From contig JAFUGI010000078.1 in assembly GCA_017469475.1 (NCBI GenBank), positions 1,912 through 65,911 on the forward strand: a stretch of DNA of 64,000 nucleotides, read 5' to 3'. Below the pieces are notes generated by a model. That model did not search any database, was not told where the DNA came from, and saw only the letters and a list, made by a program, of their open reading frames with translations. Of the stretch, positions 1 through 64,000 are shown piece by piece. Numbering within the stretch: position 1 is the first letter of the stretch; each line of letters starts with the position of its first letter. The translations under genes were made by a program, and so were the position numbers. Source of the DNA: Oscillibacter sp. Its GTDB lineage: Bacteria > Bacillota > Clostridia > Oscillospirales > Oscillospiraceae.

Positions 1-1
1 G

Positions 2-1417
2 GTACACACCCTGCTGGGGGAAAACGGCGCCGGGAAATCCACCCTCATGAACATCCTCATCGGGCTCTACCAGCCCACGGAGGGCAAGATCTTCCTGAAC
101 GGAAAGGAAGTGCGCATCGAGTCTCCCAGCCAGGCCGTGGCCCTGGGCATCGGGATGGTGTACCAGCACTTCATGCTGGTGGAGGCCATGACGGTCTTTG
201 AGAACATCATCCTGGGGGGCCGCAACTCCTCCGGCATCTTCATCGACCGGGAGGCCCGGCGCAAAGAGATCCTGGAGCTTTCGGAGCGGTACGGACTGGA
301 TGTGGAGCTGGACAAGCTCATCACGGAGATCTCCGTGGGCGCCCAGCAGCGGGTGGAGATCCTCAAGGCCCTGTACCACGGGGCGGAGCTGCTCATTTTG
401 GACGAGCCCTCCGCCGCCCTGACGGACATCGAGGTGGAGGGGCTCTTCGCCATCATGCGCAAGCTCATCGGCGAGGGCAAGAGCATCATCTTCATCAGCC
501 ACAAGATGCGGGAGGTGCTGCATATCTCCGACCGCATCACCATCCTTCGCGCCGGCCAGGTGGTGACCACCGTGGACCGTGCGGAGACGGACGGCCAGGC
601 CCTGGCCAGCATGATGATCGGCCGGGAGCTGAGCGGCTCCCACTATGAAAAGCGCGTCTCCAAAGACCGCCCCGTGGTCCGGCTGGACCGGGTGGACTAC
701 GACAAGGCCTCCAAGCACAACGGCCTGAACGGTGTTTCGCTGGAGGTCCGCCAAGGCGAGATCGTGGGCATCGCCGGGGTGGACGGCAACGGCCAGACCC
801 AGCTGGCCCAGCTGGTCACCGGCGTCATCGCCCCCCAGAGCGGGGCCATCTCCTTCGACGAAAAGCACGTGGCGGTGTTCGACCCCTCCGCCTTCATCGA
901 AAGCGGCGTGGCCCACGTGCCGGAGGATCGAAACCTCCAAGGCCTCATCGGCAGCATGTCCGTTGCGGACAACCTGGTGCTCAAATCCACCGGCACCTCC
1001 GCCTTCAGCAAGTGGCGGGGGCTGCTGCTGAAAAAGAACGCCATCGGGGACTACTCCCGCAAAATGGCCCAGCGGTACGACATCCGCTGCACCTCCGTGG
1101 ACCAGGACGTGCGCAGTCTCTCCGGCGGCAACCAGCAAAAGGTCATCCTGGCCCGGGAGCTGGAGTCCGACCCCAGTTTGCTGGTGGCGGCCCACCCCAC
1201 CCGGGGACTGGACATCGGCGCCACCCGCTTTGTCCACGACCAGATGATCGCCGCCCGGGACCGGGGGGTGGGCATCCTGCTCATCAGCGCCGATTTCGAC
1301 GAGATCCTGGAGATGTCCGACCGGATCCTGGTGATCTTTGAGGGCCAGATCATGGGGGAGTTCTCCGGCGAGAACCCGCCCATCGAGGAGATCAGCCTGG
1401 CCATGACCGGCCGGTGA
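2..1417 (+). CDS. ABC transporter ATP-binding protein, tandem-NBD sugar/nucleoside type; 5' end lies outside the window
   Basis: Frame open from base 2 with Walker A GENGAGKST upstream of the ORF-track Met; second NBD with LSGGNQQK signature. Confidence 0.93.
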   Translation, partial: VHTLLGENGAGKSTLMNILIGLYQPTEGKIFLNGKEVRIESPSQAVALGIGMVYQHFMLVEAMTVFENIILGGRNSSGIFIDREARRKEILELSERYGLDVELDKLITEISVGAQQRVEILKALYHGAELLILDEPSAALTDIEVEGLFAIMRKLIGEGKSIIFISHKMREVLHISDRITILRAGQVVTTVDRAETDGQALASMMIGRELSGSHYEKRVSKDRPVVRLDRVDYDKASKHNGLNGVSLEVRQGEIVGIAGVDGNGQTQLAQLVTGVIAPQSGAISFDEKHVAVFDPSAFIESGVAHVPEDRNLQGLIGSMSVADNLVLKSTGTSAFSKWRGLLLKKNAIGDYSRKMAQRYDIRCTSVDQDVRSLSGGNQQKVILARELESDPSLLVAAHPTRGLDIGATRFVHDQMIAARDRGVGILLISADFDEILEMSDRILVIFEGQIMGEFSGENPPIEEISLAMTGR

Positions 1418-1432
1418 GGAGGGAGGATGCAT

Positions 1433-2509
1433 ATGGAAAAACTGAAACGATCCCTGACCGCCTTCATCGTGCCGGTGCTGTCCATCCTGCTGGCCTTTGC
1501 CATCGGCGCGGTCATCATGGCGCTGCTGGGGGCCAGCCCCGTTCAGGCGCTGCAATACCTGCTCAAGGGCGCCTTCGGCTCCCGGGCCAACATCGGCACC
1601 ACTCTCTCCCGGGCCACGCCCCTGATGTTCACCGCCCTTTGCGCCTGCTTTGCCTATAAGTGCGGCGTGTTCAACCTGGGCGGCGAGGGGCAGTTCATCA
1701 TCGGCTCCGTGGCCGCGTGCTACGTGGCTCTTCGCTCCGGCATCACCGGGCCCGCCGCCGCCATTTTGTGCCTCATCGCGGGGGCCCTGGCCGGCGGACT
1801 GTGGGGCGCCGTGCCCGGGGCGCTGAAGATCACCCGGGGGCAGAACGAGATGATCATCTCCATCATGCTCAACTATGTCGCCACCCTCTTCATGGGCGTG
1901 GTGTACACCAACTGGCTGCGGGACGCCAGCGTACCTCAGACGGAGGCCGTGCCCGAGGCCACCCAGCTGCCCCGGGTCGTCACCGGGATGCGCTTTACCT
2001 GGGCGCTGGTCATCGCCGTTGCCGTGGGTCTTTTGCTGTACTACTTCCTCTTCTGGACCTCCACGGGGTTCAAGCTCCGGGCGGTGGGCTTCAACATGAC
2101 CGCAAGCCGCTTCAACGGCTTCCCCATCAAGCGCTACATCCTCACAAGCTTCATCGTCTCCGGCGCCATTGCGGGGCTGGGCGGCGCGGCGGAGCTTCTC
2201 GGCACCCAGCTGCGGCTCATCAACGGCTTCGGCGCGGGCTACGGGTTCGACGGCGTGGCCATGGCCCTCATCGGCCAGCTCCACCCCATCGCAACCATGC
2301 TCGTTGCCGTGTTCTTCGCGGCGCTGCGCACCGGCTCCACCACCATGCAGGCCGCCACGGGCGTGCCCACCAGCGTGTCGGACATCATCCAAGCGCTGGT
2401 GATCGTGTTCTCCGTGGCGGGCATGGCCCTGGTGAAGCTGCCGGAGTTCGAGGCGTTCCGCCTGCGCGTCTTCGGCAAGCGCGGCAGAAAGGAGGGGGTG
2501 AAGGCATGA
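1433..2509 (+). CDS. ABC transporter permease (nucleoside/simple sugar type)
   Basis: GVFNLGGEGQ and G.GFDG motifs, multiple TM segments; GGAGG RBS 6 nt before ATG 1433. Confidence 0.9.
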   Translation: MEKLKRSLTAFIVPVLSILLAFAIGAVIMALLGASPVQALQYLLKGAFGSRANIGTTLSRATPLMFTALCACFAYKCGVFNLGGEGQFIIGSVAACYVALRSGITGPAAAILCLIAGALAGGLWGAVPGALKITRGQNEMIISIMLNYVATLFMGVVYTNWLRDASVPQTEAVPEATQLPRVVTGMRFTWALVIAVAVGLLLYYFLFWTSTGFKLRAVGFNMTASRFNGFPIKRYILTSFIVSGAIAGLGGAAELLGTQLRLINGFGAGYGFDGVAMALIGQLHPIATMLVAVFFAALRTGSTTMQAATGVPTSVSDIIQALVIVFSVAGMALVKLPEFEAFRLRVFGKRGRKEGVKA

Positions 2510-3429
2510 GCTTTGTATCCAATCTGCTGCTGGCCACCGTCCGCATGGCGGTGCCCCTGCTCTTCATCGCCCTGGCGGAGCTGTACTCCGAGCGGGCCGG
2601 CATGGTGAACATCGGCCTGGAGGGCCTTGCCGCCATCGGGTCCCTGGTGGGCTTTCTCGTGTGCTTCATCTCCGGAAGCACGTGGCTGGGCATTTTGTGC
2701 GGCGCCCTGGCGGGCATCGCCGTGAACATGATCTACGCCGTCGCCACCGTCTCCCTCTGCGCGGACCACACGGTGTACGGCATGGCCATGAACATCTTCG
2801 CCCCGGCCCTGGCCTCCTTTATCTACCGGGTCTACTTCGGCGCCGGCAGCGACCTGAGCCAGATCGAGCTGATGCGGGGCATCGGCCTGCCCGTGCTCAA
2901 GGACATCCCCTTCCTGGGCGACCTGCTCTTCAACCAGACGCCCATGGTGTACATTGCCTTTGCCCTGGTGGCCTTCACGGTGGTCTTCTTCAACAAGACC
3001 CGGGCGGGACTGAACTACAAGTCCGTGGGCGAGCACCCCAAGGCCGCGGCCACTCTGGGTATCGACGTGATCCGGGTGAAGTACCTGGCCTGCGTGATCT
3101 GCGGTGCCCTGGCGGGCATCGGCGGGGCCTATCTCACCACCTGCTATTCCAACACCTATTCCGAGGGCACGGTGGCCGGCCGGGGCTTCATCGCCCTGGC
3201 GGCGGTGATCTTCGGCCGGTGGAGCGGCGGCGGCGTGCTGCTGGCGTGCCTGTTCTTCGGCTTTTGCGACGCGCTGCAGATCCGTCTGCAGGTGGCCTCC
3301 TTCGGCCTTCCCTACCAGTTCTTCCAGATGATCCCGTACCTTGCCACCATCGTGGTGCTGGCCGCCATCGGTGCAAAGAAGGCCGGTCCCAAGGCCAGCG
3401 GCAAGCCCTACCGCCGGGAGGAGCGGTGA
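2506..3429 (+). CDS. ABC transporter permease, second subunit
   Basis: ATGA overlap with previous stop; SERAGMVNIGLEG and GRGFIALAAVIFGRW motifs. True start MSFVSN lies inside the ORF-track 1660..3429 frame. Confidence 0.9.
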   Translation: MSFVSNLLLATVRMAVPLLFIALAELYSERAGMVNIGLEGLAAIGSLVGFLVCFISGSTWLGILCGALAGIAVNMIYAVATVSLCADHTVYGMAMNIFAPALASFIYRVYFGAGSDLSQIELMRGIGLPVLKDIPFLGDLLFNQTPMVYIAFALVAFTVVFFNKTRAGLNYKSVGEHPKAAATLGIDVIRVKYLACVICGALAGIGGAYLTTCYSNTYSEGTVAGRGFIALAAVIFGRWSGGGVLLACLFFGFCDALQIRLQVASFGLPYQFFQMIPYLATIVVLAAIGAKKAGPKASGKPYRREER

Positions 3430-3566
3430 GTTTCCACGGCGCCTCCGGCCCCATGGGGCCCCAAGGGGCGATCCCGCGGTGAGCGCCGCGGGCACAGACC
3501 AGATCCAATTCCGCCTGCGGCGATCGCAGGCGGCTGATGGATATATGAAAAAAGGAGGATCTCAAG

Positions 3567-4646
3567 ATGAAAAAACTGATCGCACTTATCCTGGCGCTGG
3601 CCATGTCTCTTGCACTGGCGGCCTGCGGCGGGAGCAGCTCCGGGAGCGGCTCCGGCAGCGCGTCCGGCTCCAGCGGTGGCAGCAGCGGCGGCTCCGCCTC
3701 CGGCGGCGCGTCCGAGGCCAAGACCTACAAGGTGGCCATGATCTGCGACTCCAGCATCTCCGACGGCGGCTGGGGCGCCGCCTGCTACAACGCCATGATC
3801 GACGCCGCCGCCAAGAAGGGCTGGGAGACGGCCTACACCGACTCCATCGCCCAGAGCGAATACTATGATTCCATCGCGTCCTACTGCTCCCTGGGCTACG
3901 ATATGATCTACGCCCCCGGCAACCAGTATACCGACGCCGTGCTCCAGGCTGCCGAGGAGTATCCCGACATCGCCTTCGCCCTGCTCAACGGCGCGGAAAG
4001 CACCCCCGCCAAGGCCAAGAACGGCAACGTCTCCTCCCTGCTGCCCAACGCCCAGCAGATCGGCTGGATCGCCGGCGCGCTGGCGGGCCTGATGACCGAA
4101 AGCGGCACCATCGCCTTCATCGGCGGCATGGAGCTGGACACCACCAAGGCCAAGTACGCCGGCTTCGGCGAGGCCGCATCCTATGTGGCCGCCCAGGAGG
4201 GCAAGACCGTGAAGCTGCTGGACTGCGTGTACGCCGGCTCCTTCGATGACTCCGCCAAGGGCATCGAGTTTGCCAACGCCATGATCGACCAGGGCGCGGA
4301 CGTCTTCTTCGGCGACGCCTCCGCCGTGGACTCCGGCGCCCGCCAGGCCATCGACAACACCAACAAGGCCGCCGGCTCCGTGAAGATCTACGACATTGCC
4401 CAGCCCGCCGACATCCTGGGCCAGAACGAGTGCATCATCTGCTCCCAGGTGACGGACAACTCCGCCATGATCGCCGCCTCTATGGAGGCGGTGGAGGCCG
4501 GCTCCTTTGGCGGCGAGACTCTGTACGGCTCCCTCCAGAACGGCGCCCTCTCCGCCGGCGCCATCAGCGACCTGGTGCCCAAGGACATCCAGGACAAGTA
4601 TCAGGCCTATCTGGACCAGATGGTCAGCGACACCTTCATGAAGTGA
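3567..4646 (+). CDS. BMP-family ABC substrate-binding lipoprotein (purine nucleoside-binding type)
   Basis: Lipobox LAAC, Gly/Ser linker, BMP motifs (D.GW...YN, GWIAG.LAG); AGGAGG RBS. Confidence 0.88.
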   Translation: MKKLIALILALAMSLALAACGGSSSGSGSGSASGSSGGSSGGSASGGASEAKTYKVAMICDSSISDGGWGAACYNAMIDAAAKKGWETAYTDSIAQSEYYDSIASYCSLGYDMIYAPGNQYTDAVLQAAEEYPDIAFALLNGAESTPAKAKNGNVSSLLPNAQQIGWIAGALAGLMTESGTIAFIGGMELDTTKAKYAGFGEAASYVAAQEGKTVKLLDCVYAGSFDDSAKGIEFANAMIDQGADVFFGDASAVDSGARQAIDNTNKAAGSVKIYDIAQPADILGQNECIICSQVTDNSAMIAASMEAVEAGSFGGETLYGSLQNGALSAGAISDLVPKDIQDKYQAYLDQMVSDTFMK

Positions 4647-4664
4647 CCCCTCCGGCAATTCTGC

Positions 4665-4698
4665 GGGACCGCGGCGCATGCGCCGCGGTCCCTTTTTT
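4665..4698 (+). terminator. Intrinsic terminator (28-bp perfect palindrome + T6)
   Basis: GGGACCGCGGCGCATGCGCCGCGGTCCC followed by TTTTTT. Confidence 0.85.
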
Positions 4699-4736
4699 GC
4701 GCCGACGGCATTGCGTTCGACACATGTCCAACTTTT

Positions 4737-4817
4737 TTGTGTAATTTTTCACAAAATTAGCGCCTGAAATGTGAATATTATCACAATATTGACAGATTCT
4801 GCAAAATGCGCTATTTT
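4737..4817 (+). promoter_or_regulatory. Sigma70 promoter of TRAP operon 1 with two upstream Rex/CRP-FNR-type boxes
   Basis: TTGACA(4789)-17-TATTTT(4812); TTGTGTA-ATTT-TTCACAA at 4737-4754 and ATGTGAA-TATT-ATCACAA at 4769-4786. Confidence 0.65.
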
Positions 4818-4913
4818 AATTAAAGAGCAAGTTAACCGTTACGGCAGACTTGCGCAACAGCGCGACTATGGATCTGCCCGGTCGCGCAACATCTTTTTAA
4901 GGGGGAATTCAAG

Positions 4914-5948
4914 ATGAAAAAGAAACTGATGGCCGCCATGCTGGCACTGGTGATGGTAGCCGGCATGCTGGCCGGCTGCGGCGGAAACAGCGGCTCCGGC
5001 GGCGGCTCTGCCTCCGGCGGTTCCACCGGCGGCTCCGCTCCTGAGTACGAATGGAAGCTGGCCCTCAACGGCACCACCGGCGAGGTGGCCTACGACATGG
5101 GTCAGTTCTTCGCTGACAAGGTGGCCGAGCTCACCGACGGCCGGGTCAAGGTCACGCTGTACGGCGGCGCGGCTCTGGGCACCACCACTGAGGTGCTGGA
5201 GGGCATGTCCGCCAAGGTGGCCGACGCGTGCGTGGAATCCGTGGGCACCCTGGCTCCCTTCACCGAGCTTGCCAACATCGACGCCATGCCCTACATGTAC
5301 ACCGGCGGCTATGAGCACTTCGCCAAGGTGTGGAGCAGCGACCTGGGCCACAGCATCCTCCAGGACGTGGGCGACGCCGCCAACTTCAAGCTGATGGGCG
5401 CCTGCTACCGCGGCGCCCGCGTGGTCACCGCCACCAAGAAGATGGTCACGCTGGACGATTTCAAGGGCTTCAAGCTCCGCGCTCCCAACCTGGACATGTA
5501 CGTCAAGACCTGGCAGTGGCTGGGCGCCGCCCCCACTCCCCTGGCCATGGGCGAGGTGTATCCCGCGCTGCAGCAGGGCACCGTTGAGGGCCAGGAGAAC
5601 TCCATCCTGGACTCCAGCAACTACTCCATCCAGGAAGTGTGCAAGTACTGGATCCTGACCAACCACGTCTACAGCGCCAACACCGTCATCATGGACAAGA
5701 CCTACTTCGAGTCTCTGCCCGCCGACATCCAGGCCGCCGTGCAGGAGGCGTCTGAGTACGCCGCCGAGCAGGCAAGCCAGGAGGTCCTTGCCAACGAGGG
5801 CGCCAAGCGCGCCGAGCTGGAGAAAGACTTCGGCGTGGAGTTCGTGGATGTGGACAACGCCGCCTTCGGCGCCGCTTTCGACGGCTTCGCGGAGCAGAAC
5901 TTCCCCGCCCTGGCCGACTGGGCCAACGCGATCCGCGCCATGGCGTAA
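4914..5948 (+). CDS. dctP: TRAP transporter substrate-binding lipoprotein
   Basis: Lipobox LAGC; KLRAP, GEVYPALQQGTVEGQEN, LTNH motifs. Confidence 0.93.
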   Translation: MKKKLMAAMLALVMVAGMLAGCGGNSGSGGGSASGGSTGGSAPEYEWKLALNGTTGEVAYDMGQFFADKVAELTDGRVKVTLYGGAALGTTTEVLEGMSAKVADACVESVGTLAPFTELANIDAMPYMYTGGYEHFAKVWSSDLGHSILQDVGDAANFKLMGACYRGARVVTATKKMVTLDDFKGFKLRAPNLDMYVKTWQWLGAAPTPLAMGEVYPALQQGTVEGQENSILDSSNYSIQEVCKYWILTNHVYSANTVIMDKTYFESLPADIQAAVQEASEYAAEQASQEVLANEGAKRAELEKDFGVEFVDVDNAAFGAAFDGFAEQNFPALADWANAIRAMA

Positions 5949-5986
5949 TGGGCGCCATCCCCTGTTCTAAAGGAGTGTCGTGAAGA

Positions 5987-6487
5987 ATGCTGAAGGCTTA
6001 CTCTAAATTTCTGGACGGGATCGAGAAGCTCATCCGGGCGCTGCTCTTTTTGACAGTGGCCGTGATGGTGGTGGTGATGGTATATCAGGTCATCCTGCGC
6101 TACATCTTCTCGGCCTCCAACTCCTGGAGCGAGGAGCTTTGCCGCTACCTCTTCATCTACAGCGTGATGTTCGGCGCGGCCATCGCCGTGCGCCGCAACA
6201 GCCACCTGCAGATCGACGTGGTGACCGGGCTTCTCAGCGAGCGGATGAAAAAGATCATCACCATCATTGCGACCGCCGCCGGCATCGTGTTTTTGGGGTT
6301 CCTCTTCGCCTACTCCATCACCCTCTGCCAAACGGCCACCCGCACCATGTCGGCGGGCCTTCCGGGTGTCAACATGGCCATGGCCTACGCGGCTATGCCC
6401 ATCGGCATCGTGCTGATGGTGCTTTGCAGCATCGAGGTCATCATCCGCTGCATCGAAGAGCTGCGCGGCAGCGGAAAGGGGGAGTGA
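5987..6487 (+). CDS. dctQ: TRAP transporter small permease
   Basis: 4 TM; RY..WSEEL.RY and HL.ID motifs; operon position. Confidence 0.92.
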   Translation: MLKAYSKFLDGIEKLIRALLFLTVAVMVVVMVYQVILRYIFSASNSWSEELCRYLFIYSVMFGAAIAVRRNSHLQIDVVTGLLSERMKKIITIIATAAGIVFLGFLFAYSITLCQTATRTMSAGLPGVNMAMAYAAMPIGIVLMVLCSIEVIIRCIEELRGSGKGE

Positions 6488-6491
6488 GGAT

Positions 6492-7769
6492 ATGAACGTC
6501 GGCGTGCTTTTGATCCTGCTCCTGCTGGTGCTGGCCTTTGTGGGCCTTCCCATTTACATCGCCCTGGGCATCGCTACGCTGGTGACGCTAAACATGGCGG
6601 GCCTTCCCGCCATCGTGCTGCCCCAGAAGTTTTTTGCGGGCATGAATTCCAGTTCGCTTCTGGCCATCCCGTTCTTCATTCTGGCGGGCAACATCATGTC
6701 CCGCAGCATCACGGGCAAGCTTATCGAGATCTGCAACGCCTTCATCGGCCACATCAAGGGAAGCCTGGGCGTTGTGACGGTGGTGGCCTCCGCCCTGTTC
6801 GGCGCCATCTCCGGCTCCGGCGTGGCCACGGCCTCCGCCATCGGCGGCATCACCATCCCCGCCATGAAGGACGAGGGCTACCCCGCCGAGTTCGGCGCGG
6901 GCATCGCCTCCATCTCCTCCATTCTGGGGCCCATCATCCCGCCGTCCATCGTGCTGATCGTCTACGCCAGCATCACCAACATCTCCGTTGCGAAGCTCTT
7001 TTTGGGCTCCGCCCTGCCGGGCATGATCCTGGCAGGCTCCCTGGTGATCTATGCCCTGGTCTATGGCAAGCGGCACAACTTCCCCTCCCATGAAAAGACC
7101 ACCGGCCGGCAGAAGGTCCACTCCCTCACCAGCGGCATCTGGGCGCTGCTGATGCCGGTCATCATCCTGGGCGGCATCTTCGGCGGCATCTACACCGCCA
7201 CCGAGGCGGCGGCCATCGCCGTGGCCTATTCCCTCATCATCAGTCTCTTCGTCTATCGGGACATGAAGTTCTCCGAGCTTCCCGGCGTGTTTGCCGAGGG
7301 CGCCATCTCCACGGCGGCCATCATGATGATGGTGGGCCTGTCCAAGGCCTCCAGCTACGTGGTGACCACCTCGGGCCTGCCCCAGAGCCTGGTGGAGACC
7401 TTCAGCTCCCTGACCAACAGCCCCATCGTGATCTTGCTGCTGCTGAACATCGTGTTCCTCATCATCGGCATGCTGATGGAAGCCAACGCGGCGGTGGTGA
7501 TGATGACGCCCATCCTCCTGCCCCTGCTGACGGCCTACAACATCGACCTTTTGCAGTTCGGCATCGTGATGAGCTTCAACCTGTGCATCGGGCTTGTGAC
7601 GCCGCCGGTGGGCCTGTGCCTGCTGATCTGCAACCAGATCGCCAACACCAGCCTTGCCAAAGCCCTCAAGGCCATGATGCCCATGCTGCTCATCTCTATC
7701 ATCGTGCTCTTCCTCATCACCTATGTCTCGCCGCTGACCACGCTGCTGCCTGCGCTGCTGCGAGGATAA
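6492..7769 (+). CDS. dctM: TRAP transporter large permease
   Basis: LLAIPFFILAG, FGAISGS, IIPPS, TPPVG motifs. Confidence 0.94.
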   Translation: MNVGVLLILLLLVLAFVGLPIYIALGIATLVTLNMAGLPAIVLPQKFFAGMNSSSLLAIPFFILAGNIMSRSITGKLIEICNAFIGHIKGSLGVVTVVASALFGAISGSGVATASAIGGITIPAMKDEGYPAEFGAGIASISSILGPIIPPSIVLIVYASITNISVAKLFLGSALPGMILAGSLVIYALVYGKRHNFPSHEKTTGRQKVHSLTSGIWALLMPVIILGGIFGGIYTATEAAAIAVAYSLIISLFVYRDMKFSELPGVFAEGAISTAAIMMMVGLSKASSYVVTTSGLPQSLVETFSSLTNSPIVILLLLNIVFLIIGMLMEANAAVVMMTPILLPLLTAYNIDLLQFGIVMSFNLCIGLVTPPVGLCLLICNQIANTSLAKALKAMMPMLLISIIVLFLITYVSPLTTLLPALLRG

Positions 7770-7871
7770 CATCCCTTGTAAGCCTCGTTTCGCAGGAGTA
7801 GACTCGCATATCGCGGCGGCATTGAGCCGCATTGGTCGGTGTGTAGCCCCGCTTTGCCCGGCCCAGGGTGT

Positions 7872-7898
7872 TTTTGCGGCGGCTTTGCCGCCGCAAAA
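7872..7898. repeat. REP-like hairpin (12-bp stem, GCGGC-RAA-GCCGC family) in a structured intergenic block
   Basis: TTTTGCGGCGGC-TTT-GCCGCCGCAAAA; related cores at 25148 and 60222. Confidence 0.55.
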
Positions 7899-7993
7899 GC
7901 GGAGCTTCCTTCCCTTCGGAGCGAAGTGCCAAGCGGTGCGATCGCGGCTTTCGCGATCCGCTGCGCAGGGGTAAGACAGAAAGGAGAAGTGTT

Positions 7994-8878
7994 ATGCCAA
8001 AGATCGGTTTTCTCGGGATGGGCGTGATGGGCCTGCCCATGGCCAAAAACGTGGTCAAAAAATCCGGCTGTGAGGTGCTGGGCTACGACGTGGTGGAAAA
8101 ACAGCGCACAGCCTTCGCGGAGGCCGGCGGCATCGCGGTGGAGGACCCGATGGAGATCTACACCACCTGCGATGTCATCATGCAGATCCTGCCCACCCAT
8201 CCCATCATCATCGACTCGGTGGAAAAAGCCGTGCAGTACGGCAAGCCCGGCCGCATCATCATCGACCTGAGCTCCACCGCGCCGGACATCATTCTGGACC
8301 TGTACGCCAAGGTGAAGGCGGCGGGCATGTCCCTGCTGGATTCCCCGGTCAGCGGCGGCAACCCCATGGCCATCGCCGGGACGCTGGCCATCATGACCGG
8401 CGGCGACCGGGAGGCCTTTGACCAGGCCCGCCCCCTGCTAGAGTGCATGGGGAGCCCCGTGTACGTGGGCAAGGCCGGCGCCGGCAGCGTGACCAAGCTG
8501 GTGAACAACATGATCGCCGGCGCGTATCTGGCCGCCATGGCGGAGGGGTACGCCTTCGCCGCCAAGGCAGGCATCGACCTGCAGACCACCTTCGAGGCCA
8601 CCAAGGGCGGCTTCGCCGGCGGCCCGCTGTACGCCAACAAGGTGCCCAAGATCATCGCCCGGGACTATGAACCCGGCGCCCGGATCGCCGTCCACCGCAA
8701 GGACATCCTCAACGCCAAGCACTACGCCCATTACCTGGGTGTGGACACGCCGGTGACGGATGTGACGCTGCACATCATGGACTGGATGAAGGACAACGGC
8801 TATATCGACATCGACCAGGCCGGTATGGTCAAGTACTTCGAGGACAAGATGGACGTCCAGGTGGGGCAGGAGCCCTAA
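7994..8878 (+). CDS. NAD(P)-dependent beta-hydroxyacid dehydrogenase (2-hydroxy-3-oxopropionate reductase / 3-hydroxyisobutyrate dehydrogenase family)
   Basis: IGFLGMGVMG, DSPVSGG, catalytic KLVNN; AAGGAG RBS before ATG 7994. Confidence 0.9.
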   Translation: MPKIGFLGMGVMGLPMAKNVVKKSGCEVLGYDVVEKQRTAFAEAGGIAVEDPMEIYTTCDVIMQILPTHPIIIDSVEKAVQYGKPGRIIIDLSSTAPDIILDLYAKVKAAGMSLLDSPVSGGNPMAIAGTLAIMTGGDREAFDQARPLLECMGSPVYVGKAGAGSVTKLVNNMIAGAYLAAMAEGYAFAAKAGIDLQTTFEATKGGFAGGPLYANKVPKIIARDYEPGARIAVHRKDILNAKHYAHYLGVDTPVTDVTLHIMDWMKDNGYIDIDQAGMVKYFEDKMDVQVGQEP

Positions 8879-8904
8879 TACTCTGCGCATCTCCCAGCAG
8901 CATC

Positions 8905-8940
8905 GCGGCCCGGAGGGAAGACCCTCCGGGCCGCAGTCTT
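8905..8940. terminator. 13-bp inverted repeat, probable bidirectional terminator
   Basis: GCGGCCCGGAGGG-AAGA-CCCTCCGGGCCGC between convergent genes. Confidence 0.7.
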
Positions 8941-9142
8941 TCCTTCAGCGGTCGGACACTGGGGATGCTGACTGTCGGCGGACACTTTAAGTGCTGTGCC
9001 GCCGATACGCTCTGCCTACTGCGCTGCCGGCAGATGCTTTGGGCACTATGCTGCCGGTGCGCTCCGGGTGCCGTGCTGTCAGCAGCAGTCACGCCGGGAC
9101 GTTGCGCCGGCGGCACGTCATGGCTCCGCAGCCGACCGCGCA

Positions 9143-9370
9143 TCACGCCATGGATTCTCCGATGCCAAAAAGCGAGGCGAACAGCAGCGGAAGGAGCAGC
9201 AGCGCCGCAAGGACCAGCGTCACAAGGTACCGCCGCCCATGCCGCCTGTCCAACAGCAGTCCGCCGACGGAGAGCAGCAACAACAGCACCCCTCCCCCGG
9301 CCATCCCGTCATAGAGAAGCTTTGGGATCTGGAACAGTGCCATCGTTCCGCCGATGGTATACAAACGCAT
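9143..9370 (-). CDS. Small (75 aa) two-TM membrane protein of unknown function
   Basis: Strong AGGAGGTGA RBS before ATG; MRLYTIGG...; two hydrophobic stretches separated by DRRHGRR. Confidence 0.65.
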   Translation of the reverse strand: MRLYTIGGTMALFQIPKLLYDGMAGGGVLLLLLSVGGLLLDRRHGRRYLVTLVLAALLLLPLLFASLFGIGESMA

Positions 9371-9395
9371 AAGGTCTTCACCTCCTGCCTGATTG

Positions 9396-9420
9396 GACGG
9401 CGAAGTATAAAAAAAGTTCC
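9396..9420 (-). promoter_or_regulatory. Putative ECF sigma-factor promoter
   Basis: GGAAC-N16-CGTC on minus strand just upstream of the RBS of the small membrane gene. Confidence 0.55.
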
Positions 9421-9570
9421 CACACCCGGGAAAGTGCCCTGATCCCGGCAAAACCGGCCTGGGCCCAGCAAAAAGCTGCTAATCTCAGAGAAAGCGAGGC
9501 CCCTATTCAAAGGAACAGCTCCCCACGGGGCAGGCGAAATCCCCTCCAGCCAAAACCGGCTCCCACAGCA

Positions 9571-9606
9571 AAAGAGGGCCGGAGCGCATGCGCTCCGGCC
9601 CTCTTT
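9571..9606. terminator. 36-bp perfect palindrome, terminator of the EEP gene
   Basis: AAAGAGGGCCGGAGCGCA/TGCGCTCCGGCCCTCTTT. Confidence 0.75.
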
Positions 9607-9647
9607 GTCCGCTCTTCGCAGGGTTTATGCACGCTTGCCGTCCGGCC

Positions 9648-10685
9648 TCAGCCGTCCAGCCGGCAGGAGGCCCAGATGGCGTTGTGGTCGGACAGCTCCG
9701 CCCCCTGGAAGGATGCCAGGGCGGAGCCGGGCTTGGCGAAGCCGCAGTCCTCCCGGGCGGTGGAGATGGTCCGGCTGGAGGAGGCGGTCAGGCCCCGCAG
9801 CAGCAGCCAGTCCAGCCGCAGGTCCAGGTGACCGCCGCCGGGCAGGGGCTTGCGCCGGGTCAGGATGGGCTTTTGCGGCTCCAGCGTGTAGCCCATGGCC
9901 GTCGCCGCGGGGAGGCACCCCTCCCAGGCGGCCACGTCCTCCAAACAGCGGCGCTGGAGAGCCGGGTCCGCCGCGATCTCACCGATGGCGTCCGTGTCCC
10001 GGCCGTCGAAGGTGTTGGTGTTCAGGTCACCGCCCAGAGCCACCGGCATGTGGGGGAACATCTCCTCCGCCGCACGGAGCACCGTTTCCAGCTGGGCCTG
10101 ACGGCCTGGGCCGTGGGTGCGGTTTTCCAGGTGGATGGTGCCCACCCCCAGGGGCCGGCCGCCCACGTCCAGCTCCGCCAGGATGGCGAGCCGCCCGCCG
10201 ATGCGCCGCTGGCGGTCAAAGTACCAGTTGTACTGCTCCGGCAGGCGCACGATCTGCGCCCGCTTGATGGGAAAACGGGAAAAAATGGCGTTTCCGTGGA
10301 ACCCCTTGGGGTCCGCGCCGTTCACCAGCTCGATGAACTCCAGGCCAAACACGTAGTTCAGCCCCAGCCGCCGGGCAAGCTCCCGGGCGGTGTCCTTCCC
10401 GCCGGAGCGGACGCACCCGTCGTCCAGCTCGTTGGCCAGGATCACGTCAAAGGGCTGCATGCCGGGGCAGGTCTCCAAAAAGTCACCCAGCTCCGCCAGG
10501 TGCACGCCCCGCTCCATGTTGAAAACGCTGATGCCCAGCTCCGCCGGCACGGCGGCCGGAGCGGCGGCGATGTTATAGATCTCCGCCCGGGAGAACTGAG
10601 GGATCATGCCCATGACCTCCGTCTGCGGCGCCGTATCCAGCAGCGCGCCCAGGCGCTGTCGCTCTTCGTTGGGTATCCCGTTCAT
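9648..10685 (-). CDS. Endonuclease/exonuclease/phosphatase (EEP) family metallohydrolase
   Basis: FNMERG, NELD, GNAIFS, IHLE, GDLN, LDW and SDH motifs; AAGGAG RBS before ATG 10685. Confidence 0.85.
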   Translation of the reverse strand: MNGIPNEERQRLGALLDTAPQTEVMGMIPQFSRAEIYNIAAAPAAVPAELGISVFNMERGVHLAELGDFLETCPGMQPFDVILANELDDGCVRSGGKDTARELARRLGLNYVFGLEFIELVNGADPKGFHGNAIFSRFPIKRAQIVRLPEQYNWYFDRQRRIGGRLAILAELDVGGRPLGVGTIHLENRTHGPGRQAQLETVLRAAEEMFPHMPVALGGDLNTNTFDGRDTDAIGEIAADPALQRRCLEDVAAWEGCLPAATAMGYTLEPQKPILTRRKPLPGGGHLDLRLDWLLLRGLTASSSRTISTAREDCGFAKPGSALASFQGAELSDHNAIWASCRLDG

Positions 10686-10805
10686 AAAATTGGCTCCTTT
10701 CAGGGGGGAGGCGCGGCGTCCCCCTCCTGTGGGGGAACGGCACAGTCGGCCTCCCGGGTTTCTCCTTGCCGCCCGCAAAGGGGCGGCCTGCATGGTCGCG
10801 GTCCC

Positions 10806-10834
10806 ATTATACCTGATATGGGAATTTTATTCAA
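10806..10834 (-). promoter_or_regulatory. Sigma70 promoter of EEP gene
   Basis: TTGAAT-17-TATAAT on minus strand. Confidence 0.65.
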
Positions 10835-10975
10835 TCAACTTGTCCTACAAAAAAACAGAATTCCGATTGTGTATCCTGCCGTCCCTCGGCCTCTTGCCAG
10901 ACTTCGGCAGCGGGTGTATACTGGCATCAGCACCGCCGCGCCCTTGCAGCGCCGCCTGCACAAGGAGATGAGAAG

Positions 10976-11866
10976 ATGGACGTCAATCCCTACGCAGTCA
11001 TCCAGTCCCAATACCCCGCCTTTTCCGGGATCATGAAAAAAATCGCCGACTACGTGCTGACGGACTCCGACCAGATCCAGTCTATGAGCGTGCAGCGCCT
11101 GGCCTCCACTCTCTCTGTTGCGGAGTCCAGCATCGTCCGCTTCTGCAAGCTCCTGGGCTTCTCCGGTTTTGCGGAGTTCAAGATGAAGCTGGCCAAGTAC
11201 AGCGCGGGCTTTTCCTCCTCCGTGTACGAGAGCGTATACGATCTGGATTCGGCGGAGCAGATCACGCGGAAGATCTTTGCCCTCAACTGCAAGACGCTGC
11301 AAAAGGCAGTGGAGCTGCTGGACTTCACCAAGGTCGAGGACGGCGCCCGGCTCATCCGCCAGGCGGAGCGGATCATCCTCTGCGGCATCGGCATGTCCGC
11401 CAGCATCGCGGAGAATTTCGCCACCCACCTGATGCGCATTGGCATGATGGCGGACGCCGTGACCGACCCGGAGCTGCTGCTCTTCGTCGCCAACCTCTCC
11501 CGGCCCGGCACGCTGTTCATCGCCGTTTCCAAGTCCGGCACCCAGTCCTCCCTGGTGGACGCCTTCCGCATCGCCCGGGAACGGGGCGCCTGGACCATGT
11601 GCCTGACCTGCTACACCGGTACGCCACTGGAGGCGTGCAGCGACGTGTGCATCCGGCACTATTTCCCGCCGGAGGAGCTGATCTCCACCCGGGTGGTGCA
11701 AAACACCCTGGTGGACTGCCTCATCACTGCCGCCACCATGGACCGGCAGTCGGACGTCATCGACCTGCTGGCCAAAAACCGCCAGGCTAAGGCATCCCTC
11801 CACCTGCGCTACGAGCTGCCCCGTCCGGAGCCCGCTCCCCGGCAGGACGAGGAAGACCCCTCTTGA
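10976..11866 (+). CDS. MurR/RpiR family transcriptional regulator (HTH + SIS)
   Basis: S...LA....V.ESSIVRFCK.LGFSGF.EFK N-terminal motif; SIS domain G.G.S, SKSG. Confidence 0.9.
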   Translation: MDVNPYAVIQSQYPAFSGIMKKIADYVLTDSDQIQSMSVQRLASTLSVAESSIVRFCKLLGFSGFAEFKMKLAKYSAGFSSSVYESVYDLDSAEQITRKIFALNCKTLQKAVELLDFTKVEDGARLIRQAERIILCGIGMSASIAENFATHLMRIGMMADAVTDPELLLFVANLSRPGTLFIAVSKSGTQSSLVDAFRIARERGAWTMCLTCYTGTPLEACSDVCIRHYFPPEELISTRVVQNTLVDCLITAATMDRQSDVIDLLAKNRQAKASLHLRYELPRPEPAPRQDEEDPS

Positions 11867-11868
11867 TA

Positions 11869-11901
11869 AAAAACCGCTGAGGCAAAGCCTCAGCGGTTTT
11901 T
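11869..11901. terminator. Bidirectional intrinsic terminator
   Basis: AAAAACCGCTGAGGC-AAA-GCCTCAGCGGTTTTT between convergent genes. Confidence 0.85.
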
Positions 11902-11919
11902 CTGCGAAGACGGGAGAAC

Positions 11920-13218
11920 TCAGCCCATCATCAGCGTGGGCACGAACATGGAAAGGGGCTTGCAGAAGGTCACCAGCAGCAGCACCAGCACCATCATGGC
12001 GTAGAAGGGCAGGCACGCCTTGGTGGCCTCCTCGATCTTGATGCGGCCGATGGAGCAGCCGGCGAACAGCGCCGCGCCCACCGGAGGCGTGCACAGACCG
12101 ATGGCCAGGTTCAAGATCAGCATGGCACCGAACTGCACCGGCTCCATGCCCATCTGGGTGGCCACAGGCAGCAAAATGGGGGTGAGGATCAGGATCAGGG
12201 GGCCCATGTCCATGATGCAGCCCAGCACCAGGCACATGAAGTTGATGAGAAGCAGGATCACCACCGGGTTATTGGAGATGCTCAAAAGCAGGTTCGTGAC
12301 CATGGTGGGCACCTTCAAATAGGCCAGGAGCCAGCCGAACATGGAGGCGGTGGAGATCAGCGCCATGACCATGGCAATGGTCCGCAGGGCCTTGCGCAGG
12401 ATGTTGCCCATCTGGCGCAGGGGGATCTCCCGGTAGATGAAGAAGGTGACGATGAAGGCGTAGATCACGGCCACGGCCGCGGACTCGGTGGCGGTGAACC
12501 AGCCGAAGATGACGCCGCCCACGATGATGATGCAGGTCATCAGACCCAGGATGGCGTCCTTGAAGGACTTCCAGATCTCCCGGGCGCTCATGAGGCGCCC
12601 CTTGGGATAGTTGCGCTTGTGGGAGATGATGGCGGTCATGATCATCAGCACGATGCCCAGCACGATGCCGGGGATCAGCCCGCCCATGAACAGCTGGCCG
12701 ATGGACACGCCGCCGCCCGCCGCCATGGCGAAGAGGATCATGTTGTGGGAGGGGGGGATCATGACCCCCTGGCAGGAGGAGGTGACGGTGACGGCCACGG
12801 AGAAATCCTTATCGTAGCCGGAGTCCGTCATCATGGGAATGAGGATGGCGCCGATGGAGGAGGTGTCCGCCACAGCGGAGCCGGAGATGCCGCCGAAGAA
12901 CATGGAGGCCAGGATGTTCACCTGGGCAAGGCCGCCCCGCATCCAGCCGACGCAGGCGTTTGCAAAGGTGATGAGCCGGCGGGAGATGCCGCCCTGGCCC
13001 ATGATCTCGCCGGCCAGGATGAAAAAGGGAATGGCCAGCAGGGAAAAGCTCTGGACGCCGTTCACCATGCGCTGGAAGAGGGTGGCCAGCGGGATGTGCA
13101 TATACAGCGCCGCCAGAACGGAGGAGATGCCCAGGGTGAAGGAGATGGGCATGCGCATCATCAGCAGGATCACAAAGGACCCCAGCAGGATGGCAATGGC
13201 GATGGACGTGTCAGGCAT
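11920..13218 (-). CDS. dctM: TRAP transporter large permease (system 2)
   Basis: LLAIPFFILAG, FGGISGSAVAD, IPPSH, TPPVG. Confidence 0.94.
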   Translation of the reverse strand: MPDTSIAIAILLGSFVILLMMRMPISFTLGISSVLAALYMHIPLATLFQRMVNGVQSFSLLAIPFFILAGEIMGQGGISRRLITFANACVGWMRGGLAQVNILASMFFGGISGSAVADTSSIGAILIPMMTDSGYDKDFSVAVTVTSSCQGVMIPPSHNMILFAMAAGGGVSIGQLFMGGLIPGIVLGIVLMIMTAIISHKRNYPKGRLMSAREIWKSFKDAILGLMTCIIIVGGVIFGWFTATESAAVAVIYAFIVTFFIYREIPLRQMGNILRKALRTIAMVMALISTASMFGWLLAYLKVPTMVTNLLLSISNNPVVILLLINFMCLVLGCIMDMGPLILILTPILLPVATQMGMEPVQFGAMLILNLAIGLCTPPVGAALFAGCSIGRIKIEEATKACLPFYAMMVLVLLLVTFCKPLSMFVPTLMMG

Positions 13219-13711
13219 CGGTCTTGTCCTCCTTTTCGCTGATCTTTCCGCTCTGTCCGGCGGCCACCAAAACGGCGTTGAGCAGCACCAGAAGGCCGGA
13301 CAGGGGCAGGATCACGTACAGCACGGCGCTGGGCAGCTTGGTAGCAGGCATGGTGGAGAGCCTGGTGGCGTTCATGATGACCAGGCCGAAGTACACCATG
13401 GTGCCGCCGAAGACGGCGATGAGGATGTGGTCGATGCTCTCCAGCACCCGGATGGCCTTGGAGGGAAGCTTTGCGGTGAACATCTCGATGCTGATGTGGA
13501 TCTTCTCCAGCACGCCGATGGCCATGCCGATGAGGCTGAACCACACCAGCATCAGCGTGGCCACCTCCTGGGTCCAGGGAAAGCCCTGTCTGAAAATGTA
13601 GCGCAGGATCACGTCGATAAACACGATGATGGTCATGGCCACCATGCAGAGCATGGCGAACCACTCCAGTGCCTTAAAGAGGAGGCGGCTGCCCTTGCGC
13701 AGCAGTTCCAT
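13211..13711 (-). CDS. dctQ: TRAP transporter small permease (system 2)
   Basis: RY..W..EV and HI.IE motifs; overlaps dctM start. Confidence 0.9.
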   Translation of the reverse strand: MELLRKGSRLLFKALEWFAMLCMVAMTIIVFIDVILRYIFRQGFPWTQEVATLMLVWFSLIGMAIGVLEKIHISIEMFTAKLPSKAIRVLESIDHILIAVFGGTMVYFGLVIMNATRLSTMPATKLPSAVLYVILPLSGLLVLLNAVLVAAGQSGKISEKEDKTDA

Positions 13712-13820
13712 ATTCTCTCTCCTTTTCTGTGGATTCCCGGCCGCCGCAGCAGCGGGAGGCCGGCGGATTCTCTTTCAAAAAGGGCGGCCGCACCGGCCGC
13801 CCTTTTGCGCATTGTCGGCC

Positions 13821-14885
13821 TCAGCCCAGCGCCTGCACGCGCTCCACGATGGCCTGCTGCTCGGCGTTGAGGAAGGAGTCGTACATGGGGGCCACGGCGT
13901 CCTGGAACGCCTTGAGCTCATCGGAGGTCAGGGTGGTCAGGGTGCAGCCCTTCTCAATGGCGATCTCCGCGTTCTTAGCCTCGGAGGCCTCCCAGGCGTC
14001 CCGGTGCCACACCTCCGCCTCCTTGGCGCTCTCAAAGATGATCTGCTGATCCTCGGCGGAGAGCTTGTCCATGGTCTGCTTGGAGGCCAGGATCATGTCG
14101 GGCATGTAGGAGTGGCCGTCATAGGTCCAGTAGGGAGCAACCTCCCAGAAGGACATCTCGATGTAGGAGGTCATGTTGTTCTCGGCGCCGTCCACCACGC
14201 CGGTCTGGATGGCGGAGTAGGTGTCGTTGAAGGGCAGGCCCACGCCGGCGGCGCCCAGCTGGCTCATGAGGGTCAGCATCAGGTCGGACTCGGACACGCG
14301 GATCTTCATGCCGGCCATGTCGGCGGGGGTGTGGATCTCCTTGACCTTGTTGAAAAAGTTCCGGGAGCCGGGATGGAGATAGGTGATGCCCACCAGGTTG
14401 TTGGCCTGGAAGGTGTCGAAGACCTCCTGGCCGATCTCGCCGTCCAGTACCTCAAAGAGGTGGTCCACGCTGGTGTACTCATAGGGCATCTGGAGGGCGT
14501 TCATCAGCGGGGCGAACTCGGCGGAGGCGCCGGAGGACACGCGGGTGAAGTCCAGACCGCCGAACTGGCACTGCTCGATGGTGGAGCGCTCGTCGCCCAG
14601 CTCACCGGCGAAGTGGCACTCGATGGTGATGCGGCCGTCGGTCTTCTCGTTCACCAGGTCCGCGAACATCTGGCAGGCCTGGGAGGTGATGTGCTCGGCG
14701 TTGTGGCTGTTGGCCAGGCGCAGCACCACGGTCTCGGTGTTGGCAGGGGTGGTGGACTCAGTGGGAGTAGCGGTCTCGGCAGGGGTGGTGCTGGGGGTGG
14801 TGGTGCTGGGGGCAGTGGTGCCGCCGCAGCCGGCGCAGGCCAGCAGGGTGCCGGCCGCCAGCAGGGACGCAAGAAGCTTCTTCAT
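13821..14885 (-). CDS. dctP: TRAP transporter substrate-binding lipoprotein (system 2)
   Basis: Lipobox, Thr/Pro linker, G.LGDE, KIRV, YSAIQTGVVDGAENN. Confidence 0.92.
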   Translation of the reverse strand: MKKLLASLLAAGTLLACAGCGGTTAPSTTTPSTTPAETATPTESTTPANTETVVLRLANSHNAEHITSQACQMFADLVNEKTDGRITIECHFAGELGDERSTIEQCQFGGLDFTRVSSGASAEFAPLMNALQMPYEYTSVDHLFEVLDGEIGQEVFDTFQANNLVGITYLHPGSRNFFNKVKEIHTPADMAGMKIRVSESDLMLTLMSQLGAAGVGLPFNDTYSAIQTGVVDGAENNMTSYIEMSFWEVAPYWTYDGHSYMPDMILASKQTMDKLSAEDQQIIFESAKEAEVWHRDAWEASEAKNAEIAIEKGCTLTTLTSDELKAFQDAVAPMYDSFLNAEQQAIVERVQALG

Positions 14886-15049
14886 GTTCGTTCCTCCATA
14901 TCGATTTTTTGCGGGACGCGGTGTCCCGGTCGTCCTGTACTTCTATTTTAGAAAAAAGCAAAAAGCAAAGAAATCGTAAAGTTTTGCGGTTCTCCTGTTC
15001 ATTTTTTATTTCCCGTCGAAAAATATGCCTCAAATTTGTGCAAAAAGGC

Positions 15050-15089
15050 AAAACCATGCCCGGACTTCTCGAAGTCCGGGCATGGTTTT
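15050..15089. terminator. 18-bp perfect inverted repeat terminating the response regulator gene
   Basis: AAAACCATGCCCGGACTT-CTCG-AAGTCCGGGCATGGTTTT. Confidence 0.8.
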
Positions 15090-15102
15090 CGGTGCGGAGC
15101 GG

Positions 15103-15822
15103 TCACTCCTTCCCCTCCCGGCTGCGGCTGCGGTAAACGGAAGGAGTGAAGCCGGTGGCGCGCTTGAAGACCTTGGTAAAGTAGTTGGGGTCCGGGTAGC
15201 CGATGGAGCGGCCTACCTCGCTGACCGGAAGATCGGTGGAGGTCAGGCGCTGGCAGGCCTTTTCGATGCGGTAGGCGGACACGTATTCCAGGTACGTCTT
15301 TCCCGTGGCGGCCTTCACCTGGCGGGAGAAGTAAAAGGGGCTCATGTCCATGCTTTGGGCGGCGTCCTCCAGGGACACATCCTGGGTGTAGTGCTGGCGG
15401 ACCCAGAGGCGGAAGGAGGTGGCGAAGGGGCTCTCCTCCCGGGGCGCCTCCGGCACGGCGCCTAAAAACCGCTGCAGCATCTCCCGCAGGTCCGCCTCCG
15501 ACGCGGGCTTGAGAAGATACTCCTCCCCGCCGGAGCGCAGGGCGCCCACGGCGTAGTCGAACCGGTCATAGGCCGTGAGAAAGACCACGTGGGTCTGGGG
15601 CAGGTGCCGCTTGATGACCGCCGTGGCCTCCACCCCGGTGCGAAAGGGCATCTCCACGTCCATCAAGATCAGCTGGGGCTGGATCTGCAGCGCCTTGGCC
15701 ACGGCGTCGTTTCCGTCCGCCGCGGTCTCGATGAGGGCCTCCTCCCCCAGGATTCCCCGCAGGCGGGAGGCCAGGGCCTCCCGGCTCTTGGCCTCATCCT
15801 CCGCGATGAGGAGCTTGGTCAT
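15103..15822 (-). CDS. Response regulator, receiver + AraC HTH (YesN-like)
   Basis: IAEDE, LMDVEMP, FLTAY receiver motifs; C-terminal AraC YF.KVFK..TG.TP. Confidence 0.92.
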   Translation of the reverse strand: MTKLLIAEDEAKSREALASRLRGILGEEALIETAADGNDAVAKALQIQPQLILMDVEMPFRTGVEATAVIKRHLPQTHVVFLTAYDRFDYAVGALRSGGEEYLLKPASEADLREMLQRFLGAVPEAPREESPFATSFRLWVRQHYTQDVSLEDAAQSMDMSPFYFSRQVKAATGKTYLEYVSAYRIEKACQRLTSTDLPVSEVGRSIGYPDPNYFTKVFKRATGFTPSVYRSRSREGKE

Positions 15823-17273
15823 GACTGCGCCTCCTTTACCGTGATGCGGGCCACAGTGCCGATGCCGGGCCTGCTGAATACGTCCAGTCGCCCGCCGCTG
15901 AGGGCCATGCGCTGGGCGATGTTGTCCAGTCCCACGGAGCGGTGCTCCTGCCGGGGAGGCAGGGCCGCCGGGTCGAAGCCGCAGCCGTTGTCCGTCACCG
16001 TGACCACGGTGCCGCCCTGCCGCCGGCGCCGGACCCGCACCCGGATGTGGCCCCCCTCCGGACAGGAGCGGAGCCCGTGGAGGATGGCGTTTTCCACCAG
16101 GGGCTGCAAAATGAACTTGGGCACCACCACTCCCTCCAGGGCCGGGTCGGAGCAGATCTCCATGGAGATGCGCTCGCCGTACCGGGTCTCCTGAAGCTCC
16201 ATGTAGTCCCGGAGGAGCTGGATCTCCCGGCCCAGGGTCACCAGCTTTTCGTCGCTTTCCAGGGAGTAGCGGAAAAAGCTGGACAGGCGCAGGATCAGGT
16301 CCTCCGACAGCGGGGCCTGCTCCTCCCGGGCCAGGGCCGCGATGGTGCTGAGGGTGTTGAAGAGAAAGTGGGGGTTGATCTGGCTTTGGAGCTGGGCGAA
16401 GCGTCCCTCCTCCAGCATCTGCTGCATCCGGGCGGCCTCCGCCTCCTTTTTCAGAAGGCTCTTCTCCATCTCCGCCTGGCGCTCCCGGGCCCGGAAGGTG
16501 CGGCGGATCTCCCGCTGCATCAGGTTGAAGGACCGGGCGGTGCGGCCCAACTCGTCCTTTCCCCGCACCGCCAGGGGCGGCGCGTCATACTGCCCGGTGC
16601 CGATGATGTCCGCCGCACGGCCCAGGTCCGTCAGGGGGCGGATGAAGCTGCGGGTGAAGAGCATCAGCAGCAGCGCCAGCACCACCATGGACAGCACCAG
16701 CAGCCCGGAAAGCTCCCGGGTGTGACGAGAGTTGGCGCTCTCGATCTCCCGCCACTGCTGCTCGCCCTGGGCCATGCGGGTGTCCAGCAGCTCCCGGGCG
16801 TAGCCGTCGATATAGGAGGACTGGGTCTTGAGGGACAGATACCGGGCGATGAGGTCCCCCTCCTGCCGGGAGAGCATGGTCTCCTGTGAGGTGCGGTAAT
16901 ACTCCATGGCATTTTGGATGGCCCGCTTGAGCACGTACTCCGCCCGCTGGTCCGTCTGCCAGCTGGGCCGCAGGCGGAGCAGGGTCCTGTCCGTCAGGCG
17001 GATGGCCTCCCGATAGGCGTCCTCCGCCTCCGACAGGGCGTTGGGGCGGATATACTCCTCCAGACAGACGATCTCCGCGGAAAAGGCGTCCAGAAACTCC
17101 GTGATGTCCATGTAATCGTCCATGATGATGGCAGAGGCACGGGTGAAGCCGTGAAGCTGGATCATGGCCGCGCCCACCGCCACCCAGGCCGCCGCCAGCA
17201 CGCCGACCATCAGCAGGATGTATTTGATCTTGATGGAGAGGTTGTGCCACCCCTGCCCCAGCCGCTTCAACAC
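15819..17273 (-). CDS. Sensor histidine kinase, HAMP + His_kinase (YesM/LytS-like)
   Basis: LQSQINPHFLFNTL, ILQPLVENAILHG, DNG.G; start placed at GTG after AAGGGGG RBS (start uncertain). Confidence 0.88.
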   Translation of the reverse strand: MLKRLGQGWHNLSIKIKYILLMVGVLAAAWVAVGAAMIQLHGFTRASAIIMDDYMDITEFLDAFSAEIVCLEEYIRPNALSEAEDAYREAIRLTDRTLLRLRPSWQTDQRAEYVLKRAIQNAMEYYRTSQETMLSRQEGDLIARYLSLKTQSSYIDGYARELLDTRMAQGEQQWREIESANSRHTRELSGLLVLSMVVLALLLMLFTRSFIRPLTDLGRAADIIGTGQYDAPPLAVRGKDELGRTARSFNLMQREIRRTFRARERQAEMEKSLLKKEAEAARMQQMLEEGRFAQLQSQINPHFLFNTLSTIAALAREEQAPLSEDLILRLSSFFRYSLESDEKLVTLGREIQLLRDYMELQETRYGERISMEICSDPALEGVVVPKFILQPLVENAILHGLRSCPEGGHIRVRVRRRRQGGTVVTVTDNGCGFDPAALPPRQEHRSVGLDNIAQRMALSGGRLDVFSRPGIGTVARITVKEAQS

Positions 17274-17489
17274 CCGCGTGTCCCCCTTCGTTTTTCCCCA
17301 GTGTATACCCAAAGCGGAGTCTCCGTCAATGAAAAAGCGGGAAAGGCCCCTCCGGCGGTACCAAAGGGGCCTTGCGCCGTGCCTGCCGGCGCATTCAAAA
17401 AAGCAAAGACGCCCCCCAATGGGGACGCCTTCGCTTTTTGCTGATGCAGGCATAGACTCCGGTGGAAAAGTCAAGCCCCTCTGAAGGCC

Positions 17490-18665
17490 TCACACCCGGG
17501 CGACGCCGCTTTCATACGCGGCCTGGCGGACGGCAGAGGCCACCGCGTCCTTCACCCGGGGATCGAAGGCGGCGGGGATGATGTAGTCCGCGGACAGCTC
17601 CTCCTCCGAGATGAGCCCCGCCAGGGCCTGAGCGGCGGCCAGCTTCATGGCGTCGTTGATGTCGCTGGCCCGGGCGTCCAGCGCCCCCCGGAAGATGCCC
17701 GGGAAGGCCAGAACGTTGTTGATCTGGTTGGGATAGTCGCTGCGGCCGGTGGCCACCACCGCCGCGCCGCCGGCCTTGGCCTCGTCGGGGAAGATCTCCG
17801 GCGTGGGGTTGGCGCAGGCGAAGATGACGGCGTCCTTAGCCATGGTGCCCACCATGGCGGGCGTAACCATGCCCGGAGCGGAGACGCCGATGAAAACGTC
17901 CGCCCCGGCCAGCACGTCCGCAAGGGTCCCGACGCGCCGGGCCGGATTGGTCAAAAGCGCCATTTCCTCCTTGATGGGGTTCATTCCCTCCGTGCGGCCG
18001 GCGTAAATGGCGCCCTTCCGGTCGCAGAGGGTCACGTCCCTCGCCCCGGCGGAGAGCAGCAGGCGGGTGATGGCGATGGCCGCGGCGCCGGCGCCGTTGA
18101 TGACGATGCGCACCGCCTCCAGCTTCTTGCCCACCACCTTCAGCGCGTTGGTGAGCCCCGCCAGAGTGATGACGGCGGTGCCGTGCTGGTCATCGTGGAA
18201 GATGGGGATGTCGCACCGCTCCTTGAGCTTCTGCTCGATGGCAAAGCACCGGGGGGCGGCGATGTCCTCCAGATTCACGCCGCCGAAGGACCCGGCCAGG
18301 AGCGCCACCGTGTTCACGATCTCGTCCACATCCTTGCTGCGGATGCAAAGGGGGATAGCGTCCACGCCGCCGAAGGCCTTGAAGAGGACGCACTTGCCCT
18401 CCATCACCGGCATACCGGCCTCGGGACCGATGTCTCCCAGGCCCAGAACAGCGGTGCCGTCCGTCACCACGGCCACGGTGTTCCACCGGCGGGTCAGCTC
18501 ATAGCTCTTATCCACGTCCTTCTGGATCTCCAGGCAGGGCTGGGCCACTCCCGGCGTGTAGGCCAGGGAGAGGGCCTCCTTGCTGTCCACGGCGGCCCGG
18601 GGCGTCACCTCCAGCTTTCCGCGCCACTCGTAGTGCAGCCGCAGGGATTCCTTTGCGTAGTCCAT
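17490..18665 (-). CDS. NAD(P)-dependent malic enzyme
   Basis: AYTPGVA, VTDGTAVLGLGDIG, PVMEGK, FHDDQHGTA, GAGAA, ANP.PEI, QINN. Confidence 0.95.
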   Translation of the reverse strand: MDYAKESLRLHYEWRGKLEVTPRAAVDSKEALSLAYTPGVAQPCLEIQKDVDKSYELTRRWNTVAVVTDGTAVLGLGDIGPEAGMPVMEGKCVLFKAFGGVDAIPLCIRSKDVDEIVNTVALLAGSFGGVNLEDIAAPRCFAIEQKLKERCDIPIFHDDQHGTAVITLAGLTNALKVVGKKLEAVRIVINGAGAAAIAITRLLLSAGARDVTLCDRKGAIYAGRTEGMNPIKEEMALLTNPARRVGTLADVLAGADVFIGVSAPGMVTPAMVGTMAKDAVIFACANPTPEIFPDEAKAGGAAVVATGRSDYPNQINNVLAFPGIFRGALDARASDINDAMKLAAAQALAGLISEEELSADYIIPAAFDPRVKDAVASAVRQAAYESGVARV

Positions 18666-18724
18666 AATCGTACCTCTTCTCTCCGCCCCTTTCGGGCGGT
18701 AATTTTGTAAGCTCGACCGGCCCG

Positions 18725-19618
18725 TCACGGCCGGTCCGCCGCCTTGCCCTCCCCCGTCATGCTCTGGCGGTAGCGCCGAGGCGGCATCCCCACGTGACGG
18801 GTGAATTGCAGGTCAAAATAACTCTGCGTCTCGTACCCAACCAGCTCCGCGATGCGGCCCACGGGCAGTTCTGTCTCCAGCAGCAGCGTCTGGGCCTCCC
18901 CGATACGACGGCGGGTGAGATACTGCATGGGCGCATAGCCAAACGTCCGCTTGAAGACATGGGAGAGATAGCCGGGGCTGATGCGCAAGTCGTCCGCAAT
19001 GCTCTGCAGGGTCAGGGGCCTTGCATACTGCACGTCCAGATATCGCTTGATTCGAAGGCCCAGCTGGTCCGAGCGGGGAAGGTCCTCCTCCCGCCGCTCC
19101 CCGATGACCGCCAAAACGGTCGCAAGCAGGGATAGCGTCAGATACCCGCAGGCGGCTCCTGCTTGCGCATCCCGGCCGTCCAGACCCTGGTAGATCAGGT
19201 CGAAGAGCGTCCACAGGCGGGAAAACCGCTCCCCGGCGGGAAAGAGACACCCCGCCTCCGGCGGCGCCAGGGCATTTTCCCCCAGGCCGGGAAGCTGGAG
19301 CCCCGTCACCGCCACGCAGTACCAGCTCAGGGCGCTTTGGGGGTCTGCGATCTCGTCATGCACCACGCCGGCGTTGTAGATCAGAAGGCTCCCGGCGCAT
19401 ATCGTCTGCCGCTGGTCGTCCAGCAGAAATTCTCCGCTGCCGCTGACCACCAAAATGACCTCCGCCAGGTCCCGATGGGAGTGCATGGCTCGGGGATGGG
19501 GCAGGACCGAGTCCGGCGTGATGCGGCTGGCATAGACCAGGCGGGGTGGATGGGCCCCATTGAAGGGAAACAGGTCGTCCTGCCGGGCAAAGCGCTGTGT
19601 GTTGTTGGCCGCAGGCAT
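18725..19618 (-). CDS. AraC family regulator with cupin-type sensing domain
   Basis: HSH..L.E cupin motif; YLSH.FK..G..P..Y HTH; GAGGGGA RBS. Confidence 0.9.
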   Translation of the reverse strand: MPAANNTQRFARQDDLFPFNGAHPPRLVYASRITPDSVLPHPRAMHSHRDLAEVILVVSGSGEFLLDDQRQTICAGSLLIYNAGVVHDEIADPQSALSWYCVAVTGLQLPGLGENALAPPEAGCLFPAGERFSRLWTLFDLIYQGLDGRDAQAGAACGYLTLSLLATVLAVIGERREEDLPRSDQLGLRIKRYLDVQYARPLTLQSIADDLRISPGYLSHVFKRTFGYAPMQYLTRRRIGEAQTLLLETELPVGRIAELVGYETQSYFDLQFTRHVGMPPRRYRQSMTGEGKAADRP

Positions 19619-19661
19619 GGTGTCCCCTCCCCTCAAACCGCCGGCCGACCCGGCAGGCCTT

Positions 19662-19689
19662 GTTCGCGTTTATGATACCACAGTTTTCC
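19662..19689 (-). promoter_or_regulatory. 28-nt motif (extended -10 TGGTATCAT) shared with the ftsH upstream repeats
   Basis: GGAAAACTGTGGTATCATAAACGCGAAC on minus strand vs GGAAAATTTGTGGTATCATAAACGCAAAC at 25181. Confidence 0.55.
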
Positions 19690-19953
19690 CCCGCTGGAAA
19701 GTGGCAAAAAGCAAGATCGTGATACTCCGCCCCGGTGCGCAAGCCGATGCCGGAAGAGCGGGCGCGGCGGCCACGCCCTCCATTTTCACGATCCTGTGCC
19801 CCGCGACGCCCGGTTTTCGGTGTTGGCGGGAAAACGATCACCTTTTTCTCCTCTTTTTCGGAAAGCGCGAAAAAAAGCAGGATGCGCAAAGCGGCCGCCG
19901 CCCGCCTCCGGTATACTGAGGGTGCCGCGATATGCGGACAGGAGGGTCTTTCG

Positions 19954-21174
19954 ATGCAAAACAACAATACCGCCCGGTGCTCCGGCGCCGTCATTTTAGT
20001 GCTGGGTGCCCTGGGCTTTTTGCTGGGCAGCTGCGAATATGTCTCTGTGGTGATCTTGCCGGAGGTGGCGGCGGACCTGCGCGTCTCGCTGGACGACGCG
20101 GGTCGGCTGGTGTCCATTTTTGCCGCGTCCTATGCCGCCGGTACGCCGCTTTTGACCGCCGCCACCGGCCGCCTGCCTCGGTTTCGGTTACTGATGGGCC
20201 TGATGGCCCTGTTTCTCGCGGCCAACGCCGGGTGTATGCTGGCCCCCTCCCTGGGCGTGCTGTACCTCTTCCGAGGGCTTGCCGCCGTATCCGTGGGCAC
20301 CGCCACTGCGGCGGCCCAGCTTTTTGCCGGGGGCGCGGTGCCGCCGGAGCGGCGGGTCCGGGCGGTGACCGCGGTCTACACCGGCATGGGCCTTTCCACC
20401 ATTGTGGGAAATCCGCTGAACAAGGCCCTGTGCGCCCTGTGGGGCTGGCGGGCCTCCTTTGCCCTCATCGTGCTTGCGGGGGCAGCCCTGCTGCCCTTTC
20501 TCTCCCGGGTGCTTCCCCACGATCTGCGGATGAAGGGTGCCGCTGCCGGCGCGGGGCAGTTCGCCGTGCTCCGGGACCGGCGCTATCTTCTCAGCGCGGC
20601 CATGACCGTGTGCGGCTACGCCGCCTCCTACACGGTGTATACCTACCTGACGCCCATTCTGACAGATATGCTGCACCTGCAAAGCGGTGCCCTGGCCCTG
20701 GTGCTGACCGGCGTGGGCCTTTGCTGCACGGGGAGCAACCTTCTGGGCGGCTGGCTGGGAGGCCGGGGCGGCGTGGAGCGGACGCCCGCCGTTCTGGCCC
20801 TCCAGGCTCTGGTGCTCTGCACCCTGCCGTGGCTTCTGGGCTCCGCTGCCACCGGCCTTGCCGCCGTTGGTGCCATGTGCCTGCTCCTCTACTTTTTGGC
20901 ATCCCCCGTCCAGCTGTACACCGCTGATCTTGCGGAGCGGTCCTACCCCGCCTCCGCCGGCCTCTGTGCCGCCACCCTGTCCGTGGCGGCCAACATCGGC
21001 ATCGCCGCCGGCTCCCTGCTGGCAAGTCTCCTGCGGCCGGTCCTGGGGCTGAGGCTGCTGGGGCTGCCCGCCGCCGCGCTGGCCCTGGCGGCCCTGGGAC
21101 TGAATCTGGCCCTGCGGAGGGAGCGGCGGGGCATCCCGCACTCTGCGCTTTGTGCGCATTATTTGCGTATATGA
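19954..21174 (+). CDS. MFS transporter (DHA1/AraJ-like efflux)
   Basis: 12 TM pattern, G.LVS.FA.SYA.G.P, motif A-like TGRLPR; GGAGG RBS. Confidence 0.85.
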   Translation: MQNNNTARCSGAVILVLGALGFLLGSCEYVSVVILPEVAADLRVSLDDAGRLVSIFAASYAAGTPLLTAATGRLPRFRLLMGLMALFLAANAGCMLAPSLGVLYLFRGLAAVSVGTATAAAQLFAGGAVPPERRVRAVTAVYTGMGLSTIVGNPLNKALCALWGWRASFALIVLAGAALLPFLSRVLPHDLRMKGAAAGAGQFAVLRDRRYLLSAAMTVCGYAASYTVYTYLTPILTDMLHLQSGALALVLTGVGLCCTGSNLLGGWLGGRGGVERTPAVLALQALVLCTLPWLLGSAATGLAAVGAMCLLLYFLASPVQLYTADLAERSYPASAGLCAATLSVAANIGIAAGSLLASLLRPVLGLRLLGLPAAALALAALGLNLALRRERRGIPHSALCAHYLRI

Positions 21175-21368
21175 CGCATATTCCACGATTAATCTGTTGT
21201 AATATCCTAAATTTCTTTTCTTAATTTTGTCGTAATTAACAAACTTTTTCGCAAAATTTGCATTTGGTGAAATTGCCGGTTTCTTTGCGGCGGCAGGGGC
21301 ATATATACTAAAATCAGATTTTTCCATCTTCCGGACGGCCCTCGGCCGCGCCGGCAAAGGAGCGCAGT

Positions 21369-23120
21369 ATGGAGCTTACTTCTCTTTTCACCCTCTGCGG
21401 CGGGCTGGCCTTCTTCCTCTACGGCATGACCACCATGTCCAAAAGCCTGGAAAGGATGGCCGGTGGGCGGCTGGAGCGGCTGCTCCGCACCCTGACCGCC
21501 AGCCGCTGCAAGGGACTGGCGCTGGGCGCGGTCATCACCGTGGCCATCCAGTCCTCCTCCGCCATGACGGTGATGCTGGTGGGGCTGGTGAATTCCGGCG
21601 TCATGGAGCTGTGGCAGACCGTCAGCGTCATCATGGGCTCCAACATCGGCACCACCCTGACCCCCTGGGTCCTGGCTCTGACGGGGATGGAGAGCGCCGG
21701 CGGGGCGTGGGACCTTCTGCGGCCGGAGAGCTTTTCCCCTCTGGCCGCCCTGGCGGGCGTTGCGCTGATGCTGGGGTCCCGGCGCCAGCGGCGGCGGGAT
21801 CTGGGCCGCATCCTGGTGGGCTTTGCCATCCTCATGTACGGGATGCAGCTCATGCAGGAGGCGGTCCTGCCCCTGGCGGAGCTGCCGGGCTTTTCCCGCC
21901 TTCTCACCGCCTTTGCCCATCCCCTCCTGGGGCTGCTGGCCGGCGCGGTCTTCACCGGGGTCATCCAGTCCTCCGCCGCGTCAGTGGGCATTTTGCAGGC
22001 CCTCAGCCGCGCCGGCTCCCTCTCCTACGCCGCGGCCATCCCCATCATTCTGGGCCAGAACATCGGCACCTGCGTCACCGCCCTGCTCTCCGCCATCGGC
22101 GTCAACCGCCGGGCCCGGCAGGTGGCGGTGGTCCACATCGCCTTCAACGTGCTGGGCTCGGCGGCCTTCCTGCTCCTGTTCTGGGCCGGCGGGGCGCTGC
22201 TGGACCTGCCCCTCCTGGGGCGGGCCGTGACGCCCATGGGCATCGCCGCCTGCCACACGGTCTTCAACGTGGGCACCACCTGCCTGTTGCTGCCCTTCTC
22301 CCGCCAGCTGGAACGGCTGGCGGAGGGGCTGCTTCCCAGTGGGGACAAGCCCCGGCAGGAGATCTTTTTGGACCCGCTGCTGCTGCGCACTCCCGGCGCC
22401 GCCCTCAGTGAATGTGCCGTTCTGGCCGGGCGCATGGGCGCCCTGGCCCGGGAGGATCTGGCGGCAGCCATGGCCCAGGTAGAAGCATACACGCCCCAGC
22501 GGGCCCGGCAGATCCAGGAGACGGAGACGCTGCTGGACACCTACGAGGACCGCCTCAGCGATTATCTGGTGACCCTCTCCCAGCACGGCGTCTCCCAGGA
22601 GGACAGCCGCACCGTCTCCCGCCTGCTCCACGCCATTGGGGACTTCGAGCGCATCGGCGACCACGCCCTGAACCTCCAGGAGTCCGCCCAGGCCCTGCAT
22701 CAGGAAAAGCTCTCCCTGTCCGCCGCGGCCCAAAGCGAGCTGCGTGTGCTGCTCACCGCCGTATCCGATACGGCGGACGCGGCCCTGACCGCCTTTTCTG
22801 CGGGCGACGCCTCCGCCGCCGAGCAGGTGGAACCGCTGGAGGAGGCGGTGGATCAGCTGACAAAGCAGCTGCGCGCCCGGCACATCCGGCGCCTGCAAAG
22901 GGGCGTCTGCTCCATTGCCGCTGGCGCCGTGCTGGACGATGTTCTCACCGATCTGGAGCGGGTGGCGGACCACTGCTCCAACATCGCCCTGGCTGTGTTG
23001 GACAGCGCCGCCGGCCCCCACGCCAGCTCCCGCGCCATGAAGGGCCAGGCCGCCTTTTCCCGGGCCCTGGCCCGGGCCATAGAGACCTATCGCCTGCCGC
23101 CGGAGGTCCCTGCGGAATAG
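21369..23120 (+). CDS. Na/Pi cotransporter family protein with C-terminal PhoU-like repeats
   Basis: Duplicated QSSSA / GSNIGTT and GQNIGT motifs; DFERIGDH and DLERVADH. Confidence 0.92.
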   Translation: MELTSLFTLCGGLAFFLYGMTTMSKSLERMAGGRLERLLRTLTASRCKGLALGAVITVAIQSSSAMTVMLVGLVNSGVMELWQTVSVIMGSNIGTTLTPWVLALTGMESAGGAWDLLRPESFSPLAALAGVALMLGSRRQRRRDLGRILVGFAILMYGMQLMQEAVLPLAELPGFSRLLTAFAHPLLGLLAGAVFTGVIQSSAASVGILQALSRAGSLSYAAAIPIILGQNIGTCVTALLSAIGVNRRARQVAVVHIAFNVLGSAAFLLLFWAGGALLDLPLLGRAVTPMGIAACHTVFNVGTTCLLLPFSRQLERLAEGLLPSGDKPRQEIFLDPLLLRTPGAALSECAVLAGRMGALAREDLAAAMAQVEAYTPQRARQIQETETLLDTYEDRLSDYLVTLSQHGVSQEDSRTVSRLLHAIGDFERIGDHALNLQESAQALHQEKLSLSAAAQSELRVLLTAVSDTADAALTAFSAGDASAAEQVEPLEEAVDQLTKQLRARHIRRLQRGVCSIAAGAVLDDVLTDLERVADHCSNIALAVLDSAAGPHASSRAMKGQAAFSRALARAIETYRLPPEVPAE

Positions 23121-23174
23121 TGGGGGCCAAATCGGGGGACCCTCTTCTTATTCTGAAACGAGGAGGCCGTTCCC

Positions 23175-23945
23175 ATGTCCATTTCCTTTTCCGAGAGCGA
23201 GACCCGGCAAAACCTGATGCGCGCCTTTGCCGGCGAGAGCCAGGCCCGCAGCCGCTACACCATCGCTGCGGAGCTGTGCCGCCAGCAGCAGCTCTACGCC
23301 CTGGAGGCGGTGTTCACCTTCACCGCCGGCCAGGAGCACGCGCACGGCGCGCTCTTCTGGAAGCAGCTCCAGCCATCTTCCGGCACCCAGGTCCCCCTTC
23401 AGGCGGACTACCCAGTGGACGTCACCAACGATGTTTCCCAGCTCCTCCGCCAGGCCCAGCAGCATGAGTACGCGGAGGCCGGCTCGATTTATCCCGTCTT
23501 TGCGGAGGCGGCCCGGCAGGAGGGCTTTTCTCAGGCCGCCGCCCTCTTCCAGTCCGTCGCCCCCATCGAGCAAAGCCACGGCGACCGCTTCGGCGCCTTG
23601 GCGGACCTGATGGAGCAGGGAAAGCTCTTTGTCTCCGACGCGGCGTGCGGCTGGATGTGTCTCAACTGCGGCCACATCCAGGAAAGCCCCGAGGCTCCCA
23701 AGACCTGCCCCACCTGTGGCCACCCCCAAGGGTACTTCCTCCGGCTGGAGCTGGCGCCCTACACCCTTCCCCAGAGGGCCGGGGGCTGCACTGGCGCAGG
23801 CGCTCGGGGGCGCCCGGCGGGCTCCATACGCGCCGCAGGCGATGCGGGCACGGGGCCTCCGGTGCGCCGCTCGGCAAGCCGCTTCCATGGAAAGAACGCC
23901 GGCCTCCCGCGGGAGACCGGCGCTCTTTTTGGCGTTCTCTTTTGA
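23175..23945 (+). CDS. rbr: Rubrerythrin with an atypical ~57-aa C-terminal read-through extension
   Basis: NLMRAFAGESQAR, ExxH ligands, C-terminal CLNCG...CPTCG rubredoxin domain. Confidence 0.88.
   Translation: MSISFSESETRQNLMRAFAGESQARSRYTIAAELCRQQQLYALEAVFTFTAGQEHAHGALFWKQLQPSSGTQVPLQADYPVDVTNDVSQLLRQAQQHEYAEAGSIYPVFAEAARQEGFSQAAALFQSVAPIEQSHGDRFGALADLMEQGKLFVSDAACGWMCLNCGHIQESPEAPKTCPTCGHPQGYFLRLELAPYTLPQRAGGCTGAGARGRPAGSIRAAGDAGTGPPVRRSASRFHGKNAGLPRETGALFGVLF
23891..23930. terminator. Bidirectional terminator lying inside the extended rubrerythrin frame
   Basis: CGCCGG..CTCC/GGAG..CCGGCG stem with T-runs on both strands, before the TGA at 23943. Confidence 0.6.
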
Positions 23946-23958
23946 CCGGGTTCCTTCC

Positions 23959-24807
23959 TCAGTACCCGATGATGAGGCCCTTTTCCATGGCGTAAAAGCT
24001 GGTGAGACCCCGGCAGGGCAGGATCTCCACGCTCTTTACCGGGAGGGTGCGGAGGATCTCCTCCTTCAGCTTCAGGGCGCCGGTGGGGTTTTCACAGTGG
24101 CAGATGATGACCTCGGCGCCGGTGCAGTCCTTGCTCTGGGCCATGAGCTCCGTGATGGCCCGGTAGGTCCTCCCCTCCCCCCGGGCCTTGCCCGAGACGT
24201 GGATGGTGCCCTGGGGCGTGCCGTCGGCGATGACGTGGATGCCCAGGGAGTGGAGAAGGGTCCCCACCAAGGGGCGCATCCGGCCGTTTTTGATGAGGTT
24301 GTCAAAATTCTCCAGGGTGAAGCAGGTGCGCAGCGCCGCCTGATAGAGGCGCAGCTCGTCACAGATCTCGCCATAGCGCACCCCCATGGGGTCCGCCTCC
24401 ATCAGCCGGATGGCCCGGCGGATCAGCAGCACCATAGCCCCGGCGGTGGCCCGGGAGTCGATGATGCAGATCTCCTTTTCCGGGTGCTCCTCCAGCACCA
24501 GCTCCCGCCCCTGCACCGCCGCGTTGTAGCAGCCGGAGAGGTTGCCGGAGATGGTGAAGCACACCGTCTTGTCCCCCTTTTCAAAGGCCTGGGCAAAGGC
24601 CGCCGGAGAGGGGCAGGCCGTGGTGGAGGCGCTCTTCTCCTCCGCCATGGCGGTGAGCATCTCGGGTACATACAGGCTGTCGTCGTCCAAAAACTCCCGG
24701 CCGCCCACATGGATGCGCAGCGGCACGGTGGAAAAGAGGACGCTCCCCCCCGTCATGTCGCTCTGGCGCAGGTCACAGCTGCTGTCGCTGACAACGTTCC
24801 AAATCAT
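23959..24807 (-). CDS. DegV family fatty-acid-binding protein
   Basis: SDSSCDL, STTACPS, TISGNLSG.YN, IDSR, L.NL.KNGR. Confidence 0.92.
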   Translation of the reverse strand: MIWNVVSDSSCDLRQSDMTGGSVLFSTVPLRIHVGGREFLDDDSLYVPEMLTAMAEEKSASTTACPSPAAFAQAFEKGDKTVCFTISGNLSGCYNAAVQGRELVLEEHPEKEICIIDSRATAGAMVLLIRRAIRLMEADPMGVRYGEICDELRLYQAALRTCFTLENFDNLIKNGRMRPLVGTLLHSLGIHVIADGTPQGTIHVSGKARGEGRTYRAITELMAQSKDCTGAEVIICHCENPTGALKLKEEILRTLPVKSVEILPCRGLTSFYAMEKGLIIGY

Positions 24808-24850
24808 ATGACGCTCCTTGTAATATAGTTTTAAATATTACTTTTTTCCT

Positions 24851-24879
24851 ATCATACCCCATCGTGGGGCGTTTGTCAA
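24851..24879 (-). promoter_or_regulatory. Sigma70 promoter of degV-like gene
   Basis: TTGACA-17-TATGAT. Confidence 0.75.
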
Positions 24880-25026
24880 CGGCGAACCGGCCCGGCGGCG
24901 AAAAAACTTCCCTCCGCCCCCTGCCGCCTCCGCCGCCGGATGAGGCTGTCAAGCCGCCCGGAACCGTCCGGAATTTACAGAAACTTCATGAAAAAATGAG
25001 GCTTCATTCTTGTGGGGGTGCCGTTC

Positions 25027-25259
25027 TTGTGGTATCATAAACGCAAACCATGCGGCCATGCCGCATGGACGCGCACGGCGCGGTTTTTGCAAGGCAAAAA
25101 CTTTGCGTTGTATGGAACCATCAAATTTTTGCGCCCGTGAGCGCAGTGCGGCGAAGCCGCGCCCCAGGTGCTCCGCACCCGGAAAATTTGTGGTATCATA
25201 AACGCAAACCATGCGGCCATGCCGCATGGACGCGCACGGCGCGGTTTTTGCAAGGCAAA
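25027..25259 (+). repeat. Two identical 72-bp direct repeats (25027-25098, 25188-25259) upstream of ftsH
   Basis: TTGTGGTATCATAAACGCAAACCATGCGGCCATGCCGCATGGACGCGCACGGCGCGGTTTTTGCAAGGCAAA twice, period 161 bp. Confidence 0.9.
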
Positions 25260-25406
25260 GCTTTTCGCCCTCCGGGACCTGCGCCCTTGGGCACCATGCG
25301 GCGCGTCCGCACGGCCGGGTGCTGTGCGCCCGGGAAAGTTGCGGTATCCCCCATGCGATGATGCCGCGGAGACAGGCCCCTTTCCGGAAAGGAGTTTTGA
25401 ATAGAG

Positions 25407-27626
25407 ATGGACCAAAACAACAATAACAAGAAAAACAACAAGAACAGCAGCAACCTGCGGGGGCTGCTGCAGCTGGTGGGCTGGGCGCTGGTCATCACCG
25501 TGCTGGTGAGCTACGCCAGCTCCTACATGACCAATTCCAGCCGGCGAGCCTCCTCCCTGGAGCTGGAGTACGGCGAGTTTTTGCAGATGGCGGAGAGCGG
25601 CTCCCTGGCTGAGGTGGACTTTGCCAACGACGAGGACATCCTCATCCTCACCCCGCGGGACGGCAGCGTCTTCACCGGGAAGGACGGCGTCACCTACACC
25701 AAGGCCACCGATGAGCGGGGCGGCGTGTTCTATACCTACACCGACGATCTGGGCCAGGAGCGGCAGACCGCCCTGCGGCTTTTCACCGTGCGGGTGGAGT
25801 CCAAGGACGCCACCGTGGCCTTTTTGCGACAGAACAGCCAGGACGTGCGCATCAACCAGGACTATCAGGCGGCCATGAGCCCCATTTTGATCTTCCTCAT
25901 CAACCTGCTGCCCTTCGTGGTAATCCTGCTGGGCATGTCCCTCTTCATGAACTGGATGGCCAAAAAGGGCGGCATGGGCGGTATCGGCGGCATCGGTGGC
26001 GTGGGCAAGGCCAATGCCAAGGTGTATATGGAAAAGTCCACCGGCGTCACCTTCCGGGACGTTGCGGGGCAGGACGAGGCCAAGGAGTCCCTGACGGAGA
26101 TCATCGACTTTCTCCACAACCCCGGAAAGTACACCGACATCGGCGCCAAGCTCCCCAAGGGCGCGCTGCTGGTGGGCCCTCCGGGCACCGGCAAGACCCT
26201 GCTTGCCAAGGCCGTGGCCGGAGAGGCCAACGTGCCCTTCTTCTCCATCTCCGGGTCTGACTTTGTGGAGATGTTCGTGGGCGTGGGCGCGAGCCGGGTG
26301 CGGGACCTCTTCAAGGAGGCCAGCAAGGTGGCCCCCTGCATCGTGGTCATCGACGAGATCGACACCATCGGCAAGTCCCGGGACAACCGCATGGGCGGCA
26401 ACGACGAGCGGGAGCAGACCATCAACCAGCTGTTGGCGGAGATGGACGGCTTCGACCCCACCAAGGGCGTCATCCTGCTGGCCGCCACCAACCGCCCCGA
26501 GGTGCTGGATCAGGCGCTGCTGCGCCCCGGCCGGTTCGACCGGCGCATCATCATCGACCGGCCCAACCTGGCCGGGCGGCTCGCCACCCTCCAGGTCCAC
26601 ACCCGGAATATCAAGCTGGCGGAGGACGTGAACCTCAAGAAGGTGGCTCTGGCCACTGCCGGATGCGTGGGCGCCGACCTTGCAAACCTGGTGAACGAGG
26701 CGGCCCTCCGGGCCGTGCGTAAGGGCCGCCGCCTGGTGACCCAGGAGGACCTGCTCTCCGCCTTCGAGCTGGTCATCGCCGGCACGGAGAAAAAGGGCAG
26801 CGTGCTCACCGAGTTTGAAAAGAAGCTGGTGGCCTACCACGAGGTGGGCCACGCCATGGTGGCCTACCGGCAGAAGAACACCGAGCCGGTGCAGAAGATC
26901 ACCATCGTCCCCCACACCCAGGGCTCCCTGGGCTACACCCTGCTGATGCCGGAGGAGGACAAGACGGAGCTTCGCACCAAGGACGAGCTCATGGCCAAGA
27001 TCACCGTATCCATGGGCGGCCGGGCCGCCGAGGAGGTGGTCATGAACACCATGACCAACGGCGCCTCCCAGGACATTCAGGACGCCACCAACGTGGCGCG
27101 GAACATGGTGGCCATGTTCGGCATGAGCGACGAGTTCGGCATGATGGCCCTGGCCTCCCGCCGCAACCAGTATCTGGACGGCGGCTACGGCATGGACTGC
27201 GCCCAGGATACCGCCGCCGCCATGGACAAGGCGGTGAAGGACATTCTGGACCGGTGCTACCGCAAGGCCGTGGAGGTCATCCAGGAGAACCGGGAGGACA
27301 TGGACAAGGTGGTGGCATACCTTCTGGAAAAGGAGACCATCACCGGCGCGGAGATGGTGGCCATCATCGAGGGCCGGGACCCGGCGCTGGTAGAGGACGC
27401 CTATGCCTCCACCGCCCAGGAGGGCTTCCGCCCCTCCCAGCCGGACCGGATCGAGCCGGCGGCCAAAAAGGTGCACATGATCTCCCAGAAGATCGAGGCG
27501 CCGGAGACGCCGGAGACGCCGGAAACGCCAGAGCCGGCAAAGACGCCGGAAACGCCGGAGCCCCAGGCCGGCGCCGCCCCTGATGACGGCGCGCCGGGCC
27601 AGACGCCGCCGGACACAACGAAATGA
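25407..27626 (+). CDS. ftsH: ATP-dependent zinc metalloprotease FtsH (paralog type) with C-terminal PET repeats
   Basis: 2 TM, Walker A GPPGTGKT, Walker B IDEID, SRH, HEVGH zinc motif; 9-bp tandem CCGGAGACG repeats near 27501-27563. Confidence 0.96.
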
Positions 27627-27630
27627 CGCA

Positions 27631-27672
27631 AAGGACCGCCCCCGGCTTCTCGCCGGAGGCGGTCCTTGTTTT
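27631..27672. terminator. Terminator between ftsH and the convergent hypothetical gene
   Basis: AAGGACCGCC..CCGGC/GCCGG..GGCGGTCCTT followed by T-rich tract. Confidence 0.7.
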
Positions 27673-27676
27673 CTTC

Positions 27677-28066
27677 TCAGCGCCTGCAGATCACCAGGAT
27701 GTTCCGCCGGTCCTCATCCAGCCGCACCGAATAGCGGGTGACCTTCTCGGCCGACGCTTCCGCCCCGAAGAGGCCCACCAGCACCCGCTTCCCGGCGATG
27801 TCCAGCCCGCCGATGAGCTGCCCATTCGCGACGCGCTGGCGGATGGGCAGGGAGTTCCCGGTGCGCTCCCCCTCCAACAAAAACCGCACGCCCACCTGGG
27901 GGCTTCCCCCCTGGTCCCGCATCAGCTCCACATACCGATACCGCCGGTAGTCCCCCAGCAGCTTGCAGGCGGCCGTATTGAAGGTAATGCGGCCAAAGCC
28001 CAGGCTGGCGGCAGGCTGTGTTCTGCCCTTGGCGGTGTCATCGATCCGGACCACTTCCCAATCCAT
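27677..28066 (-). CDS. Hypothetical 129-aa protein with alternating beta-strand pattern
   Basis: GGAGG RBS 7 nt before ATG, AT-rich upstream region, own orientation between terminators. Confidence 0.7.
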   Translation of the reverse strand: MDWEVVRIDDTAKGRTQPAASLGFGRITFNTAACKLLGDYRRYRYVELMRDQGGSPQVGVRFLLEGERTGNSLPIRQRVANGQLIGGLDIAGKRVLVGLFGAEASAEKVTRYSVRLDEDRRNILVICRR

Positions 28067-28265
28067 ACTCATTCCTCCCACTTGTTTTTTTACACGATAA
28101 CATACAATAGTCTATTCTTTCAACGAGATTTTTTGTACTAAATAATACTTTCTACTTTTTTATGTTTCTTTTGTTTCTATTCTATACTGGCATGTTTCCC
28201 TCCAGAAGATTAGATCCCGCCCCTGCCGATGTTCCGGCGGGGGCGGGATCTGGGTGCTCTGGTGT

Positions 28266-29648
28266 TCAGGCGGGTTGGTGCTGGGGTGCGGTTTCCGCTG
28301 TTGGCGGCAGATGGGCCATGCACTGGCGGTAGATGCGGGCAAAGTACCAGATCTCCGCCGCGGCGGTGATGGCCCAGGAGAAGATGTACAGCAGGTACAG
28401 GGAAGAGATGGTGCGGAAGTGGGCGAAAACCGTGTAGATCCAGAGGATTCGGAACACGCAGGAGCCCAGGATCACCATGACGGTAGGCACGCCGCTTTTC
28501 TCCAGTCCCCGGGAGGCGGCGATGGTGCCGTCCATAAAGGCAGAAAACCCGTAGCTCAGGCACATGATGCGCAGGCGGCTCATGCCGGCCTCCACCACCA
28601 GGGCGTCCTTGGTGAAGAGGGAGAGAAACTGGGGCCCCAGCGCCAGCAGCAGCGCCCCCAGCACCACCCCCGCCCCGAAGGCGTAGCCAATGGAGAGGAA
28701 GTAGCTGCGGCGGATGCGCTGGCGCTTGCCGGCGCCGTAGTTCTGGCCGATGAAGCTGCTGCACGCGGTATAAAAGGCGGCCATCACGTTGTAGATGATG
28801 CCGTCCGCGTTGGCGGCGGCGGAGTTCCCCTCCACCATGGTAGCGGAGAAGGAGTTGACCGCCGCCTGAATGAAGAGGTTGGCCAGGGCGAAGATGCCGT
28901 ACTGCACACCGGCGGGAATGCCCAAGGTCAAAATGGCCCGGCTGCGCCCTGGATGGAGCCGCAGCGCCTCCGGCCGCAGGGCAAAATCGGTCCCCGCCCG
29001 GAAGAGGGCGCGGACGATGAGGATGGCGGAGATGTACTGCGAGATGACGCTGGCCACCGCCACGCCGTCCACATCCATGCCGCACACGAGAACGAAAAAC
29101 AGATTCAGCCCCAGATTCACCAGTCCCGCTGCAGTGAGATACACCAGGGGACGGCGGGTGTCCCCCGCGGCGGAAAAGACGGCGTTTCCGAAGTTGTAGA
29201 GTCCCAGGGCCGGCATCCCCAAAAAGTAGATGCGAAGGTACAGCGCCGCGCCGTCGATGAGCTCGTCCTTGGTGTGGAGCAACTCCAGGATGGGACGGGC
29301 AAAGGCCACGCCCACCCCCGTAAGCAGCAGCCCCGCCAGGGCGCAGAGGATGGCGGCGGAGTGCACCGTCTGGCGCAGGGCGTCGGTGTCCCGGGCGCCC
29401 AGGTGCAGCGCCGTGAGCACGTTGACGCCGCCGCCCAGGCCGATCAAAAAGCCGGTGAACAGCGTCACAAGCGTGGTGGTGGAACCCACGGAGCCCAGCG
29501 CCGCGGGGCCGGCGAACCGGCCCACCACGGCCACGTCCGCCATGTTGAAAAGCACCTGCAGCACGTTGGAAAAAATCAGCGGCAGGCTGAAGAACAGGAT
29601 CTGCCGCCCCAGGGGGCCCTGGGTCAGATCCTGCTGTCGGGAATTCAT
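28266..29648 (-). CDS. MATE family efflux transporter
   Basis: DLT.G, FSLPL, D..VVG.F, duplicated halves with GIP.G; start MNSRQQ. Confidence 0.93.
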   Translation of the reverse strand: MNSRQQDLTQGPLGRQILFFSLPLIFSNVLQVLFNMADVAVVGRFAGPAALGSVGSTTTLVTLFTGFLIGLGGGVNVLTALHLGARDTDALRQTVHSAAILCALAGLLLTGVGVAFARPILELLHTKDELIDGAALYLRIYFLGMPALGLYNFGNAVFSAAGDTRRPLVYLTAAGLVNLGLNLFFVLVCGMDVDGVAVASVISQYISAILIVRALFRAGTDFALRPEALRLHPGRSRAILTLGIPAGVQYGIFALANLFIQAAVNSFSATMVEGNSAAANADGIIYNVMAAFYTACSSFIGQNYGAGKRQRIRRSYFLSIGYAFGAGVVLGALLLALGPQFLSLFTKDALVVEAGMSRLRIMCLSYGFSAFMDGTIAASRGLEKSGVPTVMVILGSCVFRILWIYTVFAHFRTISSLYLLYIFSWAITAAAEIWYFARIYRQCMAHLPPTAETAPQHQPA

Positions 29649-29810
29649 GGAAGCGATCCTCTCTTTCGGTTTTGCTGCGGTCCGCCCTTGGCGGACCGCA
29701 CCTGAGTGTAGCACGGCGGCGGAGGGATTGCAAGGGTGGATTGCCCCTTTCGGCGGGAAAAATGCGCAGCCGCCGCGCAACAGAAATTTGGCCCGGAGGC
29801 GGCCAATGGG

Positions 29811-29839
29811 TTGACAGGGCCGCCCTTTTGGCATAAGAT
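29811..29839 (+). promoter_or_regulatory. Sigma70 promoter of M-box/mgtE leader
   Basis: TTGACA-17-TAAGAT. Confidence 0.75.
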
Positions 29840-29862
29840 AGTGATACATTGGAATAATGAGG

Positions 29863-30010
29863 CGTCCGGTAGGTAAGGCTACCACAGGGATATGGATCGC
29901 TGCCGCGAAATGATGGAGACATCATGAGATGGTTTGAACAGGCGATATCGAAACGAAGGTATCATCTAACGCGATTTCACCGCCTTGTGAGGCTAAAGCT
30001 TGAACGGTCA
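29863..30010 (+). ncRNA. M-box (ykoK) Mg2+-sensing riboswitch
   Basis: Conserved blocks GUAGGUAAGGCU, GCUGCCGCGAAA, AACAG, AUCGAAA..AAGGU, GCUAAAGCU in order, upstream of mgtE. Confidence 0.88.
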
Positions 30011-30043
30011 GGAAGCGGCGTGGGCCGTATTCCGGGAAGTCAG

Positions 30044-30089
30044 GTTCTCCAAGTCGTGCCGGGCGGGACGATTGGGGAGCTTTCTTTTT
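30044..30089 (+). terminator. Expression-platform terminator of the M-box
   Basis: GTTCTCCAAGTCGT / ACGATTGGGGAGC stem then TTTCTTTTT. Confidence 0.7.
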
Positions 30090-30205
30090 CCCCGGCGGCC
30101 CGGAGTTCCCACGGCGTTTCCCGGCAGGGAGGATCCATGCGCCCCTTGCGAAATATATTTCGCAAGCGACAAACGCCCCATATTTCGGAAAGGAGGTCAC
30201 GCGCC

Positions 30206-31591
30206 ATGCTGGACAAGGAAGAAGAGCGCTCCAAGCTGCTGGAAGAGATTGAGGATCTGATCGAGCGAAAACGATATGCCCAGCTGCGAGACCTCCTGCT
30301 CCCCCTGGAGGCGGCGGACATCGCCGCCCTGTGCCAGGACATGAAGGAGGATACTATCCCGCTGGTCTTCCGGCTCCTGCCCAAGGAGCTGGCGGCGGAG
30401 GTCTTCGTGGAGCTGGACTCCGACCAGCAGGAGCTGCTGATCCGAGGCTTTTCCAACGCCGAGCTGAAGGAGGTGCTGGATGAGCTGTACCTGGACGACA
30501 CTGTGGACATCGTGGAGGAGATGCCCGCCGGGGTGGTCAAGCGCATTTTGCAGCACTCCGACCCGGAGACCCGCAAGAGCATCAACGAGGTCTTGAAGTA
30601 TCCGGAGGATTCCGCCGGCAGCATCATGACCACGGAGTTCGTGGATCTGCTGGCCACCATGACGGTGGAGGACGCCCTCAAGCGCATCCGCCGCACCGCC
30701 CAGGATAAAGAGACCATCAACATCTGCTATGTCATCGACGAGGGGCGCCACCTTCTGGGCGTGCTCTCCATCCGGACGCTGCTGCTGGCGGAGGAGGACG
30801 ACGTCATCGGCGACATCATGGAACAGCACTATATCGCCGTGCAGACGCTGGACGACCAGGAGGTCGTGGCCCGGACCCTGAGCAAGTACGATTTTCTGGC
30901 GCTGCCGGTGGTGGACAAGGAAAACCGGCTGGTGGGCATCGTCACCGTGGACGACGCCATGGACGTTTTGCAGGAGGAGGTCACGGAGGACATCGAGAAG
31001 ATGGCCGCCATCCTGCCCTCCGACAAGCCGTACCTGAAAACCGGCATTTTGGAGACCTTCCGCTCCCGCATCCCGTGGCTGCTGCTGCTGATGGTGTCCG
31101 CCACCTTCACCGGGCAGATCATCTCCGGCTTTGAAAACGCCCTGGCCGCCGTGACGGTGCTCACCGCCTACATCCCCATGCTGATGGACACCGGCGGCAA
31201 CTGCGGCTCTCAGGCCAGCGTCTCCGTGATCCGGGGCATCTCCCTGGGGGAGATCGAGTTTTCCGACCTGATCCAGGTGATCTGGAAGGAGGTGCGGGTG
31301 GCGCTGGTGTGCGGCGTGGCGCTGGCGGTGTGCAACTTTGCCAAGCTGATGCTCGTGGACCGGCTGCTCTTCAACAACCCCTCCGTCACGGTGACGGTGG
31401 CCGCCGTCATCTGCCTGACCATGGTGTGCACGGTGCTGTGCGCCAAGCTGGTGGGCTGCACGCTGCCCATGCTGGCCAAAAAGGTGGGCTTCGACCCGGC
31501 GGTCATGGCCTCCCCCTTCATCACCACCATCGTGGACGCCATCTCCCTTTTGATCTATTTCCGCATCGCCACCCTGCTTTTGAACGTGTAA
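30206..31591 (+). CDS. mgtE: Magnesium transporter MgtE
   Basis: YPEDSAGSIM, tandem CBS, PMLMDTGGNCGSQ, ASPFITTIVD; AGGAGG RBS; M-box upstream. Confidence 0.96.
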   Translation: MLDKEEERSKLLEEIEDLIERKRYAQLRDLLLPLEAADIAALCQDMKEDTIPLVFRLLPKELAAEVFVELDSDQQELLIRGFSNAELKEVLDELYLDDTVDIVEEMPAGVVKRILQHSDPETRKSINEVLKYPEDSAGSIMTTEFVDLLATMTVEDALKRIRRTAQDKETINICYVIDEGRHLLGVLSIRTLLLAEEDDVIGDIMEQHYIAVQTLDDQEVVARTLSKYDFLALPVVDKENRLVGIVTVDDAMDVLQEEVTEDIEKMAAILPSDKPYLKTGILETFRSRIPWLLLLMVSATFTGQIISGFENALAAVTVLTAYIPMLMDTGGNCGSQASVSVIRGISLGEIEFSDLIQVIWKEVRVALVCGVALAVCNFAKLMLVDRLLFNNPSVTVTVAAVICLTMVCTVLCAKLVGCTLPMLAKKVGFDPAVMASPFITTIVDAISLLIYFRIATLLLNV

Positions 31592-31595
31592 CGTA

Positions 31596-31632
31596 AAACA
31601 GCCGCCTGCCCCGGTCGGGGCAGGCGGCTTTC
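31596..31632 (+). terminator. Terminator of mgtE
   Basis: AGCCGCCTGCCCC-GGTC-GGGGCAGGCGGCT + TTT. Confidence 0.75.
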
Positions 31633-31685
31633 AAGTCTCGGCCAAGCGCAAGGCGCCTTGCCGAGAAGGCTGCGGCCCGCCGCAG

Positions 31686-31722
31686 CGCACGAACGGTCCG
31701 CCAGTGGCGGACCGTTCGTGCG
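31686..31722. repeat. 18-bp perfect inverted repeat in a REP-like intergenic block
   Basis: CGCACGAACGGTCCGCCA-G-TGGCGGACCGTTCGTGCG. Confidence 0.7.
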
Positions 31723-31873
31723 TTTGCGGACCGAGAGGTGTTTTCCACGACGTACATGCCGCCGCAGAAAACGGATCATACTGGATTGCGCCTCTGGGCG
31801 CAAACTCTTTGAAGCTTGTGGCTGCCGTCCCGGCCTGTCTTTCCGACCGGGGCAGGCGGCAATTTTCTTTTCC

Positions 31874-34800
31874 CTACGCGGTCAGAGCGGCAATGTGCTC
31901 TGCTGTCAGGCTCTGCCAGGGGATGGCCAGCTCCGCCGCCCCCGCCGTCAGGGCGGTGCGCCAGGCGCTGTACGCCTCCAGGTCCAGGACCTGCACATCG
32001 CTCATGTAGTCCCGATCAGAAGGGGCGGACCGCCCCACCCGGTACACCACGCCGTCGCCGTCGGCGTCCACGTCATCGGGGAAGTCCGTGGGGTGCCACT
32101 GCCGGTCCCAGGCCTCCACCATGTAGAGGCCCTCATAGCGCCCGGTGTCCCTGTTATAATGGGAAACGGTGTAGGGCCAGACGGCCTCTCCCCGGGAGTG
32201 GTTGTGGGACCAGGGGGCCAGAGCCATCCCGTTGGAATAGTAGCGGATGCCGTTGAAGGCGGAGAACTCCTCCTCCACGGCGGCGCCGTCATAGCCGAAG
32301 ACGTACTGGCCGTACCCTGCGTAAACGCCCGGCGTCAGGTAGTCCAGCAGCAGCTCCTGCCCACCGTCCCCATCCACATCCAGAAGGGCAAAGCGGTTTT
32401 CCTCCATGGGGCTGCCGTCGTAGTCCAGCGCCCTGCCGTCCGGCAGGAGACGCCGCTCCAGGATGCTTCGCAGCGAGCGCTGATAGGCCGTGAGCCGCGA
32501 GCCATCCCGCCAGAGGCAGTAGGGCGTGAAGGCAACGGCCTCCAGCCCCCGGACCGTCTGGCTGCGCGTCTGTCCGCCGGCGGGGTAGGTCACCCGGAAC
32601 ACGCCGTTTTCGTACCGGCTGCCGGGTGCGCCGGCCACGCCGCTATCTTGACCGTCCCAGCCGGGAAGGTCCAGCGCCTCCCAGTCCAGGCTGCCCCGCT
32701 CGATGGCGTCGCCCACCCTCCGATAGACGTAGGCCGCCTCATAGCCATCGCCGCCGTAAACGCAGTTGCACACAAGCTCCGTCACGCCGTCGCCGTCCAG
32801 GTCTACGGCGTAGTCCCGCCGGTCGTCAAAGCCGAAGCTCTCCGCAACGGGCACCAGGCCCGCCGCCGTCTGGGCGTAATAGGTCCGCTGGCGCCAGGGG
32901 CCGTAGACCTCCTCCGTCCATTGGCCGGAAAAGCCCATGATGTTGGCAAAGTCCCCCTGGGCCGTGCCCCTGTCGGAGAGGGGGATGATCTCGGTCCGCT
33001 CCTCCACCGCCGCAGTGAGGACCGTTGCCTCCACCGCCCGGCCGTCCTCCGAGAAGGCAAGGGCGCAGAGGTACTCCCCCTCCGCAAGGTCCACGCTGGC
33101 GACAAGCTCGCCCGTATAGTCCAGGATGTCGCCCTGAAGGGTATAGAGACCGGTGGTCAGGTCCTCCCCCTGCCAGATGAGGTTGCTCCCGGTGAGCTGG
33201 GCCGTGAAGTTTCGCTCCTCGGTGTCGTAGATCAGGTAGACACCCACCCGGGGGTTGATGTGCCCCTCAATGAGGATGTCCCGCCCCACCCGATCGCAGG
33301 CCAAAATGGCGTTCATGGCCGGGGCCAGCTCCGTCAGGTCATAGGTGGCATCGCCGTAGGTGAAGGTGGTCCCCTCCCAGGTAAAGTCTATCGCCGTGGG
33401 GGCCTCCTGAGATACCGCGTCCCGGTGGGATGTGATAAAGTCCGTGACGGAGTCGGTGCGGATGTCGATGGCGTCGCCGGAGCCGTCCAGCACCCGGAGC
33501 TCCGCGTACAGAAGCTCCCCCTTCGGTCCCCGGCTCCCCACCAGAAGCTCATAGAGGTCGTTGATGGGATAGCACCGAATGTAGAGGCCGGAGCCCACCT
33601 CCGTATAGCGAAAACCGGTAAGGTCCGCCGGGGTCAGGTCCATCCCCTTGCCGGAGAGCAGGATGCAGTCGTTGAGGGAGAGGCGTTGGGGCCCGCCGGA
33701 GGTTCCCTTTGTCATGGCCAGGCGGAAGACCTCCAGAGCCGCAGCCAGTGTCTCCTCCACCGCCGCCCGGCCGCTCTCGCCGGTGACATGGAGGGTGTAC
33801 AGGATGTTGTTCCAGACGAAGAAGGCGTCCGTGCGGTCATAGGTCCCGGCGCCCCGGATGTCCAGCACCAGGGCGGTGACGTCCTCCGTCAGCTTCTCCT
33901 GCCGAGTCGCAAAGCGCACCCGCCCGTTCCACACGCCGGAAACGGCGTAGGGCGCCGCGCCCAGGGGCAACAGGGCGGAGAGCTCCACCGCCGCGCCCTC
34001 CCCCTGATAGCGGGCGGAGGCGCTCACGCCGGTCACGGTCCCGTCGGCCTCCCCCGTCCAGGTAAGGCGCACGTCTCCCTCCCGGGGAAAGGCGCCCTCC
34101 AGAGGCGCGGCCGGCCGGGCGCCGCCGAGGATGGGGCCGCACGCCTCCCAGGCATTGAGCCAGGAGGCAAAGCTCCGGGAAAGGAGCCCCGGCGCCGTGG
34201 AGGAGGCCATCTGCGCCTCCGGGCTCTGGGCGCTGTATGCCTCCCACTGGGAAAGAAGCTCCTGAGAAAGCTCCGGCGTGTCAGCCTCCACAGGGGTGAG
34301 GGACGCCTCCACCCGGTAGGAGCTCTCCCGCCATCCGGTCCGGGCCTCTGTCAGGCGGAGGGCGGTCGCCTCCTTCACCTGGGGGTCCGTCAAAAAGCAC
34401 ACCGCCGCGGCGCCGCAGGCGATGACTGCCAGCACCGCCAGCCAGAACGCGGGCTTTCGATCGTTCAGCACCGCCCGGATGCGCGCCTTCACCCCCACCT
34501 CCCCAAAGGCCAGGGGGCAGGCCGCCACCAGCGGGCCCCGGACGCTGCACGAGAGCAGGGCCCGGGAATAGGCCCGCTTCTCCTCCGCTCCCAGGTCCCG
34601 GATGACCCGCTCGTCGCAGGCAAGCTCGATGTCCCGGCACAAAAGGGCGTAGGCCACCCACAAAAGGGGGTGGAACCAGTAGACCGCCAGCAGCCCGAAG
34701 CCCAGGGGCTTCCACCAGTGGTCCCGCCGGCGGAGGTGGGCCCGCTCGTGGGCCTCCACATAGGGGATCTGCCCCTCCTCCAGATCCGAGGGGAGGTAGA

Positions 34801-35311
34801 TGCGGGGCCGCAGCAATCCCAGGATGAAGGGGGAGTCCACCTCGTCGCACACCCACAGGTCCGCCCGCAGCCGGACCGCCGCCGCCACCCGGCGCCGGAT
34901 GCGGCCATAGCTGATGGCGGCGTAGGCCGCCATGACCCCCAGGCCCAGAAGCCAGACCACCGCCCCCACAAAGCTCCACACCTGCAAGGGGTTGGCGCTT
35001 TGCACCGCCTCCGGCGCAAAGGCCGCCTCCATCACCGGGTTCACCGCCTGGTTCACCGCCGGGATGCCGGTGTGGAGGGCGGGATGGGCCTCATAAACGA
35101 TCTCCGGCGTGACCACCTGGGCACTGGGGACCAGGCTGAACACGCTCTGGAGGGAGAAGGGCCACACCAGCCGCACCGCCACCACGCCCCACAGCGCCAC
35201 CCGCGCCCACTTGGGCGCCCGGCGCAGCAGCAGCCGCAACAGGAGCACCGCCAGCACCAGCCAGGTGGAGACCAGGGCGGTATTCAAAAGGCGAAGAAAC
35301 AGCGCCTCCAT
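31874..35311 (-). CDS. M56 family (BlaR1/MecR1-type) membrane metallopeptidase sensor with ~830-aa extracellular region
   Basis: SPF.LG..RPRIYLP, HERAH, IELACDE, CPLAFGE..VK.RI; downstream DxDxDG loops. Confidence 0.92.
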   Translation of the reverse strand: MEALFLRLLNTALVSTWLVLAVLLLRLLLRRAPKWARVALWGVVAVRLVWPFSLQSVFSLVPSAQVVTPEIVYEAHPALHTGIPAVNQAVNPVMEAAFAPEAVQSANPLQVWSFVGAVVWLLGLGVMAAYAAISYGRIRRRVAAAVRLRADLWVCDEVDSPFILGLLRPRIYLPSDLEEGQIPYVEAHERAHLRRRDHWWKPLGFGLLAVYWFHPLLWVAYALLCRDIELACDERVIRDLGAEEKRAYSRALLSCSVRGPLVAACPLAFGEVGVKARIRAVLNDRKPAFWLAVLAVIACGAAAVCFLTDPQVKEATALRLTEARTGWRESSYRVEASLTPVEADTPELSQELLSQWEAYSAQSPEAQMASSTAPGLLSRSFASWLNAWEACGPILGGARPAAPLEGAFPREGDVRLTWTGEADGTVTGVSASARYQGEGAAVELSALLPLGAAPYAVSGVWNGRVRFATRQEKLTEDVTALVLDIRGAGTYDRTDAFFVWNNILYTLHVTGESGRAAVEETLAAALEVFRLAMTKGTSGGPQRLSLNDCILLSGKGMDLTPADLTGFRYTEVGSGLYIRCYPINDLYELLVGSRGPKGELLYAELRVLDGSGDAIDIRTDSVTDFITSHRDAVSQEAPTAIDFTWEGTTFTYGDATYDLTELAPAMNAILACDRVGRDILIEGHINPRVGVYLIYDTEERNFTAQLTGSNLIWQGEDLTTGLYTLQGDILDYTGELVASVDLAEGEYLCALAFSEDGRAVEATVLTAAVEERTEIIPLSDRGTAQGDFANIMGFSGQWTEEVYGPWRQRTYYAQTAAGLVPVAESFGFDDRRDYAVDLDGDGVTELVCNCVYGGDGYEAAYVYRRVGDAIERGSLDWEALDLPGWDGQDSGVAGAPGSRYENGVFRVTYPAGGQTRSQTVRGLEAVAFTPYCLWRDGSRLTAYQRSLRSILERRLLPDGRALDYDGSPMEENRFALLDVDGDGGQELLLDYLTPGVYAGYGQYVFGYDGAAVEEEFSAFNGIRYYSNGMALAPWSHNHSRGEAVWPYTVSHYNRDTGRYEGLYMVEAWDRQWHPTDFPDDVDADGDGVVYRVGRSAPSDRDYMSDVQVLDLEAYSAWRTALTAGAAELAIPWQSLTAEHIAALTA

Positions 35312-35314
35312 CCC

Positions 35315-35680
35315 TCACTCCTCCTTCCCCAGGCCGTCGATCATGGCGCGGAGCTCGTCGATCTCCGCCGCCGTCAGGCGCTTGCGGGCGGTAAAGGCCG
35401 CCAAAAAGGCGGGAAGAGAGCCGTGAAAGGTCTCCTCCACGAAGGCCTGGCTCTGCCGGGCGTAAAAGGCCTCCCGGGGGACCAGGACCTCCACCGTGCC
35501 GCCGTTGTTGGCGAACAGCCCCCGGCCGCACAGCTTTTTCAGCACCGTATAGGTGGTGGTGCGCTTCCACCCCAGCTCCGCCTCGCAGCGCCTGGCCAGC
35601 TCCCCCGAGGCGATGGGGGCATGGCTCCAAATGATGTCCGCAAAGCGGGATTCCACCGCGCCCAGCTTCCACTCCGGCAT
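35315..35680 (-). CDS. BlaI/MecI/CopY family repressor
   Basis: E..F..IIW, W..TT.YTVL.KL, F.GSL..FL..F; AAGGAGG RBS; directly upstream of M56. Confidence 0.92.
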   Translation of the reverse strand: MPEWKLGAVESRFADIIWSHAPIASGELARRCEAELGWKRTTTYTVLKKLCGRGLFANNGGTVEVLVPREAFYARQSQAFVEETFHGSLPAFLAAFTARKRLTAAEIDELRAMIDGLGKEE

Positions 35681-35706
35681 CGTTCCATCCTCCTTGTCTA
35701 TCAGCA

Positions 35707-35753
35707 ATAGACTATCTGAGGGTAGTCTATCATTAGTAGACAGGTCCTGTCAA
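35707..35753 (-). promoter_or_regulatory. blaI-M56 promoter overlapped by inverted repeats (putative operator)
   Basis: TTGACA-18-TG.TAGACT; ATAGACTA-N8-TAGTCTAT, GTCTA-N7-TAGAC, GACAGG-T-CCTGTC. Confidence 0.7.
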
Positions 35754-35836
35754 GGGCCGACGCAAAAAAATCCCCCGGCGGCCAGCCGGGGGTGGCGTGG
35801 TGAAGAGCGGCGGGGCAGGCGATGGCCCTTGCGGGG

Positions 35837-36973
35837 TCAGTCGCTGTAATCGGAGTCCAGAATGATGTCGAACCGGTAGTCCGGCCACAGCTGGGCGCAG
35901 CGCTGATGGATGGCCCGCCGGGCGGCGGAAGCGTCTGCGGAGAAGTCCACCACCAGGTCGAACAGGACCCGCCGGTGCCCCTCGTCCACGTAAAACCCGT
36001 GCATTTGCAGCACCTCCGGGTGCTCCGCCACCACCGCCTCCACACTCTGGCGCAAAGCGGCGGAGGCAGCCGAGGAGTCGTTGGCGGCGTAGATGCCCAC
36101 GGTGAGGATGATGCCGAAGCGGGCAAAGACCTCCTCCGAAATGCGGCGGGTCAGCTCATGGAGCTCCCGGGCGGTCAGCTCGTCCGCCACCTCCACATGC
36201 ACGGAGCCGATGAGCTGGGTGGGGCCGTAGTTGTGGAGGGTCAGGTCGTAGGCGCCCCGCACCTCCGGATGGGCGCACACCGTCTCCTTCAGCTCCTGGG
36301 TCAGCTGGGGGTCCGCCCGGGTGCCGATGATGCTGTCCAGCGTCTCTCGCAGCATCCCGAAGCCCGCCTTGAGGATGAAAATAGAAATCACCGCCCCCAG
36401 GGGCCCCTCCAGATCGATATGCCACAGAAGGCTCACTGCCGCGGCCACCAGCGTCGCAAAGGACAGCACCGCGTCAAAAAGCGCGTCGGACCCGGAGGCC
36501 ACCAGGGACTGGGCGTGGACCCGCTCCCCCACAGAGCGGACATACCGGCCGCACAGGAGCTTGGCCGCCACCGCCGCCGCAATGATGACCAGGGACACCG
36601 CGGAGTAGCTGGCCGCCTGGGGGTGGAGCACCTTCTCCACCGACTCCTTCAGGGACGTGAAGCCGGCGGAGAGCACCAGAGCGGCGATGACCACGCTGGT
36701 GAGATACTCCACCCGGCCATAGCCGTAGGGGTGCTGCTTGTCCGGCGCCTTGGCGGCGAGCTTGGTGCCCAGAATGGTGATGACGGAGGACAGTGCGTCG
36801 CTCAGATTGTTCACGGCGTCCAGAATGACGGCGATGGAGTTGGCCGCAAGGCCCACCGCCATTTTGAACAGCACCAGCACCACATTCACCCCGATGCCCA
36901 CGAAGCTGGTGCGGATGATGACCCGCTCCCGGTCCGGCCCGGTCCCCCGGTCCTGTAAGGTGCGCTCGTCCAT
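35837..36973 (-). CDS. Cation diffusion facilitator family transporter
   Basis: DAVNNLSD, HPYGYGR.EY, DALFD; C-terminal dimerisation domain. Confidence 0.93.
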   Translation of the reverse strand: MDERTLQDRGTGPDRERVIIRTSFVGIGVNVVLVLFKMAVGLAANSIAVILDAVNNLSDALSSVITILGTKLAAKAPDKQHPYGYGRVEYLTSVVIAALVLSAGFTSLKESVEKVLHPQAASYSAVSLVIIAAAVAAKLLCGRYVRSVGERVHAQSLVASGSDALFDAVLSFATLVAAAVSLLWHIDLEGPLGAVISIFILKAGFGMLRETLDSIIGTRADPQLTQELKETVCAHPEVRGAYDLTLHNYGPTQLIGSVHVEVADELTARELHELTRRISEEVFARFGIILTVGIYAANDSSAASAALRQSVEAVVAEHPEVLQMHGFYVDEGHRRVLFDLVVDFSADASAARRAIHQRCAQLWPDYRFDIILDSDYSD

Positions 36974-36986
36974 AGGTCTGTCCTCC

Positions 36987-37049
36987 TTGAAATTTTTTCA
37001 AATTTAATTTTATGCAATTTATTATAGTCCATTCTCGACCCTTTGTCAA
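36987..37049 (-). promoter_or_regulatory. Consensus sigma70 promoter of the CDF gene with downstream 6-3-6 inverted repeat
   Basis: TTGACA-17-TATAAT (37049-37021); TTGAAA-TTT-TTTCAA at 36987-37001. Confidence 0.75.
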
Positions 37050-37210
37050 CCCCCGGCAGGAAAGGCTCCTTGCCGGCGGAGGATAACCCAGGGGCAGAGG
37101 CGGCAACCCGGCGGCGCGATCTTCTCCAAAAGGAGCCGTGCGCTCCATCCCAGGGCAGAGCAGTCTATCCCCCCGGCAGGCGGCAAAAAGCGAAGGGCCG
37201 GGCCCTTCGC

Positions 37211-38311
37211 CTATGCTGCGCAGCGGTCCCGGTAGTAGACCACCAGCAGGTCCACCACGGTGCCGTAGGACCGGATGCCCCGCTGGTCGCCGTAGCTTTT
37301 CAGGATGCCGTCGTAGACCTTGTTGGAGACGGTCTGGGCCACCGTATCCCGGAACTGGTCCCAGTAGGCGTTGTTGTCCGCCAGGTCGGCGCGCACCGTG
37401 TCCGGCAGGGTGTCCCGAATGGCCCAATAGGCCTCCGGGTCCGCGCTGTACAGGGCGTTGCCCAGGTAGATGTACCCCATGAGCCAGCCGGAGTAGGCGT
37501 ACACCGGGTCGCCGGAGGCAGTGGAGGCCAGGACCGCCAGGAAGTTGCACTCCTGCTCCGAGGCGATGCCCCGCTGGTGGGCCATCTCGTGGGCCGCCGT
37601 AGAGGGCAGGAGGCAGGCGGGGGAGTCCACGTTGACGTTGGCCTCCCCGGTGAAGGCGCAGTAGAAGCCGGTGAAGTCCATGCGGCTCATGAGTCGGGAA
37701 AAGGCCATGGGCTTGACGCCGGTGTCGGCGAAGGTCAGGAAGGGGAACTCCGCCTCCAGCGCCGTGTAAACCTCCGGCGCCTGCGACAGGATCGTCTCCC
37801 GGTCCACGGCGAAGACGCCCCCCTCGTCCCGGGCCACGCCCTCCGCCGTCTCGCCAAGCTGTTGGGCAAAATAGGACGTCACTGCCGTCAGGTCCTCCCG
37901 GGATACGGGCTGAGCGTAGATGCCGGACCGGTCCTGGAAGCCGTCCGCCCAGAAGTAGACGCCCCAGAGGAAGCAGGCGGCGGCCGCGGCGGTCAGGGCG
38001 GCGCACACCGCCCCCAGCGCCGCGCTGTACAGGCGGCTGCGCCTGTGGTCCGACCGGGCCACGGCGATGACGCTCCACACGGCGTACAAAACGGCTCCCA
38101 CCGCAAGGCACGCCCCGATGGCCTCCATCACGGAGAAGGGCACCCGGGCAGTCAAATGGCCCAGAGCCGCCTGGAGGGGCGTCGTGACGCGGCTCGTCAG
38201 GGCGTTCATCCACCTCCGGTTCCCCCGGCAGAGGAAAAAGGCTGCCAGCAGGCAGAGGTCCGCCAGCAGCCACAGATGCAGCTTTTTGTGTCTGAGGAAA
38301 AAGGCTTTCAT
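37211..38311 (-). CDS. DUF3810-type membrane-anchored zincin-like protein
   Basis: N-terminal TMs; G.Y..FTGEANVN, AHEMAHQRG.A.E.ECNF. Confidence 0.8.
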   Translation of the reverse strand: MKAFFLRHKKLHLWLLADLCLLAAFFLCRGNRRWMNALTSRVTTPLQAALGHLTARVPFSVMEAIGACLAVGAVLYAVWSVIAVARSDHRRSRLYSAALGAVCAALTAAAAACFLWGVYFWADGFQDRSGIYAQPVSREDLTAVTSYFAQQLGETAEGVARDEGGVFAVDRETILSQAPEVYTALEAEFPFLTFADTGVKPMAFSRLMSRMDFTGFYCAFTGEANVNVDSPACLLPSTAAHEMAHQRGIASEQECNFLAVLASTASGDPVYAYSGWLMGYIYLGNALYSADPEAYWAIRDTLPDTVRADLADNNAYWDQFRDTVAQTVSNKVYDGILKSYGDQRGIRSYGTVVDLLVVYYRDRCAA

Positions 38312-38334
38312 ATGGACTCCCGTTTTGTGGGCCG

Positions 38335-39069
38335 TCACTCCGCGGCGGCCAGCAGCTGGCGGGTATACTCCGCCTGGGGATGGGCGTACACCGCTTCCAC
38401 GTCCCCCTGCTCCACGATGCGGCCCTGCTTCATCACCAACACCCGGTCGCAGATCTGATAGACCACGTTCAGGTCGTGGGAGATGAAGAGATAGCTCAGG
38501 TCCAGCTCCGAGCGCAGGGTCTTGAGGAGCTTTAGGATCTGGGCCTGGATGGTCACATCCAGGGCAGACACCGGCTCATCGGCGATGAGGAACCGGGGCC
38601 GCTGCAAAAGCGCCACGGCGATGGACACCCGCTGGCGCTGCCCGCCGGAGAGCTCGGAGGGCCGCGCATCCAGGCACTCGACGGGAAGCTCCACCCGCTC
38701 CAGCATCTCCCGCACCCGGCGGCGGCGCTCCGCCGCGTCGTACTTGCCGTAGATGCGCAAGGGCTCCTCCAAAATCCACTCCACGCTGTAGGCGGGATTC
38801 AGGGAGCTGTAGGGGTCCTGAAAGACCATCTGGGGTCGCTTGGTGTAGTGGACGATCTGGCCGGCGTCCGGCCGGAGCATCCCCAAAATGGCCCGGGAGA
38901 GAGTGGTCTTGCCGGAGCCGGACTCCCCCACCAGGCCCAAGATCTCCCCGTGGCGTACATCAAAGGTCACGTCATGGAGGATGGGGCGGTACTCTTTTTT
39001 CTGAAACAGGCCCCGGGTGTGGTAGCCGCAGGTGACCTGCTGCACAGAGAGGATCAGATCGCCGCTCAC
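38335..39069 (-). CDS. Oligopeptide/dipeptide ABC ATPase (OppF/DppF-like)
   Basis: [35 protein letters not shown]. Confidence 0.93.
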
Positions 39070-39857
39070 GGTGTCTCCTCCTTTCGCCGGCGGGTGGGGA
39101 TGGCCTCGATCAGATGGCGGGTATAGGGATGGGCGGGATGGTAGAAAACGTCGTTCGTCTCCCCCTCCTCCACCAGAACGCCCCGCTGCATCACGGCCAC
39201 CCGGGTGCAGAGCTTGCGCACCACGTTCAGGTTGTGGGAGATGAAGAGCATGGAGATGCCGCTCTCCCGGTTCAGCTTTTTGAGAAGCTCCAAGATCTGG
39301 GCCTGGATGGTCACGTCCAGGGCGGTGGTGGGCTCATCCAGCAGCAGCAGGCGGGGCTTGATGACGATGGCCGCCGCGATGCACGCCCGCTGGCGCATGC
39401 CGCCGGAGAGCTCGTGGGGATAGGCGCCGTATAAGCCCTCCGGGTCGGGGAGCTCCACCTCCCGCAATGCCTGGAGCGCAAGCTCCCGCCGCTGCGGCGC
39501 GGCGAGATCGGTGTGGATGCGCAGCACCTCCTCCACCTGGTCGCCAATACGCATCAGGGGGTCCATGCAGCTCTGGGGCTCCTGGAAAACGACGCCGATG
39601 GCCTTGCCCTGCACGGAGCGCAGAAGGGAGCGGGGCGCGTGGAGCAGGTCCGTGCCGTCCAGCAGGACCTTTCCGGAGTAGGCGCACTGCTTGCGGGGAA
39701 GAAGGCCCGCCACGCTCATGGCGGTGACGCTCTTGCCGGAGCCGGACTCCCCCACCAGGCCCAAGATCTCCCCGTCGTGGATGGTCAGGGACACCCCGGC
39801 CACGGCCTCCCGGTCCCGGGTGTGGAATTTTACGTGCAGGTCCTGGATCTCCAGCAT
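39066..39857 (-). CDS. Oligopeptide/dipeptide ABC ATPase (OppD/DppD-like)
   Basis: [32 protein letters not shown]. Confidence 0.93.
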
Positions 39858-40663
39858 CAGATCACCTCCCCGCTGCGGCGCTGCAGCCCCTCTCCGATAA
39901 GGCCCACGCCGAACACCAGCAGCACGATGACAAGGCCCGTGCAAAGGGCGTACCACGGCGCCCGGGTAAACATGCCCTGGGCCTCGGAGAGCATATAGCC
40001 GAGAGACGCGTCCGGCGGCGTGACGCCGATACCGAGATAGCTCATGGACGCCTCCGCCAAAACCGCGTTGTTGAAGCCGATGGTGATGGCCGGCAGCAGC
40101 GTGGAGGCGGTATTGGGCAGAATGTGGACCAGCAGGATGCGCGCCTTGGGCACGCCCATCAGCTGGGCGATCTTCACATAGTTGGCCTCCCGCACGGCGG
40201 CGTAAGCCGTGCGGGTGACCCGGGCGAAGCTGGGGATGAACACCAGCCCCAGAGAGAGCACCACGTTATAGGTCTTGCCCGGCCCCACGAGGGAGATAAT
40301 GACAAGAGCCAGCAAAATGCTGGGAAAGGCGGTGAGCACGTCCCCCAGGCGCATCAAAATCTCGTCCGCCAGGCCGCCGAAATAGCCGGTGAGAGCGCCG
40401 ATGAGGATGCCCCCCGCAAGACCGATGGCCACCGTGGCCACGGCGATGAGCAGCGTGGTGCCCGCCCCCTCCATGACACGGCTGAAAATGTCCCGGCCGA
40501 AGTTGTCCGTTCCCATCAGGTGGCGCAGGGAGGGGGAGAGAAATTTTTCCGCCGACATGGCGGTGGGGTCATAGGGCGTCCAGAAAAAGCCCAGCACGAT
40601 CATGGCCGCCAAAAGCCCCGCCAGAAGGCAGCCCGCCGTGAGGTAGGGGTTCTTCTTCATCAC
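39857..40663 (-). CDS. Peptide/nickel ABC permease (OppC/DppC-like)
   Basis: H.MGTDNFGRD.FSR, GYFGG..D, EAS.S.LG.G. Confidence 0.92.
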   Translation of the reverse strand: MMKKNPYLTAGCLLAGLLAAMIVLGFFWTPYDPTAMSAEKFLSPSLRHLMGTDNFGRDIFSRVMEGAGTTLLIAVATVAIGLAGGILIGALTGYFGGLADEILMRLGDVLTAFPSILLALVIISLVGPGKTYNVVLSLGLVFIPSFARVTRTAYAAVREANYVKIAQLMGVPKARILLVHILPNTASTLLPAITIGFNNAVLAEASMSYLGIGVTPPDASLGYMLSEAQGMFTRAPWYALCTGLVIVLLVFGVGLIGEGLQRRSGEVI

Positions 40664-41607
40664 GTCTCACCTCCCAGCCGAAGCCGCGGGTCGATGCGCC
40701 CGTTGATGAGGTCCGCCGCCGTGCCGGAGAGGACCACCCAGAAGGCCAGGATCACCACGATGGCCTGGACCACCGGATAGTCCCGGTTGGCGATGGACAC
40801 CACCAGCATCCGCCCCAGGCCCGGGATGCCGAACACCTGCTCCACCACGATGCTGCCCGCCACGATCTCCGCCATGGTCTGGGCCAGGAAGGTGACCACC
40901 GGCACCAGGGCGTTTTTCAGCACGTGGCGCACCAGCACGCCGGAGCGGTCGTTGCCCCGGGAGATGGCGGTGCGGACATAGTCCTTCTGCATCTCGCTGA
41001 GGATGGTGCTGCGCAGCATCCGCACCGTCATGGCGATGCGGGGGATGGCGATGGCCACGGCGGCGAAGAGCAGGTACTTCACGGCGCTTCCAAACCGGGC
41101 AAGGCCGGGAAAGGCGCCGGGGGTGAACCAGTGGAGCACAATGCCGAACAGCCACGAGAGCAAAATGCCCGTGAAGAAGGAGGGCACCGCCATGCAGAAC
41201 TGGTTGAAGGCGGTGTGCGCCCCGTCCAGCGCGCCGCCGGCATACCGGGCGCACACCACCCCCAGGGGGATGGAGACGAGGACGATGAGAAGAAAGCTCA
41301 AAAGACTCAGCCACAGCGTCACCGCCGTCTTGGGGCCGATGAGCTCCCACACCGGCTGGCGATAGCTGTAGGATACGCCCAGGTCGCCGGTGAAAAAGCC
41401 GGCCAGCCACGCGCCGTACCGCACCAGCAGCGGCCGGTCCAGCCCCAGCTCATGCTCCAGGGCGGCCACCCGCTCCGGCGTCGCCTGGGTGCCCAGCATG
41501 ATCTCCGCCGCGTTGCCGGAGATGAGGGAAAAGGCCGCGAAGGCCAGAAATGAGACCACCAGCATGGTGAGGATCAGGGTCAAAAGCCGCTTTGCCGCAT
41601 ATTTCAT
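40660..41607 (-). CDS. Peptide/nickel ABC permease (OppB/DppB-like)
   Basis: LGLDRP, DYVRTA..RG, HVLKNA, VEQVF..PGLG, RDYPVVQ. Confidence 0.92.
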   Translation of the reverse strand: MKYAAKRLLTLILTMLVVSFLAFAAFSLISGNAAEIMLGTQATPERVAALEHELGLDRPLLVRYGAWLAGFFTGDLGVSYSYRQPVWELIGPKTAVTLWLSLLSFLLIVLVSIPLGVVCARYAGGALDGAHTAFNQFCMAVPSFFTGILLSWLFGIVLHWFTPGAFPGLARFGSAVKYLLFAAVAIAIPRIAMTVRMLRSTILSEMQKDYVRTAISRGNDRSGVLVRHVLKNALVPVVTFLAQTMAEIVAGSIVVEQVFGIPGLGRMLVVSIANRDYPVVQAIVVILAFWVVLSGTAADLINGRIDPRLRLGGET

Positions 41608-41715
41608 GGGTCCTCCGATCCTCCGCCGGTCAGGGCGGAGTCAGGGTGATGCACGCCGCCGCCCACGCCCCGCCGTCAGCGGAGCGTGGGCGCTTTGTGG
41701 AAACGAGGGCCGGTC

Positions 41716-43242
41716 TCAGCCGGCGTAGCGCAGGGCGGACAGGTCCAGCACGTAGATGGGGTAGAACCGCACCCCCTCCAGGCCCTTGCGCACGGCCACC
41801 AGGTCCGCCATGTCCTGGATGTAGACGTTGGCGGCGTTTTCGGTGAGGTTGCGCTCCATCTGCTTGTAGATGGCGGTCTGGACGGCGTCGTCATAGCTGG
41901 CCTGGGCCTGGGCGAAGAGGGCGTCGTACTCGGCGTTTTCGTAGTTGATGAAGTCGTTGGAGGCGGTGGAGGTGAAGCGCTCCAGCAGGGCCCGGGCGGT
42001 CATGTTGGAGGCGTCCACGCCGATGACCGTGGACTGGAACTGCCGGCCGGCGTACACATCGGAAAGCCAGGTGCCCCACTCCACCAGCTGCAGCTCCGCC
42101 GTGACGCCGATGTCCTTGAGCTGCTGGGCGATGACCTGGGCGGTATCGATGTGGGGCTGGTAGTTGGAGGGGACGGTGATGGTCATGGAGAAGCCGTCCG
42201 GATACCCGGCCTCCGCCAGCAGGGCCTTGGCCCGGGCGGTGTCGTGAGAATAGTAGTCAGTGAGGCTGGGGTCAAAATACTTGGCGAAGGCGGGGTACAT
42301 GCTGGAGCCGATGGGGCTTCCGTACCCGTCGAAGGCCTGGTCGATGACGCCCTGCTTGTCCACGGCGTAGCACAGGGCCTGGCGGACGCGCACATCGTCA
42401 AAGGGCTTCTCCCCGTTGTTGAGGTACATGGCCTGCACCAGGTTCATGGTGCCCTCGGCAACAGTGAACCCCTCCCCCAGCTGCTCGGCCTGGGTGATGG
42501 TCAGGTGGGCGAACAGGTCCACCGCCCCGCTCTGGAGGCTCATCATGATGGTGTCCGCGTTCTCGATGATCTTGAAGGTCACCTTGCTCAGCTGGGCAGG
42601 GGTGCCCCAATAGTCGTCAAACCGCTCCAGAACGATGGAGTCCTGAGCCGTGCGGGAGACGAAGCGGAAGGGGCCGGTGCCCACGGGGGCGGTGTCCTGC
42701 CGGTCGTAATCCGCTGGCAGCACCGCGCAGGTCAGGTAAGAGAGGAACTCGTTGGCCGGCTCCGCCAGGGTGATGACCACGGTGCTCTCGTCCGGGGTCT
42801 CCAGCTTCGTGACAGCAGAAAACGCCGCTACCTGGAGCACACCCGTCTCCGTGGCATCGGCGCAGCGTTGGATGGAATATTTCACGTCCTCTGCCGTCAC
42901 CGTGTCTCCGTTGTGGAACTTCACGCCCTGGCGCAGATGGAAGGTATACGTCAGGTGATCGTCGGAGATGGTATAGGTTTCCGCGATGGCAGGGACCAGG
43001 TCTCCCTCGGGAGTGGGCTTTACCAAGCCCTCAAACACATTGAACATGACTTCCTTGGTTCCTGCCGCCACCGCTTTGTGGGGGTCAAGACTGTCGTCCA
43101 GATCCTGTGCGATGCCAACGTTCAGCTCGTTGGCGGTTTTTCGGTTCTCCGGGCTGTCCTCCTTGCTGCCGCCTCCGCATCCGGTGAGTGCGGCGCTCAG
43201 AACGCATACCAGGAGCACCAGTGCCAAAATTCTCTTCTTCAT
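41716..43242 (-). CDS. Peptide ABC substrate-binding lipoprotein (OppA/DppA family 5)
   Basis: Lipobox LTGC; LDP, FEGLV, F.LR.GVKFHNG, GTGPF, D.RVRQA. Confidence 0.92.
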   Translation of the reverse strand: MKKRILALVLLVCVLSAALTGCGGGSKEDSPENRKTANELNVGIAQDLDDSLDPHKAVAAGTKEVMFNVFEGLVKPTPEGDLVPAIAETYTISDDHLTYTFHLRQGVKFHNGDTVTAEDVKYSIQRCADATETGVLQVAAFSAVTKLETPDESTVVITLAEPANEFLSYLTCAVLPADYDRQDTAPVGTGPFRFVSRTAQDSIVLERFDDYWGTPAQLSKVTFKIIENADTIMMSLQSGAVDLFAHLTITQAEQLGEGFTVAEGTMNLVQAMYLNNGEKPFDDVRVRQALCYAVDKQGVIDQAFDGYGSPIGSSMYPAFAKYFDPSLTDYYSHDTARAKALLAEAGYPDGFSMTITVPSNYQPHIDTAQVIAQQLKDIGVTAELQLVEWGTWLSDVYAGRQFQSTVIGVDASNMTARALLERFTSTASNDFINYENAEYDALFAQAQASYDDAVQTAIYKQMERNLTENAANVYIQDMADLVAVRKGLEGVRFYPIYVLDLSALRYAG

Positions 43243-43383
43243 GTCGCATTCTCCTTTTTCATCACTGCCCCGGTGGGGTCAATGTGGTCCTGGCGGACCA
43301 TGACAGAAGTTTGGCTCTATTCAATTGTGGAAAAAAGAGCCCTGCAAGGCCCGGATTGTGAGCCCAGGGCCCTGCAAGGCTGT

Positions 43384-43412
43384 ATTGTACACAATTGCAT
43401 TGGGGATTGCAA
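43384..43412 (-). promoter_or_regulatory. Sigma70 promoter of the opp operon
   Basis: TTGCAA-17-TACAAT with TG extension. Confidence 0.7.
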
Positions 43413-43436
43413 GGGGTGGACGCAGATTTTCCCCGG

Positions 43437-44669
43437 TCACGGCTCCTTTTTCTTCCCCTCTGTCTCCTCGCGGGGAAGGTCCCCGCCATAGGCCTCCGTC
43501 TCCTCCGGAAGATGGCGCCGGCGCAGCCGCTGGGAGAGCAGGAAGTCCACCGCGCAGTACAGGCACGCGCACACCGGCACACCGAAGAACATGCCCGGGA
43601 TGCCGAAAAAGCTGCCGCCCACCAGGATGGCGATGATGACCCACAGGCTGGAAAGCCCCGTCTGTCCCCCCAGGATCTTGGGGCCGATGACGTTGCCGTC
43701 CAGCTGCTGGAGGGCCAGCACGAAGATCAGGAAGTACAGCGCCTTGAGGGGCGAGACCAGCAGGATCAAAAACGCGCTGGGGATGGCCCCCAGGAAGGGG
43801 CCGAAGAAGGGGATGATGTTGGTCACGCCCACAAACACGGAGATCAGCGGCGTGTAGGGGAATTTCAGGATAGAGCAGCCGATGAAGCACAAAATACCGA
43901 TGATGAGCGAGTCCAGCAGCTTGCCCCGCACGAAGCCGGAGAAGATGCCGTCCGCCCGGCGGGCGCCCCGCAGCACCCAGCCGGCGTTCTTTTTGGAAAA
44001 GAGGGCGCACACGGCCTTTTTCCCGTAGGCGGCGCTGCGCTCCTTGGTGGCCAGCAGGTACACCGAGACGATGACGCCGATGAGCAGGTTCTTCAAAAAG
44101 CCCACGGCGGACTTGACGCCGCCGCCCACGGTGCGCGCCACCGTCAGTGCGTCGTTGAGGGCCTGGTTTTGCAGCCAGTCGTTGGCCTTGGTATAGGCGT
44201 CGTTCATCCGGGCGTTGACCCAGGGCTCGATGGCGGGAAAGCGCTCGAAGAGGCTCTCGATCCAGCCGGCCACGGTTTTATAGTAGGTCTCTGCGTTGTT
44301 GGCCAGCTGGATCACGCTCTTATAGAGCTCCGGCAGCAGCACGGACACCAGCAGGTACAGCAGCACGCCCACGATGGCCCACGTCAGCGCTACGCTGACG
44401 GCCCGAACGCCCGGCGCGCAAAAGCGCCCCTTCTCCCGGGCCCGCGCCACCGGCGCGGAGAAGAACCACCGCTCCAAAACGTCCACCAGCGGCGCGAGGA
44501 GATAGGCCATGAAGGCCCCGTACAAAATGGGGGCTACCGCCGTGAGGAGCTTTCCCGCAAGGCCCGGCAGCACCCGGCTCCCGAAAAGCGTGTCATAAAA
44601 GAGCAGGATGGCGCCCGCCGTGCAGAAAACCGTCAGCCCCGCTCGGGTATAGTTGTTCCTCCGGTCCAT
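43437..44669 (-). CDS. AI-2E family transporter
   Basis: AYLL.P.V, F.RGKLLDS, TN.IPFFGP, QQLDGN.IGPKILG. Confidence 0.92.
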   Translation of the reverse strand: MDRRNNYTRAGLTVFCTAGAILLFYDTLFGSRVLPGLAGKLLTAVAPILYGAFMAYLLAPLVDVLERWFFSAPVARAREKGRFCAPGVRAVSVALTWAIVGVLLYLLVSVLLPELYKSVIQLANNAETYYKTVAGWIESLFERFPAIEPWVNARMNDAYTKANDWLQNQALNDALTVARTVGGGVKSAVGFLKNLLIGVIVSVYLLATKERSAAYGKKAVCALFSKKNAGWVLRGARRADGIFSGFVRGKLLDSLIIGILCFIGCSILKFPYTPLISVFVGVTNIIPFFGPFLGAIPSAFLILLVSPLKALYFLIFVLALQQLDGNVIGPKILGGQTGLSSLWVIIAILVGGSFFGIPGMFFGVPVCACLYCAVDFLLSQRLRRRHLPEETEAYGGDLPREETEGKKKEP

Positions 44670-44719
44670 GCGCCGCCTCCTTCTTTTGGGTTTCCGCCCC
44701 GCCGGGCGGATACAGGTTT

Positions 44720-44771
44720 ATTGTACATGGTGGGCCGGGGAATTGCAATCCCGTTTTTGCCGTGCTATACT
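44720..44771. promoter_or_regulatory. Back-to-back sigma70 promoters sharing one palindromic -35 (TTGCAA 44743-44748)
   Basis: Plus: TTGCAA-17-TATACT(44766); minus: TTGCAA-17-TACAAT(44725-44720); both TG-extended. Confidence 0.65.
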
Positions 44772-44848
44772 CTTTTTTGCAGTCCTCTTTTCCCACTTCT
44801 CATGCGTTTGCGAAGCCGCGGCACCCCGCCCGGTAAGGAGCCCTTTTT

Positions 44849-45736
44849 ATGGAAGATCGAAAGCTTTTGATGATCGTCAATCCCAAGGCCGGCCGCAGCA
44901 AGTCCCGCGGCCCCTTGTTCGACGCGGCCGCCGCCCTGTCGGAGGCCGGGTATCTGCTCTCCCTCCACATGACCACTGCCCCCGGCGACGCCACGGAGAC
45001 CGCCCGAGCGCGAGGCGGCGATTACGACGCGGTGGTGGCCGTGGGCGGGGACGGCACCCTCAACGAGGTCATCTCCGGCCTCATGTGCCTGGAGGAGCGG
45101 CCCCCTCTGGGCTACCTCCCCCAGGGCAGCACCAACGACTTTGCCGCCAGCCTCCACATCTCCGGAAAGCCGGAGGAGGCCGCGGCGGCCATCGCCAAAG
45201 GCGAGACGCGTCGGCTGGACATCGGCCGGTGGAACGAGCGCCGCTTCGTGTATGTCGCCTCCTTCGGCGCCTTTACCCGCAGCTCCTACGCCGCGCCCCA
45301 GTCCACCAAAAATGCCCTGGGCCACTTTGCCTACATCTTAGAGGGCATGATGGACCTGGACTCCCTGCGGCCCTACCGGGTCCGCCTCACGGCGGACGGC
45401 GAGGTCCTGGACGGGGAGTATCTCTTCGGCGCCGTGTGCAACTCCACCTCCATCGGCGGTCTGATGAAGCTGGAGCCGGAGCAGGTGGTATTGGACGACG
45501 GCAAATTTGAGCTGCTGCTCATCCCCAACCCCAAGAGCCCCGCGGACCTCCAGAACCTGATCTTCGCCCTGATGAACCAGGAGTACGAAAGTCAGTGGCT
45601 GGTGCTCCGCCACGTCTCCTCCCTCCACCTGGAGACGGAGGAGGAGCTCCCCTGGTCTCTGGACGGCGAATACGCCGCCAGCGAACCGGTGGTGGAGATC
45701 AAAAACTGCCGTCAGGCACTGGAGATGCTGCTGTGA
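44849..45736 (+). CDS. Diacylglycerol kinase-family lipid kinase (YegS/BmrU-like)
   Basis: IVNP.AG, GGDGTLNEV, P.GSTNDFA, DDGKFE, DGE. Confidence 0.92.
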   Translation: MEDRKLLMIVNPKAGRSKSRGPLFDAAAALSEAGYLLSLHMTTAPGDATETARARGGDYDAVVAVGGDGTLNEVISGLMCLEERPPLGYLPQGSTNDFAASLHISGKPEEAAAAIAKGETRRLDIGRWNERRFVYVASFGAFTRSSYAAPQSTKNALGHFAYILEGMMDLDSLRPYRVRLTADGEVLDGEYLFGAVCNSTSIGGLMKLEPEQVVLDDGKFELLLIPNPKSPADLQNLIFALMNQEYESQWLVLRHVSSLHLETEEELPWSLDGEYAASEPVVEIKNCRQALEMLL

Positions 45737-46362
45737 AAGACGAAATGACCGCCCTTCGGCAAAAATTTGACGGCCACGCCCCCGGCCTTCTGGGCGCCCG
45801 CCACGAATACGCCGTGCTCTGTCCCCTGGTGGAGCGGCCGGACGGGACCCACCTGCTCTTTGAGGTCCGCTCCTCCGGCATCCGCCAGGGCGGGGAGGTG
45901 TGCTTCCCCGGCGGACGGCGGGAGGCGGGAGAGACGGTGGCGGAGTGCGCCCTCCGGGAGACGGAGGAAGAGCTGGCCATCCCCCGCCGGGAGGTGACGC
46001 TGCTGGGCACGCCGGACTTCATCTGCAACCAGCGGGGCTTTTTGCTCCGGCCGGTGCTGGGGGCGGTGTCCCCGGAGGGCATGGCGTGCCTGCGCCCCTC
46101 GGAGGCGGAGGTGGCGGAGGTCTTCACCGCCCCCCTCTCCTTCTTCCGGGACACGGCGCCGGAGGTCTATACCTACGCCCTCTCCCCCCAGATCCCGGAG
46201 GATTTCCCCTACGCCTCCATCGGCGTCACCGCCCCCTATCCCTGGGCCGGCGGCCAGGTGGAGGTGCCCATCTGGCACTGGCAGGGCCACACGGTTTGGG
46301 GCATGACTGCCCGGCTGGTGTGGCAGCTGGTCCAGGCGCTGCCGGGCGCAGGCGGGGCATGA
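45733..46362 (+). CDS. Nudix hydrolase, CoA pyrophosphatase-like
   Basis: GEVCFPGG..E..E....ALRETEEE Nudix box; .WGMTA; GTGA overlap with upstream stop. Confidence 0.88.
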   Translation: MKDEMTALRQKFDGHAPGLLGARHEYAVLCPLVERPDGTHLLFEVRSSGIRQGGEVCFPGGRREAGETVAECALRETEEELAIPRREVTLLGTPDFICNQRGFLLRPVLGAVSPEGMACLRPSEAEVAEVFTAPLSFFRDTAPEVYTYALSPQIPEDFPYASIGVTAPYPWAGGQVEVPIWHWQGHTVWGMTARLVWQLVQALPGAGGA

Positions 46363-46405
46363 GCTTCGGCCTATTTTTTGGAGGCCGGAAGGGAGAGGAT
46401 GACAG

Positions 46406-47317
46406 GTGACGATCCAGCAATTGAAGTACGCGGTGGCCGTGGCGGAGACCGGGTCCATCACGGAGGCTGCCAAGCAGCTCTATCTCTCCCAGCCCAGCCT
46501 GTCAAACGCGATCCGGGACATGGAGGCAGAGGCCGGGATCTCCATCTTCTCCCGCAGCAGGGCCGGGGTCACCGTTACCAAGGAGGGGGCAGAGTTCCTG
46601 GGGTACGCCCGGCAAGTTCTCCAGCAGATGGAGCTCCTGGAGGATAGATACCTGGCGGGCCTTCCGCGGAAGACCCGGTTCGCCGTGTCCACGCAGCACT
46701 ATACCTTCACGGAAAACGCCTTCGTGGACCTGGTGAAGCGATTCGGCCAGGACCGCTACGCGTTTTATTTCAACGAAACCGGGACCCACCAGATCCTGGA
46801 GGACGTGAAAAACCGGGTCAGCGACCTGGGGATCCTCCACCTCTCCAACGAGAACGAGGCGGTCCTGCGCAAGACGATCGAGGAGGACCGGCTCCGCTTT
46901 TTCCCGCTGTTTTCCGCAAGTCCCCATGTGTTTTTATCCAGAGACCATCCCCTTGCAGGGAAGGCGGTGCTCCGGCTGGCAGATCTGCAGCCCTATCCCC
47001 GGCTGAACTTTGTGCAGGGGGACTATGAGTCCGTCTACTTTTCGGAGGAGCTGTTCCGCTCCGTCCCGGCGGAGAAGGAGATCCGCCTCAACGACCGCGG
47101 CGCCATCGTCAATTTCATGATTGGGCTCCAAGCCTATACCATATCCAGCGGCATCTTCCCCCGCTACCTTCATGGCGACAGCATTATCGCGGTCCCGCTG
47201 CGGGAGGAGGAGCAGATGCAGATCGGCTATGTCATGCCGGAGGGGCAGGAGCTGAGCGAGCTGGGGCGCATCTACATCAGCGAGCTGAAGAAATACGACC
47301 CGCAGAAGGACGCATAG
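46406..47317 (+). CDS. LysR family regulator (CpsY/MtaR/CmbR-like, sulfur amino acid type)
   Basis: QQL.Y...VAE.GS.TEAA.QLY.SQPSLS..I..ME; EFL.YARQ; VSTQHY. Confidence 0.92.
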   Translation: MTIQQLKYAVAVAETGSITEAAKQLYLSQPSLSNAIRDMEAEAGISIFSRSRAGVTVTKEGAEFLGYARQVLQQMELLEDRYLAGLPRKTRFAVSTQHYTFTENAFVDLVKRFGQDRYAFYFNETGTHQILEDVKNRVSDLGILHLSNENEAVLRKTIEEDRLRFFPLFSASPHVFLSRDHPLAGKAVLRLADLQPYPRLNFVQGDYESVYFSEELFRSVPAEKEIRLNDRGAIVNFMIGLQAYTISSGIFPRYLHGDSIIAVPLREEEQMQIGYVMPEGQELSELGRIYISELKKYDPQKDA

Positions 47318-47381
47318 CCCCAGGCTATAGCTGTCCATATCCAACAGGTGTTACCGCTCCCGCGCCATTTTCTGATATGAT
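47313..47381 (+). promoter_or_regulatory. Putative LysR box (T-N11-A) overlapping the lysR stop, plus extended -10 for the LysE gene
   Basis: CATAGCCCCAGGCTATA at 47313-47329; TG-A-TATGAT at 47373-47381. Confidence 0.55.
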
Positions 47382-47406
47382 TTTGCTCAGAAAGGCGGTG
47401 GCGGTC

Positions 47407-47991
47407 ATGCCGGTCGAAATCTGGAGGAGCTTTCTCATCTACTGCGGGATCAATGCCTTCACCCCGGGGCCAGGGAACATCCTTGCACTGGACACGGTGG
47501 CAAATTACGGGTGGGCACGGGGGCGGCCCCTGTTTTTCGGGATCTTCACCGGGTATTATCTCGTCCAGCTCCTGTGCGCGGCGGCAGTTTACGGGGTCAG
47601 CGCCGTGTTTCCCCATGCGCTGGTGCTCATGAAATATGTGGGCGCCGCATACATTTTGTATCTGGCGGTCCACATCGTGCTGAGCCGACCGGCACAGTCC
47701 GGCGGAGAGCGGTCCGCCTCCTTCGCCCAGGGCTTCGCCCTTCAGCTGGTCAACATCAAGATCTACCTCTTCGGCATCACGGCCCTGACGGGTTTTGTGG
47801 TCCCCTTCGGCGCCTCTCCGGCTGCTCTGCTGCGCTTCGCGCTTCTGATTGCCTCCATCGGCTCCCTCGCCACTGGCACGTGGATCTGCATGGGCGTGTT
47901 GATCCGGAGCTTTTACAGCCGGCACTACCGGCTCATCCACCTCCTTTTGGCGCTGGCCCTGCTGAGATGCGCGTACAGCATGCTCCGGTAG
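47407..47991 (+). CDS. LysE/RhtB family exporter, EamB-like (cysteine/O-acetylserine efflux)
   Basis: TPGPGNI, GAAY..YLA, F..GF.LQ.VN.K motifs. Confidence 0.85.
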   Translation: MPVEIWRSFLIYCGINAFTPGPGNILALDTVANYGWARGRPLFFGIFTGYYLVQLLCAAAVYGVSAVFPHALVLMKYVGAAYILYLAVHIVLSRPAQSGGERSASFAQGFALQLVNIKIYLFGITALTGFVVPFGASPAALLRFALLIASIGSLATGTWICMGVLIRSFYSRHYRLIHLLLALALLRCAYSMLR

Positions 47992-48014
47992 GCGGGCAGC
48001 CATGAAAAGAACAT

Positions 48015-48048
48015 GCAAGGCGGCACAGCATACGCTGTGCCGCCTTGC
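48015..48048. terminator. 15-bp perfect inverted repeat, bidirectional terminator
   Basis: GCAAGGCGGCACAGC-ATAC-GCTGTGCCGCCTTGC between convergent genes. Confidence 0.75.
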
Positions 48049-48102
48049 GTTCTTGCGGTGCTTCTCGGGCCGGTTTGCGCCGCCCGGGAGCGGCGCCCTT
48101 TT

Positions 48103-49053
48103 TCAGACGATCTCCTTGAGGTGCTCCATGTTCTTGCGGATGCCCTCGCAGCACTCGTGGAAGGTGGCCTTCTCGGCCTCCGTCAGCGGAAGCTCGATGA
48201 CCTGCTCCACACCGTCCTTGCCGATGAGGCAGGGCACGCCGGCAAAGAGGCCGCTCTCGCCGTACTCCCCCTCCAGGCCCATACTGGCGGGCAGGATCTG
48301 CTTTTCGTCGTGCAGCACGATGTGGACCATGCGGGCGGCGGTGGCGGCGATGCCGTACTCCGTGCACTGCTTGCCCTTGAAGGTCACCCAGCCGCCGCCG
48401 ATGGCCTCCTTCTGCAGGGCCTCCCGGTCGAAGCGGAAGCGCTCGTCCGTCTGCGCCCAGGTGTCCAGGGGCACGCCCCGGAAGGACACGCAGGACCAGG
48501 GGGCGAATTGCAGTGCGCCGTGCTCGCCCAGCATATAGGCGGTGGTGGACTTGTGGTCGATGCCGGTCTGGCGGTTCAGGGCGGAGAGCAGGCGGGAGGT
48601 ATCCAGCCCGGTGCCGGTGCCGAACACGTGGCCTCTGGGAAGGCCCAGGCCCAGGGCCAGCTGGCGGGTCACGATGTCGCAGGGGTTGGAGATGTTGATG
48701 AGGATGCCGTCAAAGCCGGAGGCCTTGATCTTGTCCACATAGCTGTTCACGGCCTTGATGTTGAAGTTCATCTCGTCCAGCCGGTCGTTCCGGGCCACCA
48801 GCAGCCCGATGCTGCCCACGCTGTTGACGATGACATCCACATCGGCCAGGTCCGCAAAGTCCCCGATGCTCACCTTGACCCGGTGGGGGCAGTAAGCCAC
48901 GCAGTCCCGCAGGTCCTGGCACTCGCTGATGGCCTTCTGCTCGTTCATGTCGATGAGCACCAGCTCATCCGCAATGCCCTGGAGGGCAAGGCTGTAGGCG
49001 ACGTGGGCGCCCACATGGCCCAGGCCGATGATGGCGACCTTCCTTGTTTTCAT
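48103..49053 (-). CDS. LDH/MDH-superfamily L-2-hydroxyacid dehydrogenase, HicDH-like
   Basis: IIGLGHVG, ISNPCD, GTGTGLDTSR, LGEHG; substrate loop SVGSIGLLVARNDR lacks the LDH Gln / MDH Arg and is longer and hydrophobic. Confidence 0.88.
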   Translation of the reverse strand: MKTRKVAIIGLGHVGAHVAYSLALQGIADELVLIDMNEQKAISECQDLRDCVAYCPHRVKVSIGDFADLADVDVIVNSVGSIGLLVARNDRLDEMNFNIKAVNSYVDKIKASGFDGILINISNPCDIVTRQLALGLGLPRGHVFGTGTGLDTSRLLSALNRQTGIDHKSTTAYMLGEHGALQFAPWSCVSFRGVPLDTWAQTDERFRFDREALQKEAIGGGWVTFKGKQCTEYGIAATAARMVHIVLHDEKQILPASMGLEGEYGESGLFAGVPCLIGKDGVEQVIELPLTEAEKATFHECCEGIRKNMEHLKEIV

Positions 49054-49145
49054 GGGGAAACACTCCTTCTATCTGAAATTGACGATTTGGGTCCTCATGG
49101 GATTCTCTCACAAAAAGCGGCGCTTGTCCACCCTTTGCGGGTCAC

Positions 49146-50693
49146 TCACATGCCAAAATTCGGAAACAGCACCAAAGAGTAGAGCATGGCCAGCACCATG
49201 TACAGCACGATCAGCACGGCGAAGGCCACCAGGGTCTTCTTCATGACCAGGTTCTCGTGCCCGATCTCGCCCACGGTGGCGCAGGCGGCCACGGTGTTGT
49301 TGGGGCAGATCAGGTTGCCGAGAGACGCGGCGGCGTTCTGCCCGGCAAAGACGGTGACGGGGTTCATGCCCAGGGCGCCGGCGGCCTCCATGTGCATGCC
49401 GGCGAACATGATGTTGGAGCCGAGACCGGTGCCGGTGATGAAGGAGCCCAGGCTTCCGATGATGACCGCCGCCGCCGGATAGGCGGACTTGGCGACGCCC
49501 GCGATGGAGCCGGCGATGAGGGACATCATGCCGGTGGTCTGGGACTGCATGATGTAGGCCATCACCAGGAGGCTGCCCATGGTGATCATGACCGGCATGA
49601 CGCTTTTGATGGTCTCACCGAAGATGGCGTGCAGGTCTCTCCAGCGCACGTGCAGGGTGATGGCGCCCAGGATGCCGCAGAGAAGAATGACCGCGTCCAC
49701 CCAGGAGATGTAGCCGAAGGTGCACAGGGTCGCGAAGCCGCGCTCCGGCCAGAGGGCGGGCACGCCGTACCGGATGAGGGGCAGGAGGATCAGCATATAG
49801 ATGTAGGGGGAGAGGGCCTGGAAGGGGCCGTACTTATGCTCCACCTTCTCCGGCGCGTGGTAGCGGTACTCCTCCGTGGTCTTGATGGGGATGAACTTCA
49901 CATAGAGCACGGAGAGGACGATGGCGGAGAGGCCCGTTCCCATGGAGGTGACCTCCGGGCCCACGAAGTTGGAGAGCAGAAAGTACATGATCCCGGTGGT
50001 GACGCCGGCATAGGTCAGATAGGGCACGATGCCCTTGAAGGCCTTGCGGCCGAAGGCCAGGGCGATGATGAGGAAGGGGATCACCATGGCGCCGAACATG
50101 TGGAAGCGGCCCACCATGGCGGAGTTGAGGGCGTTGGTGGAGACCCCGGCCTCCACCAGAGCCGCGCCGCCGTTGATGGTGGTGAGGCCCGCGCCGCCCC
50201 AGGAGCAGGGCGTGGCGTCGCCCATGAGGGCCACGGCGATGGCCGTGATGGGCTCAAAGCCCAGCGCCACCAGGAAGGGGGCCGCGATGGCCGCCGGAGC
50301 GCCGGCGCCGGCCGCGCCCTCCAGGAAGATGGGCACCATGAAGCCGATGATGATGAGCTGGACCCGCCGGTCCTCGCCGGAGAGGCGGGCGATGGTGTTT
50401 TTCACGTCCTCGATGGCCCCGGTCTTTTTCAGGGTGTTGAGGATGACGAAGGCGCCGAAGACCATGACCACGATCTTGAAGCCCTCCTTGATGCCCTTCC
50501 AGAGCTGGGCGTCCATTGCCGCCACGTTCTCCTGGAAGGTCAGGCCCTGGACGTTGAAGTAGGTCAGCGCCAGCAGCACGGTCCACACCAGGGCGATGGG
50601 GGCCACCCGCTTGGCGGACTGCTTGAAGGCCAGGATGCCCACCAGCACCACGATGATGGGGCTCAGGGCAATGAGGAAATTGATGAACTGCAT
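49146..50693 (-). CDS. L-lactate permease (LctP) family transporter
   Basis: FLEGAAG.G.PAAI.AP.LVALGF, G.LG.FITG....SN..F; many TMs. Confidence 0.85.
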   Translation of the reverse strand: MQFINFLIALSPIIVVLVGILAFKQSAKRVAPIALVWTVLLALTYFNVQGLTFQENVAAMDAQLWKGIKEGFKIVVMVFGAFVILNTLKKTGAIEDVKNTIARLSGEDRRVQLIIIGFMVPIFLEGAAGAGAPAAIAAPFLVALGFEPITAIAVALMGDATPCSWGGAGLTTINGGAALVEAGVSTNALNSAMVGRFHMFGAMVIPFLIIALAFGRKAFKGIVPYLTYAGVTTGIMYFLLSNFVGPEVTSMGTGLSAIVLSVLYVKFIPIKTTEEYRYHAPEKVEHKYGPFQALSPYIYMLILLPLIRYGVPALWPERGFATLCTFGYISWVDAVILLCGILGAITLHVRWRDLHAIFGETIKSVMPVMITMGSLLVMAYIMQSQTTGMMSLIAGSIAGVAKSAYPAAAVIIGSLGSFITGTGLGSNIMFAGMHMEAAGALGMNPVTVFAGQNAAASLGNLICPNNTVAACATVGEIGHENLVMKKTLVAFAVLIVLYMVLAMLYSLVLFPNFGM

Positions 50694-50784
50694 GGAAGAT
50701 CAAACCTTTCTCTCGAATCTCTTTGGAACTGCGCGGGGGAAACGCGGTCTTTCAGGCTCCTCCTTTTCTCCGGTTTTTTGCGGC

Positions 50785-51062
50785 AAAAAAATCCCTGAGA
50801 CCTTGCGGTCTCAGGGACGAACATGCATTCGCGGTACCACCCTGATTCCCTCCCCCACAGGGGGAGAGCATCTCTCTCGGACTCAGACAAGCCCATGGCC
50901 TTCTAACGGGGCCGGCCGGGCCACACTACTACCTCCCGCGGGAGGATTGGCATGGCCTGCTCGGGAGGCAGACTGCCCTGTGGCGCTCCCTGCCGGCTCC
51001 CACCGCCCGCCGGCTCTCTGAAAGGTCTCACCACGGCAAAACTCCGTCGTCGCAATTCACGA
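50785..51062 (-). ncRNA. T-box riboswitch (transcriptional) with terminator
   Basis: Stem I (CAGAGAG, GGUGGGA), Stem II AGUA loop, CCGUUA, AAUCAGGGUGGUACCGCG T-box (fwd 50830-50842), UUCGUCCC antiterminator, terminator CCCUGAGACC-GCAA-GGUCUCAGGG-AU7. Confidence 0.95.
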
Positions 51063-51078
51063 TTTTTGCAGCAAAATT

Positions 51079-51108
51079 ATGCTACCATAGGGGCGCGGCG
51101 TTTGTCAA
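51079..51108 (-). promoter_or_regulatory. Sigma70 promoter of the T-box leader
   Basis: TTGACA-18-TAGCAT with TG extension. Confidence 0.65.
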
Positions 51109-51160
51109 TCGTGATTTTTAACGGTTCTTCCTCGGCGTTTTCCCCCGTCTTTGTGCGCCC

Positions 51161-52372
51161 TTACTCCCTGCGGATGCGCCAGCTGACCGCGGAGGCCAGG
51201 GCGCACAGGGCGATGTCGATGCACCAGATGGCGCCGTAGTTCCCGCTGCGGCTGATGAAGATGCCCCCCAGCCAGGAGCTCAGGAAGGCCCCCACCTGAT
51301 GGCAGACGAAGGTGATGCCGAAGAGCAGTCCCAGCTCCGCCGCGCCGAAGCGGCGGGCGATGATCTGGGAGGTGGGGGTCACCGTGGCATCCCCCGTCAT
51401 GCCCAGCACGGCGATGAAGCAGAACACGGCGGCCGCAGTTTTGGGGAGCAGGAACAGGAAGACCGCCACCGCCACGGCCCGGATGCCGTACAGCGAGCCC
51501 AGCACGCTCCTGAGAGGGAAGCGGCGGCAGAGAACCCCGCACAGCACCGACCCCATCATGGTCATGATGCCGAAGGCGGTGTAGGCCAGGGCCGCCGTCT
51601 CCTCCGGGATGCCGTAGGACACGATCTGGGAATAGATGTGGGTGTGGATGATGCACATGTGGAAGCCGCAGGTGGCAAAGCCCGCCATGAGCCGGCGGTA
51701 GTCACCCTCCCGCAGGGCCCGGCCCAGCCGCTCTCCCGCTCCTGCCGCCGGCGCGGCGCTTTCCGGGGCGGCGCGGTATTTCCCGGCGGCCGCGGCGATC
51801 CAGAAGACCACCGGCAGCAGCACCGCCACCGGGATGCACAAAAGCCGGAGGGTCGCCGCGATGCCCACCCCCGCCTGGAGGCGCTGGATCAGCGGCGAGA
51901 GCAGAGAGGTCCCCACGCCGCTGGCGGCGTTGAGGATACCGGAGACGATGGCCGCCCGGTCCCGGCCCAGAAGGGGCGAGATGGTGCCCATGATGATGCC
52001 GAAGCACACCGCCCCCGTGCCGGAGAAGAACAGCAGACTCAGCGTCATCAGCAGGGCCGCCTGAGACGCTGCAAGCGGTGTGAGAAAGAGGCCGGAGAGC
52101 ATCAGAAGCACGCCGGCGGAGAGCACCGTGCCGTTGGACCGCTTCAGGGCCAGAAGTCCGAAGAGGGGCTATGTCACGCCGTACATCAGCTGGCCCGCCG
52201 CCGCCACGAAGGAGACCTCCTCATAGCTCAGCGACACGTGGGCCGCCAGGGCCTTTACGATGAGGCCCATGTTGCAGCGCATGCCGCCGCTGACCATGTA
52301 CAGGAGAAAGGCCGCCGCGCTCAGCAGTATCGCCGTGCCCCGGCTCACCGTTTCCGCCCGCTCAGAGGGCAT
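51161..52372 (-). pseudogene. MFS transporter interrupted by a single in-frame TAG at 52169-52171
   Basis: ORF pieces 52169..52372 and 51161..52126 are in the same frame; read-through gives GVT*PLFGLLA where MFS homologs typically have QP.FG. Confidence 0.8.
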
Positions 52373-52802
52373 GGCCGCCCCCTCCCTCCTCCGGCGTGTC
52401 CAGGGTCTGGAGTCGGCGGCTGATGCGGATCAGGGCGTCGGCGTCCGCCTGGCCCAGCCAGGCGCGCAGCTCCTCCTGGGCCTTGGCCCACAGGGGGGCC
52501 GCCCGCTCCACCGCCGCCTGCCCCTCCGGAGAGAGGCGGAAGGTCTTGCCGCTGCCCACGTCCGGCTCCACCAGCCCCCGGTCCCGGAGAAGGCGGATGT
52601 TGCGCACCATGGTGCTGCGGTCCAGCCCGGCGTACCGTGCCCAGTGGGTGATGTTGGCGCTGCCCAGCCGGGAGAGCTGGGCCAGGAGACTATACTGCGC
52701 CGCCCGCAGCCCCGCGGGGCGCAGCGCCTCGTCGTACCGGTCGGTCAGGGTGCCGGCGGCCCGGCGGAGATTGGTGCAGTAGCATGAGCTTTGTACGCGC
52801 AT
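52362..52802 (-). CDS. MarR family transcriptional regulator
   Basis: C.C..LRRA...L...YD..L...GL...QY.LL, LDRST..RN. Confidence 0.9.
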   Translation of the reverse strand: MRVQSSCYCTNLRRAAGTLTDRYDEALRPAGLRAAQYSLLAQLSRLGSANITHWARYAGLDRSTMVRNIRLLRDRGLVEPDVGSGKTFRLSPEGQAAVERAAPLWAKAQEELRAWLGQADADALIRISRRLQTLDTPEEGGGGHAL

Positions 52803-52871
52803 GGAAACGGTCCCTCCTTGCCGGGCGCAGAACGCCCGGAATGTGGCAAATGTGATTTCGTGTAGTTACAC

Positions 52872-52912
52872 AGTGTATATACACTATACCACGCCGCCCC
52901 GTCCCCTGTCAA
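52872..52912 (-). promoter_or_regulatory. marR-MFS promoter with 14-bp palindromic operator
   Basis: TTGACA-18-TATAGT; AGTGTATATACACT palindrome at 52872-52885 overlapping -10/+1. Confidence 0.7.
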
Positions 52913-52943
52913 GAGCGAAACGGCGTGATCTTCCCGGCGGCCC

Positions 52944-53129
52944 TCAGGGCCGGACGGTTATGGCGTTGACGGGGCAGCCGTTGGCGGCGTCCCGCACCCG
53001 CCAGGTCTCCCCCTCCTCCGGCGGGCGCTGCACGGTGGAGGCCCTGCCCACCACGCGAAACACCCCCGGCGCCGCATAGGCGCACATGCCGCAGCCGATG
53101 CAGCGGCTCCGATCCACGGAAACGGTCAT
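52944..53129 (-). CDS. Single-cluster ferredoxin (61 aa)
   Basis: CIGCGMC...P and CPVNAI. Confidence 0.85.
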   Translation of the reverse strand: MTVSVDRSRCIGCGMCAYAAPGVFRVVGRASTVQRPPEEGETWRVRDAANGCPVNAITVRP

Positions 53130-53377
53130 CTTCTCCCCTCCCTGCTGTTTCGGCGGCCCGGCGCCGCCTTCCTGTATCCGATGCTACCACATCTGCCGCC
53201 GTTCGCCAAGTCCCCCGGCAGTCCCTTTGGTCATTTTTGCGAAAATTATTTTACATCTTTGTGCGTAAATTTGCGCAAATGTCAATTCATTTTTAGTGAA
53301 ACACCGCTTATACTGAAGGTAACATCCGCCCGCCGGCGCCGCCGGCAAAACGGGGCGACAGAAAGGAACAGGACGAT

Positions 53378-54400
53378 ATGGCGATCCCTATTGGTATCAA
53401 CGGCTTTGGCCGCATCGGCCGGGTGGCGCTCCGCGTGATGGTGGAGCGGGGCAGCAGCAGCTACCACATCTGCGGCATCAACCTGCGCAACGCGGACCTG
53501 GACTATATGGTCTACCAGGTGAAGTACGACTCCGTGTTCCGCACCTTCCAGGGCAGCGTGGACCGGGACGACCGGCACCTCATCATCAACGGCAAGAAGA
53601 TCCGCATCTACAGTGAGAACGACGCCGCCCTCATCCCCTGGGACGACTGCGGCGCGGAGTACATCATCGAGTCCACCGGCGCCTTCAACACCACGGAAAA
53701 GGCGTCGGCCCACCTGAAAAACGGGGCGAGAAAGGTGGTCCTCTCCGCCCCCTCCAAGGACGACTGCACCCCCACCTTCGTCATGGGCGTGAACCACAAG
53801 ACCTATACCCCGGAGATGGACGTGGTGTCCAACGCCTCCTGCACCACCAACTGCCTGGCCCCCATGACCAAGGTCATCCACGACACCTTCGGCATCCAGC
53901 AGGCACTCATGTCCACCATCCACGCCGCCACCGCCAAGCAGAAGGCGGTGGACGCCCGGGCCGGCCGGGACTGGCGGACGGGCCGCAGCGTTCTGGGCAA
54001 CATCATCCCCTCCACCACCGGCGCGGCCAAGGCCGTGGGCGAGGTGATCCCGGAGCTGAAGGGCAAAATGACCGGCATGAGCTTCCGCGTCCCCACCAAC
54101 GACGTGTCCGTGGTGGACCTGACGGCCCGACTGATCCAGCCCGCCAGCTACCACGACGTGTGCGTGGCCATGGAGAACGCGGCCCGCAACAGCATGAAGG
54201 GCATCATCACCTGCACCACGGACCAGGTGGTCTCCTCCGACCTGACGGGCTTCACCGAGACCTGCATTTTCGACGAGACCGCCGGCATCATGCTGGACAA
54301 CGACTTCGTCAAGCTCATCGCCTGGTATGATAACGAATGGGGCTACACCAACAAGCTCCTGGACCTGATCGCCCACATGCACGCGGTGGACCACGCGTAA
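53378..54400 (+). CDS. gap: Type I glyceraldehyde-3-phosphate dehydrogenase, atypical cofactor-binding residues
   Basis: GINGFGRIGR, ASCTTNCLAP catalytic Cys, IIPSTTGAAKAV, WYDNE. Confidence 0.93.
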   Translation: MAIPIGINGFGRIGRVALRVMVERGSSSYHICGINLRNADLDYMVYQVKYDSVFRTFQGSVDRDDRHLIINGKKIRIYSENDAALIPWDDCGAEYIIESTGAFNTTEKASAHLKNGARKVVLSAPSKDDCTPTFVMGVNHKTYTPEMDVVSNASCTTNCLAPMTKVIHDTFGIQQALMSTIHAATAKQKAVDARAGRDWRTGRSVLGNIIPSTTGAAKAVGEVIPELKGKMTGMSFRVPTNDVSVVDLTARLIQPASYHDVCVAMENAARNSMKGIITCTTDQVVSSDLTGFTETCIFDETAGIMLDNDFVKLIAWYDNEWGYTNKLLDLIAHMHAVDHA

Positions 54401-54543
54401 AAGGGCGCCGGCCCCCGCCGGGCACGGAGAGGGACCATCCCCGCCGGCACAAAAGGCGATGCGGCACGCCGTAAGCGTTCGCCTTTACCCGCCCCGCAAT
54501 AAAAAACAGCCAACGCCCCTCTTCCTCATCGGAAGAGGGGCGC

Positions 54544-54747
54544 TCATTCGTCCTCGATGTACTCCATGATGTCCCCCACCTGACAGTGGAGGATCCTGCA
54601 AAACATCTCAATGGTATGGGTGCTGACGCTCTCATTGCGCTTGAGCCGGGTGATCTGCCCGGGGCTCACGTGATACTGCTTGATGAGGGCGTACTGGCTC
54701 ACGCCCCGCTCCTTCATGACCTCCCACAGCCGGCGATACGAAATCAT
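54544..54747 (-). CDS. Small XRE/Cro-like HTH regulator (67 aa)
   Basis: MISY..LW..M....S.Y.L, V...TI...C..L.C...DI.EY. Confidence 0.88.
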   Translation of the reverse strand: MISYRRLWEVMKERGVSQYALIKQYHVSPGQITRLKRNESVSTHTIEMFCRILHCQVGDIMEYIEDE

Positions 54748-54769
54748 CCATCCAAGCCTCGCTTTCTAC

Positions 54770-54824
54770 TTGCATGGTAACCGGAAACGGTATATACTGC
54801 ATATTAACCAATATCGGTTAATAT
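54770..54824 (+). promoter_or_regulatory. Sigma70 promoter plus 9-6-9 inverted repeat operator
   Basis: TTGCAT-17-TATACT (54770-54798); ATATTAACC-AATATC-GGTTAATAT (54801-54824). Confidence 0.7.
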
Positions 54825-54912
54825 CGAACATTCGGAAGGCAGCTGCGGCCGCGAGACCTGTTTGATGCCTGCCGGGAGAAGCATTTTGGTGCAAGGAACG
54901 GAGGCGCAGATC

Positions 54913-55530
54913 ATGGGCGGGATCGGCAGAATTGCGGACATGCTGATGTGCCTTCTGTGGGTCACGACCTATGCGCTGGTCCTGGCGGCCACGCTGAAGG
55001 ACAAGTACCCCGCCATCTCTCCCATCACCCAGGCCATCATCGCGCCCTTCGAATTTGCCGTGACAGCCTCCTTCCTGCAGGATTTTTCCCTGCACTATGT
55101 GTCCGCCGCCTATCTCTGCTGGTCCCTGCTGGAGATCGGGACCATCGCCCTGTTCCTTCAACGGCAGTATATCCGGCCGAGGCTTGCCGGGCCGTATCTC
55201 GCCATCCTCTTCCTGCTCACCTGCCTGATGGCTTATGTCATCCGCCAACCCAGGGGGACGATCGTTTTCTCCTATTTGAATACGATCCTGGGCACGGTCT
55301 TCTGGTATGGGCATGTCCGTCGGCGGGACTATCCCGTTACGGTCCTGCATCTGTGCTTCTTTGTCACCAAATACTGTGCCGATGTTCTGGGCGTCATCAC
55401 ATATTTTCGCCAGCACGGGCCCTTTGTCAGCGCGATGAGCGTCTTGCTCCCGTTTCTGGATTCCCTCTTTATCCTGACCTGGTATGCCCGGCATCAGGAG
55501 AGGCAAACGGACCGCTCCGGGCGCCCATGA
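54913..55530 (+). CDS. Multi-TM membrane protein, putative divergent PaxB/Pyr4-like terpene cyclase homolog
   Basis: GGAGG RBS; WxxxY, KDK, FEF, WxxLE, N, K and late D motifs in the order seen in PaxB-like proteins (by eye). Confidence 0.5.
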   Translation: MGGIGRIADMLMCLLWVTTYALVLAATLKDKYPAISPITQAIIAPFEFAVTASFLQDFSLHYVSAAYLCWSLLEIGTIALFLQRQYIRPRLAGPYLAILFLLTCLMAYVIRQPRGTIVFSYLNTILGTVFWYGHVRRRDYPVTVLHLCFFVTKYCADVLGVITYFRQHGPFVSAMSVLLPFLDSLFILTWYARHQERQTDRSGRP

Positions 55531-55714
55531 CCCACTCCGGCGGCCTTCGCCGCCTGTGGGTCCTCTTTTTTGCCTTTACCCGGAGGAGACCCACAAATCT
55601 TTGGGTTTCCTCTGCTTGTTCATAATTTGTTCATGATTACAGCAGGGGTTTGGAGTATGGTGTAGGAAGAGATATTATGTAACCATGGATCGGACACAAT
55701 GGGAGGAACGGACA

Positions 55715-58700
55715 ATGAAACGATTCTGGACAAAACGGCTTCCGGCGGCTCTGCTGGCCCTGCTGATGACCGTGTGCCTGGCCCCTGCCGCTCTGGCGGA
55801 CGAGCCCGGCGAGGGCCACACCCACACATTTTCCAAGGAGTGGACCAAGAACTCCACGGCCCACTGGCACGAGTGCTCCTGCGGTGAGCGGGCGGACGAG
55901 GAGGCCCACGACTTCGTGGTAGACGCCGCCAAGAGCACCGCCCCCACCTGCTACCAGAGCGGCACCACGGTGGAGCGCTGCTCCGTGTGCGGCTATGAGC
56001 GGACCATCACCTCCGCCCCCACCGGCGACCACGACTTCGATGAGAGCCGCTGGGCCGCGGACGACGACTACCACTGGCACGAGTGCACCACCAAGGGCTG
56101 CACCGCCGCCTCCGCCAAGGAAAGGCACGAGGCCGACGGCGAGGGCAAGGTCACAGACCCCACCTGCACCGAGGACGGCTACATCACCTACACCTGCGCC
56201 GTGTGCGGCAAGACCTATAAGCGCGCCGGCACCAAGGCCCTGGGCCACAACTTTGTCAACGGCAAGTGCACCCGCTGCGGTGTGAAGGAGTCCACCTCCA
56301 CCACCGGGAAGAACTTCTCCCTGGACAATGTGACGGTCTCCAAGAGCGTGAGCGTGGGCTCCAGCATCCGCACCAAGATCAACAGCTACTTCACCAAGAC
56401 CAACTTCTCCACTGTCACCTTCGGCGACCCCACCGGCACCAGCTACGGCACCCTCTACGCCGACAGCGACAAAAGCGCCCTCAAGTCCCGGGAGTACACC
56501 TATTCCAACTCCGGCGGCTGGCCGGTGAAGGACCTGTACTTCGTGGCCAAGAGCAAGGCCGGCACCTACAAGATCCCCTACACCGCCGAGGACGACAGCG
56601 GCAACGTGGTGGAGGGCACCATCACCATCAAGGTGGTCTCCTCCTCCAGCTCCTCCAGCACCTCCGGCTCCAAGATCACCTACGAGGTCAAGCCCGGCAA
56701 GTCCGTCACCTTCAGCAAGAGCGACTTTGACGACGTGTACAGCGCCAAGCGGGACGACACGCTGCGCTATGTGACCTTCACCGTCAGCTCCATCAGCGGC
56801 GGGTCCTTCACCGTGGACTCCAAGACCCTCTCCCGCAGCACGCTGAACAACTCCGCCTTCTACTACAGCAAGTCCAGATACGGCGACTACGCCCTGGCGG
56901 ACCTGACCTTCGAGGCGGACAGCGACTTTGATTCCAGCCTCACCCTGACCTACTATGCCTACGGCGAGGACGAGGACGACTATGTGAAGGGGAGCGTGGT
57001 CATCAAGTCCACCGGCTCCAGCTCCTCTGGCTCCTCCGGCTCTTCCAGCTCCTCCGGCACCATCTCCTACTCCGTGAAGGCGGGCAGCTCGGTGGCCTTC
57101 AAGAAGAGCGACTTCAAGACCGCTTACGACAAAAAGCTCTCCGGCACCGTCCGGTACGTGACCTTTGAGACCTCCTCCACCCTCAGCGCCAGCGAGGGCA
57201 CCCTCTACAACGACTACAACGGCAGCGAAGAGAAATCCTTCGCCCGGTCCAGCCTGAGCCGGTACAACTTCTACTACTCCTCCTCTTCCTACGGCGACTA
57301 CGCCCTGGAGGATCTGAGCTTCGTGGCGCCCAAGGGGGCCTCCGCCCACACGGTGAAGCTGACCTACACCGTGTATGACTCCCGGGACGACTCCGTCACC
57401 GGCACGGTGGAGATCAAGGTCACCGGCTCCGGCACCACCTCCTCTTCCTCCGACACGCTGACCTACAAGGTCCAGCCCGGCAAGGAGGTCACCTTCAACC
57501 GCAAGGACTTCAACTCCTATTACCAGGAGGTCTCCGACACCACCAACACCATCAAGTATGTCACCTTCGAGACCTCCGACACCCTGAGCAAGACCTCCTC
57601 CGGCCTGGTGTACTACAACTACGGCTCCTCCGGCGAGGTGTCCTTCAACCGCAACAGCATCGACGACTATAAGTTCTACTACAGCAGCGCCTCCGACGGG
57701 GATTACCCCCTGAGCGGCCTCTCCTTCGTGGCGGGCAGCGGCTTTACCAAGGCCATCACGCTGGACTTCACGGCCTACTACACCACCAGCAAAAAGGCCA
57801 CCGGCAAGCTGGTCATCCAGCCCGACGGCACCGCGGCCACCACGCCCACCACCACCGTCACCTCCTCCGCCGTGGCCGACCTGGTGTACCAGACGGCCTA
57901 CGCCGACACTGTGCGCATCAATGCCGACGAGCTGGCCCGCTTCTTCCGCAGGCAGATCTCCGGCGGACGGCTCCAGTACGTCCGGCTGGACGGCGTGCCC
58001 GCCTCCGGCAGCCTCTACTACAACTATTACGGCACCAGCCGCTACGGCTCCACCACCCGCAAGCAGCTCACCGCCTCCAACTGCGCGGCGCAGAACTTCT
58101 ATTTCAGCCCCACCTCCACCAGCCAGTACTCTCTGGCGGAGCTGGCGTTCGTGCCCACCAGCGGCGTCAACACCTGCGTGACCATTCCCTTCACCGCCGT
58201 GGGCGCCACCGCCAGCCAAACGGTCAAGGGCACCATCCTCATCAGCGCTACCAAGGCCAAGGTAGCGGACGTGTACGGCGTGACCCCCAAGGGCACCGCC
58301 GTGACCCTGCCCGCCTCCGCCATCGTCTCCGCCGTCACCACCGCCACCGGCTCCGCCCCTGCGGGCATCCAGCTGGTGAAGCTGCCCAAGACCTCCGTGG
58401 GCACGGTGTACGTGGGCTCCGGCACCTCCACCAAGGCCGTCACCGGCAAGACCTACGGCTACAACACCGGCGACCAGCAGATGGGCCAGCTGCGCTTCGT
58501 GCCCGCCTCCGGCCACACCGGTGCCGTGGAGATCCCCTATGCCGCCGTGGACAGCCGGGGCAACCTCATGGCGGCGGGCGTGTTCTCCCTGGGCGTCGTG
58601 AGCAGCGTGAAGAAATTCTCTGACATCAACTCCTCCACCTGGTGCTACAAGTACGTCACCGAGCTGGCGGACGCCGGCGTCATCGGCGGCTACAGCGACG

Positions 58701-59110
58701 GGTCCTACCGCACCAACAACGCCGTGACCTACGGCGCGGCACTGAAGCTGGTGATGCTGGCCGCCTGGTATCCCGAGCAGAAGCCCACCGGGGCCAACGT
58801 GTTCAGCGGCTACCTGGATAAGGCCCGGTCCGAGGGCATCATCACCCGGGCCAACGTGGACCTGACCAAGCCCATCACCCGTTTGCAGGTGGCCCAGCTG
58901 GCCGCCGGGGCCATGAAGCTGGATACCTCCAACCTCTCCAGCGTCAAGCCCTTCACCGACACCACCGACGTGTACGTGCAGGCCCTGAACGCCGCCGGCG
59001 TCATCAACGGCTACTTTGCCAATGGCACCAGCACCTATAAGCCCGGCAACACCCTGACCCGGGGTCAGGTGGCCGCCATCGTGTGGCGGATGCGCAACTA
59101 CGAAAAGTAA
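55715..59110 (+). CDS. Large secreted S-layer homology (SLH) surface protein
   Basis: Signal peptide ALA-DE; Cys/His-rich N-terminal repeats; tandem ~130-aa repeats; C-terminal FSD...W and FTD..D.YV.AL..AGVI.GY....Y.P...LTRGQ. Confidence 0.9.
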   Translation: MKRFWTKRLPAALLALLMTVCLAPAALADEPGEGHTHTFSKEWTKNSTAHWHECSCGERADEEAHDFVVDAAKSTAPTCYQSGTTVERCSVCGYERTITSAPTGDHDFDESRWAADDDYHWHECTTKGCTAASAKERHEADGEGKVTDPTCTEDGYITYTCAVCGKTYKRAGTKALGHNFVNGKCTRCGVKESTSTTGKNFSLDNVTVSKSVSVGSSIRTKINSYFTKTNFSTVTFGDPTGTSYGTLYADSDKSALKSREYTYSNSGGWPVKDLYFVAKSKAGTYKIPYTAEDDSGNVVEGTITIKVVSSSSSSSTSGSKITYEVKPGKSVTFSKSDFDDVYSAKRDDTLRYVTFTVSSISGGSFTVDSKTLSRSTLNNSAFYYSKSRYGDYALADLTFEADSDFDSSLTLTYYAYGEDEDDYVKGSVVIKSTGSSSSGSSGSSSSSGTISYSVKAGSSVAFKKSDFKTAYDKKLSGTVRYVTFETSSTLSASEGTLYNDYNGSEEKSFARSSLSRYNFYYSSSSYGDYALEDLSFVAPKGASAHTVKLTYTVYDSRDDSVTGTVEIKVTGSGTTSSSSDTLTYKVQPGKEVTFNRKDFNSYYQEVSDTTNTIKYVTFETSDTLSKTSSGLVYYNYGSSGEVSFNRNSIDDYKFYYSSASDGDYPLSGLSFVAGSGFTKAITLDFTAYYTTSKKATGKLVIQPDGTAATTPTTTVTSSAVADLVYQTAYADTVRINADELARFFRRQISGGRLQYVRLDGVPASGSLYYNYYGTSRYGSTTRKQLTASNCAAQNFYFSPTSTSQYSLAELAFVPTSGVNTCVTIPFTAVGATASQTVKGTILISATKAKVADVYGVTPKGTAVTLPASAIVSAVTTATGSAPAGIQLVKLPKTSVGTVYVGSGTSTKAVTGKTYGYNTGDQQMGQLRFVPASGHTGAVEIPYAAVDSRGNLMAAGVFSLGVVSSVKKFSDINSSTWCYKYVTELADAGVIGGYSDGSYRTNNAVTYGAALKLVMLAAWYPEQKPTGANVFSGYLDKARSEGIITRANVDLTKPITRLQVAQLAAGAMKLDTSNLSSVKPFTDTTDVYVQALNAAGVINGYFANGTSTYKPGNTLTRGQVAAIVWRMRNYEK

Positions 59111-59125
59111 ACCTCCATCCGATCG

Positions 59126-59163
59126 GCGGCGCCGCGGGACTTCTTCTGCGGCGCCGCTTTTTT
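59126..59163 (+). terminator. Terminator of SLH gene
   Basis: GCGGCGCCGC-N12-GCGGCGCCGC + T6. Confidence 0.75.
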
Positions 59164-59451
59164 CGGGCCGTCCCAGGAAAGTGCGGACCCGGAGCCATCC
59201 CCGCCGCCGTCAGCCGGCCACCTGCGAGATCACCGGTGAGAGCCGGTGGCCCCTGCGGAGCCGCTGTGTCGGGGTGGGGCGTTTTGCCAGGGAGGCCATT
59301 CCGCCGGGGCGGGGCATTTCGTGGGGTCTGGCCATTCCGTCGGGGCGGCTACTTCGTGGAGGCGGGGCGTTCTGTCAGGGTAGGGAACTCCACGGGTCAG
59401 GGCCCCTCCACCGGGGCTCATTTCGCCGCCTCGCAGGGCCGTTTCGCCGCC

Positions 59452-59480
59452 TTGACAGGCGGGCGGGGCCGTGCTACAAT
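59452..59480 (+). promoter_or_regulatory. Sigma70 promoter of the C39-like gene
   Basis: TTGACA-17-TACAAT with TG extension. Confidence 0.8.
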
Positions 59481-59539
59481 AAACCTATTAAAAGCGTATG
59501 TTATTTCGGCGTCATGTGTCGGACAAGGGAGTGGCATCC

Positions 59540-60160
59540 ATGAAGAATCCCCTGCACTATCAGCTCTCGGAATATGACTGCGGCCCCACCTCCATGCTCA
59601 ACGCCATGAGCTTCCTCTTTTCCCGGGAGGAGATCCCGCCGGAGATCGTGCGCAACATCATGCTCTACTGCCTGGACTGCTTCGGCGCCGACGGCACCAG
59701 CGGAAAAAGCGGCACCTCCCGCATGGCCATGATGTTTTTGAGCAACTGGCTGGACGGCTTCGGCCGGGCGGGGCACCTGCCGGTGCGCAGCCGGTACCTG
59801 TCCGGCCGGGCGGTAAACCTGCGGCAAAACGGCGCCCTGACCGACGCCTTGCGCCGGGGCGGAGCGGCAGTGGTGCGGCTGTATCTGGACGAGCCCCACT
59901 ACGTGCTCATGACCGGCCTTTCCGGCGACCGGGTGGAGCTGTTCGACCCCTACTACCGCGCCGAGCCCTTTCCCCAACAGGACGTGGAGCTGGTGTGGGA
60001 CCGCCCCGCCGCCTGCAACCGGATCGTGCCGGTATCCTACTTCGAGCGGGAGACGGAGGATCTGTACGCCTTCGGGCCGGAGGACCAGCGGGAGGCGGTG
60101 CTCCTTTTCAACGAGACCACCCAGCTGACCGCGGAGGCCACCGTGGAGTACATGATCTGA
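59540..60160 (+). CDS. Stand-alone peptidase C39-like protein
   Basis: Q..EYDCGPTS (Cys), HYVL (His), LFDP (Asp); AAGGGAG RBS. Confidence 0.8.
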   Translation: MKNPLHYQLSEYDCGPTSMLNAMSFLFSREEIPPEIVRNIMLYCLDCFGADGTSGKSGTSRMAMMFLSNWLDGFGRAGHLPVRSRYLSGRAVNLRQNGALTDALRRGGAAVVRLYLDEPHYVLMTGLSGDRVELFDPYYRAEPFPQQDVELVWDRPAACNRIVPVSYFERETEDLYAFGPEDQREAVLLFNETTQLTAEATVEYMI

Positions 60161-60327
60161 GCGTCCATTGCGAAGGGAGCCTCCCGCCGGACGCCGCGCT
60201 CAGCGCTCGTCTCGGGAGGTCTTTGCGGCGGCAAAGCCGCGCTCCCCCGTGTCCGCCCAGAGCGGCAGAGGCCGGAGGCGATACCGCCAGCGGCGCAGGG
60301 CGCTGTCCGACCAAATGCCCAAACACA

Positions 60328-60359
60328 AAGAGGAGGGAGCCTGTGGGCTCCCTCCTCTT
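60328..60359. terminator. 14-bp inverted repeat between convergent genes
   Basis: AAGAGGAGGGAGCC-TGTG-GGCTCCCTCCTCTT. Confidence 0.7.
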
Positions 60360-60401
60360 ACAGCGTTTTCTTGCGCGGAACAGACGCCGGGTCTCCCGCC
60401 G

Positions 60402-60833
60402 TCAGATGATATAGTCGTTGCCGGGCTGGCCGGAGTGCATCAGGTCCGCCACGGTGTAGCGGTTCAAATACGCCTGGATGGTCTGGTCCAGTCCCCGCCA
60501 CATGGGAAGGGTCCGGCAGTCCGCCATGCGGGGGCAGGGGGCCGCGTCCGGCCCCAGACAGGCCACCGGGGCCAAGGACCCCTCCGTCAGGTGCAGCACC
60601 TCGCCCACGGTGATCTGATCCGGCGTCCGGCTGAGGCGGTATCCCCCGCCCTTGCCCCGCAGGCCGATGAGAACCCCGTCCTTCACCAGGGACTTGACGA
60701 TGCTCTCCAGGTACTTCTCCGAGATCTCCTGCCGCTCCGCGATCTCCTTCAGCGGGACATACCCATCCGACTGGTGCTCCGCCATGTCGGTCAGCACCCG
60801 CAGCGCGTAGCGCCCCTTGGTCGAAATCAGCAA
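60402..60833 (-). CDS. Rrf2 family regulator with three-Cys Fe-S motif (IscR-like)
   Basis: ISTKGRYALR, YLE.I, RGKGGGY.L, C-x7-C-x5-C; probable TTG start. Confidence 0.9.
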   Translation of the reverse strand: MLISTKGRYALRVLTDMAEHQSDGYVPLKEIAERQEISEKYLESIVKSLVKDGVLIGLRGKGGGYRLSRTPDQITVGEVLHLTEGSLAPVACLGPDAAPCPRMADCRTLPMWRGLDQTIQAYLNRYTVADLMHSGQPGNDYII

Positions 60834-61116
60834 TGCTGCCGCCCCCTTTCGCCTTTCTTTCACCGATGCGCGCCAATTGTGAAGCGGTCTTCCCGATCGG
60901 CGGCCTTTTCACCTATTATAACGCGAGGTTGATGGGATTTCAACGAAAATTTTCCGTCCTTTTTCCGGCAGATCCCTCCAGCGGCGCAAAGGGCGGCACA
61001 TGCGGCGCCGACACAGGCGGCGCGCAAGCGCGCAAAAGAGCAGGCCTCCGCCCATGGCGAAGGCCTGCTGTTCTCTTCTTGACCGCGGTTCTCGCTTTGG
61101 CCGCAGATGCGGCGAT

Positions 61117-62487
61117 TTACTTCCTGCCCTCCCGGACCGCCTTTACCACCAGGCCTGTCAGGGCGAAGAGGGCCAAGGCGTTGGGAATGACCATCAGCTG
61201 GTTGAACATGTCGCTCAGCTCCCACACCAGGTCGTTGGAGGCCAGGGTGCCCAGGAAGATGAAGACCAGGGCGATGACGGTGTACACCAGGCTGGACTTC
61301 TTGCCGAAGAGCCAGGTCATGTTGATCTTGCCGAAGAGGTTCCAGCCCAGAATGGTGGAAAAGGCGAAGAAGAACAGGCAGATGGCCACGAACTTGGCGC
61401 CAAAGCTGGCGCCGAACACGGTGCCAAAGGCGGTCTGGGCCAGGTTGGCCTTGCCGATGCCCTCGGGGATGGCGCCGCTGGCCAGGATGCCGTCCGCAGT
61501 GTAGAGGGTGGAGATGATGACCAGAGCGTTGAGGGTCAGGACCACGAAGGTGTCGATGAACACGCCGATCATGGCCACCACGCCCTGATCGTGGGGATGG
61601 GCCACATTGGCCAGCGCGTGGGCGTGGGGCGTGGAGCCCATGCCGGCCTCATTGGAGAAGAGGCCCCGCTTGGCGCCCTGGCTGACGGCGATCTTCAGCG
61701 CCGCGCCGAAGCCGCCGCCGATGATGGCCTGGGGCTGGAAGGCGTACTTGAAGATCATGGCGAAGGTGGCGGGGATGTAGCGGATGCGCACGATGAGCAC
61801 GATCAACCCCCCCAGGATAAAGAGGGCCGCCATGACGGGCACCACCTTCTCCGTGACGGAGGCCAGGCGCTGCACGCCGCCCAGGAAAATGACGCCGCAG
61901 ATGATGACCAGCACGACGCCCACGACCCAGCTGGGGATGCCGAAGGCGGTCTGGAAGGTGGAGCCGATGGAGTTGGACTGGACCATGCAGCCGAAGAAGC
62001 CCAGGGCCAGGATGATGGCCACGGCGAAGAAGGTGGCCAAAAAGCGGCCGAAGCCTCCCTTGAAGGCGGTGGTGATGTAGTACACCGGGCCGCCCTGGAT
62101 GTGGCCGTCGGCGTCCTTGATGCGGGTATCCTGGGCCAGCACCGCCTCGGCGTAGATGGTGGCCATGCCGAAGAAGGCGATGATCCACATCCAGAAGATG
62201 GCGCCGGGGCCGCCGGTGAGGATGGCGCCGCTGGCGCCCACGATGTTGCCGGTGCCCACTTGGGCGGCAATGGCGGTGGCCAGGGCCTGGAAGGAGCTCA
62301 TCCCGCTTTTGTGCTTGTCGCCCAGGAGCGTCAGGTTGCCGAAGACCTTGCGCATGCCCTCACCGAAGCAGCGCACCTGCACAAAGCGGGTCTTAATGGA
62401 GTACCACAGGCCCACGGCGATCAGCAAAATCACCAGCACATAGTCGGAAAGATAGGAATTGATGGTTTGTACAACGGACAATAGCAT
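61117..62487 (-). CDS. Alanine/glycine:cation symporter (AGCS)
   Basis: QVGTGNI.G, GGPGAIFWMW, GGP.YY, RGLFSNEAG.GS. Confidence 0.95.
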   Translation of the reverse strand: MLLSVVQTINSYLSDYVLVILLIAVGLWYSIKTRFVQVRCFGEGMRKVFGNLTLLGDKHKSGMSSFQALATAIAAQVGTGNIVGASGAILTGGPGAIFWMWIIAFFGMATIYAEAVLAQDTRIKDADGHIQGGPVYYITTAFKGGFGRFLATFFAVAIILALGFFGCMVQSNSIGSTFQTAFGIPSWVVGVVLVIICGVIFLGGVQRLASVTEKVVPVMAALFILGGLIVLIVRIRYIPATFAMIFKYAFQPQAIIGGGFGAALKIAVSQGAKRGLFSNEAGMGSTPHAHALANVAHPHDQGVVAMIGVFIDTFVVLTLNALVIISTLYTADGILASGAIPEGIGKANLAQTAFGTVFGASFGAKFVAICLFFFAFSTILGWNLFGKINMTWLFGKKSSLVYTVIALVFIFLGTLASNDLVWELSDMFNQLMVIPNALALFALTGLVVKAVREGRK

Positions 62488-62508
62488 AGTTTTCCCTCCT
62501 GAATACGC

Positions 62509-62535
62509 AAAAGAACGGCTGAATTTCAGCCGCTC
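62509..62535 (-). terminator. Expression-platform terminator of the glycine riboswitch
   Basis: GAGCGGCTGA-AAT-TCAGCCGTTC + TTTT just before the RBS. Confidence 0.7.
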
Positions 62536-62583
62536 CGGAGAAGAAAACGCGCAGAATGCCCGCGGACATCCCGCAACATCCTA

Positions 62584-62752
62584 CTCTGTCCTTTTACCTG
62601 AGAGATTCGGCAGCCTGCGCCGCCTTGCACCTTCGGTCCCCGTTTCCGGGCTTCTCCAGAGCCACATCCATCCTTAGTCCCCACCCGGAGCGCCGGGCGC
62701 CTGAGAGTTTCACTCCTTCGGCAGGCCAGAGGCCGTTTCCCTAAGAACTTCG
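62584..62752 (-). ncRNA. Tandem glycine riboswitch
   Basis: Two aptamers: GGGAA..GCCGAAGGAG..CUCUCAGG..GGAC and CUCUGGAGA..ACCGAAGG..UCUCUCAGG..GGACAGAG. Confidence 0.93.
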
Positions 62753-62780
62753 TTTGCCGTTATTTTGGATTGCGGTAACT

Positions 62781-62809
62781 ACCTTACCATGTCCGCCCAC
62801 GGTTGTCAA
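62781..62809 (-). promoter_or_regulatory. Sigma70 promoter of glycine riboswitch leader
   Basis: TTGACA-17-TAAGGT with TG extension. Confidence 0.75.
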
Positions 62810-62896
62810 TCCTTTTTTCGGCACGGACAGCGCCCGGAAGAAGCAGGCCCCCGTCCCGGTGGGGCGAGGGCCTGCGGCGGGAATTTCCCAAGCGGC

Positions 62897-63778
62897 TCAA
62901 TAAAACTCCTTGATGTAGTTCAGCACGTCCTCCCGGCTTCCCTGGAAGGGGCCGGGGGTCTCCATCTTCAAGGAGACCAGGGCGGTGCAGTACTGGAGGG
63001 CGCCGGCCACGTCCGCCCGCTGGCGCTCGGTGATGTAGCCGGCGAAGGTGGTGTCGCCCCGGCCAGTGCGGCCGGAGAGGTTCCGGGCCTTGATGGGGCA
63101 GGTGTAAATGTCCTTGCCGTCGTAGGCCAGGACCTCGGTGTTGTGGGTGATGAGGACCTCCTTGGCGCCCCAGCTGTGCAGGAGCTTGGCAGCCTCCGCC
63201 CGGTCGGTCAGGCCGGTGAGGATCTCCGCCTCGGCGGCGTCGGTCTTGAGATAGTCGATCATGGGCAGGTACTGCTTCTTCTCCGCCCAGTCGTGGAAGG
63301 CCATGGTCTTGTCCGCCTCCACGTGGCGCAGCAGGCACTGCACGTCCACGGCCACCTTGCCGTGCTTGGCGGCCTCGGCGAAGAGGGCGCCGTCAAAATC
63401 GCCGTAGACCAGGCCGGCGAAGTGGTAGATCTTGGTGGTGATGTCCGGCAGCTCCTCGAACTTGAAGGGGTCGCACACGCCCATGGACGTGCAGGAGCGC
63501 TTTTCCTTGTCCGCGGTGAAATACTGGTTGCGGATGGAGCAGGTCGCCTTGGAGGGCTTCCAGTACACGTCCGCGCCGGAGCCCTTGAACCGCTCCTCCA
63601 CGTCGGCGTCCGCCGGGTTCAGCTTGGTGAAAAGAGCCGTGCGGTTGCCGCTTTTGGCCGCCGCGAAGCCGGACGCCACCACGGCGCCGCCCACCTCCTT
63701 GCGCTCGTTGCCCAGGTAGTCGATGTTGTGGTCCAGGGACACCGGTCCGATGACCAGCACGTCATATTCCTTTGCCAT
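62897..63778 (-). CDS. PfkB/ribokinase family kinase
   Basis: GG.V...G, VD.Q, EAE.LTG, C-terminal GRTGRGDT variant of the TGAGD signature. Confidence 0.85.
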   Translation of the reverse strand: MAKEYDVLVIGPVSLDHNIDYLGNERKEVGGAVVASGFAAAKSGNRTALFTKLNPADADVEERFKGSGADVYWKPSKATCSIRNQYFTADKEKRSCTSMGVCDPFKFEELPDITTKIYHFAGLVYGDFDGALFAEAAKHGKVAVDVQCLLRHVEADKTMAFHDWAEKKQYLPMIDYLKTDAAEAEILTGLTDRAEAAKLLHSWGAKEVLITHNTEVLAYDGKDIYTCPIKARNLSGRTGRGDTTFAGYITERQRADVAGALQYCTALVSLKMETPGPFQGSREDVLNYIKEFY

Positions 63779-63829
63779 GTTGTTCTTCCTTTCCCTCCGG
63801 GCTCTGCCCGGGTGTTGGGTGTTATTGTA

Positions 63830-64000
63830 TCACAATTCCTCCACGGATACAACGCCCTTTGTGCCGGACACGCCCCGCACCAGTTCCTCCGCCGTGCACT
63901 TGCGGCTCAGCCGCAGGGAGAAGATGGCGCTGGCGTTTTTGTTGTCCCCCTCGGCCGAGCGGGTCACCTGCATATCCAGCACTGAGATGTCCTGCTGGCG
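63830..64000 (-). CDS. C-terminal fragment of an upstream gene, ACT-like domain (possibly MgtC/SapB family)
   Basis: Open frame RQQDISVLDMQV...GVVSVEEL* runs to the window edge. Confidence 0.5.
   Translation of the reverse strand, partial: RQQDISVLDMQVTRSAEGDNKNASAIFSLRLSRKCTAEELVRGVSGTKGVVSVEEL

Follow-up and report, generated by a model that had tools for sequence, protein, structure and literature searches.

Leucine-type T-box leader before an LctP-family permease and a HicDH-like dehydrogenase in Oscillibacter sp.: a candidate route for salvage of branched-chain 2-hydroxy acids

T-boxes are leader RNAs that switch genes ON when the cognate tRNA is uncharged. In the window, that is, the whole analysed stretch of 64,000 nucleotides from the gut bacterium Oscillibacter sp. 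(Oscillospiraceae), such a leader stands before two genes which public records annotate as L-lactate permease and L-lactate dehydrogenase (L-LDH), and the question arises what these genes supply when the charging of a tRNA fails. A previous sequence-only reading had proposed that a 2-hydroxy acid is imported, oxidised and transaminated to an amino acid. The features considered here are the following.

48103-51108, minus strand: the locus, consisting of promoter, T-box, permease and dehydrogenase
51079-51108, minus strand: sigma-70-type promoter, with TTGACA (51103-51108), an 18-nt spacer and TG-extended TAGCAT (51079-51084)
50810-51059, minus strand: T-box leader, with Stem I (K-turn, specifier loop, AGAGA/GGUG platform), Stems II and III, T-box sequence and antiterminator
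50969-50971, minus strand: specifier codon CUG (Leu), followed by C, the helix strand CUCC, C and the 3' K-turn strand GAGC
50830-50847, minus strand: T-box sequence AAUCAGGGUGGUACCGCG, with UGGU at 50836-50839, expected to pair with the tRNA 3' end A73-CCA
50791-50818 (50785-50818 with U7), minus strand: intrinsic terminator, with a 12-bp stem and a GCAA loop
49146-50693, minus strand: LctP-family permease of 515 aa (PF02652, Lactate_perm, 261 bits)
49054-49145, minus strand: intergenic spacer of exactly 92 nt, containing the dehydrogenase ribosome-binding site GAAGGAG
48103-49053, minus strand: LDH/MDH-superfamily dehydrogenase of 316 aa (Ldh_1_N and Ldh_1_C), containing SVGSIGLLVARNDR
48015-48048, minus strand: strong intrinsic terminator 3' of the dehydrogenase, with a 15-bp stem including 11 GC pairs

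The promoter agrees with the consensus in 10 of 12 positions, and TG precedes its -10 element. Using Infernal, the leader was matched to the Rfam T-box model RF00230 with 87.7 bits (E 1.6e-19) over model positions 1-219, and the same match was recovered in a scan of the whole genome. This end-to-end match, together with the promoter and the U7 terminator, bears out the claim that a complete transcriptional T-box lies upstream of the permease. The curated gathering cut-off of the model is 93 bits, and the match was taken by its E-value; a default Rfam scan misses the leader because its score lies just under this cut-off. In the same high-GC genome, the leaders of leuS, ileS and valS likewise stay under it, as do 14 of the 17 T-boxes altogether, so that the low score is to be regarded as a compositional effect and not as a structural defect. 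In the Infernal alignment, Stem I contains the K-turn GCGACGAC / CGAGC, the helix GGAG/CUCC and AGAGA at 51015-51019. The terminator folds with -31.6 kcal/mol (z = -3.98), and the antiterminator with its 7-nt bulge is formed once the 3' arm of the terminator is omitted; the 5' arm of the terminator overlaps the 3' strand of the antiterminator, and the two folds are mutually exclusive. From this anatomy and these folds, tRNA-dependent antitermination is predicted for the leader.

Some properties would suit a decayed leader, with the genes expressed constitutively or under another signal. Apart from the score, the specifier loop was examined for an AGUA/GAA S-turn and contains none, the specifier is followed by C, while a purine is usual at this position of T-boxes, and the closest relative (L001) has no T-box. 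Nevertheless, a relic of this kind is extremely improbable. All its modules are intact, with a strong terminator and antiterminator excluding each other, the low score is shared with most T-boxes of the genome, the leuS T-box likewise lacks the GAA motif, and leucine T-boxes precede four further operons. The C after the codon is also found in the ileS T-box of this genome. The possibility of a recent copy of another genomic T-box was rejected, since the identity to all of them, including leuS, is about 50%; the identity to the type found in loci L002 and L075 is only 51%.

To read the amino acid, the frame was first calibrated with ten other T-boxes of this genome, the identity of the genes behind them having been verified by NCBIfam. 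In this frame, the end of the specifier stands 6 nt ahead of the 3' K-turn GAG(C/U), and the reads were all as expected: CUG for leuA and leuS, AUC for ilvC and ileS, GUC for valS, UAC for tyrS, GGC for glyQS, GCC for alaS, ACC for thrS and UGC for cysE. With the K-turn position taken from the Infernal alignment, the specifier of the leader under study is CUG (Leu). Four related T-box operons, among them L002, L075 and L128, carry CUC (Leu), giving five operons with leucine T-boxes (CUG or CUC) in all. UGGU of the T-box fits the A73 of tRNA-Leu but does not fit the G73 of tRNA-Ser; A-CCA is the 3' end of each of the five tRNA-Leu genes found, G-CCA that of all genomic tRNA-Ser, and tRNA-Leu(CAG) is present in two copies. 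A UCU (Ser) specifier, which appeared in the Infernal alignment through one inserted base, was rejected by the frame, the discriminator base and CUC in the relatives.

The first protein belongs to the LctP family, as had been claimed: its score against PF02652 far exceeds the cut-off of 27. Against TIGR00795 it reaches 248.9 bits, under the cut-off of 341.15, and its scores against the LldP and GlcA equivalog profiles are far short of the cut-offs. By these profiles, the permease is a member of the LctP superfamily that forms a divergent clade outside the characterised lactate and glycolate clades. With LctP/LldP/GlcA permeases (TC 2.A.14, PF02652) it shares Pfam membership and a similar length, but it differs from them in scoring below the subfamily cut-off, and from its regulation and gene partners, branched-chain hydroxy acids are more to be expected as substrates than lactate or glycolate. 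No second LctP gene exists in the genome, and the permease is proposed as a candidate importer of branched-chain L-2-hydroxy acids, although to our knowledge no member of the family is known to carry such compounds.

The second gene follows on the same strand after the 92-nt gap and is of the LDH/MDH family, again in line with the first description. No convincing terminator was found in this gap, and the terminator at 48015-48048 would close a two-gene operon, for which co-transcription is predicted. Both PF00056 and PF02866 (Rossmann and C-terminal domains) match the dehydrogenase, and at least 90% of 77 family members retain the catalytic residues R109, N140, D168, R171 and H195. No other LDH/MDH-family gene occurs in the genome. 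Against the L-LDH equivalog TIGR01771, the dehydrogenase scores 283.1 bits, under the cut-off of 303.55. Its substrate loop VGSIGLLVARNDR (VGKIELLRGTHDR in the family) is devoid of Gln102, the residue defining LDH specificity, which is missing throughout the family; canonical clostridial LDHs and MDHs carry AGxxQ/RKPGETRLDL. In pairwise and multiple alignments, the loop was found to contain two inserted residues and the Ala-Ala of LDH (positions 235-236) to be replaced by Gly-Gly, both changes being HicDH-like; on the grounds of LDH engineering and HicDH structures, we take these positions to matter for the acceptance of large 2-oxo acids.

A closer comparison is possible with L-HicDH of Weissella (Lactobacillus) confusa (1HYH). 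The fold and the catalytic set are the same, Gln102 is absent, the loop is extended at the same site (VGKIELLRGTHDR..EMDFT in the family), Gly-Gly and an aromatic residue stand where LDH has Ala-Ala-Tyr, and residues of the FBP site are absent. The differences are that the similarity is distant (190 bits to HicDH for the single sequence) and that the loop of the family is two residues shorter than that of HicDH. In a phylogenetic tree, HicDH was grouped with the dehydrogenase family at 96/91*, with 1HYH on a long branch, and HicDH as the sister of this family is favoured by this tree; the alternative placing HicDH among canonical LDHs is not quite rejected by the AU test (p = 0.058). In overall-similarity and profile searches, HicDH was not ranked first: the family profile gave 255 bits to the true LDH 3wsv, which is slightly closer overall, versus 235 bits to HicDH. 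The resemblance to HicDH suggested earlier has therefore held for the pocket, and as kinship it is favoured by the tree. We infer that the enzyme is an L-2-hydroxyacid dehydrogenase with a HicDH-like substrate pocket and predict its substrate preference from this pocket. We know of no report of a permease, ilvE or T-box context for HicDH, an enzyme generally regarded as working in the reductive direction.

These data bear on a simpler explanation, namely that the permease imports L-lactate and an ordinary L-LDH oxidises it to pyruvate, the carbon precursor of Leu, Val and Ile, at times of leucine shortage. It agrees with the public annotation, with a true LDH as the best PDB match and with the dehydrogenase being the sole LDH-family gene of the genome; moreover, leuA and ilvC of the window genome are under T-boxes, and extra pyruvate could be used there. 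It is at variance with the family-wide absence of Gln102, with the HicDH-like changes in the pocket and with the scores of both proteins under the curated LctP and L-LDH cut-offs. In addition, pyruvate is a central metabolite, and leucine-specific control of its supply would be odd.

More evidence came from related genomes. The pairing of permease and dehydrogenase is kept in 79 of 80 related loci, so the synteny looked for since the first reading does exist, and neither a LysE nor an MFS neighbour recurs beside the operon in the relatives. The transaminase, which had been only postulated, is physically present in 37 relatives: ilvE lies directly downstream of the dehydrogenase at a spacing of 16-65 nt, and its score of 453.7 bits against NF009897 (cut-off 307) identifies it as a bona fide branched-chain aminotransferase. 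The window genome has a single branched-chain aminotransferase, encoded outside the operon. IlvE also catalyses the last step of de novo synthesis, and its linkage taken alone is compatible with a lactate-to-pyruvate role.

It is also conceivable that the operon handles another substrate (phenyllactate, 2-hydroxy-4-methylthiobutyrate, 2-hydroxybutyrate or glycerate) or that the enzyme is unspecific, leucine being a regulatory proxy only. HicDH-type enzymes are broad in specificity, in four further loci a class I/II aminotransferase takes the place of ilvE, and UCU did occupy the specifier slot in the Infernal alignment. However, the calibrated frame gives Leu in every T-box copy, the discriminator match excludes Ser, a transaminase equivalog specific for branched chains is linked in the 37 loci, and in the leaders described below it is Ile and Leu that are over-represented rather than Met or the aromatic residues. 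We regard such a substrate as quite unlikely.

In about 69 relatives, the T-box is replaced by a leader ORF of about 70 codons, many of them for Ile and Leu, which has conserved hairpins, an upstream promoter and a ribosome-binding site. Leu and Ile make up 72% and 64% of the hydrophobic residues in this ORF versus 29% in the membrane segments of the permease, and the six codons preceding hairpin T1 comprise 32% Ile and 22% Leu. T1 with its U-run lies within the ORF and follows the Ile run immediately; it is conserved, and substitutions that change the peptide leave its pairing intact. Terminator T2 lies 15-50 nt after the leader stop codon and 40-130 nt before the permease. The view that the ORF encodes merely a small membrane protein is disfavoured by these sequences, because Leu and Ile far exceed Val, Ala, Gly and Phe in comparison with real membrane segments and because of the conserved T1 pairing and the placement of T2 before the permease. 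The leader resembles ilvL/leuL of E. coli in its short translated Ile/Leu ORF, promoter, ribosome-binding site and terminator before the genes, but it is much longer and has a hairpin and U-run within the ORF. A comparable leader-peptide attenuator is the Leu-rich attenuator peptide of Staphylococcus aureus (PMC5794164). The relatives' leader has no match in Rfam. A classical antiterminator against T2 is unsupported, as duplexes of the ORF tail with the 5' arm of T2 were energetically no better than those of shuffled sequences (mean z +0.17, 43 loci).

Among 16 carrier genomes, ilvE was found in 16, ilvC in two and leuA above the cut-off in four. The absence of ilvC from 14 of them means that branched-chain carbon skeletons have to be obtained externally, and most carriers are probably auxotrophs for branched-chain amino acids, judging from gene content. 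This also speaks against feeding on lactate, which we consider unlikely: the ilvC-less carriers cannot turn pyruvate into these amino acids and yet keep the operon with ilvE. The window genome has both leuA and ilvC, so that the route would be an addition to synthesis there and not a necessity. The operon also occurs in the cultured Oscillibacter sp. MSJ-31, Pygmaiobacter massiliensis, Anaeromassilibacillus An867 and Hominicoprocola fusiformis.

Summarizing these data, the following sequence of events may be proposed. On leucine starvation, uncharged tRNA-Leu(CAG) would pair through its anticodon with the CUG specifier of Stem I and through its free A73-CCA end with UGGU in the T-box bulge; the antiterminator would thus be stabilised, allowing RNA polymerase to pass the U7 terminator into the operon. 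The permease would then import the L-2-hydroxy acid analogue of a branched-chain amino acid, most likely L-2-hydroxyisocaproate (leucic acid), 2-hydroxy-3-methylvalerate and 2-hydroxyisovalerate probably being accepted too. The NAD-dependent HicDH-like dehydrogenase would oxidise it to the 2-oxo acid, from which the branched-chain aminotransferase would form Leu (or Ile/Val). Thermodynamically, the NAD-linked oxidation of 2-hydroxy acids runs uphill, and transamination would have to pull it along.

In our opinion, a response to Leu/Ile starvation by uptake, oxidation and transamination of acids of the L-2-hydroxyisocaproate type is the probable function of the operon. The salvage idea of the first reading has gained four independent lines of support: the linked ilvE, the ilvC-less carriers, the T-box specifiers for Leu (CUG here and CUC in the four related operons) and the wealth of Ile and Leu codons in the leaders of about 69 relatives. 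The substrate, direction of flux, co-transcription and in vivo response of the operon are all deduced from sequence.

The same set of permease, dehydrogenase and IlvE would fit the opposite direction, in which Leu is converted by IlvE into 2-oxoisocaproate and further into 2-hydroxyisocaproate, NAD+ being regenerated and the product exported, as in lactic acid bacteria. Reduction is thermodynamically favoured in LDH-family enzymes. Lactobacilli do make and excrete such hydroxy acids (PMC11432647). This direction is very unlikely here, because the T-box is ON with uncharged tRNA-Leu: the breakdown of leucine during leucine starvation would be senseless, and auxotrophic carriers would waste an essential nutrient.

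In comparison with known T-boxes (tyrS and glyQS of Bacillus subtilis, Leu T-boxes of leuS and ilv-leu), the leader has the same architecture and presumably the same mechanism, sharing the Stem I K-turn, specifier loop, distal platform, UGGN antiterminator bulge and competing terminator; the CUG specifier is shared with the leuS and leuA T-boxes of this genome. It differs in its specifier loop, without S-turn and with C after the codon, and in its targets, which are an LctP organic-acid permease and an LDH-family dehydrogenase instead of a synthetase, biosynthetic enzymes or an amino-acid transporter. This class of targets is absent from two T-box regulon surveys and their supplements (PMC2494555, PMC3766115), and in the literature search, no paper describing a T-box-controlled hydroxy-acid salvage operon was found. 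To judge from its genes, the operon looks like an undescribed route to leucine and isoleucine from 2-hydroxy acids of microbes or the host. Branched-chain hydroxy acids are bioactive products of lactobacilli and host cells (PMC11432647; bioRxiv 10.64898/2026.08.24.746737).

A wider reading, to which we give slightly less than an even chance, is that in the Oscillospiraceae of gut and rumen at large, permease, dehydrogenase and IlvE constitute a hitherto unrecognised operon for the salvage of branched-chain hydroxy acids. In many ilvC-less species, it would provide the main or only synthesis of Leu, Ile and Val, the alternative being uptake of these amino acids, and it would be governed by interchangeable sensors of tRNA charging. 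One clade would use a Leu T-box, and the others a new type of long Ile/Leu leader ORF, which contains a terminator-like hairpin and is not read out by the classical 2:3 / 3:4 switch. These abundant commensals would then be tied to HICA, HMVA and HIVA from lactobacilli, other fermenters and hypoxic host cells.

T-boxes are reliable and readable labels of amino-acid specificity, and here the label assigns a leucine function to genes which databases call lactate permease and dehydrogenase. With a T-box in some genomes and a leader-peptide sensor in others, the operon offers a clear natural case of one regulator replacing another. If the proposed role is true, a widespread mis-annotation in the abundant gut Oscillospiraceae would be corrected, and the long-known HicDH-type enzymes would gain a physiological anabolic role. 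It would also reveal a form of cross-feeding, with bacteria mostly unable to make branched-chain amino acids drawing on hydroxy acids as a source of them.

The target operon lies on the minus strand of the window, where all the features described by the sequence-only reading (T-box leader, LctP-family permease and LDH-family dehydrogenase) were found. Its parts are as follows.

51103-51108 (-), TTGACA, and 51079-51084 (-), TG-extended TAGCAT, with an 18-nt spacer: sigma-70-type promoter, identified from sequence
50810-51059 (-): T-box leader, matched end to end by the Rfam T-box model (87.7 bits, E 1.6e-19)
50830-50847 (-): T-box sequence AAUCAGGGUGGUACCGCG, located by the leader alignment
50785-50818 (-): terminator of 12 bp followed by U7, 3' of the T-box sequence
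49146-50693 (-): permease of 515 aa, Lactate_perm family
Between the permease and dehydrogenase genes (-): 92-nt spacer with a good ribosome-binding site
48103-49053 (-): dehydrogenase of 316 aa with both LDH domains

The T-box terminator has a fold of -31.6 kcal/mol (z = -4.0), and when its 3' arm is withheld in folding of the leader, a canonical antiterminator with a 7-nt bulge is formed instead. No convincing terminator was found in the 92-nt spacer, and a strong one follows the dehydrogenase gene. A LysE/RhtB-type exporter gene (47377-47991, plus strand) is convergent to the dehydrogenase gene, and an MFS transporter gene (51161-52126, minus strand) ends just 5' of the T-box promoter; neither of these neighbours recurs in related loci.

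Because the curated cut-off of the Rfam T-box model is 93 bits, a default gathering-threshold scan does not report the target T-box. Low scores are a property of this GC-rich genome, in which 3 of 17 T-boxes exceed the cut-off and those of valS (88 bits), leuS (76 bits) and ileS (76 bits) fall below it. Two riboswitches of other classes in the window, an M-box (Mg2+) element at 29858-30020 (plus strand, 92.4 bits) and a glycine aptamer at 62576-62669 (minus strand, 61.3 bits), are above their Rfam gathering scores.

The Infernal alignment is ambiguous in the target specifier loop, where it contains one inserted base and offers UCU, and the reading frame was therefore calibrated on ten T-boxes of the same genome, the identities of their genes being confirmed with NCBIfam. 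In all of them the specifier ends exactly 6 nt 5' of the 3' K-turn strand GAG(C/U), giving CUG for leuA and leuS, AUC for ilvC and ileS, GUC for valS, UAC for tyrS, GGC for glyQS, GCC for alaS, ACC for thrS and UGC for cysE. In this frame the target specifier is CUG (Leu) at 50969-50971 (minus strand; context CUG-C-CUCC-C-GAGC), the same codon as in the genome's own leuS and leuA T-boxes. The base 3' of the specifier is C and not a purine, as is also the case in the ileS T-box. The target bulge, UGGU, requires discriminator A; every tRNA-Leu gene of the genome has A-CCA at its end and every tRNA-Ser gene has G-CCA, and there are two copies of tRNA-Leu(CAG). A His codon was not found in the hisS T-box with the simple frame. 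Elsewhere in the window's genome (G000), two more T-boxes have unusual targets: one with a UUC (Phe) specifier in the calibrated frame precedes a gene for a polysaccharide-deacetylase-like membrane protein (C177:10052-10264, minus strand), and the other precedes an ABC substrate-binding lipoprotein gene (C22:12552-12799, minus strand).

The T-box targets named in surveys are synthetases, genes of biosynthesis and transporters of amino acids, and neither Wels 2008 (PMC2494555) nor Sun 2013 (PMC3766115), supplements included, mentions a lactate permease, LDH or L-2-hydroxyisocaproate dehydrogenase (HicDH). A search of literature full text gave nothing relevant on a T-box with a lactate permease or on hydroxyisocaproate salvage. 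As a target of this known switch, the operon belongs to a new class.

There are 139 or more related loci in all, most of them from metagenome-assembled genomes. In a sample of 80, retrieved with a permease profile, permease-dehydrogenase synteny is kept in 79. The sequence-only reading had postulated that the product of the dehydrogenase is transaminated; in 37 loci (for example, L056:6086-7144) a bona fide branched-chain aminotransferase gene, ilvE, lies 16-65 nt 3' of the dehydrogenase gene on the same strand, scoring 453.7 bits against a cut-off of 307 for NF009897 and 374 against 250 for TIGR01123. Thus, in relatives the transamination step is built into the operon. At four loci (L025, L026, L032 and L033) the same position is occupied by a class I/II aminotransferase gene. 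In the permease tree, a large clade is made up of the operons with ilvE.

Among related loci, T-boxes are limited to the small clade of the window. They occur in four related operons (L002, L075, L128 and L129, the last truncated), are about 51% identical to the target T-box and carry the specifier CUC (Leu) in the three in which Stem I is present; in the permease tree the T-box loci make up one 6-row clade (99/94). Locus L001 encodes the permease most similar to that of the window (85% identity), and neither a T-box nor a leader ORF was found 5' of its gene (L001:1500-2023). A SAM riboswitch is situated elsewhere on the L001 contig (L001:6391-6487, minus strand).

In about 69 loci the T-box is replaced by a leader ORF about 70 codons long (for example, L055:3150-3500, L004:3150-3500, L061:3110-3500 and L130:874-1170), which follows a promoter and has a strong ribosome-binding site. 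Its pattern is ..AQxxCAxxxC..N-[Ile/Leu run]-LDAxLLASIF-[Leu/Ile-rich]..stop, with AQxxCA encoded by hairpin H1 and the LDA..ASIF segment by hairpin T1 (GGACGCC..GGCGUCC, usually then U5). Pairing in T1 is kept through double changes at 5 of 9 pairs, which alter the encoded amino acids. Leu and Ile make up 72% of the leader's hydrophobic residues before T1 and 64% after it, versus 29% in the membrane segments of the adjacent permease, the leader also being poorer in Val, Ala, Gly and Phe. A strong terminator, T2, lies 15-50 nt 3' of the leader stop codon and 40-130 nt 5' of the permease gene; no conserved antiterminator against T2 was found in the relatives' leaders (mean z +0.17), and the leader matched no Rfam family. 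A Leu-rich attenuator peptide is known from the ilv operon of S. aureus (PMC5794164). The leader ORF is a candidate for a new type of Ile/Leu-sensing leader, and the permease tree indicates that it is widespread and probably ancestral. In the window, a strong Shine-Dalgarno-like sequence, GAAAAGGAGGAG, occurs 3' of the T-box terminator and 5' of the permease start, without a suitably spaced start codon, and CUGAAAGAC comes after it (50747-50768, minus strand). This nonamer is also found in one group of relatives (L003-L010), as the conserved RLKD-coding motif with which the leader ORF closes, and it may be left over from a replaced leader.

The permease is a clear member of Lactate_perm (261 bits). 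An alternative reading of the two proteins is a system for lactate uptake and its conversion to pyruvate. This reading is weakened by family scores, since the permease does not reach the NCBI cut-off for the LctP subfamily and falls far short of the LldP and GlcA equivalogs, and the dehydrogenase reaches 283 bits against the L-LDH equivalog cut-off of 303.6. It is also weakened by the missing Gln102. In the dehydrogenase family, R109, N140, D168, R171 and H195 are conserved in at least 90% of 77 members, and neither Gln102 of LDH nor Arg102 of MDH is present; their loop consensus is VGKIELLRGTHDR-TEMDFT, whereas all of the twenty-odd ordinary clostridial homologues have AGxxQ/RKPGETRLDL. A two-residue insertion is situated where the loop of HicDH (PDB 1HYH) is lengthened, Ala-Ala-Tyr of LDH is replaced by Gly-Gly-Trp (Gly-Gly-Phe in HicDH), and FBP-site residues are absent from the family alignment. 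HicDH ranked third for the single sequence and second, behind one true LDH, for the family profile. A maximum-likelihood tree separated HicDH and the family from 29 canonical LDH/MDH (96/91), with 1HYH on a long branch and the alternative at p = 0.058 in the AU test. The pocket signature supports a HicDH-like function, and the family may form a clade with HicDH. The operon's pair are the sole LDH-family and sole LctP-family genes in the window's genome, which is 97% complete.

Four marker genes were surveyed in 16 carrier genomes sampled through their loci (among them L002, L075, L010, L015, L051, L059, L061, L040, L024, L054, L022, L005, L047, L068 and L021). Each has a single ilvE, and wherever the operon contains ilvE, this is that copy; ilvC was found in 2, leuB in 6 and leuA above the cut-off in 4, and a leuA-like gene is wholly absent in 8, two of these being isolates, Oscillibacter sp. 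MSJ-31 and Pygmaiobacter massiliensis. Carrier isolates without ilvC are MSJ-31, P. massiliensis Marseille-P3336 and Anaeromassilibacillus An867. As the ilvC model found the gene in the window's genome and in 14/14 controls, most carriers appear unable to make branched-chain 2-oxo acids de novo, and yet they keep the transaminase coupled to the hydroxy-acid permease and dehydrogenase, which is a further point against conversion of lactate to pyruvate. Several carriers (e.g., those of L061, L068 and L040) have leuA and leuB without ilvC, which suggests Leu formation from valine-derived or salvaged 2-oxoisovalerate.

In the proposed salvage, uncharged tRNA-Leu(CAG) would stabilise the T-box antiterminator, the permease would import L-2-hydroxyisocaproate and probably also the hydroxy-acid analogues of Ile and Val, the dehydrogenase would oxidise L-2-hydroxyisocaproate to the 2-oxo acid with NAD+, and IlvE would aminate the latter. 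The same proteins might operate in the mirror-image direction, with Leu degraded to the hydroxy acid and exported. A T-box responds to a lack of charged tRNA, and regulation of this kind makes sense only for the anabolic direction, which argues against export. Branched-chain hydroxy acids are produced by lactobacilli (PMC11432647) and, according to a 2026 preprint, by hypoxic mammalian cells (bioRxiv 10.64898/2026.08.24.746737).

The interpretation of the operon as amino-acid salvage from 2-hydroxy acids, proposed in the sequence-only reading, is supported and considerably strengthened by the Leu specifier, by ilvE in the operons of relatives, by the Ile/Leu-rich leader ORF, by the HicDH-like pocket and by the lack of ilvC in most carriers, and the operon probably represents a new salvage pathway. 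The window's genome is an exception among carriers: leuA and ilvC are both present, each preceded by a T-box, its only ilvE lies outside the operon, and here the operon would supplement synthesis.

Follow-up and report, generated by a model that had tools for sequence, protein, structure and literature searches.

The gene at positions 54913 to 55530 of the window (the whole stretch of DNA analysed, 64,000 nucleotides from Oscillibacter sp.) encodes a seven-helix membrane protein, P0001. Profile-level comparisons support the view that the P0001 family are true but very distant relatives of the Pyr4/PaxB cyclases, by remote homology only. Building on this homology, and on conserved residues, rarity, gene contexts and operator conservation, our preferred reading is that P0001 may be a divergent Pyr4/PaxB enzyme acting on a membrane lipid or a lipid-linked intermediate, captured alone as cargo of a genus-resident XRE-operator module. 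We regard the chances of this reading as about evenly balanced.

Target gene and its relationship to Pyr4/PaxB cyclases

The locus has the following features:

54512..54544, minus strand: terminator-like hairpin, 14 bp stem followed by a T-run, directly after the XRE stop codon (hairpin scan)
54544..54747, minus strand: gene for a 67-aa HTH_26 regulator of the XRE type, lacking a sensor domain (Pfam)
54770..54798, plus strand: cargo-gene promoter, -35 TTGCAT (54770-54775), 17-nt spacer, -10 TATACT (54793-54798) (sequence, congeners)
54801..54824, no strand: putative operator, perfect 9-6-9 palindrome ATATTAACC-AATATC-GGTTAATAT (sequence, congener comparison)
54839..54899, plus strand: GC-rich leader, about 60 bp long, from the conserved control region to the ribosome-binding site of the target (alignment A4)
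54900..54904, plus strand: GGAGG ribosome-binding site, 8 nt before ATG 54913 (sequence)
54913..55530, plus strand: gene for P0001, a 205-aa 7-TM protein and divergent Pyr4/PaxB superfamily member (translation, Pfam, model, alignments)
55581..55614, plus strand: terminator-like hairpin 3' of the target gene (hairpin scan)

Judging from the sequence, ATG 54913 is the real start of the target gene. A start at TTG 54862 (222 aa) is unlikely, since GGAGG lies 8 nt before the ATG and homologues start at the aligned Met. The initial annotation had described a 205-aa multi-TM protein with seven motifs, and the translation of 54913-55530 (+) contains all of them in order: WVTTY (residues 16-20), KDK (29-31), PFEF (45-48), WSLLE (70-74), YLNT (121-124), TKY (152-154) and FLDSL (181-185). 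The hairpin at 55581..55614 separates the gene from a downstream gene for a 1141-aa SLH surface protein (55685-59110). Searches of NCBIfam, PADLOC and PHROGs with P0001 returned nothing, which speaks against membership in a known defence or phage family or a named bacterial one.

Taken by itself, P0001 matches Pfam PF25129 with 16.7 bits (E 0.006), below the gathering cut-off of 27 bits that served as the threshold for membership. Among the 51 family members, 11 match PF25129, always in the same register, and the best of them (P0084, 29.5 bits) passes the threshold; every other Pfam family is matched by at most 4 of the 51. In hhalign, the family profile A2 aligned over its full length (191 columns) with the Clostridia proteins L022, L023 and L007, with a probability of 97.3% and an E-value of 1.7e-11, compared with 0.1% for a reversed template and 0.6% for an unrelated membrane family. 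L022 and L023 themselves score 105 and 80 bits on PF25129. As the seed sequences of PF25129 are all fungal (SI of PMC13307353), the matches of the bacterial family are not circular.

Single-sequence comparisons fall short: P0001 alone has no detectable similarity to the Clostridia PF25129 members, and the family profile aligned with a single fungal sequence at a non-significant hhalign probability of 6%. Superfamily membership of P0001 is therefore transitive and profile-level. The initial annotation's PaxB/Pyr4-like homologue thus holds as a remote one, through profile-profile comparison, intermediates and the position of the catalytic Glu, but P0001 itself stays under the Pfam cut-off. The window's own genome contains a second gene fragment (C96) that scores 33 bits on PF25129. 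This paralogue is not detected by profile A2 and so belongs to a different branch.

Candidate active site, fold and the terpene question

The position of the Glu was traced in two ways. A fungal Pyr4-type sequence matches PF25129 with 285 bits, its residue n falling at profile position n-4, and residues 9-107 of P0001 map to profile positions 21-120; on these mappings, Pyr4 E63 and P0001 E47 both correspond to profile position 59. In the MAFFT alignment A5, W16, Y20, E47 and W70 of P0001 pair with W32, Y36, E63 and W84 of the fungal sequence. MAFFT also aligns P0001 D183 with Pyr4 D218, and D183 aligns with an Asp of L022 and L023. Asp218 is the number reported from the original Pyr4 mutagenesis for this second conserved acidic residue, in the last helix.

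The conserved mid-membrane residues of P0001 are W16, Y20, E47, E74, N123, K153, D157, Y164 and D183. E47 and D157 are each kept in 50/51 family members and K153 in 45/51; D183 is kept in 38/51, the others having N, H or Q. All four lie mid-helix in the AlphaFold2 model (pLDDT 91).

This model, built from a 10-sequence alignment, has seven helices (pLDDT 91.2, pTM 0.86), and all known Pyr4-type members likewise have seven (SI of PMC13307353). The single-sequence AlphaFold model of L022 (pLDDT 52) is too poor for a fold comparison, with seven helices at matching positions. Foldseek matched P0001 best to transporters and receptors, not enzymes: the SWEET protein 5ctg, the KDEL receptor (6i6j/7rxc) and cystinosin (7zk1), with TM-scores of 0.50-0.60 and probabilities up to 1.00, but E-values of 0.02-0.3. 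When the PDB was searched by sequence with A1, A2 and A3 as profiles, no match appeared at E up to 10; there is no solved relative to anchor the active site.

These matches raise a different reading, in which P0001 would be a non-catalytic 7-TM translocator of a small-molecule or lipid-linked substrate, a scaffold or a receptor subunit of the SWEET/PQ-loop/KDEL-receptor type, its buried acids binding substrate or protons. We consider it unlikely, at somewhat better than one chance in five. The top PDB matches are all 3+1+3 seven-helix proteins, and the N-out, C-in topology predicted from a positive-inside count on the model helices is that of SWEET, KDELR and cystinosin. There is also a weak echo between K-x-Y-P after helix 1 and R-D-Y-P after helix 5, and in one relative a MurJ/MatE-type flippase gene follows the Pyr4-like gene. 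The weak Foldseek E-values, however, leave room for a generic seven-helix bundle. The PQ-loop, MtN3 and KDELR families gave no Pfam match at E up to 10, and hhalign of the N-terminal against the C-terminal half of P0001 found no significant internal 3+1+3 repeat (probability <2%). Moreover, the sole detectable sequence relatives are enzymes, and the best-conserved residue is their catalytic Glu. The likeness to SWEET/PQ-loop/KDEL-receptor proteins may thus concern general seven-helix architecture only.

An enzyme of this ancestry could also be a canonical meroterpenoid or terpenoid cyclase with the other pathway genes elsewhere in the genome. Homology and the retained catalytic Glu and Asp are all that speak for this, and we think it highly improbable. 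The genome, 97% complete, contains no UbiA prenyltransferase and a single polyprenyl synthase gene. No prenyltransferase, polyprenyl synthase, epoxidase or other terpene gene was found near the target or in the 13 relatives' loci, in agreement with the initial annotation, which had seen no prenyltransferase or epoxidase nearby. Of bacterial Pyr4 homologues in general, 843/1107 have no terpene neighbours (PMC13307353), which also counts against a canonical cyclase. P0001 is not part of a terpenoid natural-product pathway. A further point against the canonical role is that known Pyr4-type cyclases are fed by an O2-dependent epoxidation, whereas the hosts live anaerobically in the gut.

The XRE-operator control module and its cargo

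The product of the divergent gene matches HTH_26 (PF13443) with 68.4 bits (E 6.3e-19, cut-off 22). Between the two genes lies the perfect 9-6-9 inverted repeat that had been noted at 54801-54824; neither the palindrome nor its half-site occurs a second time in the 2.06-Mb genome. Two congeners (G011 and G024) have XRE orthologues that are 79-80% identical and share the promoter and palindrome, with different cargo at a different chromosomal place. The palindrome core ATTAACC-AATATC-GGTTAA is identical beside these orthologues, and the cargo in the congeners is an unrelated lipoprotein and a 2-TM protein.

The promoter element reads TTGAAT-17-TATAAT in the two congeners, and this conservation supports the cargo promoter as a promoter. 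The initial annotation had called TTGCAT-17-TATACT clean. The element is present and conserved, but the adjective was too strong, as it matches the consensus at 8/12 positions and was missed by a consensus scan. Its predicted start site falls in the left arm of the palindrome. The proposal of a divergently encoded XRE repressor whose operator overlaps the start site is borne out to the extent that promoter and palindrome are conserved together with the XRE gene in two congeners; binding and repression are putative. The control module would consist of the XRE repressor of 67 aa, a pair of divergent promoters and a single palindromic operator of 24 bp. An XRE dimer would bind the palindrome, which covers the start site of the cargo gene as well as the -10 region of the XRE gene itself, and would thereby repress both genes.

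By comparison with the congeners, the XRE gene, promoter and palindrome make up a control module that is portable and that carries the Pyr4-like gene as cargo in this genome. The leader at 54839..54899 is absent from both congener modules (alignment A4) and is likely the junction left by cargo replacement. A toxin-antitoxin pair of XRE and membrane protein was also considered and ruled out, because the two genes are transcribed divergently and lack a conserved pairing, and because the XRE drives other cargo.

The target gene has a GC content of 58.6% and a GC3 of 0.78, and the XRE gene a GC content of 56.9%. With a GC3 of 0.93-0.94 in the flanking gap and SLH genes and 64.2% GC in the genome, both genes are indeed more AT-rich than their surroundings, as had been suspected from codon usage. 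The P0001 family is rare: among 1.8 billion proteins it has 75 representatives at 50% identity. No Pyr4-like gene was found in the 24 congeners searched (the window's own genome aside). Absence from these congeners and low GC3 together indicate that the Pyr4-like gene was probably acquired. As the XRE gene and its operator are resident in the genus, with other cargo elsewhere, we see a control module with swapped cargo and not a co-acquired pair. The horizontally acquired two-gene islet of the initial annotation is thus retained for the Pyr4-like gene and given up for the XRE gene and operator. A comparison of the putative insertion site in 11 congeners found the gap gene alone to be conserved, with both flanks differing between species.

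Relatives' loci and comparison with known systems

In 6 of the 13 relatives' loci (L001, L005, L016, L019, L036 and L050), the Pyr4-like gene abuts a short, Cys-rich paralogue of Lgt and giant surface-protein genes; about half of the relatives' loci are without the paralogue. The two genes overlap by 4 nt in L036. L050 has them in the opposite order, and its two partners have each diverged to some 25% identity. The BspA-type surface proteins have a conserved tag at the C-terminus, in which TGR-x-SSWG-x-N is followed by a helix and GYVP-D/E. Surface proteins neighbouring Pyr4-like genes have signals of the signal-peptidase-I type and no lipobox Cys, so that lipoprotein clients were ruled out. 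We found no description of the Pyr4-like/Lgt-paralogue pairing in the literature searched.

The recurrent Lgt-paralogue partner beside giant surface-protein genes points to envelope lipid chemistry, and does not favour a role with exogenous lipids. The initial annotation had suggested that the protein may modify or sense exogenous lipids, sterols or terpenoids. On this view, P0001 would be a cyclase-like enzyme working by itself under its own regulator, to transform, detoxify or sense lipophilic compounds of the gut such as terpenoids, sterols, bile acids or unsaturated fatty acids, which we judge to be fairly improbable. It would fit a stand-alone gene with a dedicated regulator in a genome without endogenous prenylation machinery, and the gene for L023, a bona fide Clostridia PF25129 member, is flanked by two TetR genes and by a gene for an MCRA oleate hydratase. 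However, the 67-aa XRE has no ligand-binding domain, and as the identical module drives the unrelated cargo in congeners, it says nothing specific about lipids. The recurrent company of the P0001 subfamily is the Lgt paralogue and surface proteins, not efflux, hydratase or TetR genes.

The preferred reading, a divergent enzyme acting on membrane lipids, can be put in mechanistic terms. P0001 would keep the buried helix-2 Glu (E47) and the helix-7 Asp (D183) as counterparts of Pyr4 E63 and D218, with the family-specific Lys-x3-Asp pair K153/D157 added in helix 6. With these it may catalyse a reaction that is started by protonation, the substrate being a membrane lipid or an envelope intermediate linked to lipid. 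The nature of the substrate is suggested by the relatives, whose genes recurrently adjoin, with either gene first, the gene for a short Lgt (lipid transferase) paralogue beside giant and BspA-type surface-protein genes. In the species studied here, the Pyr4-like gene would have been captured alone, without the Lgt paralogue. Indeed, tblastn with five short Lgt paralogues found nothing in its own genome, a PF01790 search found one canonical (housekeeping) Lgt only, on contig C147, and no cassette-type tag or giant-protein motif was detected in this genome.

A more specific proposal, which we put forward tentatively and expect to be wrong more often than right by a wide measure, is that gut Clostridia may have in the Pyr4-like protein and the Cys-rich Lgt paralogue an undescribed system for envelope lipid modification or for protein lipidation/sorting, which serves giant and BspA-type surface proteins. 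The Pyr4-like partner would perform proton-initiated chemistry on the lipid donor or the tag. The gene described here, next to an SLH gene, would be a captured, independently regulated version that works with the housekeeping Lgt or on bulk membrane lipid.

Absence of the usual partner and of the cassette's other proteins from the genome would also suit a functionless passenger, the orphaned and decaying remnant of an Lgt-paralogue cassette, and the copies in two relatives (L018 and L019) are frame-disrupted. The P0001 ORF is nevertheless intact and keeps all near-invariant residues of the family. It has a strong ribosome-binding site and a conserved promoter, and a second sample of the same species retains the gene with 1 amino-acid change in 205. 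We therefore hold decay to be quite unlikely.

Pyr4-type cyclases are familiar from natural-product biosynthesis in fungi and actinomycetes, and most bacterial homologues lie outside biosynthetic clusters. With the P0001 subfamily, the superfamily reaches below the Pfam threshold and into gut Clostridia that are strict anaerobes unable to make the classical substrates. The subfamily's partnership with the Lgt paralogue, conserved across members that are only about 25% identical and found beside giant surface-protein genes, offers a handle on function. If the pair does modify envelope lipids or lipidate surface proteins, neither family has been known for such chemistry. The XRE-operator module, whose cargo can be exchanged, illustrates neatly and on a small scale how a regulatory unit is reused for newly acquired genes.

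Small XRE/Cro-type HTH_26 repressors (VanU-like, phage-type) are likewise single-domain HTH proteins with an inverted repeat between divergent promoters, and the layout seen here is probably autoregulatory, as in those repressors with a palindromic operator. Unlike the known systems, one regulator-operator-promoter unit is found in three species, at different places and with different envelope-protein cargo. SWEET, PQ-loop (cystinosin) and KDEL-receptor proteins resemble P0001 in helix count and length and probably in N-out/C-in topology, whereas P0001 lacks sequence-profile similarity to them, PQ or MtN3 motifs and a detectable repeat.

The Pyr4/PaxB cyclases (fungal Pyr4, PaxB, AusL and AdrI; bacterial XiaH, TylF, DmtA1, GroF and ZigF) are, like P0001, compact proteins of about 200-240 aa with seven helices. 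They share with it the motif order W-x3-Y in helix 1, (W/F)-E in helix 2 and W-x3-(E/D) in helix 3, followed by a basic helix-6 residue and a helix-7 Asp. Glu63 in helix 2 of Pyr4 is the Brønsted (general) acid in the characterised cyclases, and its counterpart E47 would have the same catalytic role in P0001. D157 of the P0001 family lies one turn past the helix-6 Lys K153, where true Pyr4 members have Ser or Thr. P0001 also differs from these cyclases in its host, an anaerobic gut Oscillospiraceae bacterium, and is only 17% identical to the fungal sequence and 14% to the Clostridia members (profile alignment). Stand-alone bacterial Pyr4-like proteins (about three quarters, PMC13307353; L022 and L023 here) are found outside biosynthetic clusters, as is P0001, and both they and the P0001 subfamily have a patchy distribution and often an adjoining small regulator. 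Compared with them, the P0001 subfamily is further diverged and much rarer, and has a recurrent partner of its own, the Lgt paralogue.

The target gene and its XRE control region

Translation of 54913-55530 (+) gives P0001, a 205-aa protein that carries, in the order stated in the initial annotation, all of the motifs named there (WVTTY, KDK, PFEF, WSLLE, YLNT, TKY and FLDSL). That annotation's observation as a whole, namely the ORF, its motifs, the HTH gene, the palindrome and the lower GC content, was confirmed.

Features of the target locus
53378-54400: GAPDH gene (gap)
54544-54747 (-): XRE-type regulator, 67 aa (HTH_26, 68 bits, E 6.3e-19)
54770-54775 and 54793-54798: promoter TTGCAT-17-TATACT, between the XRE and target genes
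54801-54824: perfect 9-6-9 palindrome, between the XRE and target genes
54900-54904 (+): GGAGG ribosome-binding site, upstream of ATG 54913
54913-55530 (+): target gene (P0001)
55685-59110: 1141-aa surface protein with SLH domain, downstream of the target

TTG 54862 was rejected as an alternative start, because GGAGG precedes ATG 54913 and the first methionine of the P0001 homologues aligns there. The target gene has a GC content of 58.6% (GC3 0.78) and the XRE gene of 56.9%, against 64.2% for the genome and a GC3 of 0.93-0.94 in the flanking gap and SLH-protein genes. As initially annotated, no prenyltransferase or epoxidase lies nearby: the neighbours are a gene that we take, from its ORF translation, to be MarR-like, a small ferredoxin gene, gap and the SLH-protein gene. 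The ferredoxin and gap assignments are backed by Pfam matches on the same-species contig L039, and Pfam confirms the SLH domain. The true start of the SLH protein is probably the methionine at 55715, which has GGGAGG ahead of it. Synteny around the housekeeping gene gap is unusually poor, its protein being 83-91% identical across congeners (L025-L035) and both its flanks varying in every species.

The XRE protein is also matched, less strongly, by models of VanU-type and phage repressors. A consensus promoter scan misses TTGCAT-17-TATACT because only 8 of the 12 consensus positions match. Neither the palindrome nor its 9-nt half-site occurs elsewhere in the 2.06-Mb genome. XRE orthologues (79-80% identity) were found in two congeners that have no Pyr4-like gene, G011 and G024, with other cargo behind them.

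XRE modules and their cargo (a different envelope-protein gene in each)
Window, 54544-54912: Pyr4-like gene
G024, L041 717-1695: 222-aa lipoprotein
G011, L042 1492-2168: 121-aa two-helix protein

The three aligned control regions share the XRE start, the -35 element (TTGAAT/TTGCAT), the 17-nt spacer, the -10 element (TATAAT/TATACT), the palindrome core and a GGAAGG ribosome-binding site; only the window has about 60 bp of additional GC-rich sequence and a separate ribosome-binding site ahead of the cargo gene. The chromosomal place of the module varies, being beside gap in the window and elsewhere in the congeners (presumably beside pgi in G024, and in G011 with a LacI gene on one side and a rubrerythrin gene on the other, as read from ORF translations). 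On the minus strand, the palindrome appears from the sequence to overlap the likely -10 element and spacer of the promoter of the XRE gene itself. Because the palindrome is conserved with XRE in the congeners and overlaps the XRE promoter, we infer that it is the operator at which XRE would bind and repress. XRE, divergent promoter and palindrome form a portable control module, which is probably autoregulated and is not specific to the cyclase-like gene. The comparison thus backs the regulatory part of the initial annotation, an XRE repressor with a palindromic operator.

Searches of 24 congeners and of 16 further families in the order gave no P0001 homologue. Of 300 genomes from the class, 2 were matched by a profile from A2, an alignment of 51 full-length family members, one of them being the window's own. 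The nearest relatives (36-45% identity) were recovered from gut metagenomes or MAGs, among them ruminant ones, with 42-56% GC; they are assigned to Ruminococcaceae, Oscillospiraceae and Lachnospiraceae. L039, from another sample of this species, shows the identical gene arrangement at 99.5% nucleotide identity. The proposed horizontally acquired two-gene islet therefore stands in part: the target gene, absent from the 24 congeners, was probably acquired, but XRE is resident in congeners. On these comparisons the islet should be replaced by a probably acquired cargo behind a resident, reusable XRE module.

Remote homology to Pyr4/PaxB cyclases

P0001 alone has a single Pfam match, to PF25129, the family of Pyr4/PaxB-like transmembrane terpene cyclases (E 0.006, 16.7 bits, below the 27-bit cut-off). 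Its own family is small: HMMER, run exhaustively over 1.84 billion representatives, gave 75 of them at E up to 0.001. When each A2 member was scanned against Pfam, PF25129 was matched by 11 of the 51 in a single register (residue ~9 of the protein aligned with position ~21 of the profile; top score 29.5 bits), and no other family was matched by more than 4. These matches are not self-fulfilling, since the PF25129 seed contains fungal sequences only (SI of PMC13307353).

Two bona fide full-length members, L022 at 105 bits and L023 at 80 bits, came out of a PF25129 search over 400 genomes of the same class. The search also returned a second PF25129 gene from the window's own genome, L007 (C96:1-264, -), which is cut by the contig end and whose first 88 residues suffice for 33 bits, above the cut-off; it represents another branch, because a search with the A2 profile misses it. 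The gene preceding L007 encodes an acidic, low-complexity protein of 358 aa. When A2 was compared with L022, L023 and L007 profile to profile, the probability was 97.3% (E 1.7e-11) over 191 columns, essentially full length, and 96.9% with the two full-length templates only, against 0.1% for a reversed template and 0.6% for an unrelated membrane family (Lgt paralogues). Two motif intermediates, L021 and P0084, combine N-F-(S/A)-W-E, as in true members, with T-K-L-(I/L)-G-D, as in the P0001 family.

The catalytic residues were placed with a fungal Pyr4-type sequence, which we take as a lead only. This sequence reaches 285 bits on PF25129, its match covering positions 2-227 of 227 with residue n at profile position n-4, and is on that account judged an authentic family member. 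A2 matches this single fungal sequence weakly (probability 6%, E 0.006), with the register unchanged. Its Glu63 falls at profile position 59, as does Glu47 of P0001, of which residues 9-107 align to positions 21-120. In a MAFFT alignment of the fungal sequence, L022, L023, L021, P0084 and P0001, four columns are invariant, W32/Y36/E63/W84 in Pyr4 numbering (W16/Y20/E47/W70 in P0001), and D218 is paired with D183. Glu63 and Asp218 were reportedly shown to be essential in the original Pyr4 work. For the Pyr4-type family, the catalytic acid has been proposed to be the conserved Glu, replaced in AdrI by Asp59 (SI of PMC13307353).

The most constant positions in A2 are E47 and D157 (50/51 each) and W16 and Y164 (48/51 each), followed by K153 (45/51), D183 (38/51, the others being N, H or Q) and E74 (32/51, plus 6 Asp). 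D157 is peculiar to the P0001 subfamily, because true PF25129 members carry Ser or Thr there. The homology first proposed from motifs is thus borne out as remote homology, by the profile-profile score, the shared-register PF25129 matches and the position of Glu47. Homology of P0001 to Pyr4/PaxB is very probable, and the alignments indicate a genuine, very remote superfamily member with the general-acid Glu intact. The odds lean slightly towards an enzyme with E47 as general acid.

Gene partners and possible role

Four relatives' loci (L005, L016, L019 and L036) share a cassette.

Cassette components, in gene order
Giant protein: secreted, larger than 1500 aa, with A-W-I-T-L-S..PEV as N-terminal motif
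One or two short Lgt paralogues: PF01790, about 220-245 aa, Cys-rich loop C-x4-CC-x-GR
Pyr4-like gene
BspA-LRR protein: ~600 aa
Second giant protein at the end of the cassette, in L005, L019 and L036

The Lgt paralogue overlaps the Pyr4-like gene by 4 nt in L036 and is divergent to it in L001. Downstream of P0077, a very distant member (25% identity; L050), a short Lgt paralogue follows after 19 nt and has the Cys-rich loop too; it is itself only ~25% identical to the other short Lgt paralogues, and the giant protein gene there runs divergently. Pairing at 6 of 13 distinct loci (L001, L005, L016, L019, L036, L050), with either gene first and with the two partners diverging in parallel, is good evidence from gene context for a functional partnership between the Pyr4-like protein and the Lgt paralogue. 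The signals of the LRR and giant proteins are of the signal-peptidase-I type, and none contains a lipobox. The LRR proteins have in common a C-terminal tag-like region either side of the terminal helix (TGR-x-SSWG-x-N, helix, K/R-rich GYVP(D/E)). This gut-Clostridia cassette may represent a sorting or lipidation system new to the literature.

Elsewhere, a MurJ/MatE gene is directly downstream (L051), GtrA and a family-2 glycosyltransferase are two genes away (L037), and an RlmD-like methyltransferase is in the context (L014, L017). In two MAGs a frame change splits the Pyr4-like gene (L018 6001-6641, L019 6001-6596), through either assembly error or gene decay. The window's genome has the canonical Lgt only, and neither a short Lgt paralogue nor cassette-type motifs were found in it, so that the target gene, though intact, is orphaned from its usual partner. 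The 1141-aa SLH protein has its SLH domain near the C-terminus and a Cys/His-rich repeat region at the N-terminus, the latter sharing 36% identity across 105 aa with a portion of the L001-cassette giant protein.

The window's genome (97% complete) has one polyprenyl synthase only and no UbiA-type prenyltransferase, and no terpene genes were found in the 13 relatives' loci. In a published survey of 1107 bacterial homologues, 4 of them from Bacillota, only 264 had terpene neighbours (PMC13307353 and SI). A role as a classical terpenoid cyclase is highly improbable. Action on exogenous terpenoids is possible, yet envelope-lipid chemistry coupled to the Lgt paralogue is preferred over it; an envelope-lipid or Lgt-linked role for P0001 is itself proposed tentatively, at clearly less than even chances.

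Of the bona fide Clostridia members, L023 (G420, 1-2788) lies between two TetR genes and adjoins an MCRA-family (oleate hydratase) gene, a context that ties a Pyr4-like protein to unsaturated fatty-acid chemistry. Next to L022 (G345, 2722-3443), and beside an ABC ATPase gene, are two small ORFs of 106 and 97 aa; with Gly-Gly-type leader-like motifs and C-x2-C...H-x3-H ends, these may be peptide precursors.

Predicted fold

AlphaFold2 on A1, a 10-sequence alignment of the family, gave seven helices (pLDDT 91.2, pTM 0.86), with the conserved polar residues E47, E74, K153, D157 and D183 all mid-helix. By the positive-inside rule (Lys/Arg count on predicted loops), the N-terminus would be outside and the C-terminus inside. 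No significant internal repeat was found in the family, and no PDB chain similar to it in sequence. Foldseek against the PDB returned seven-helix transporters and receptors only (SWEET 5ctg, KDEL receptor, cystinosin), at TM-scores of 0.50-0.60 and E-values of 0.02-0.3. A Pfam scan found no sequence-level relation to these three families.
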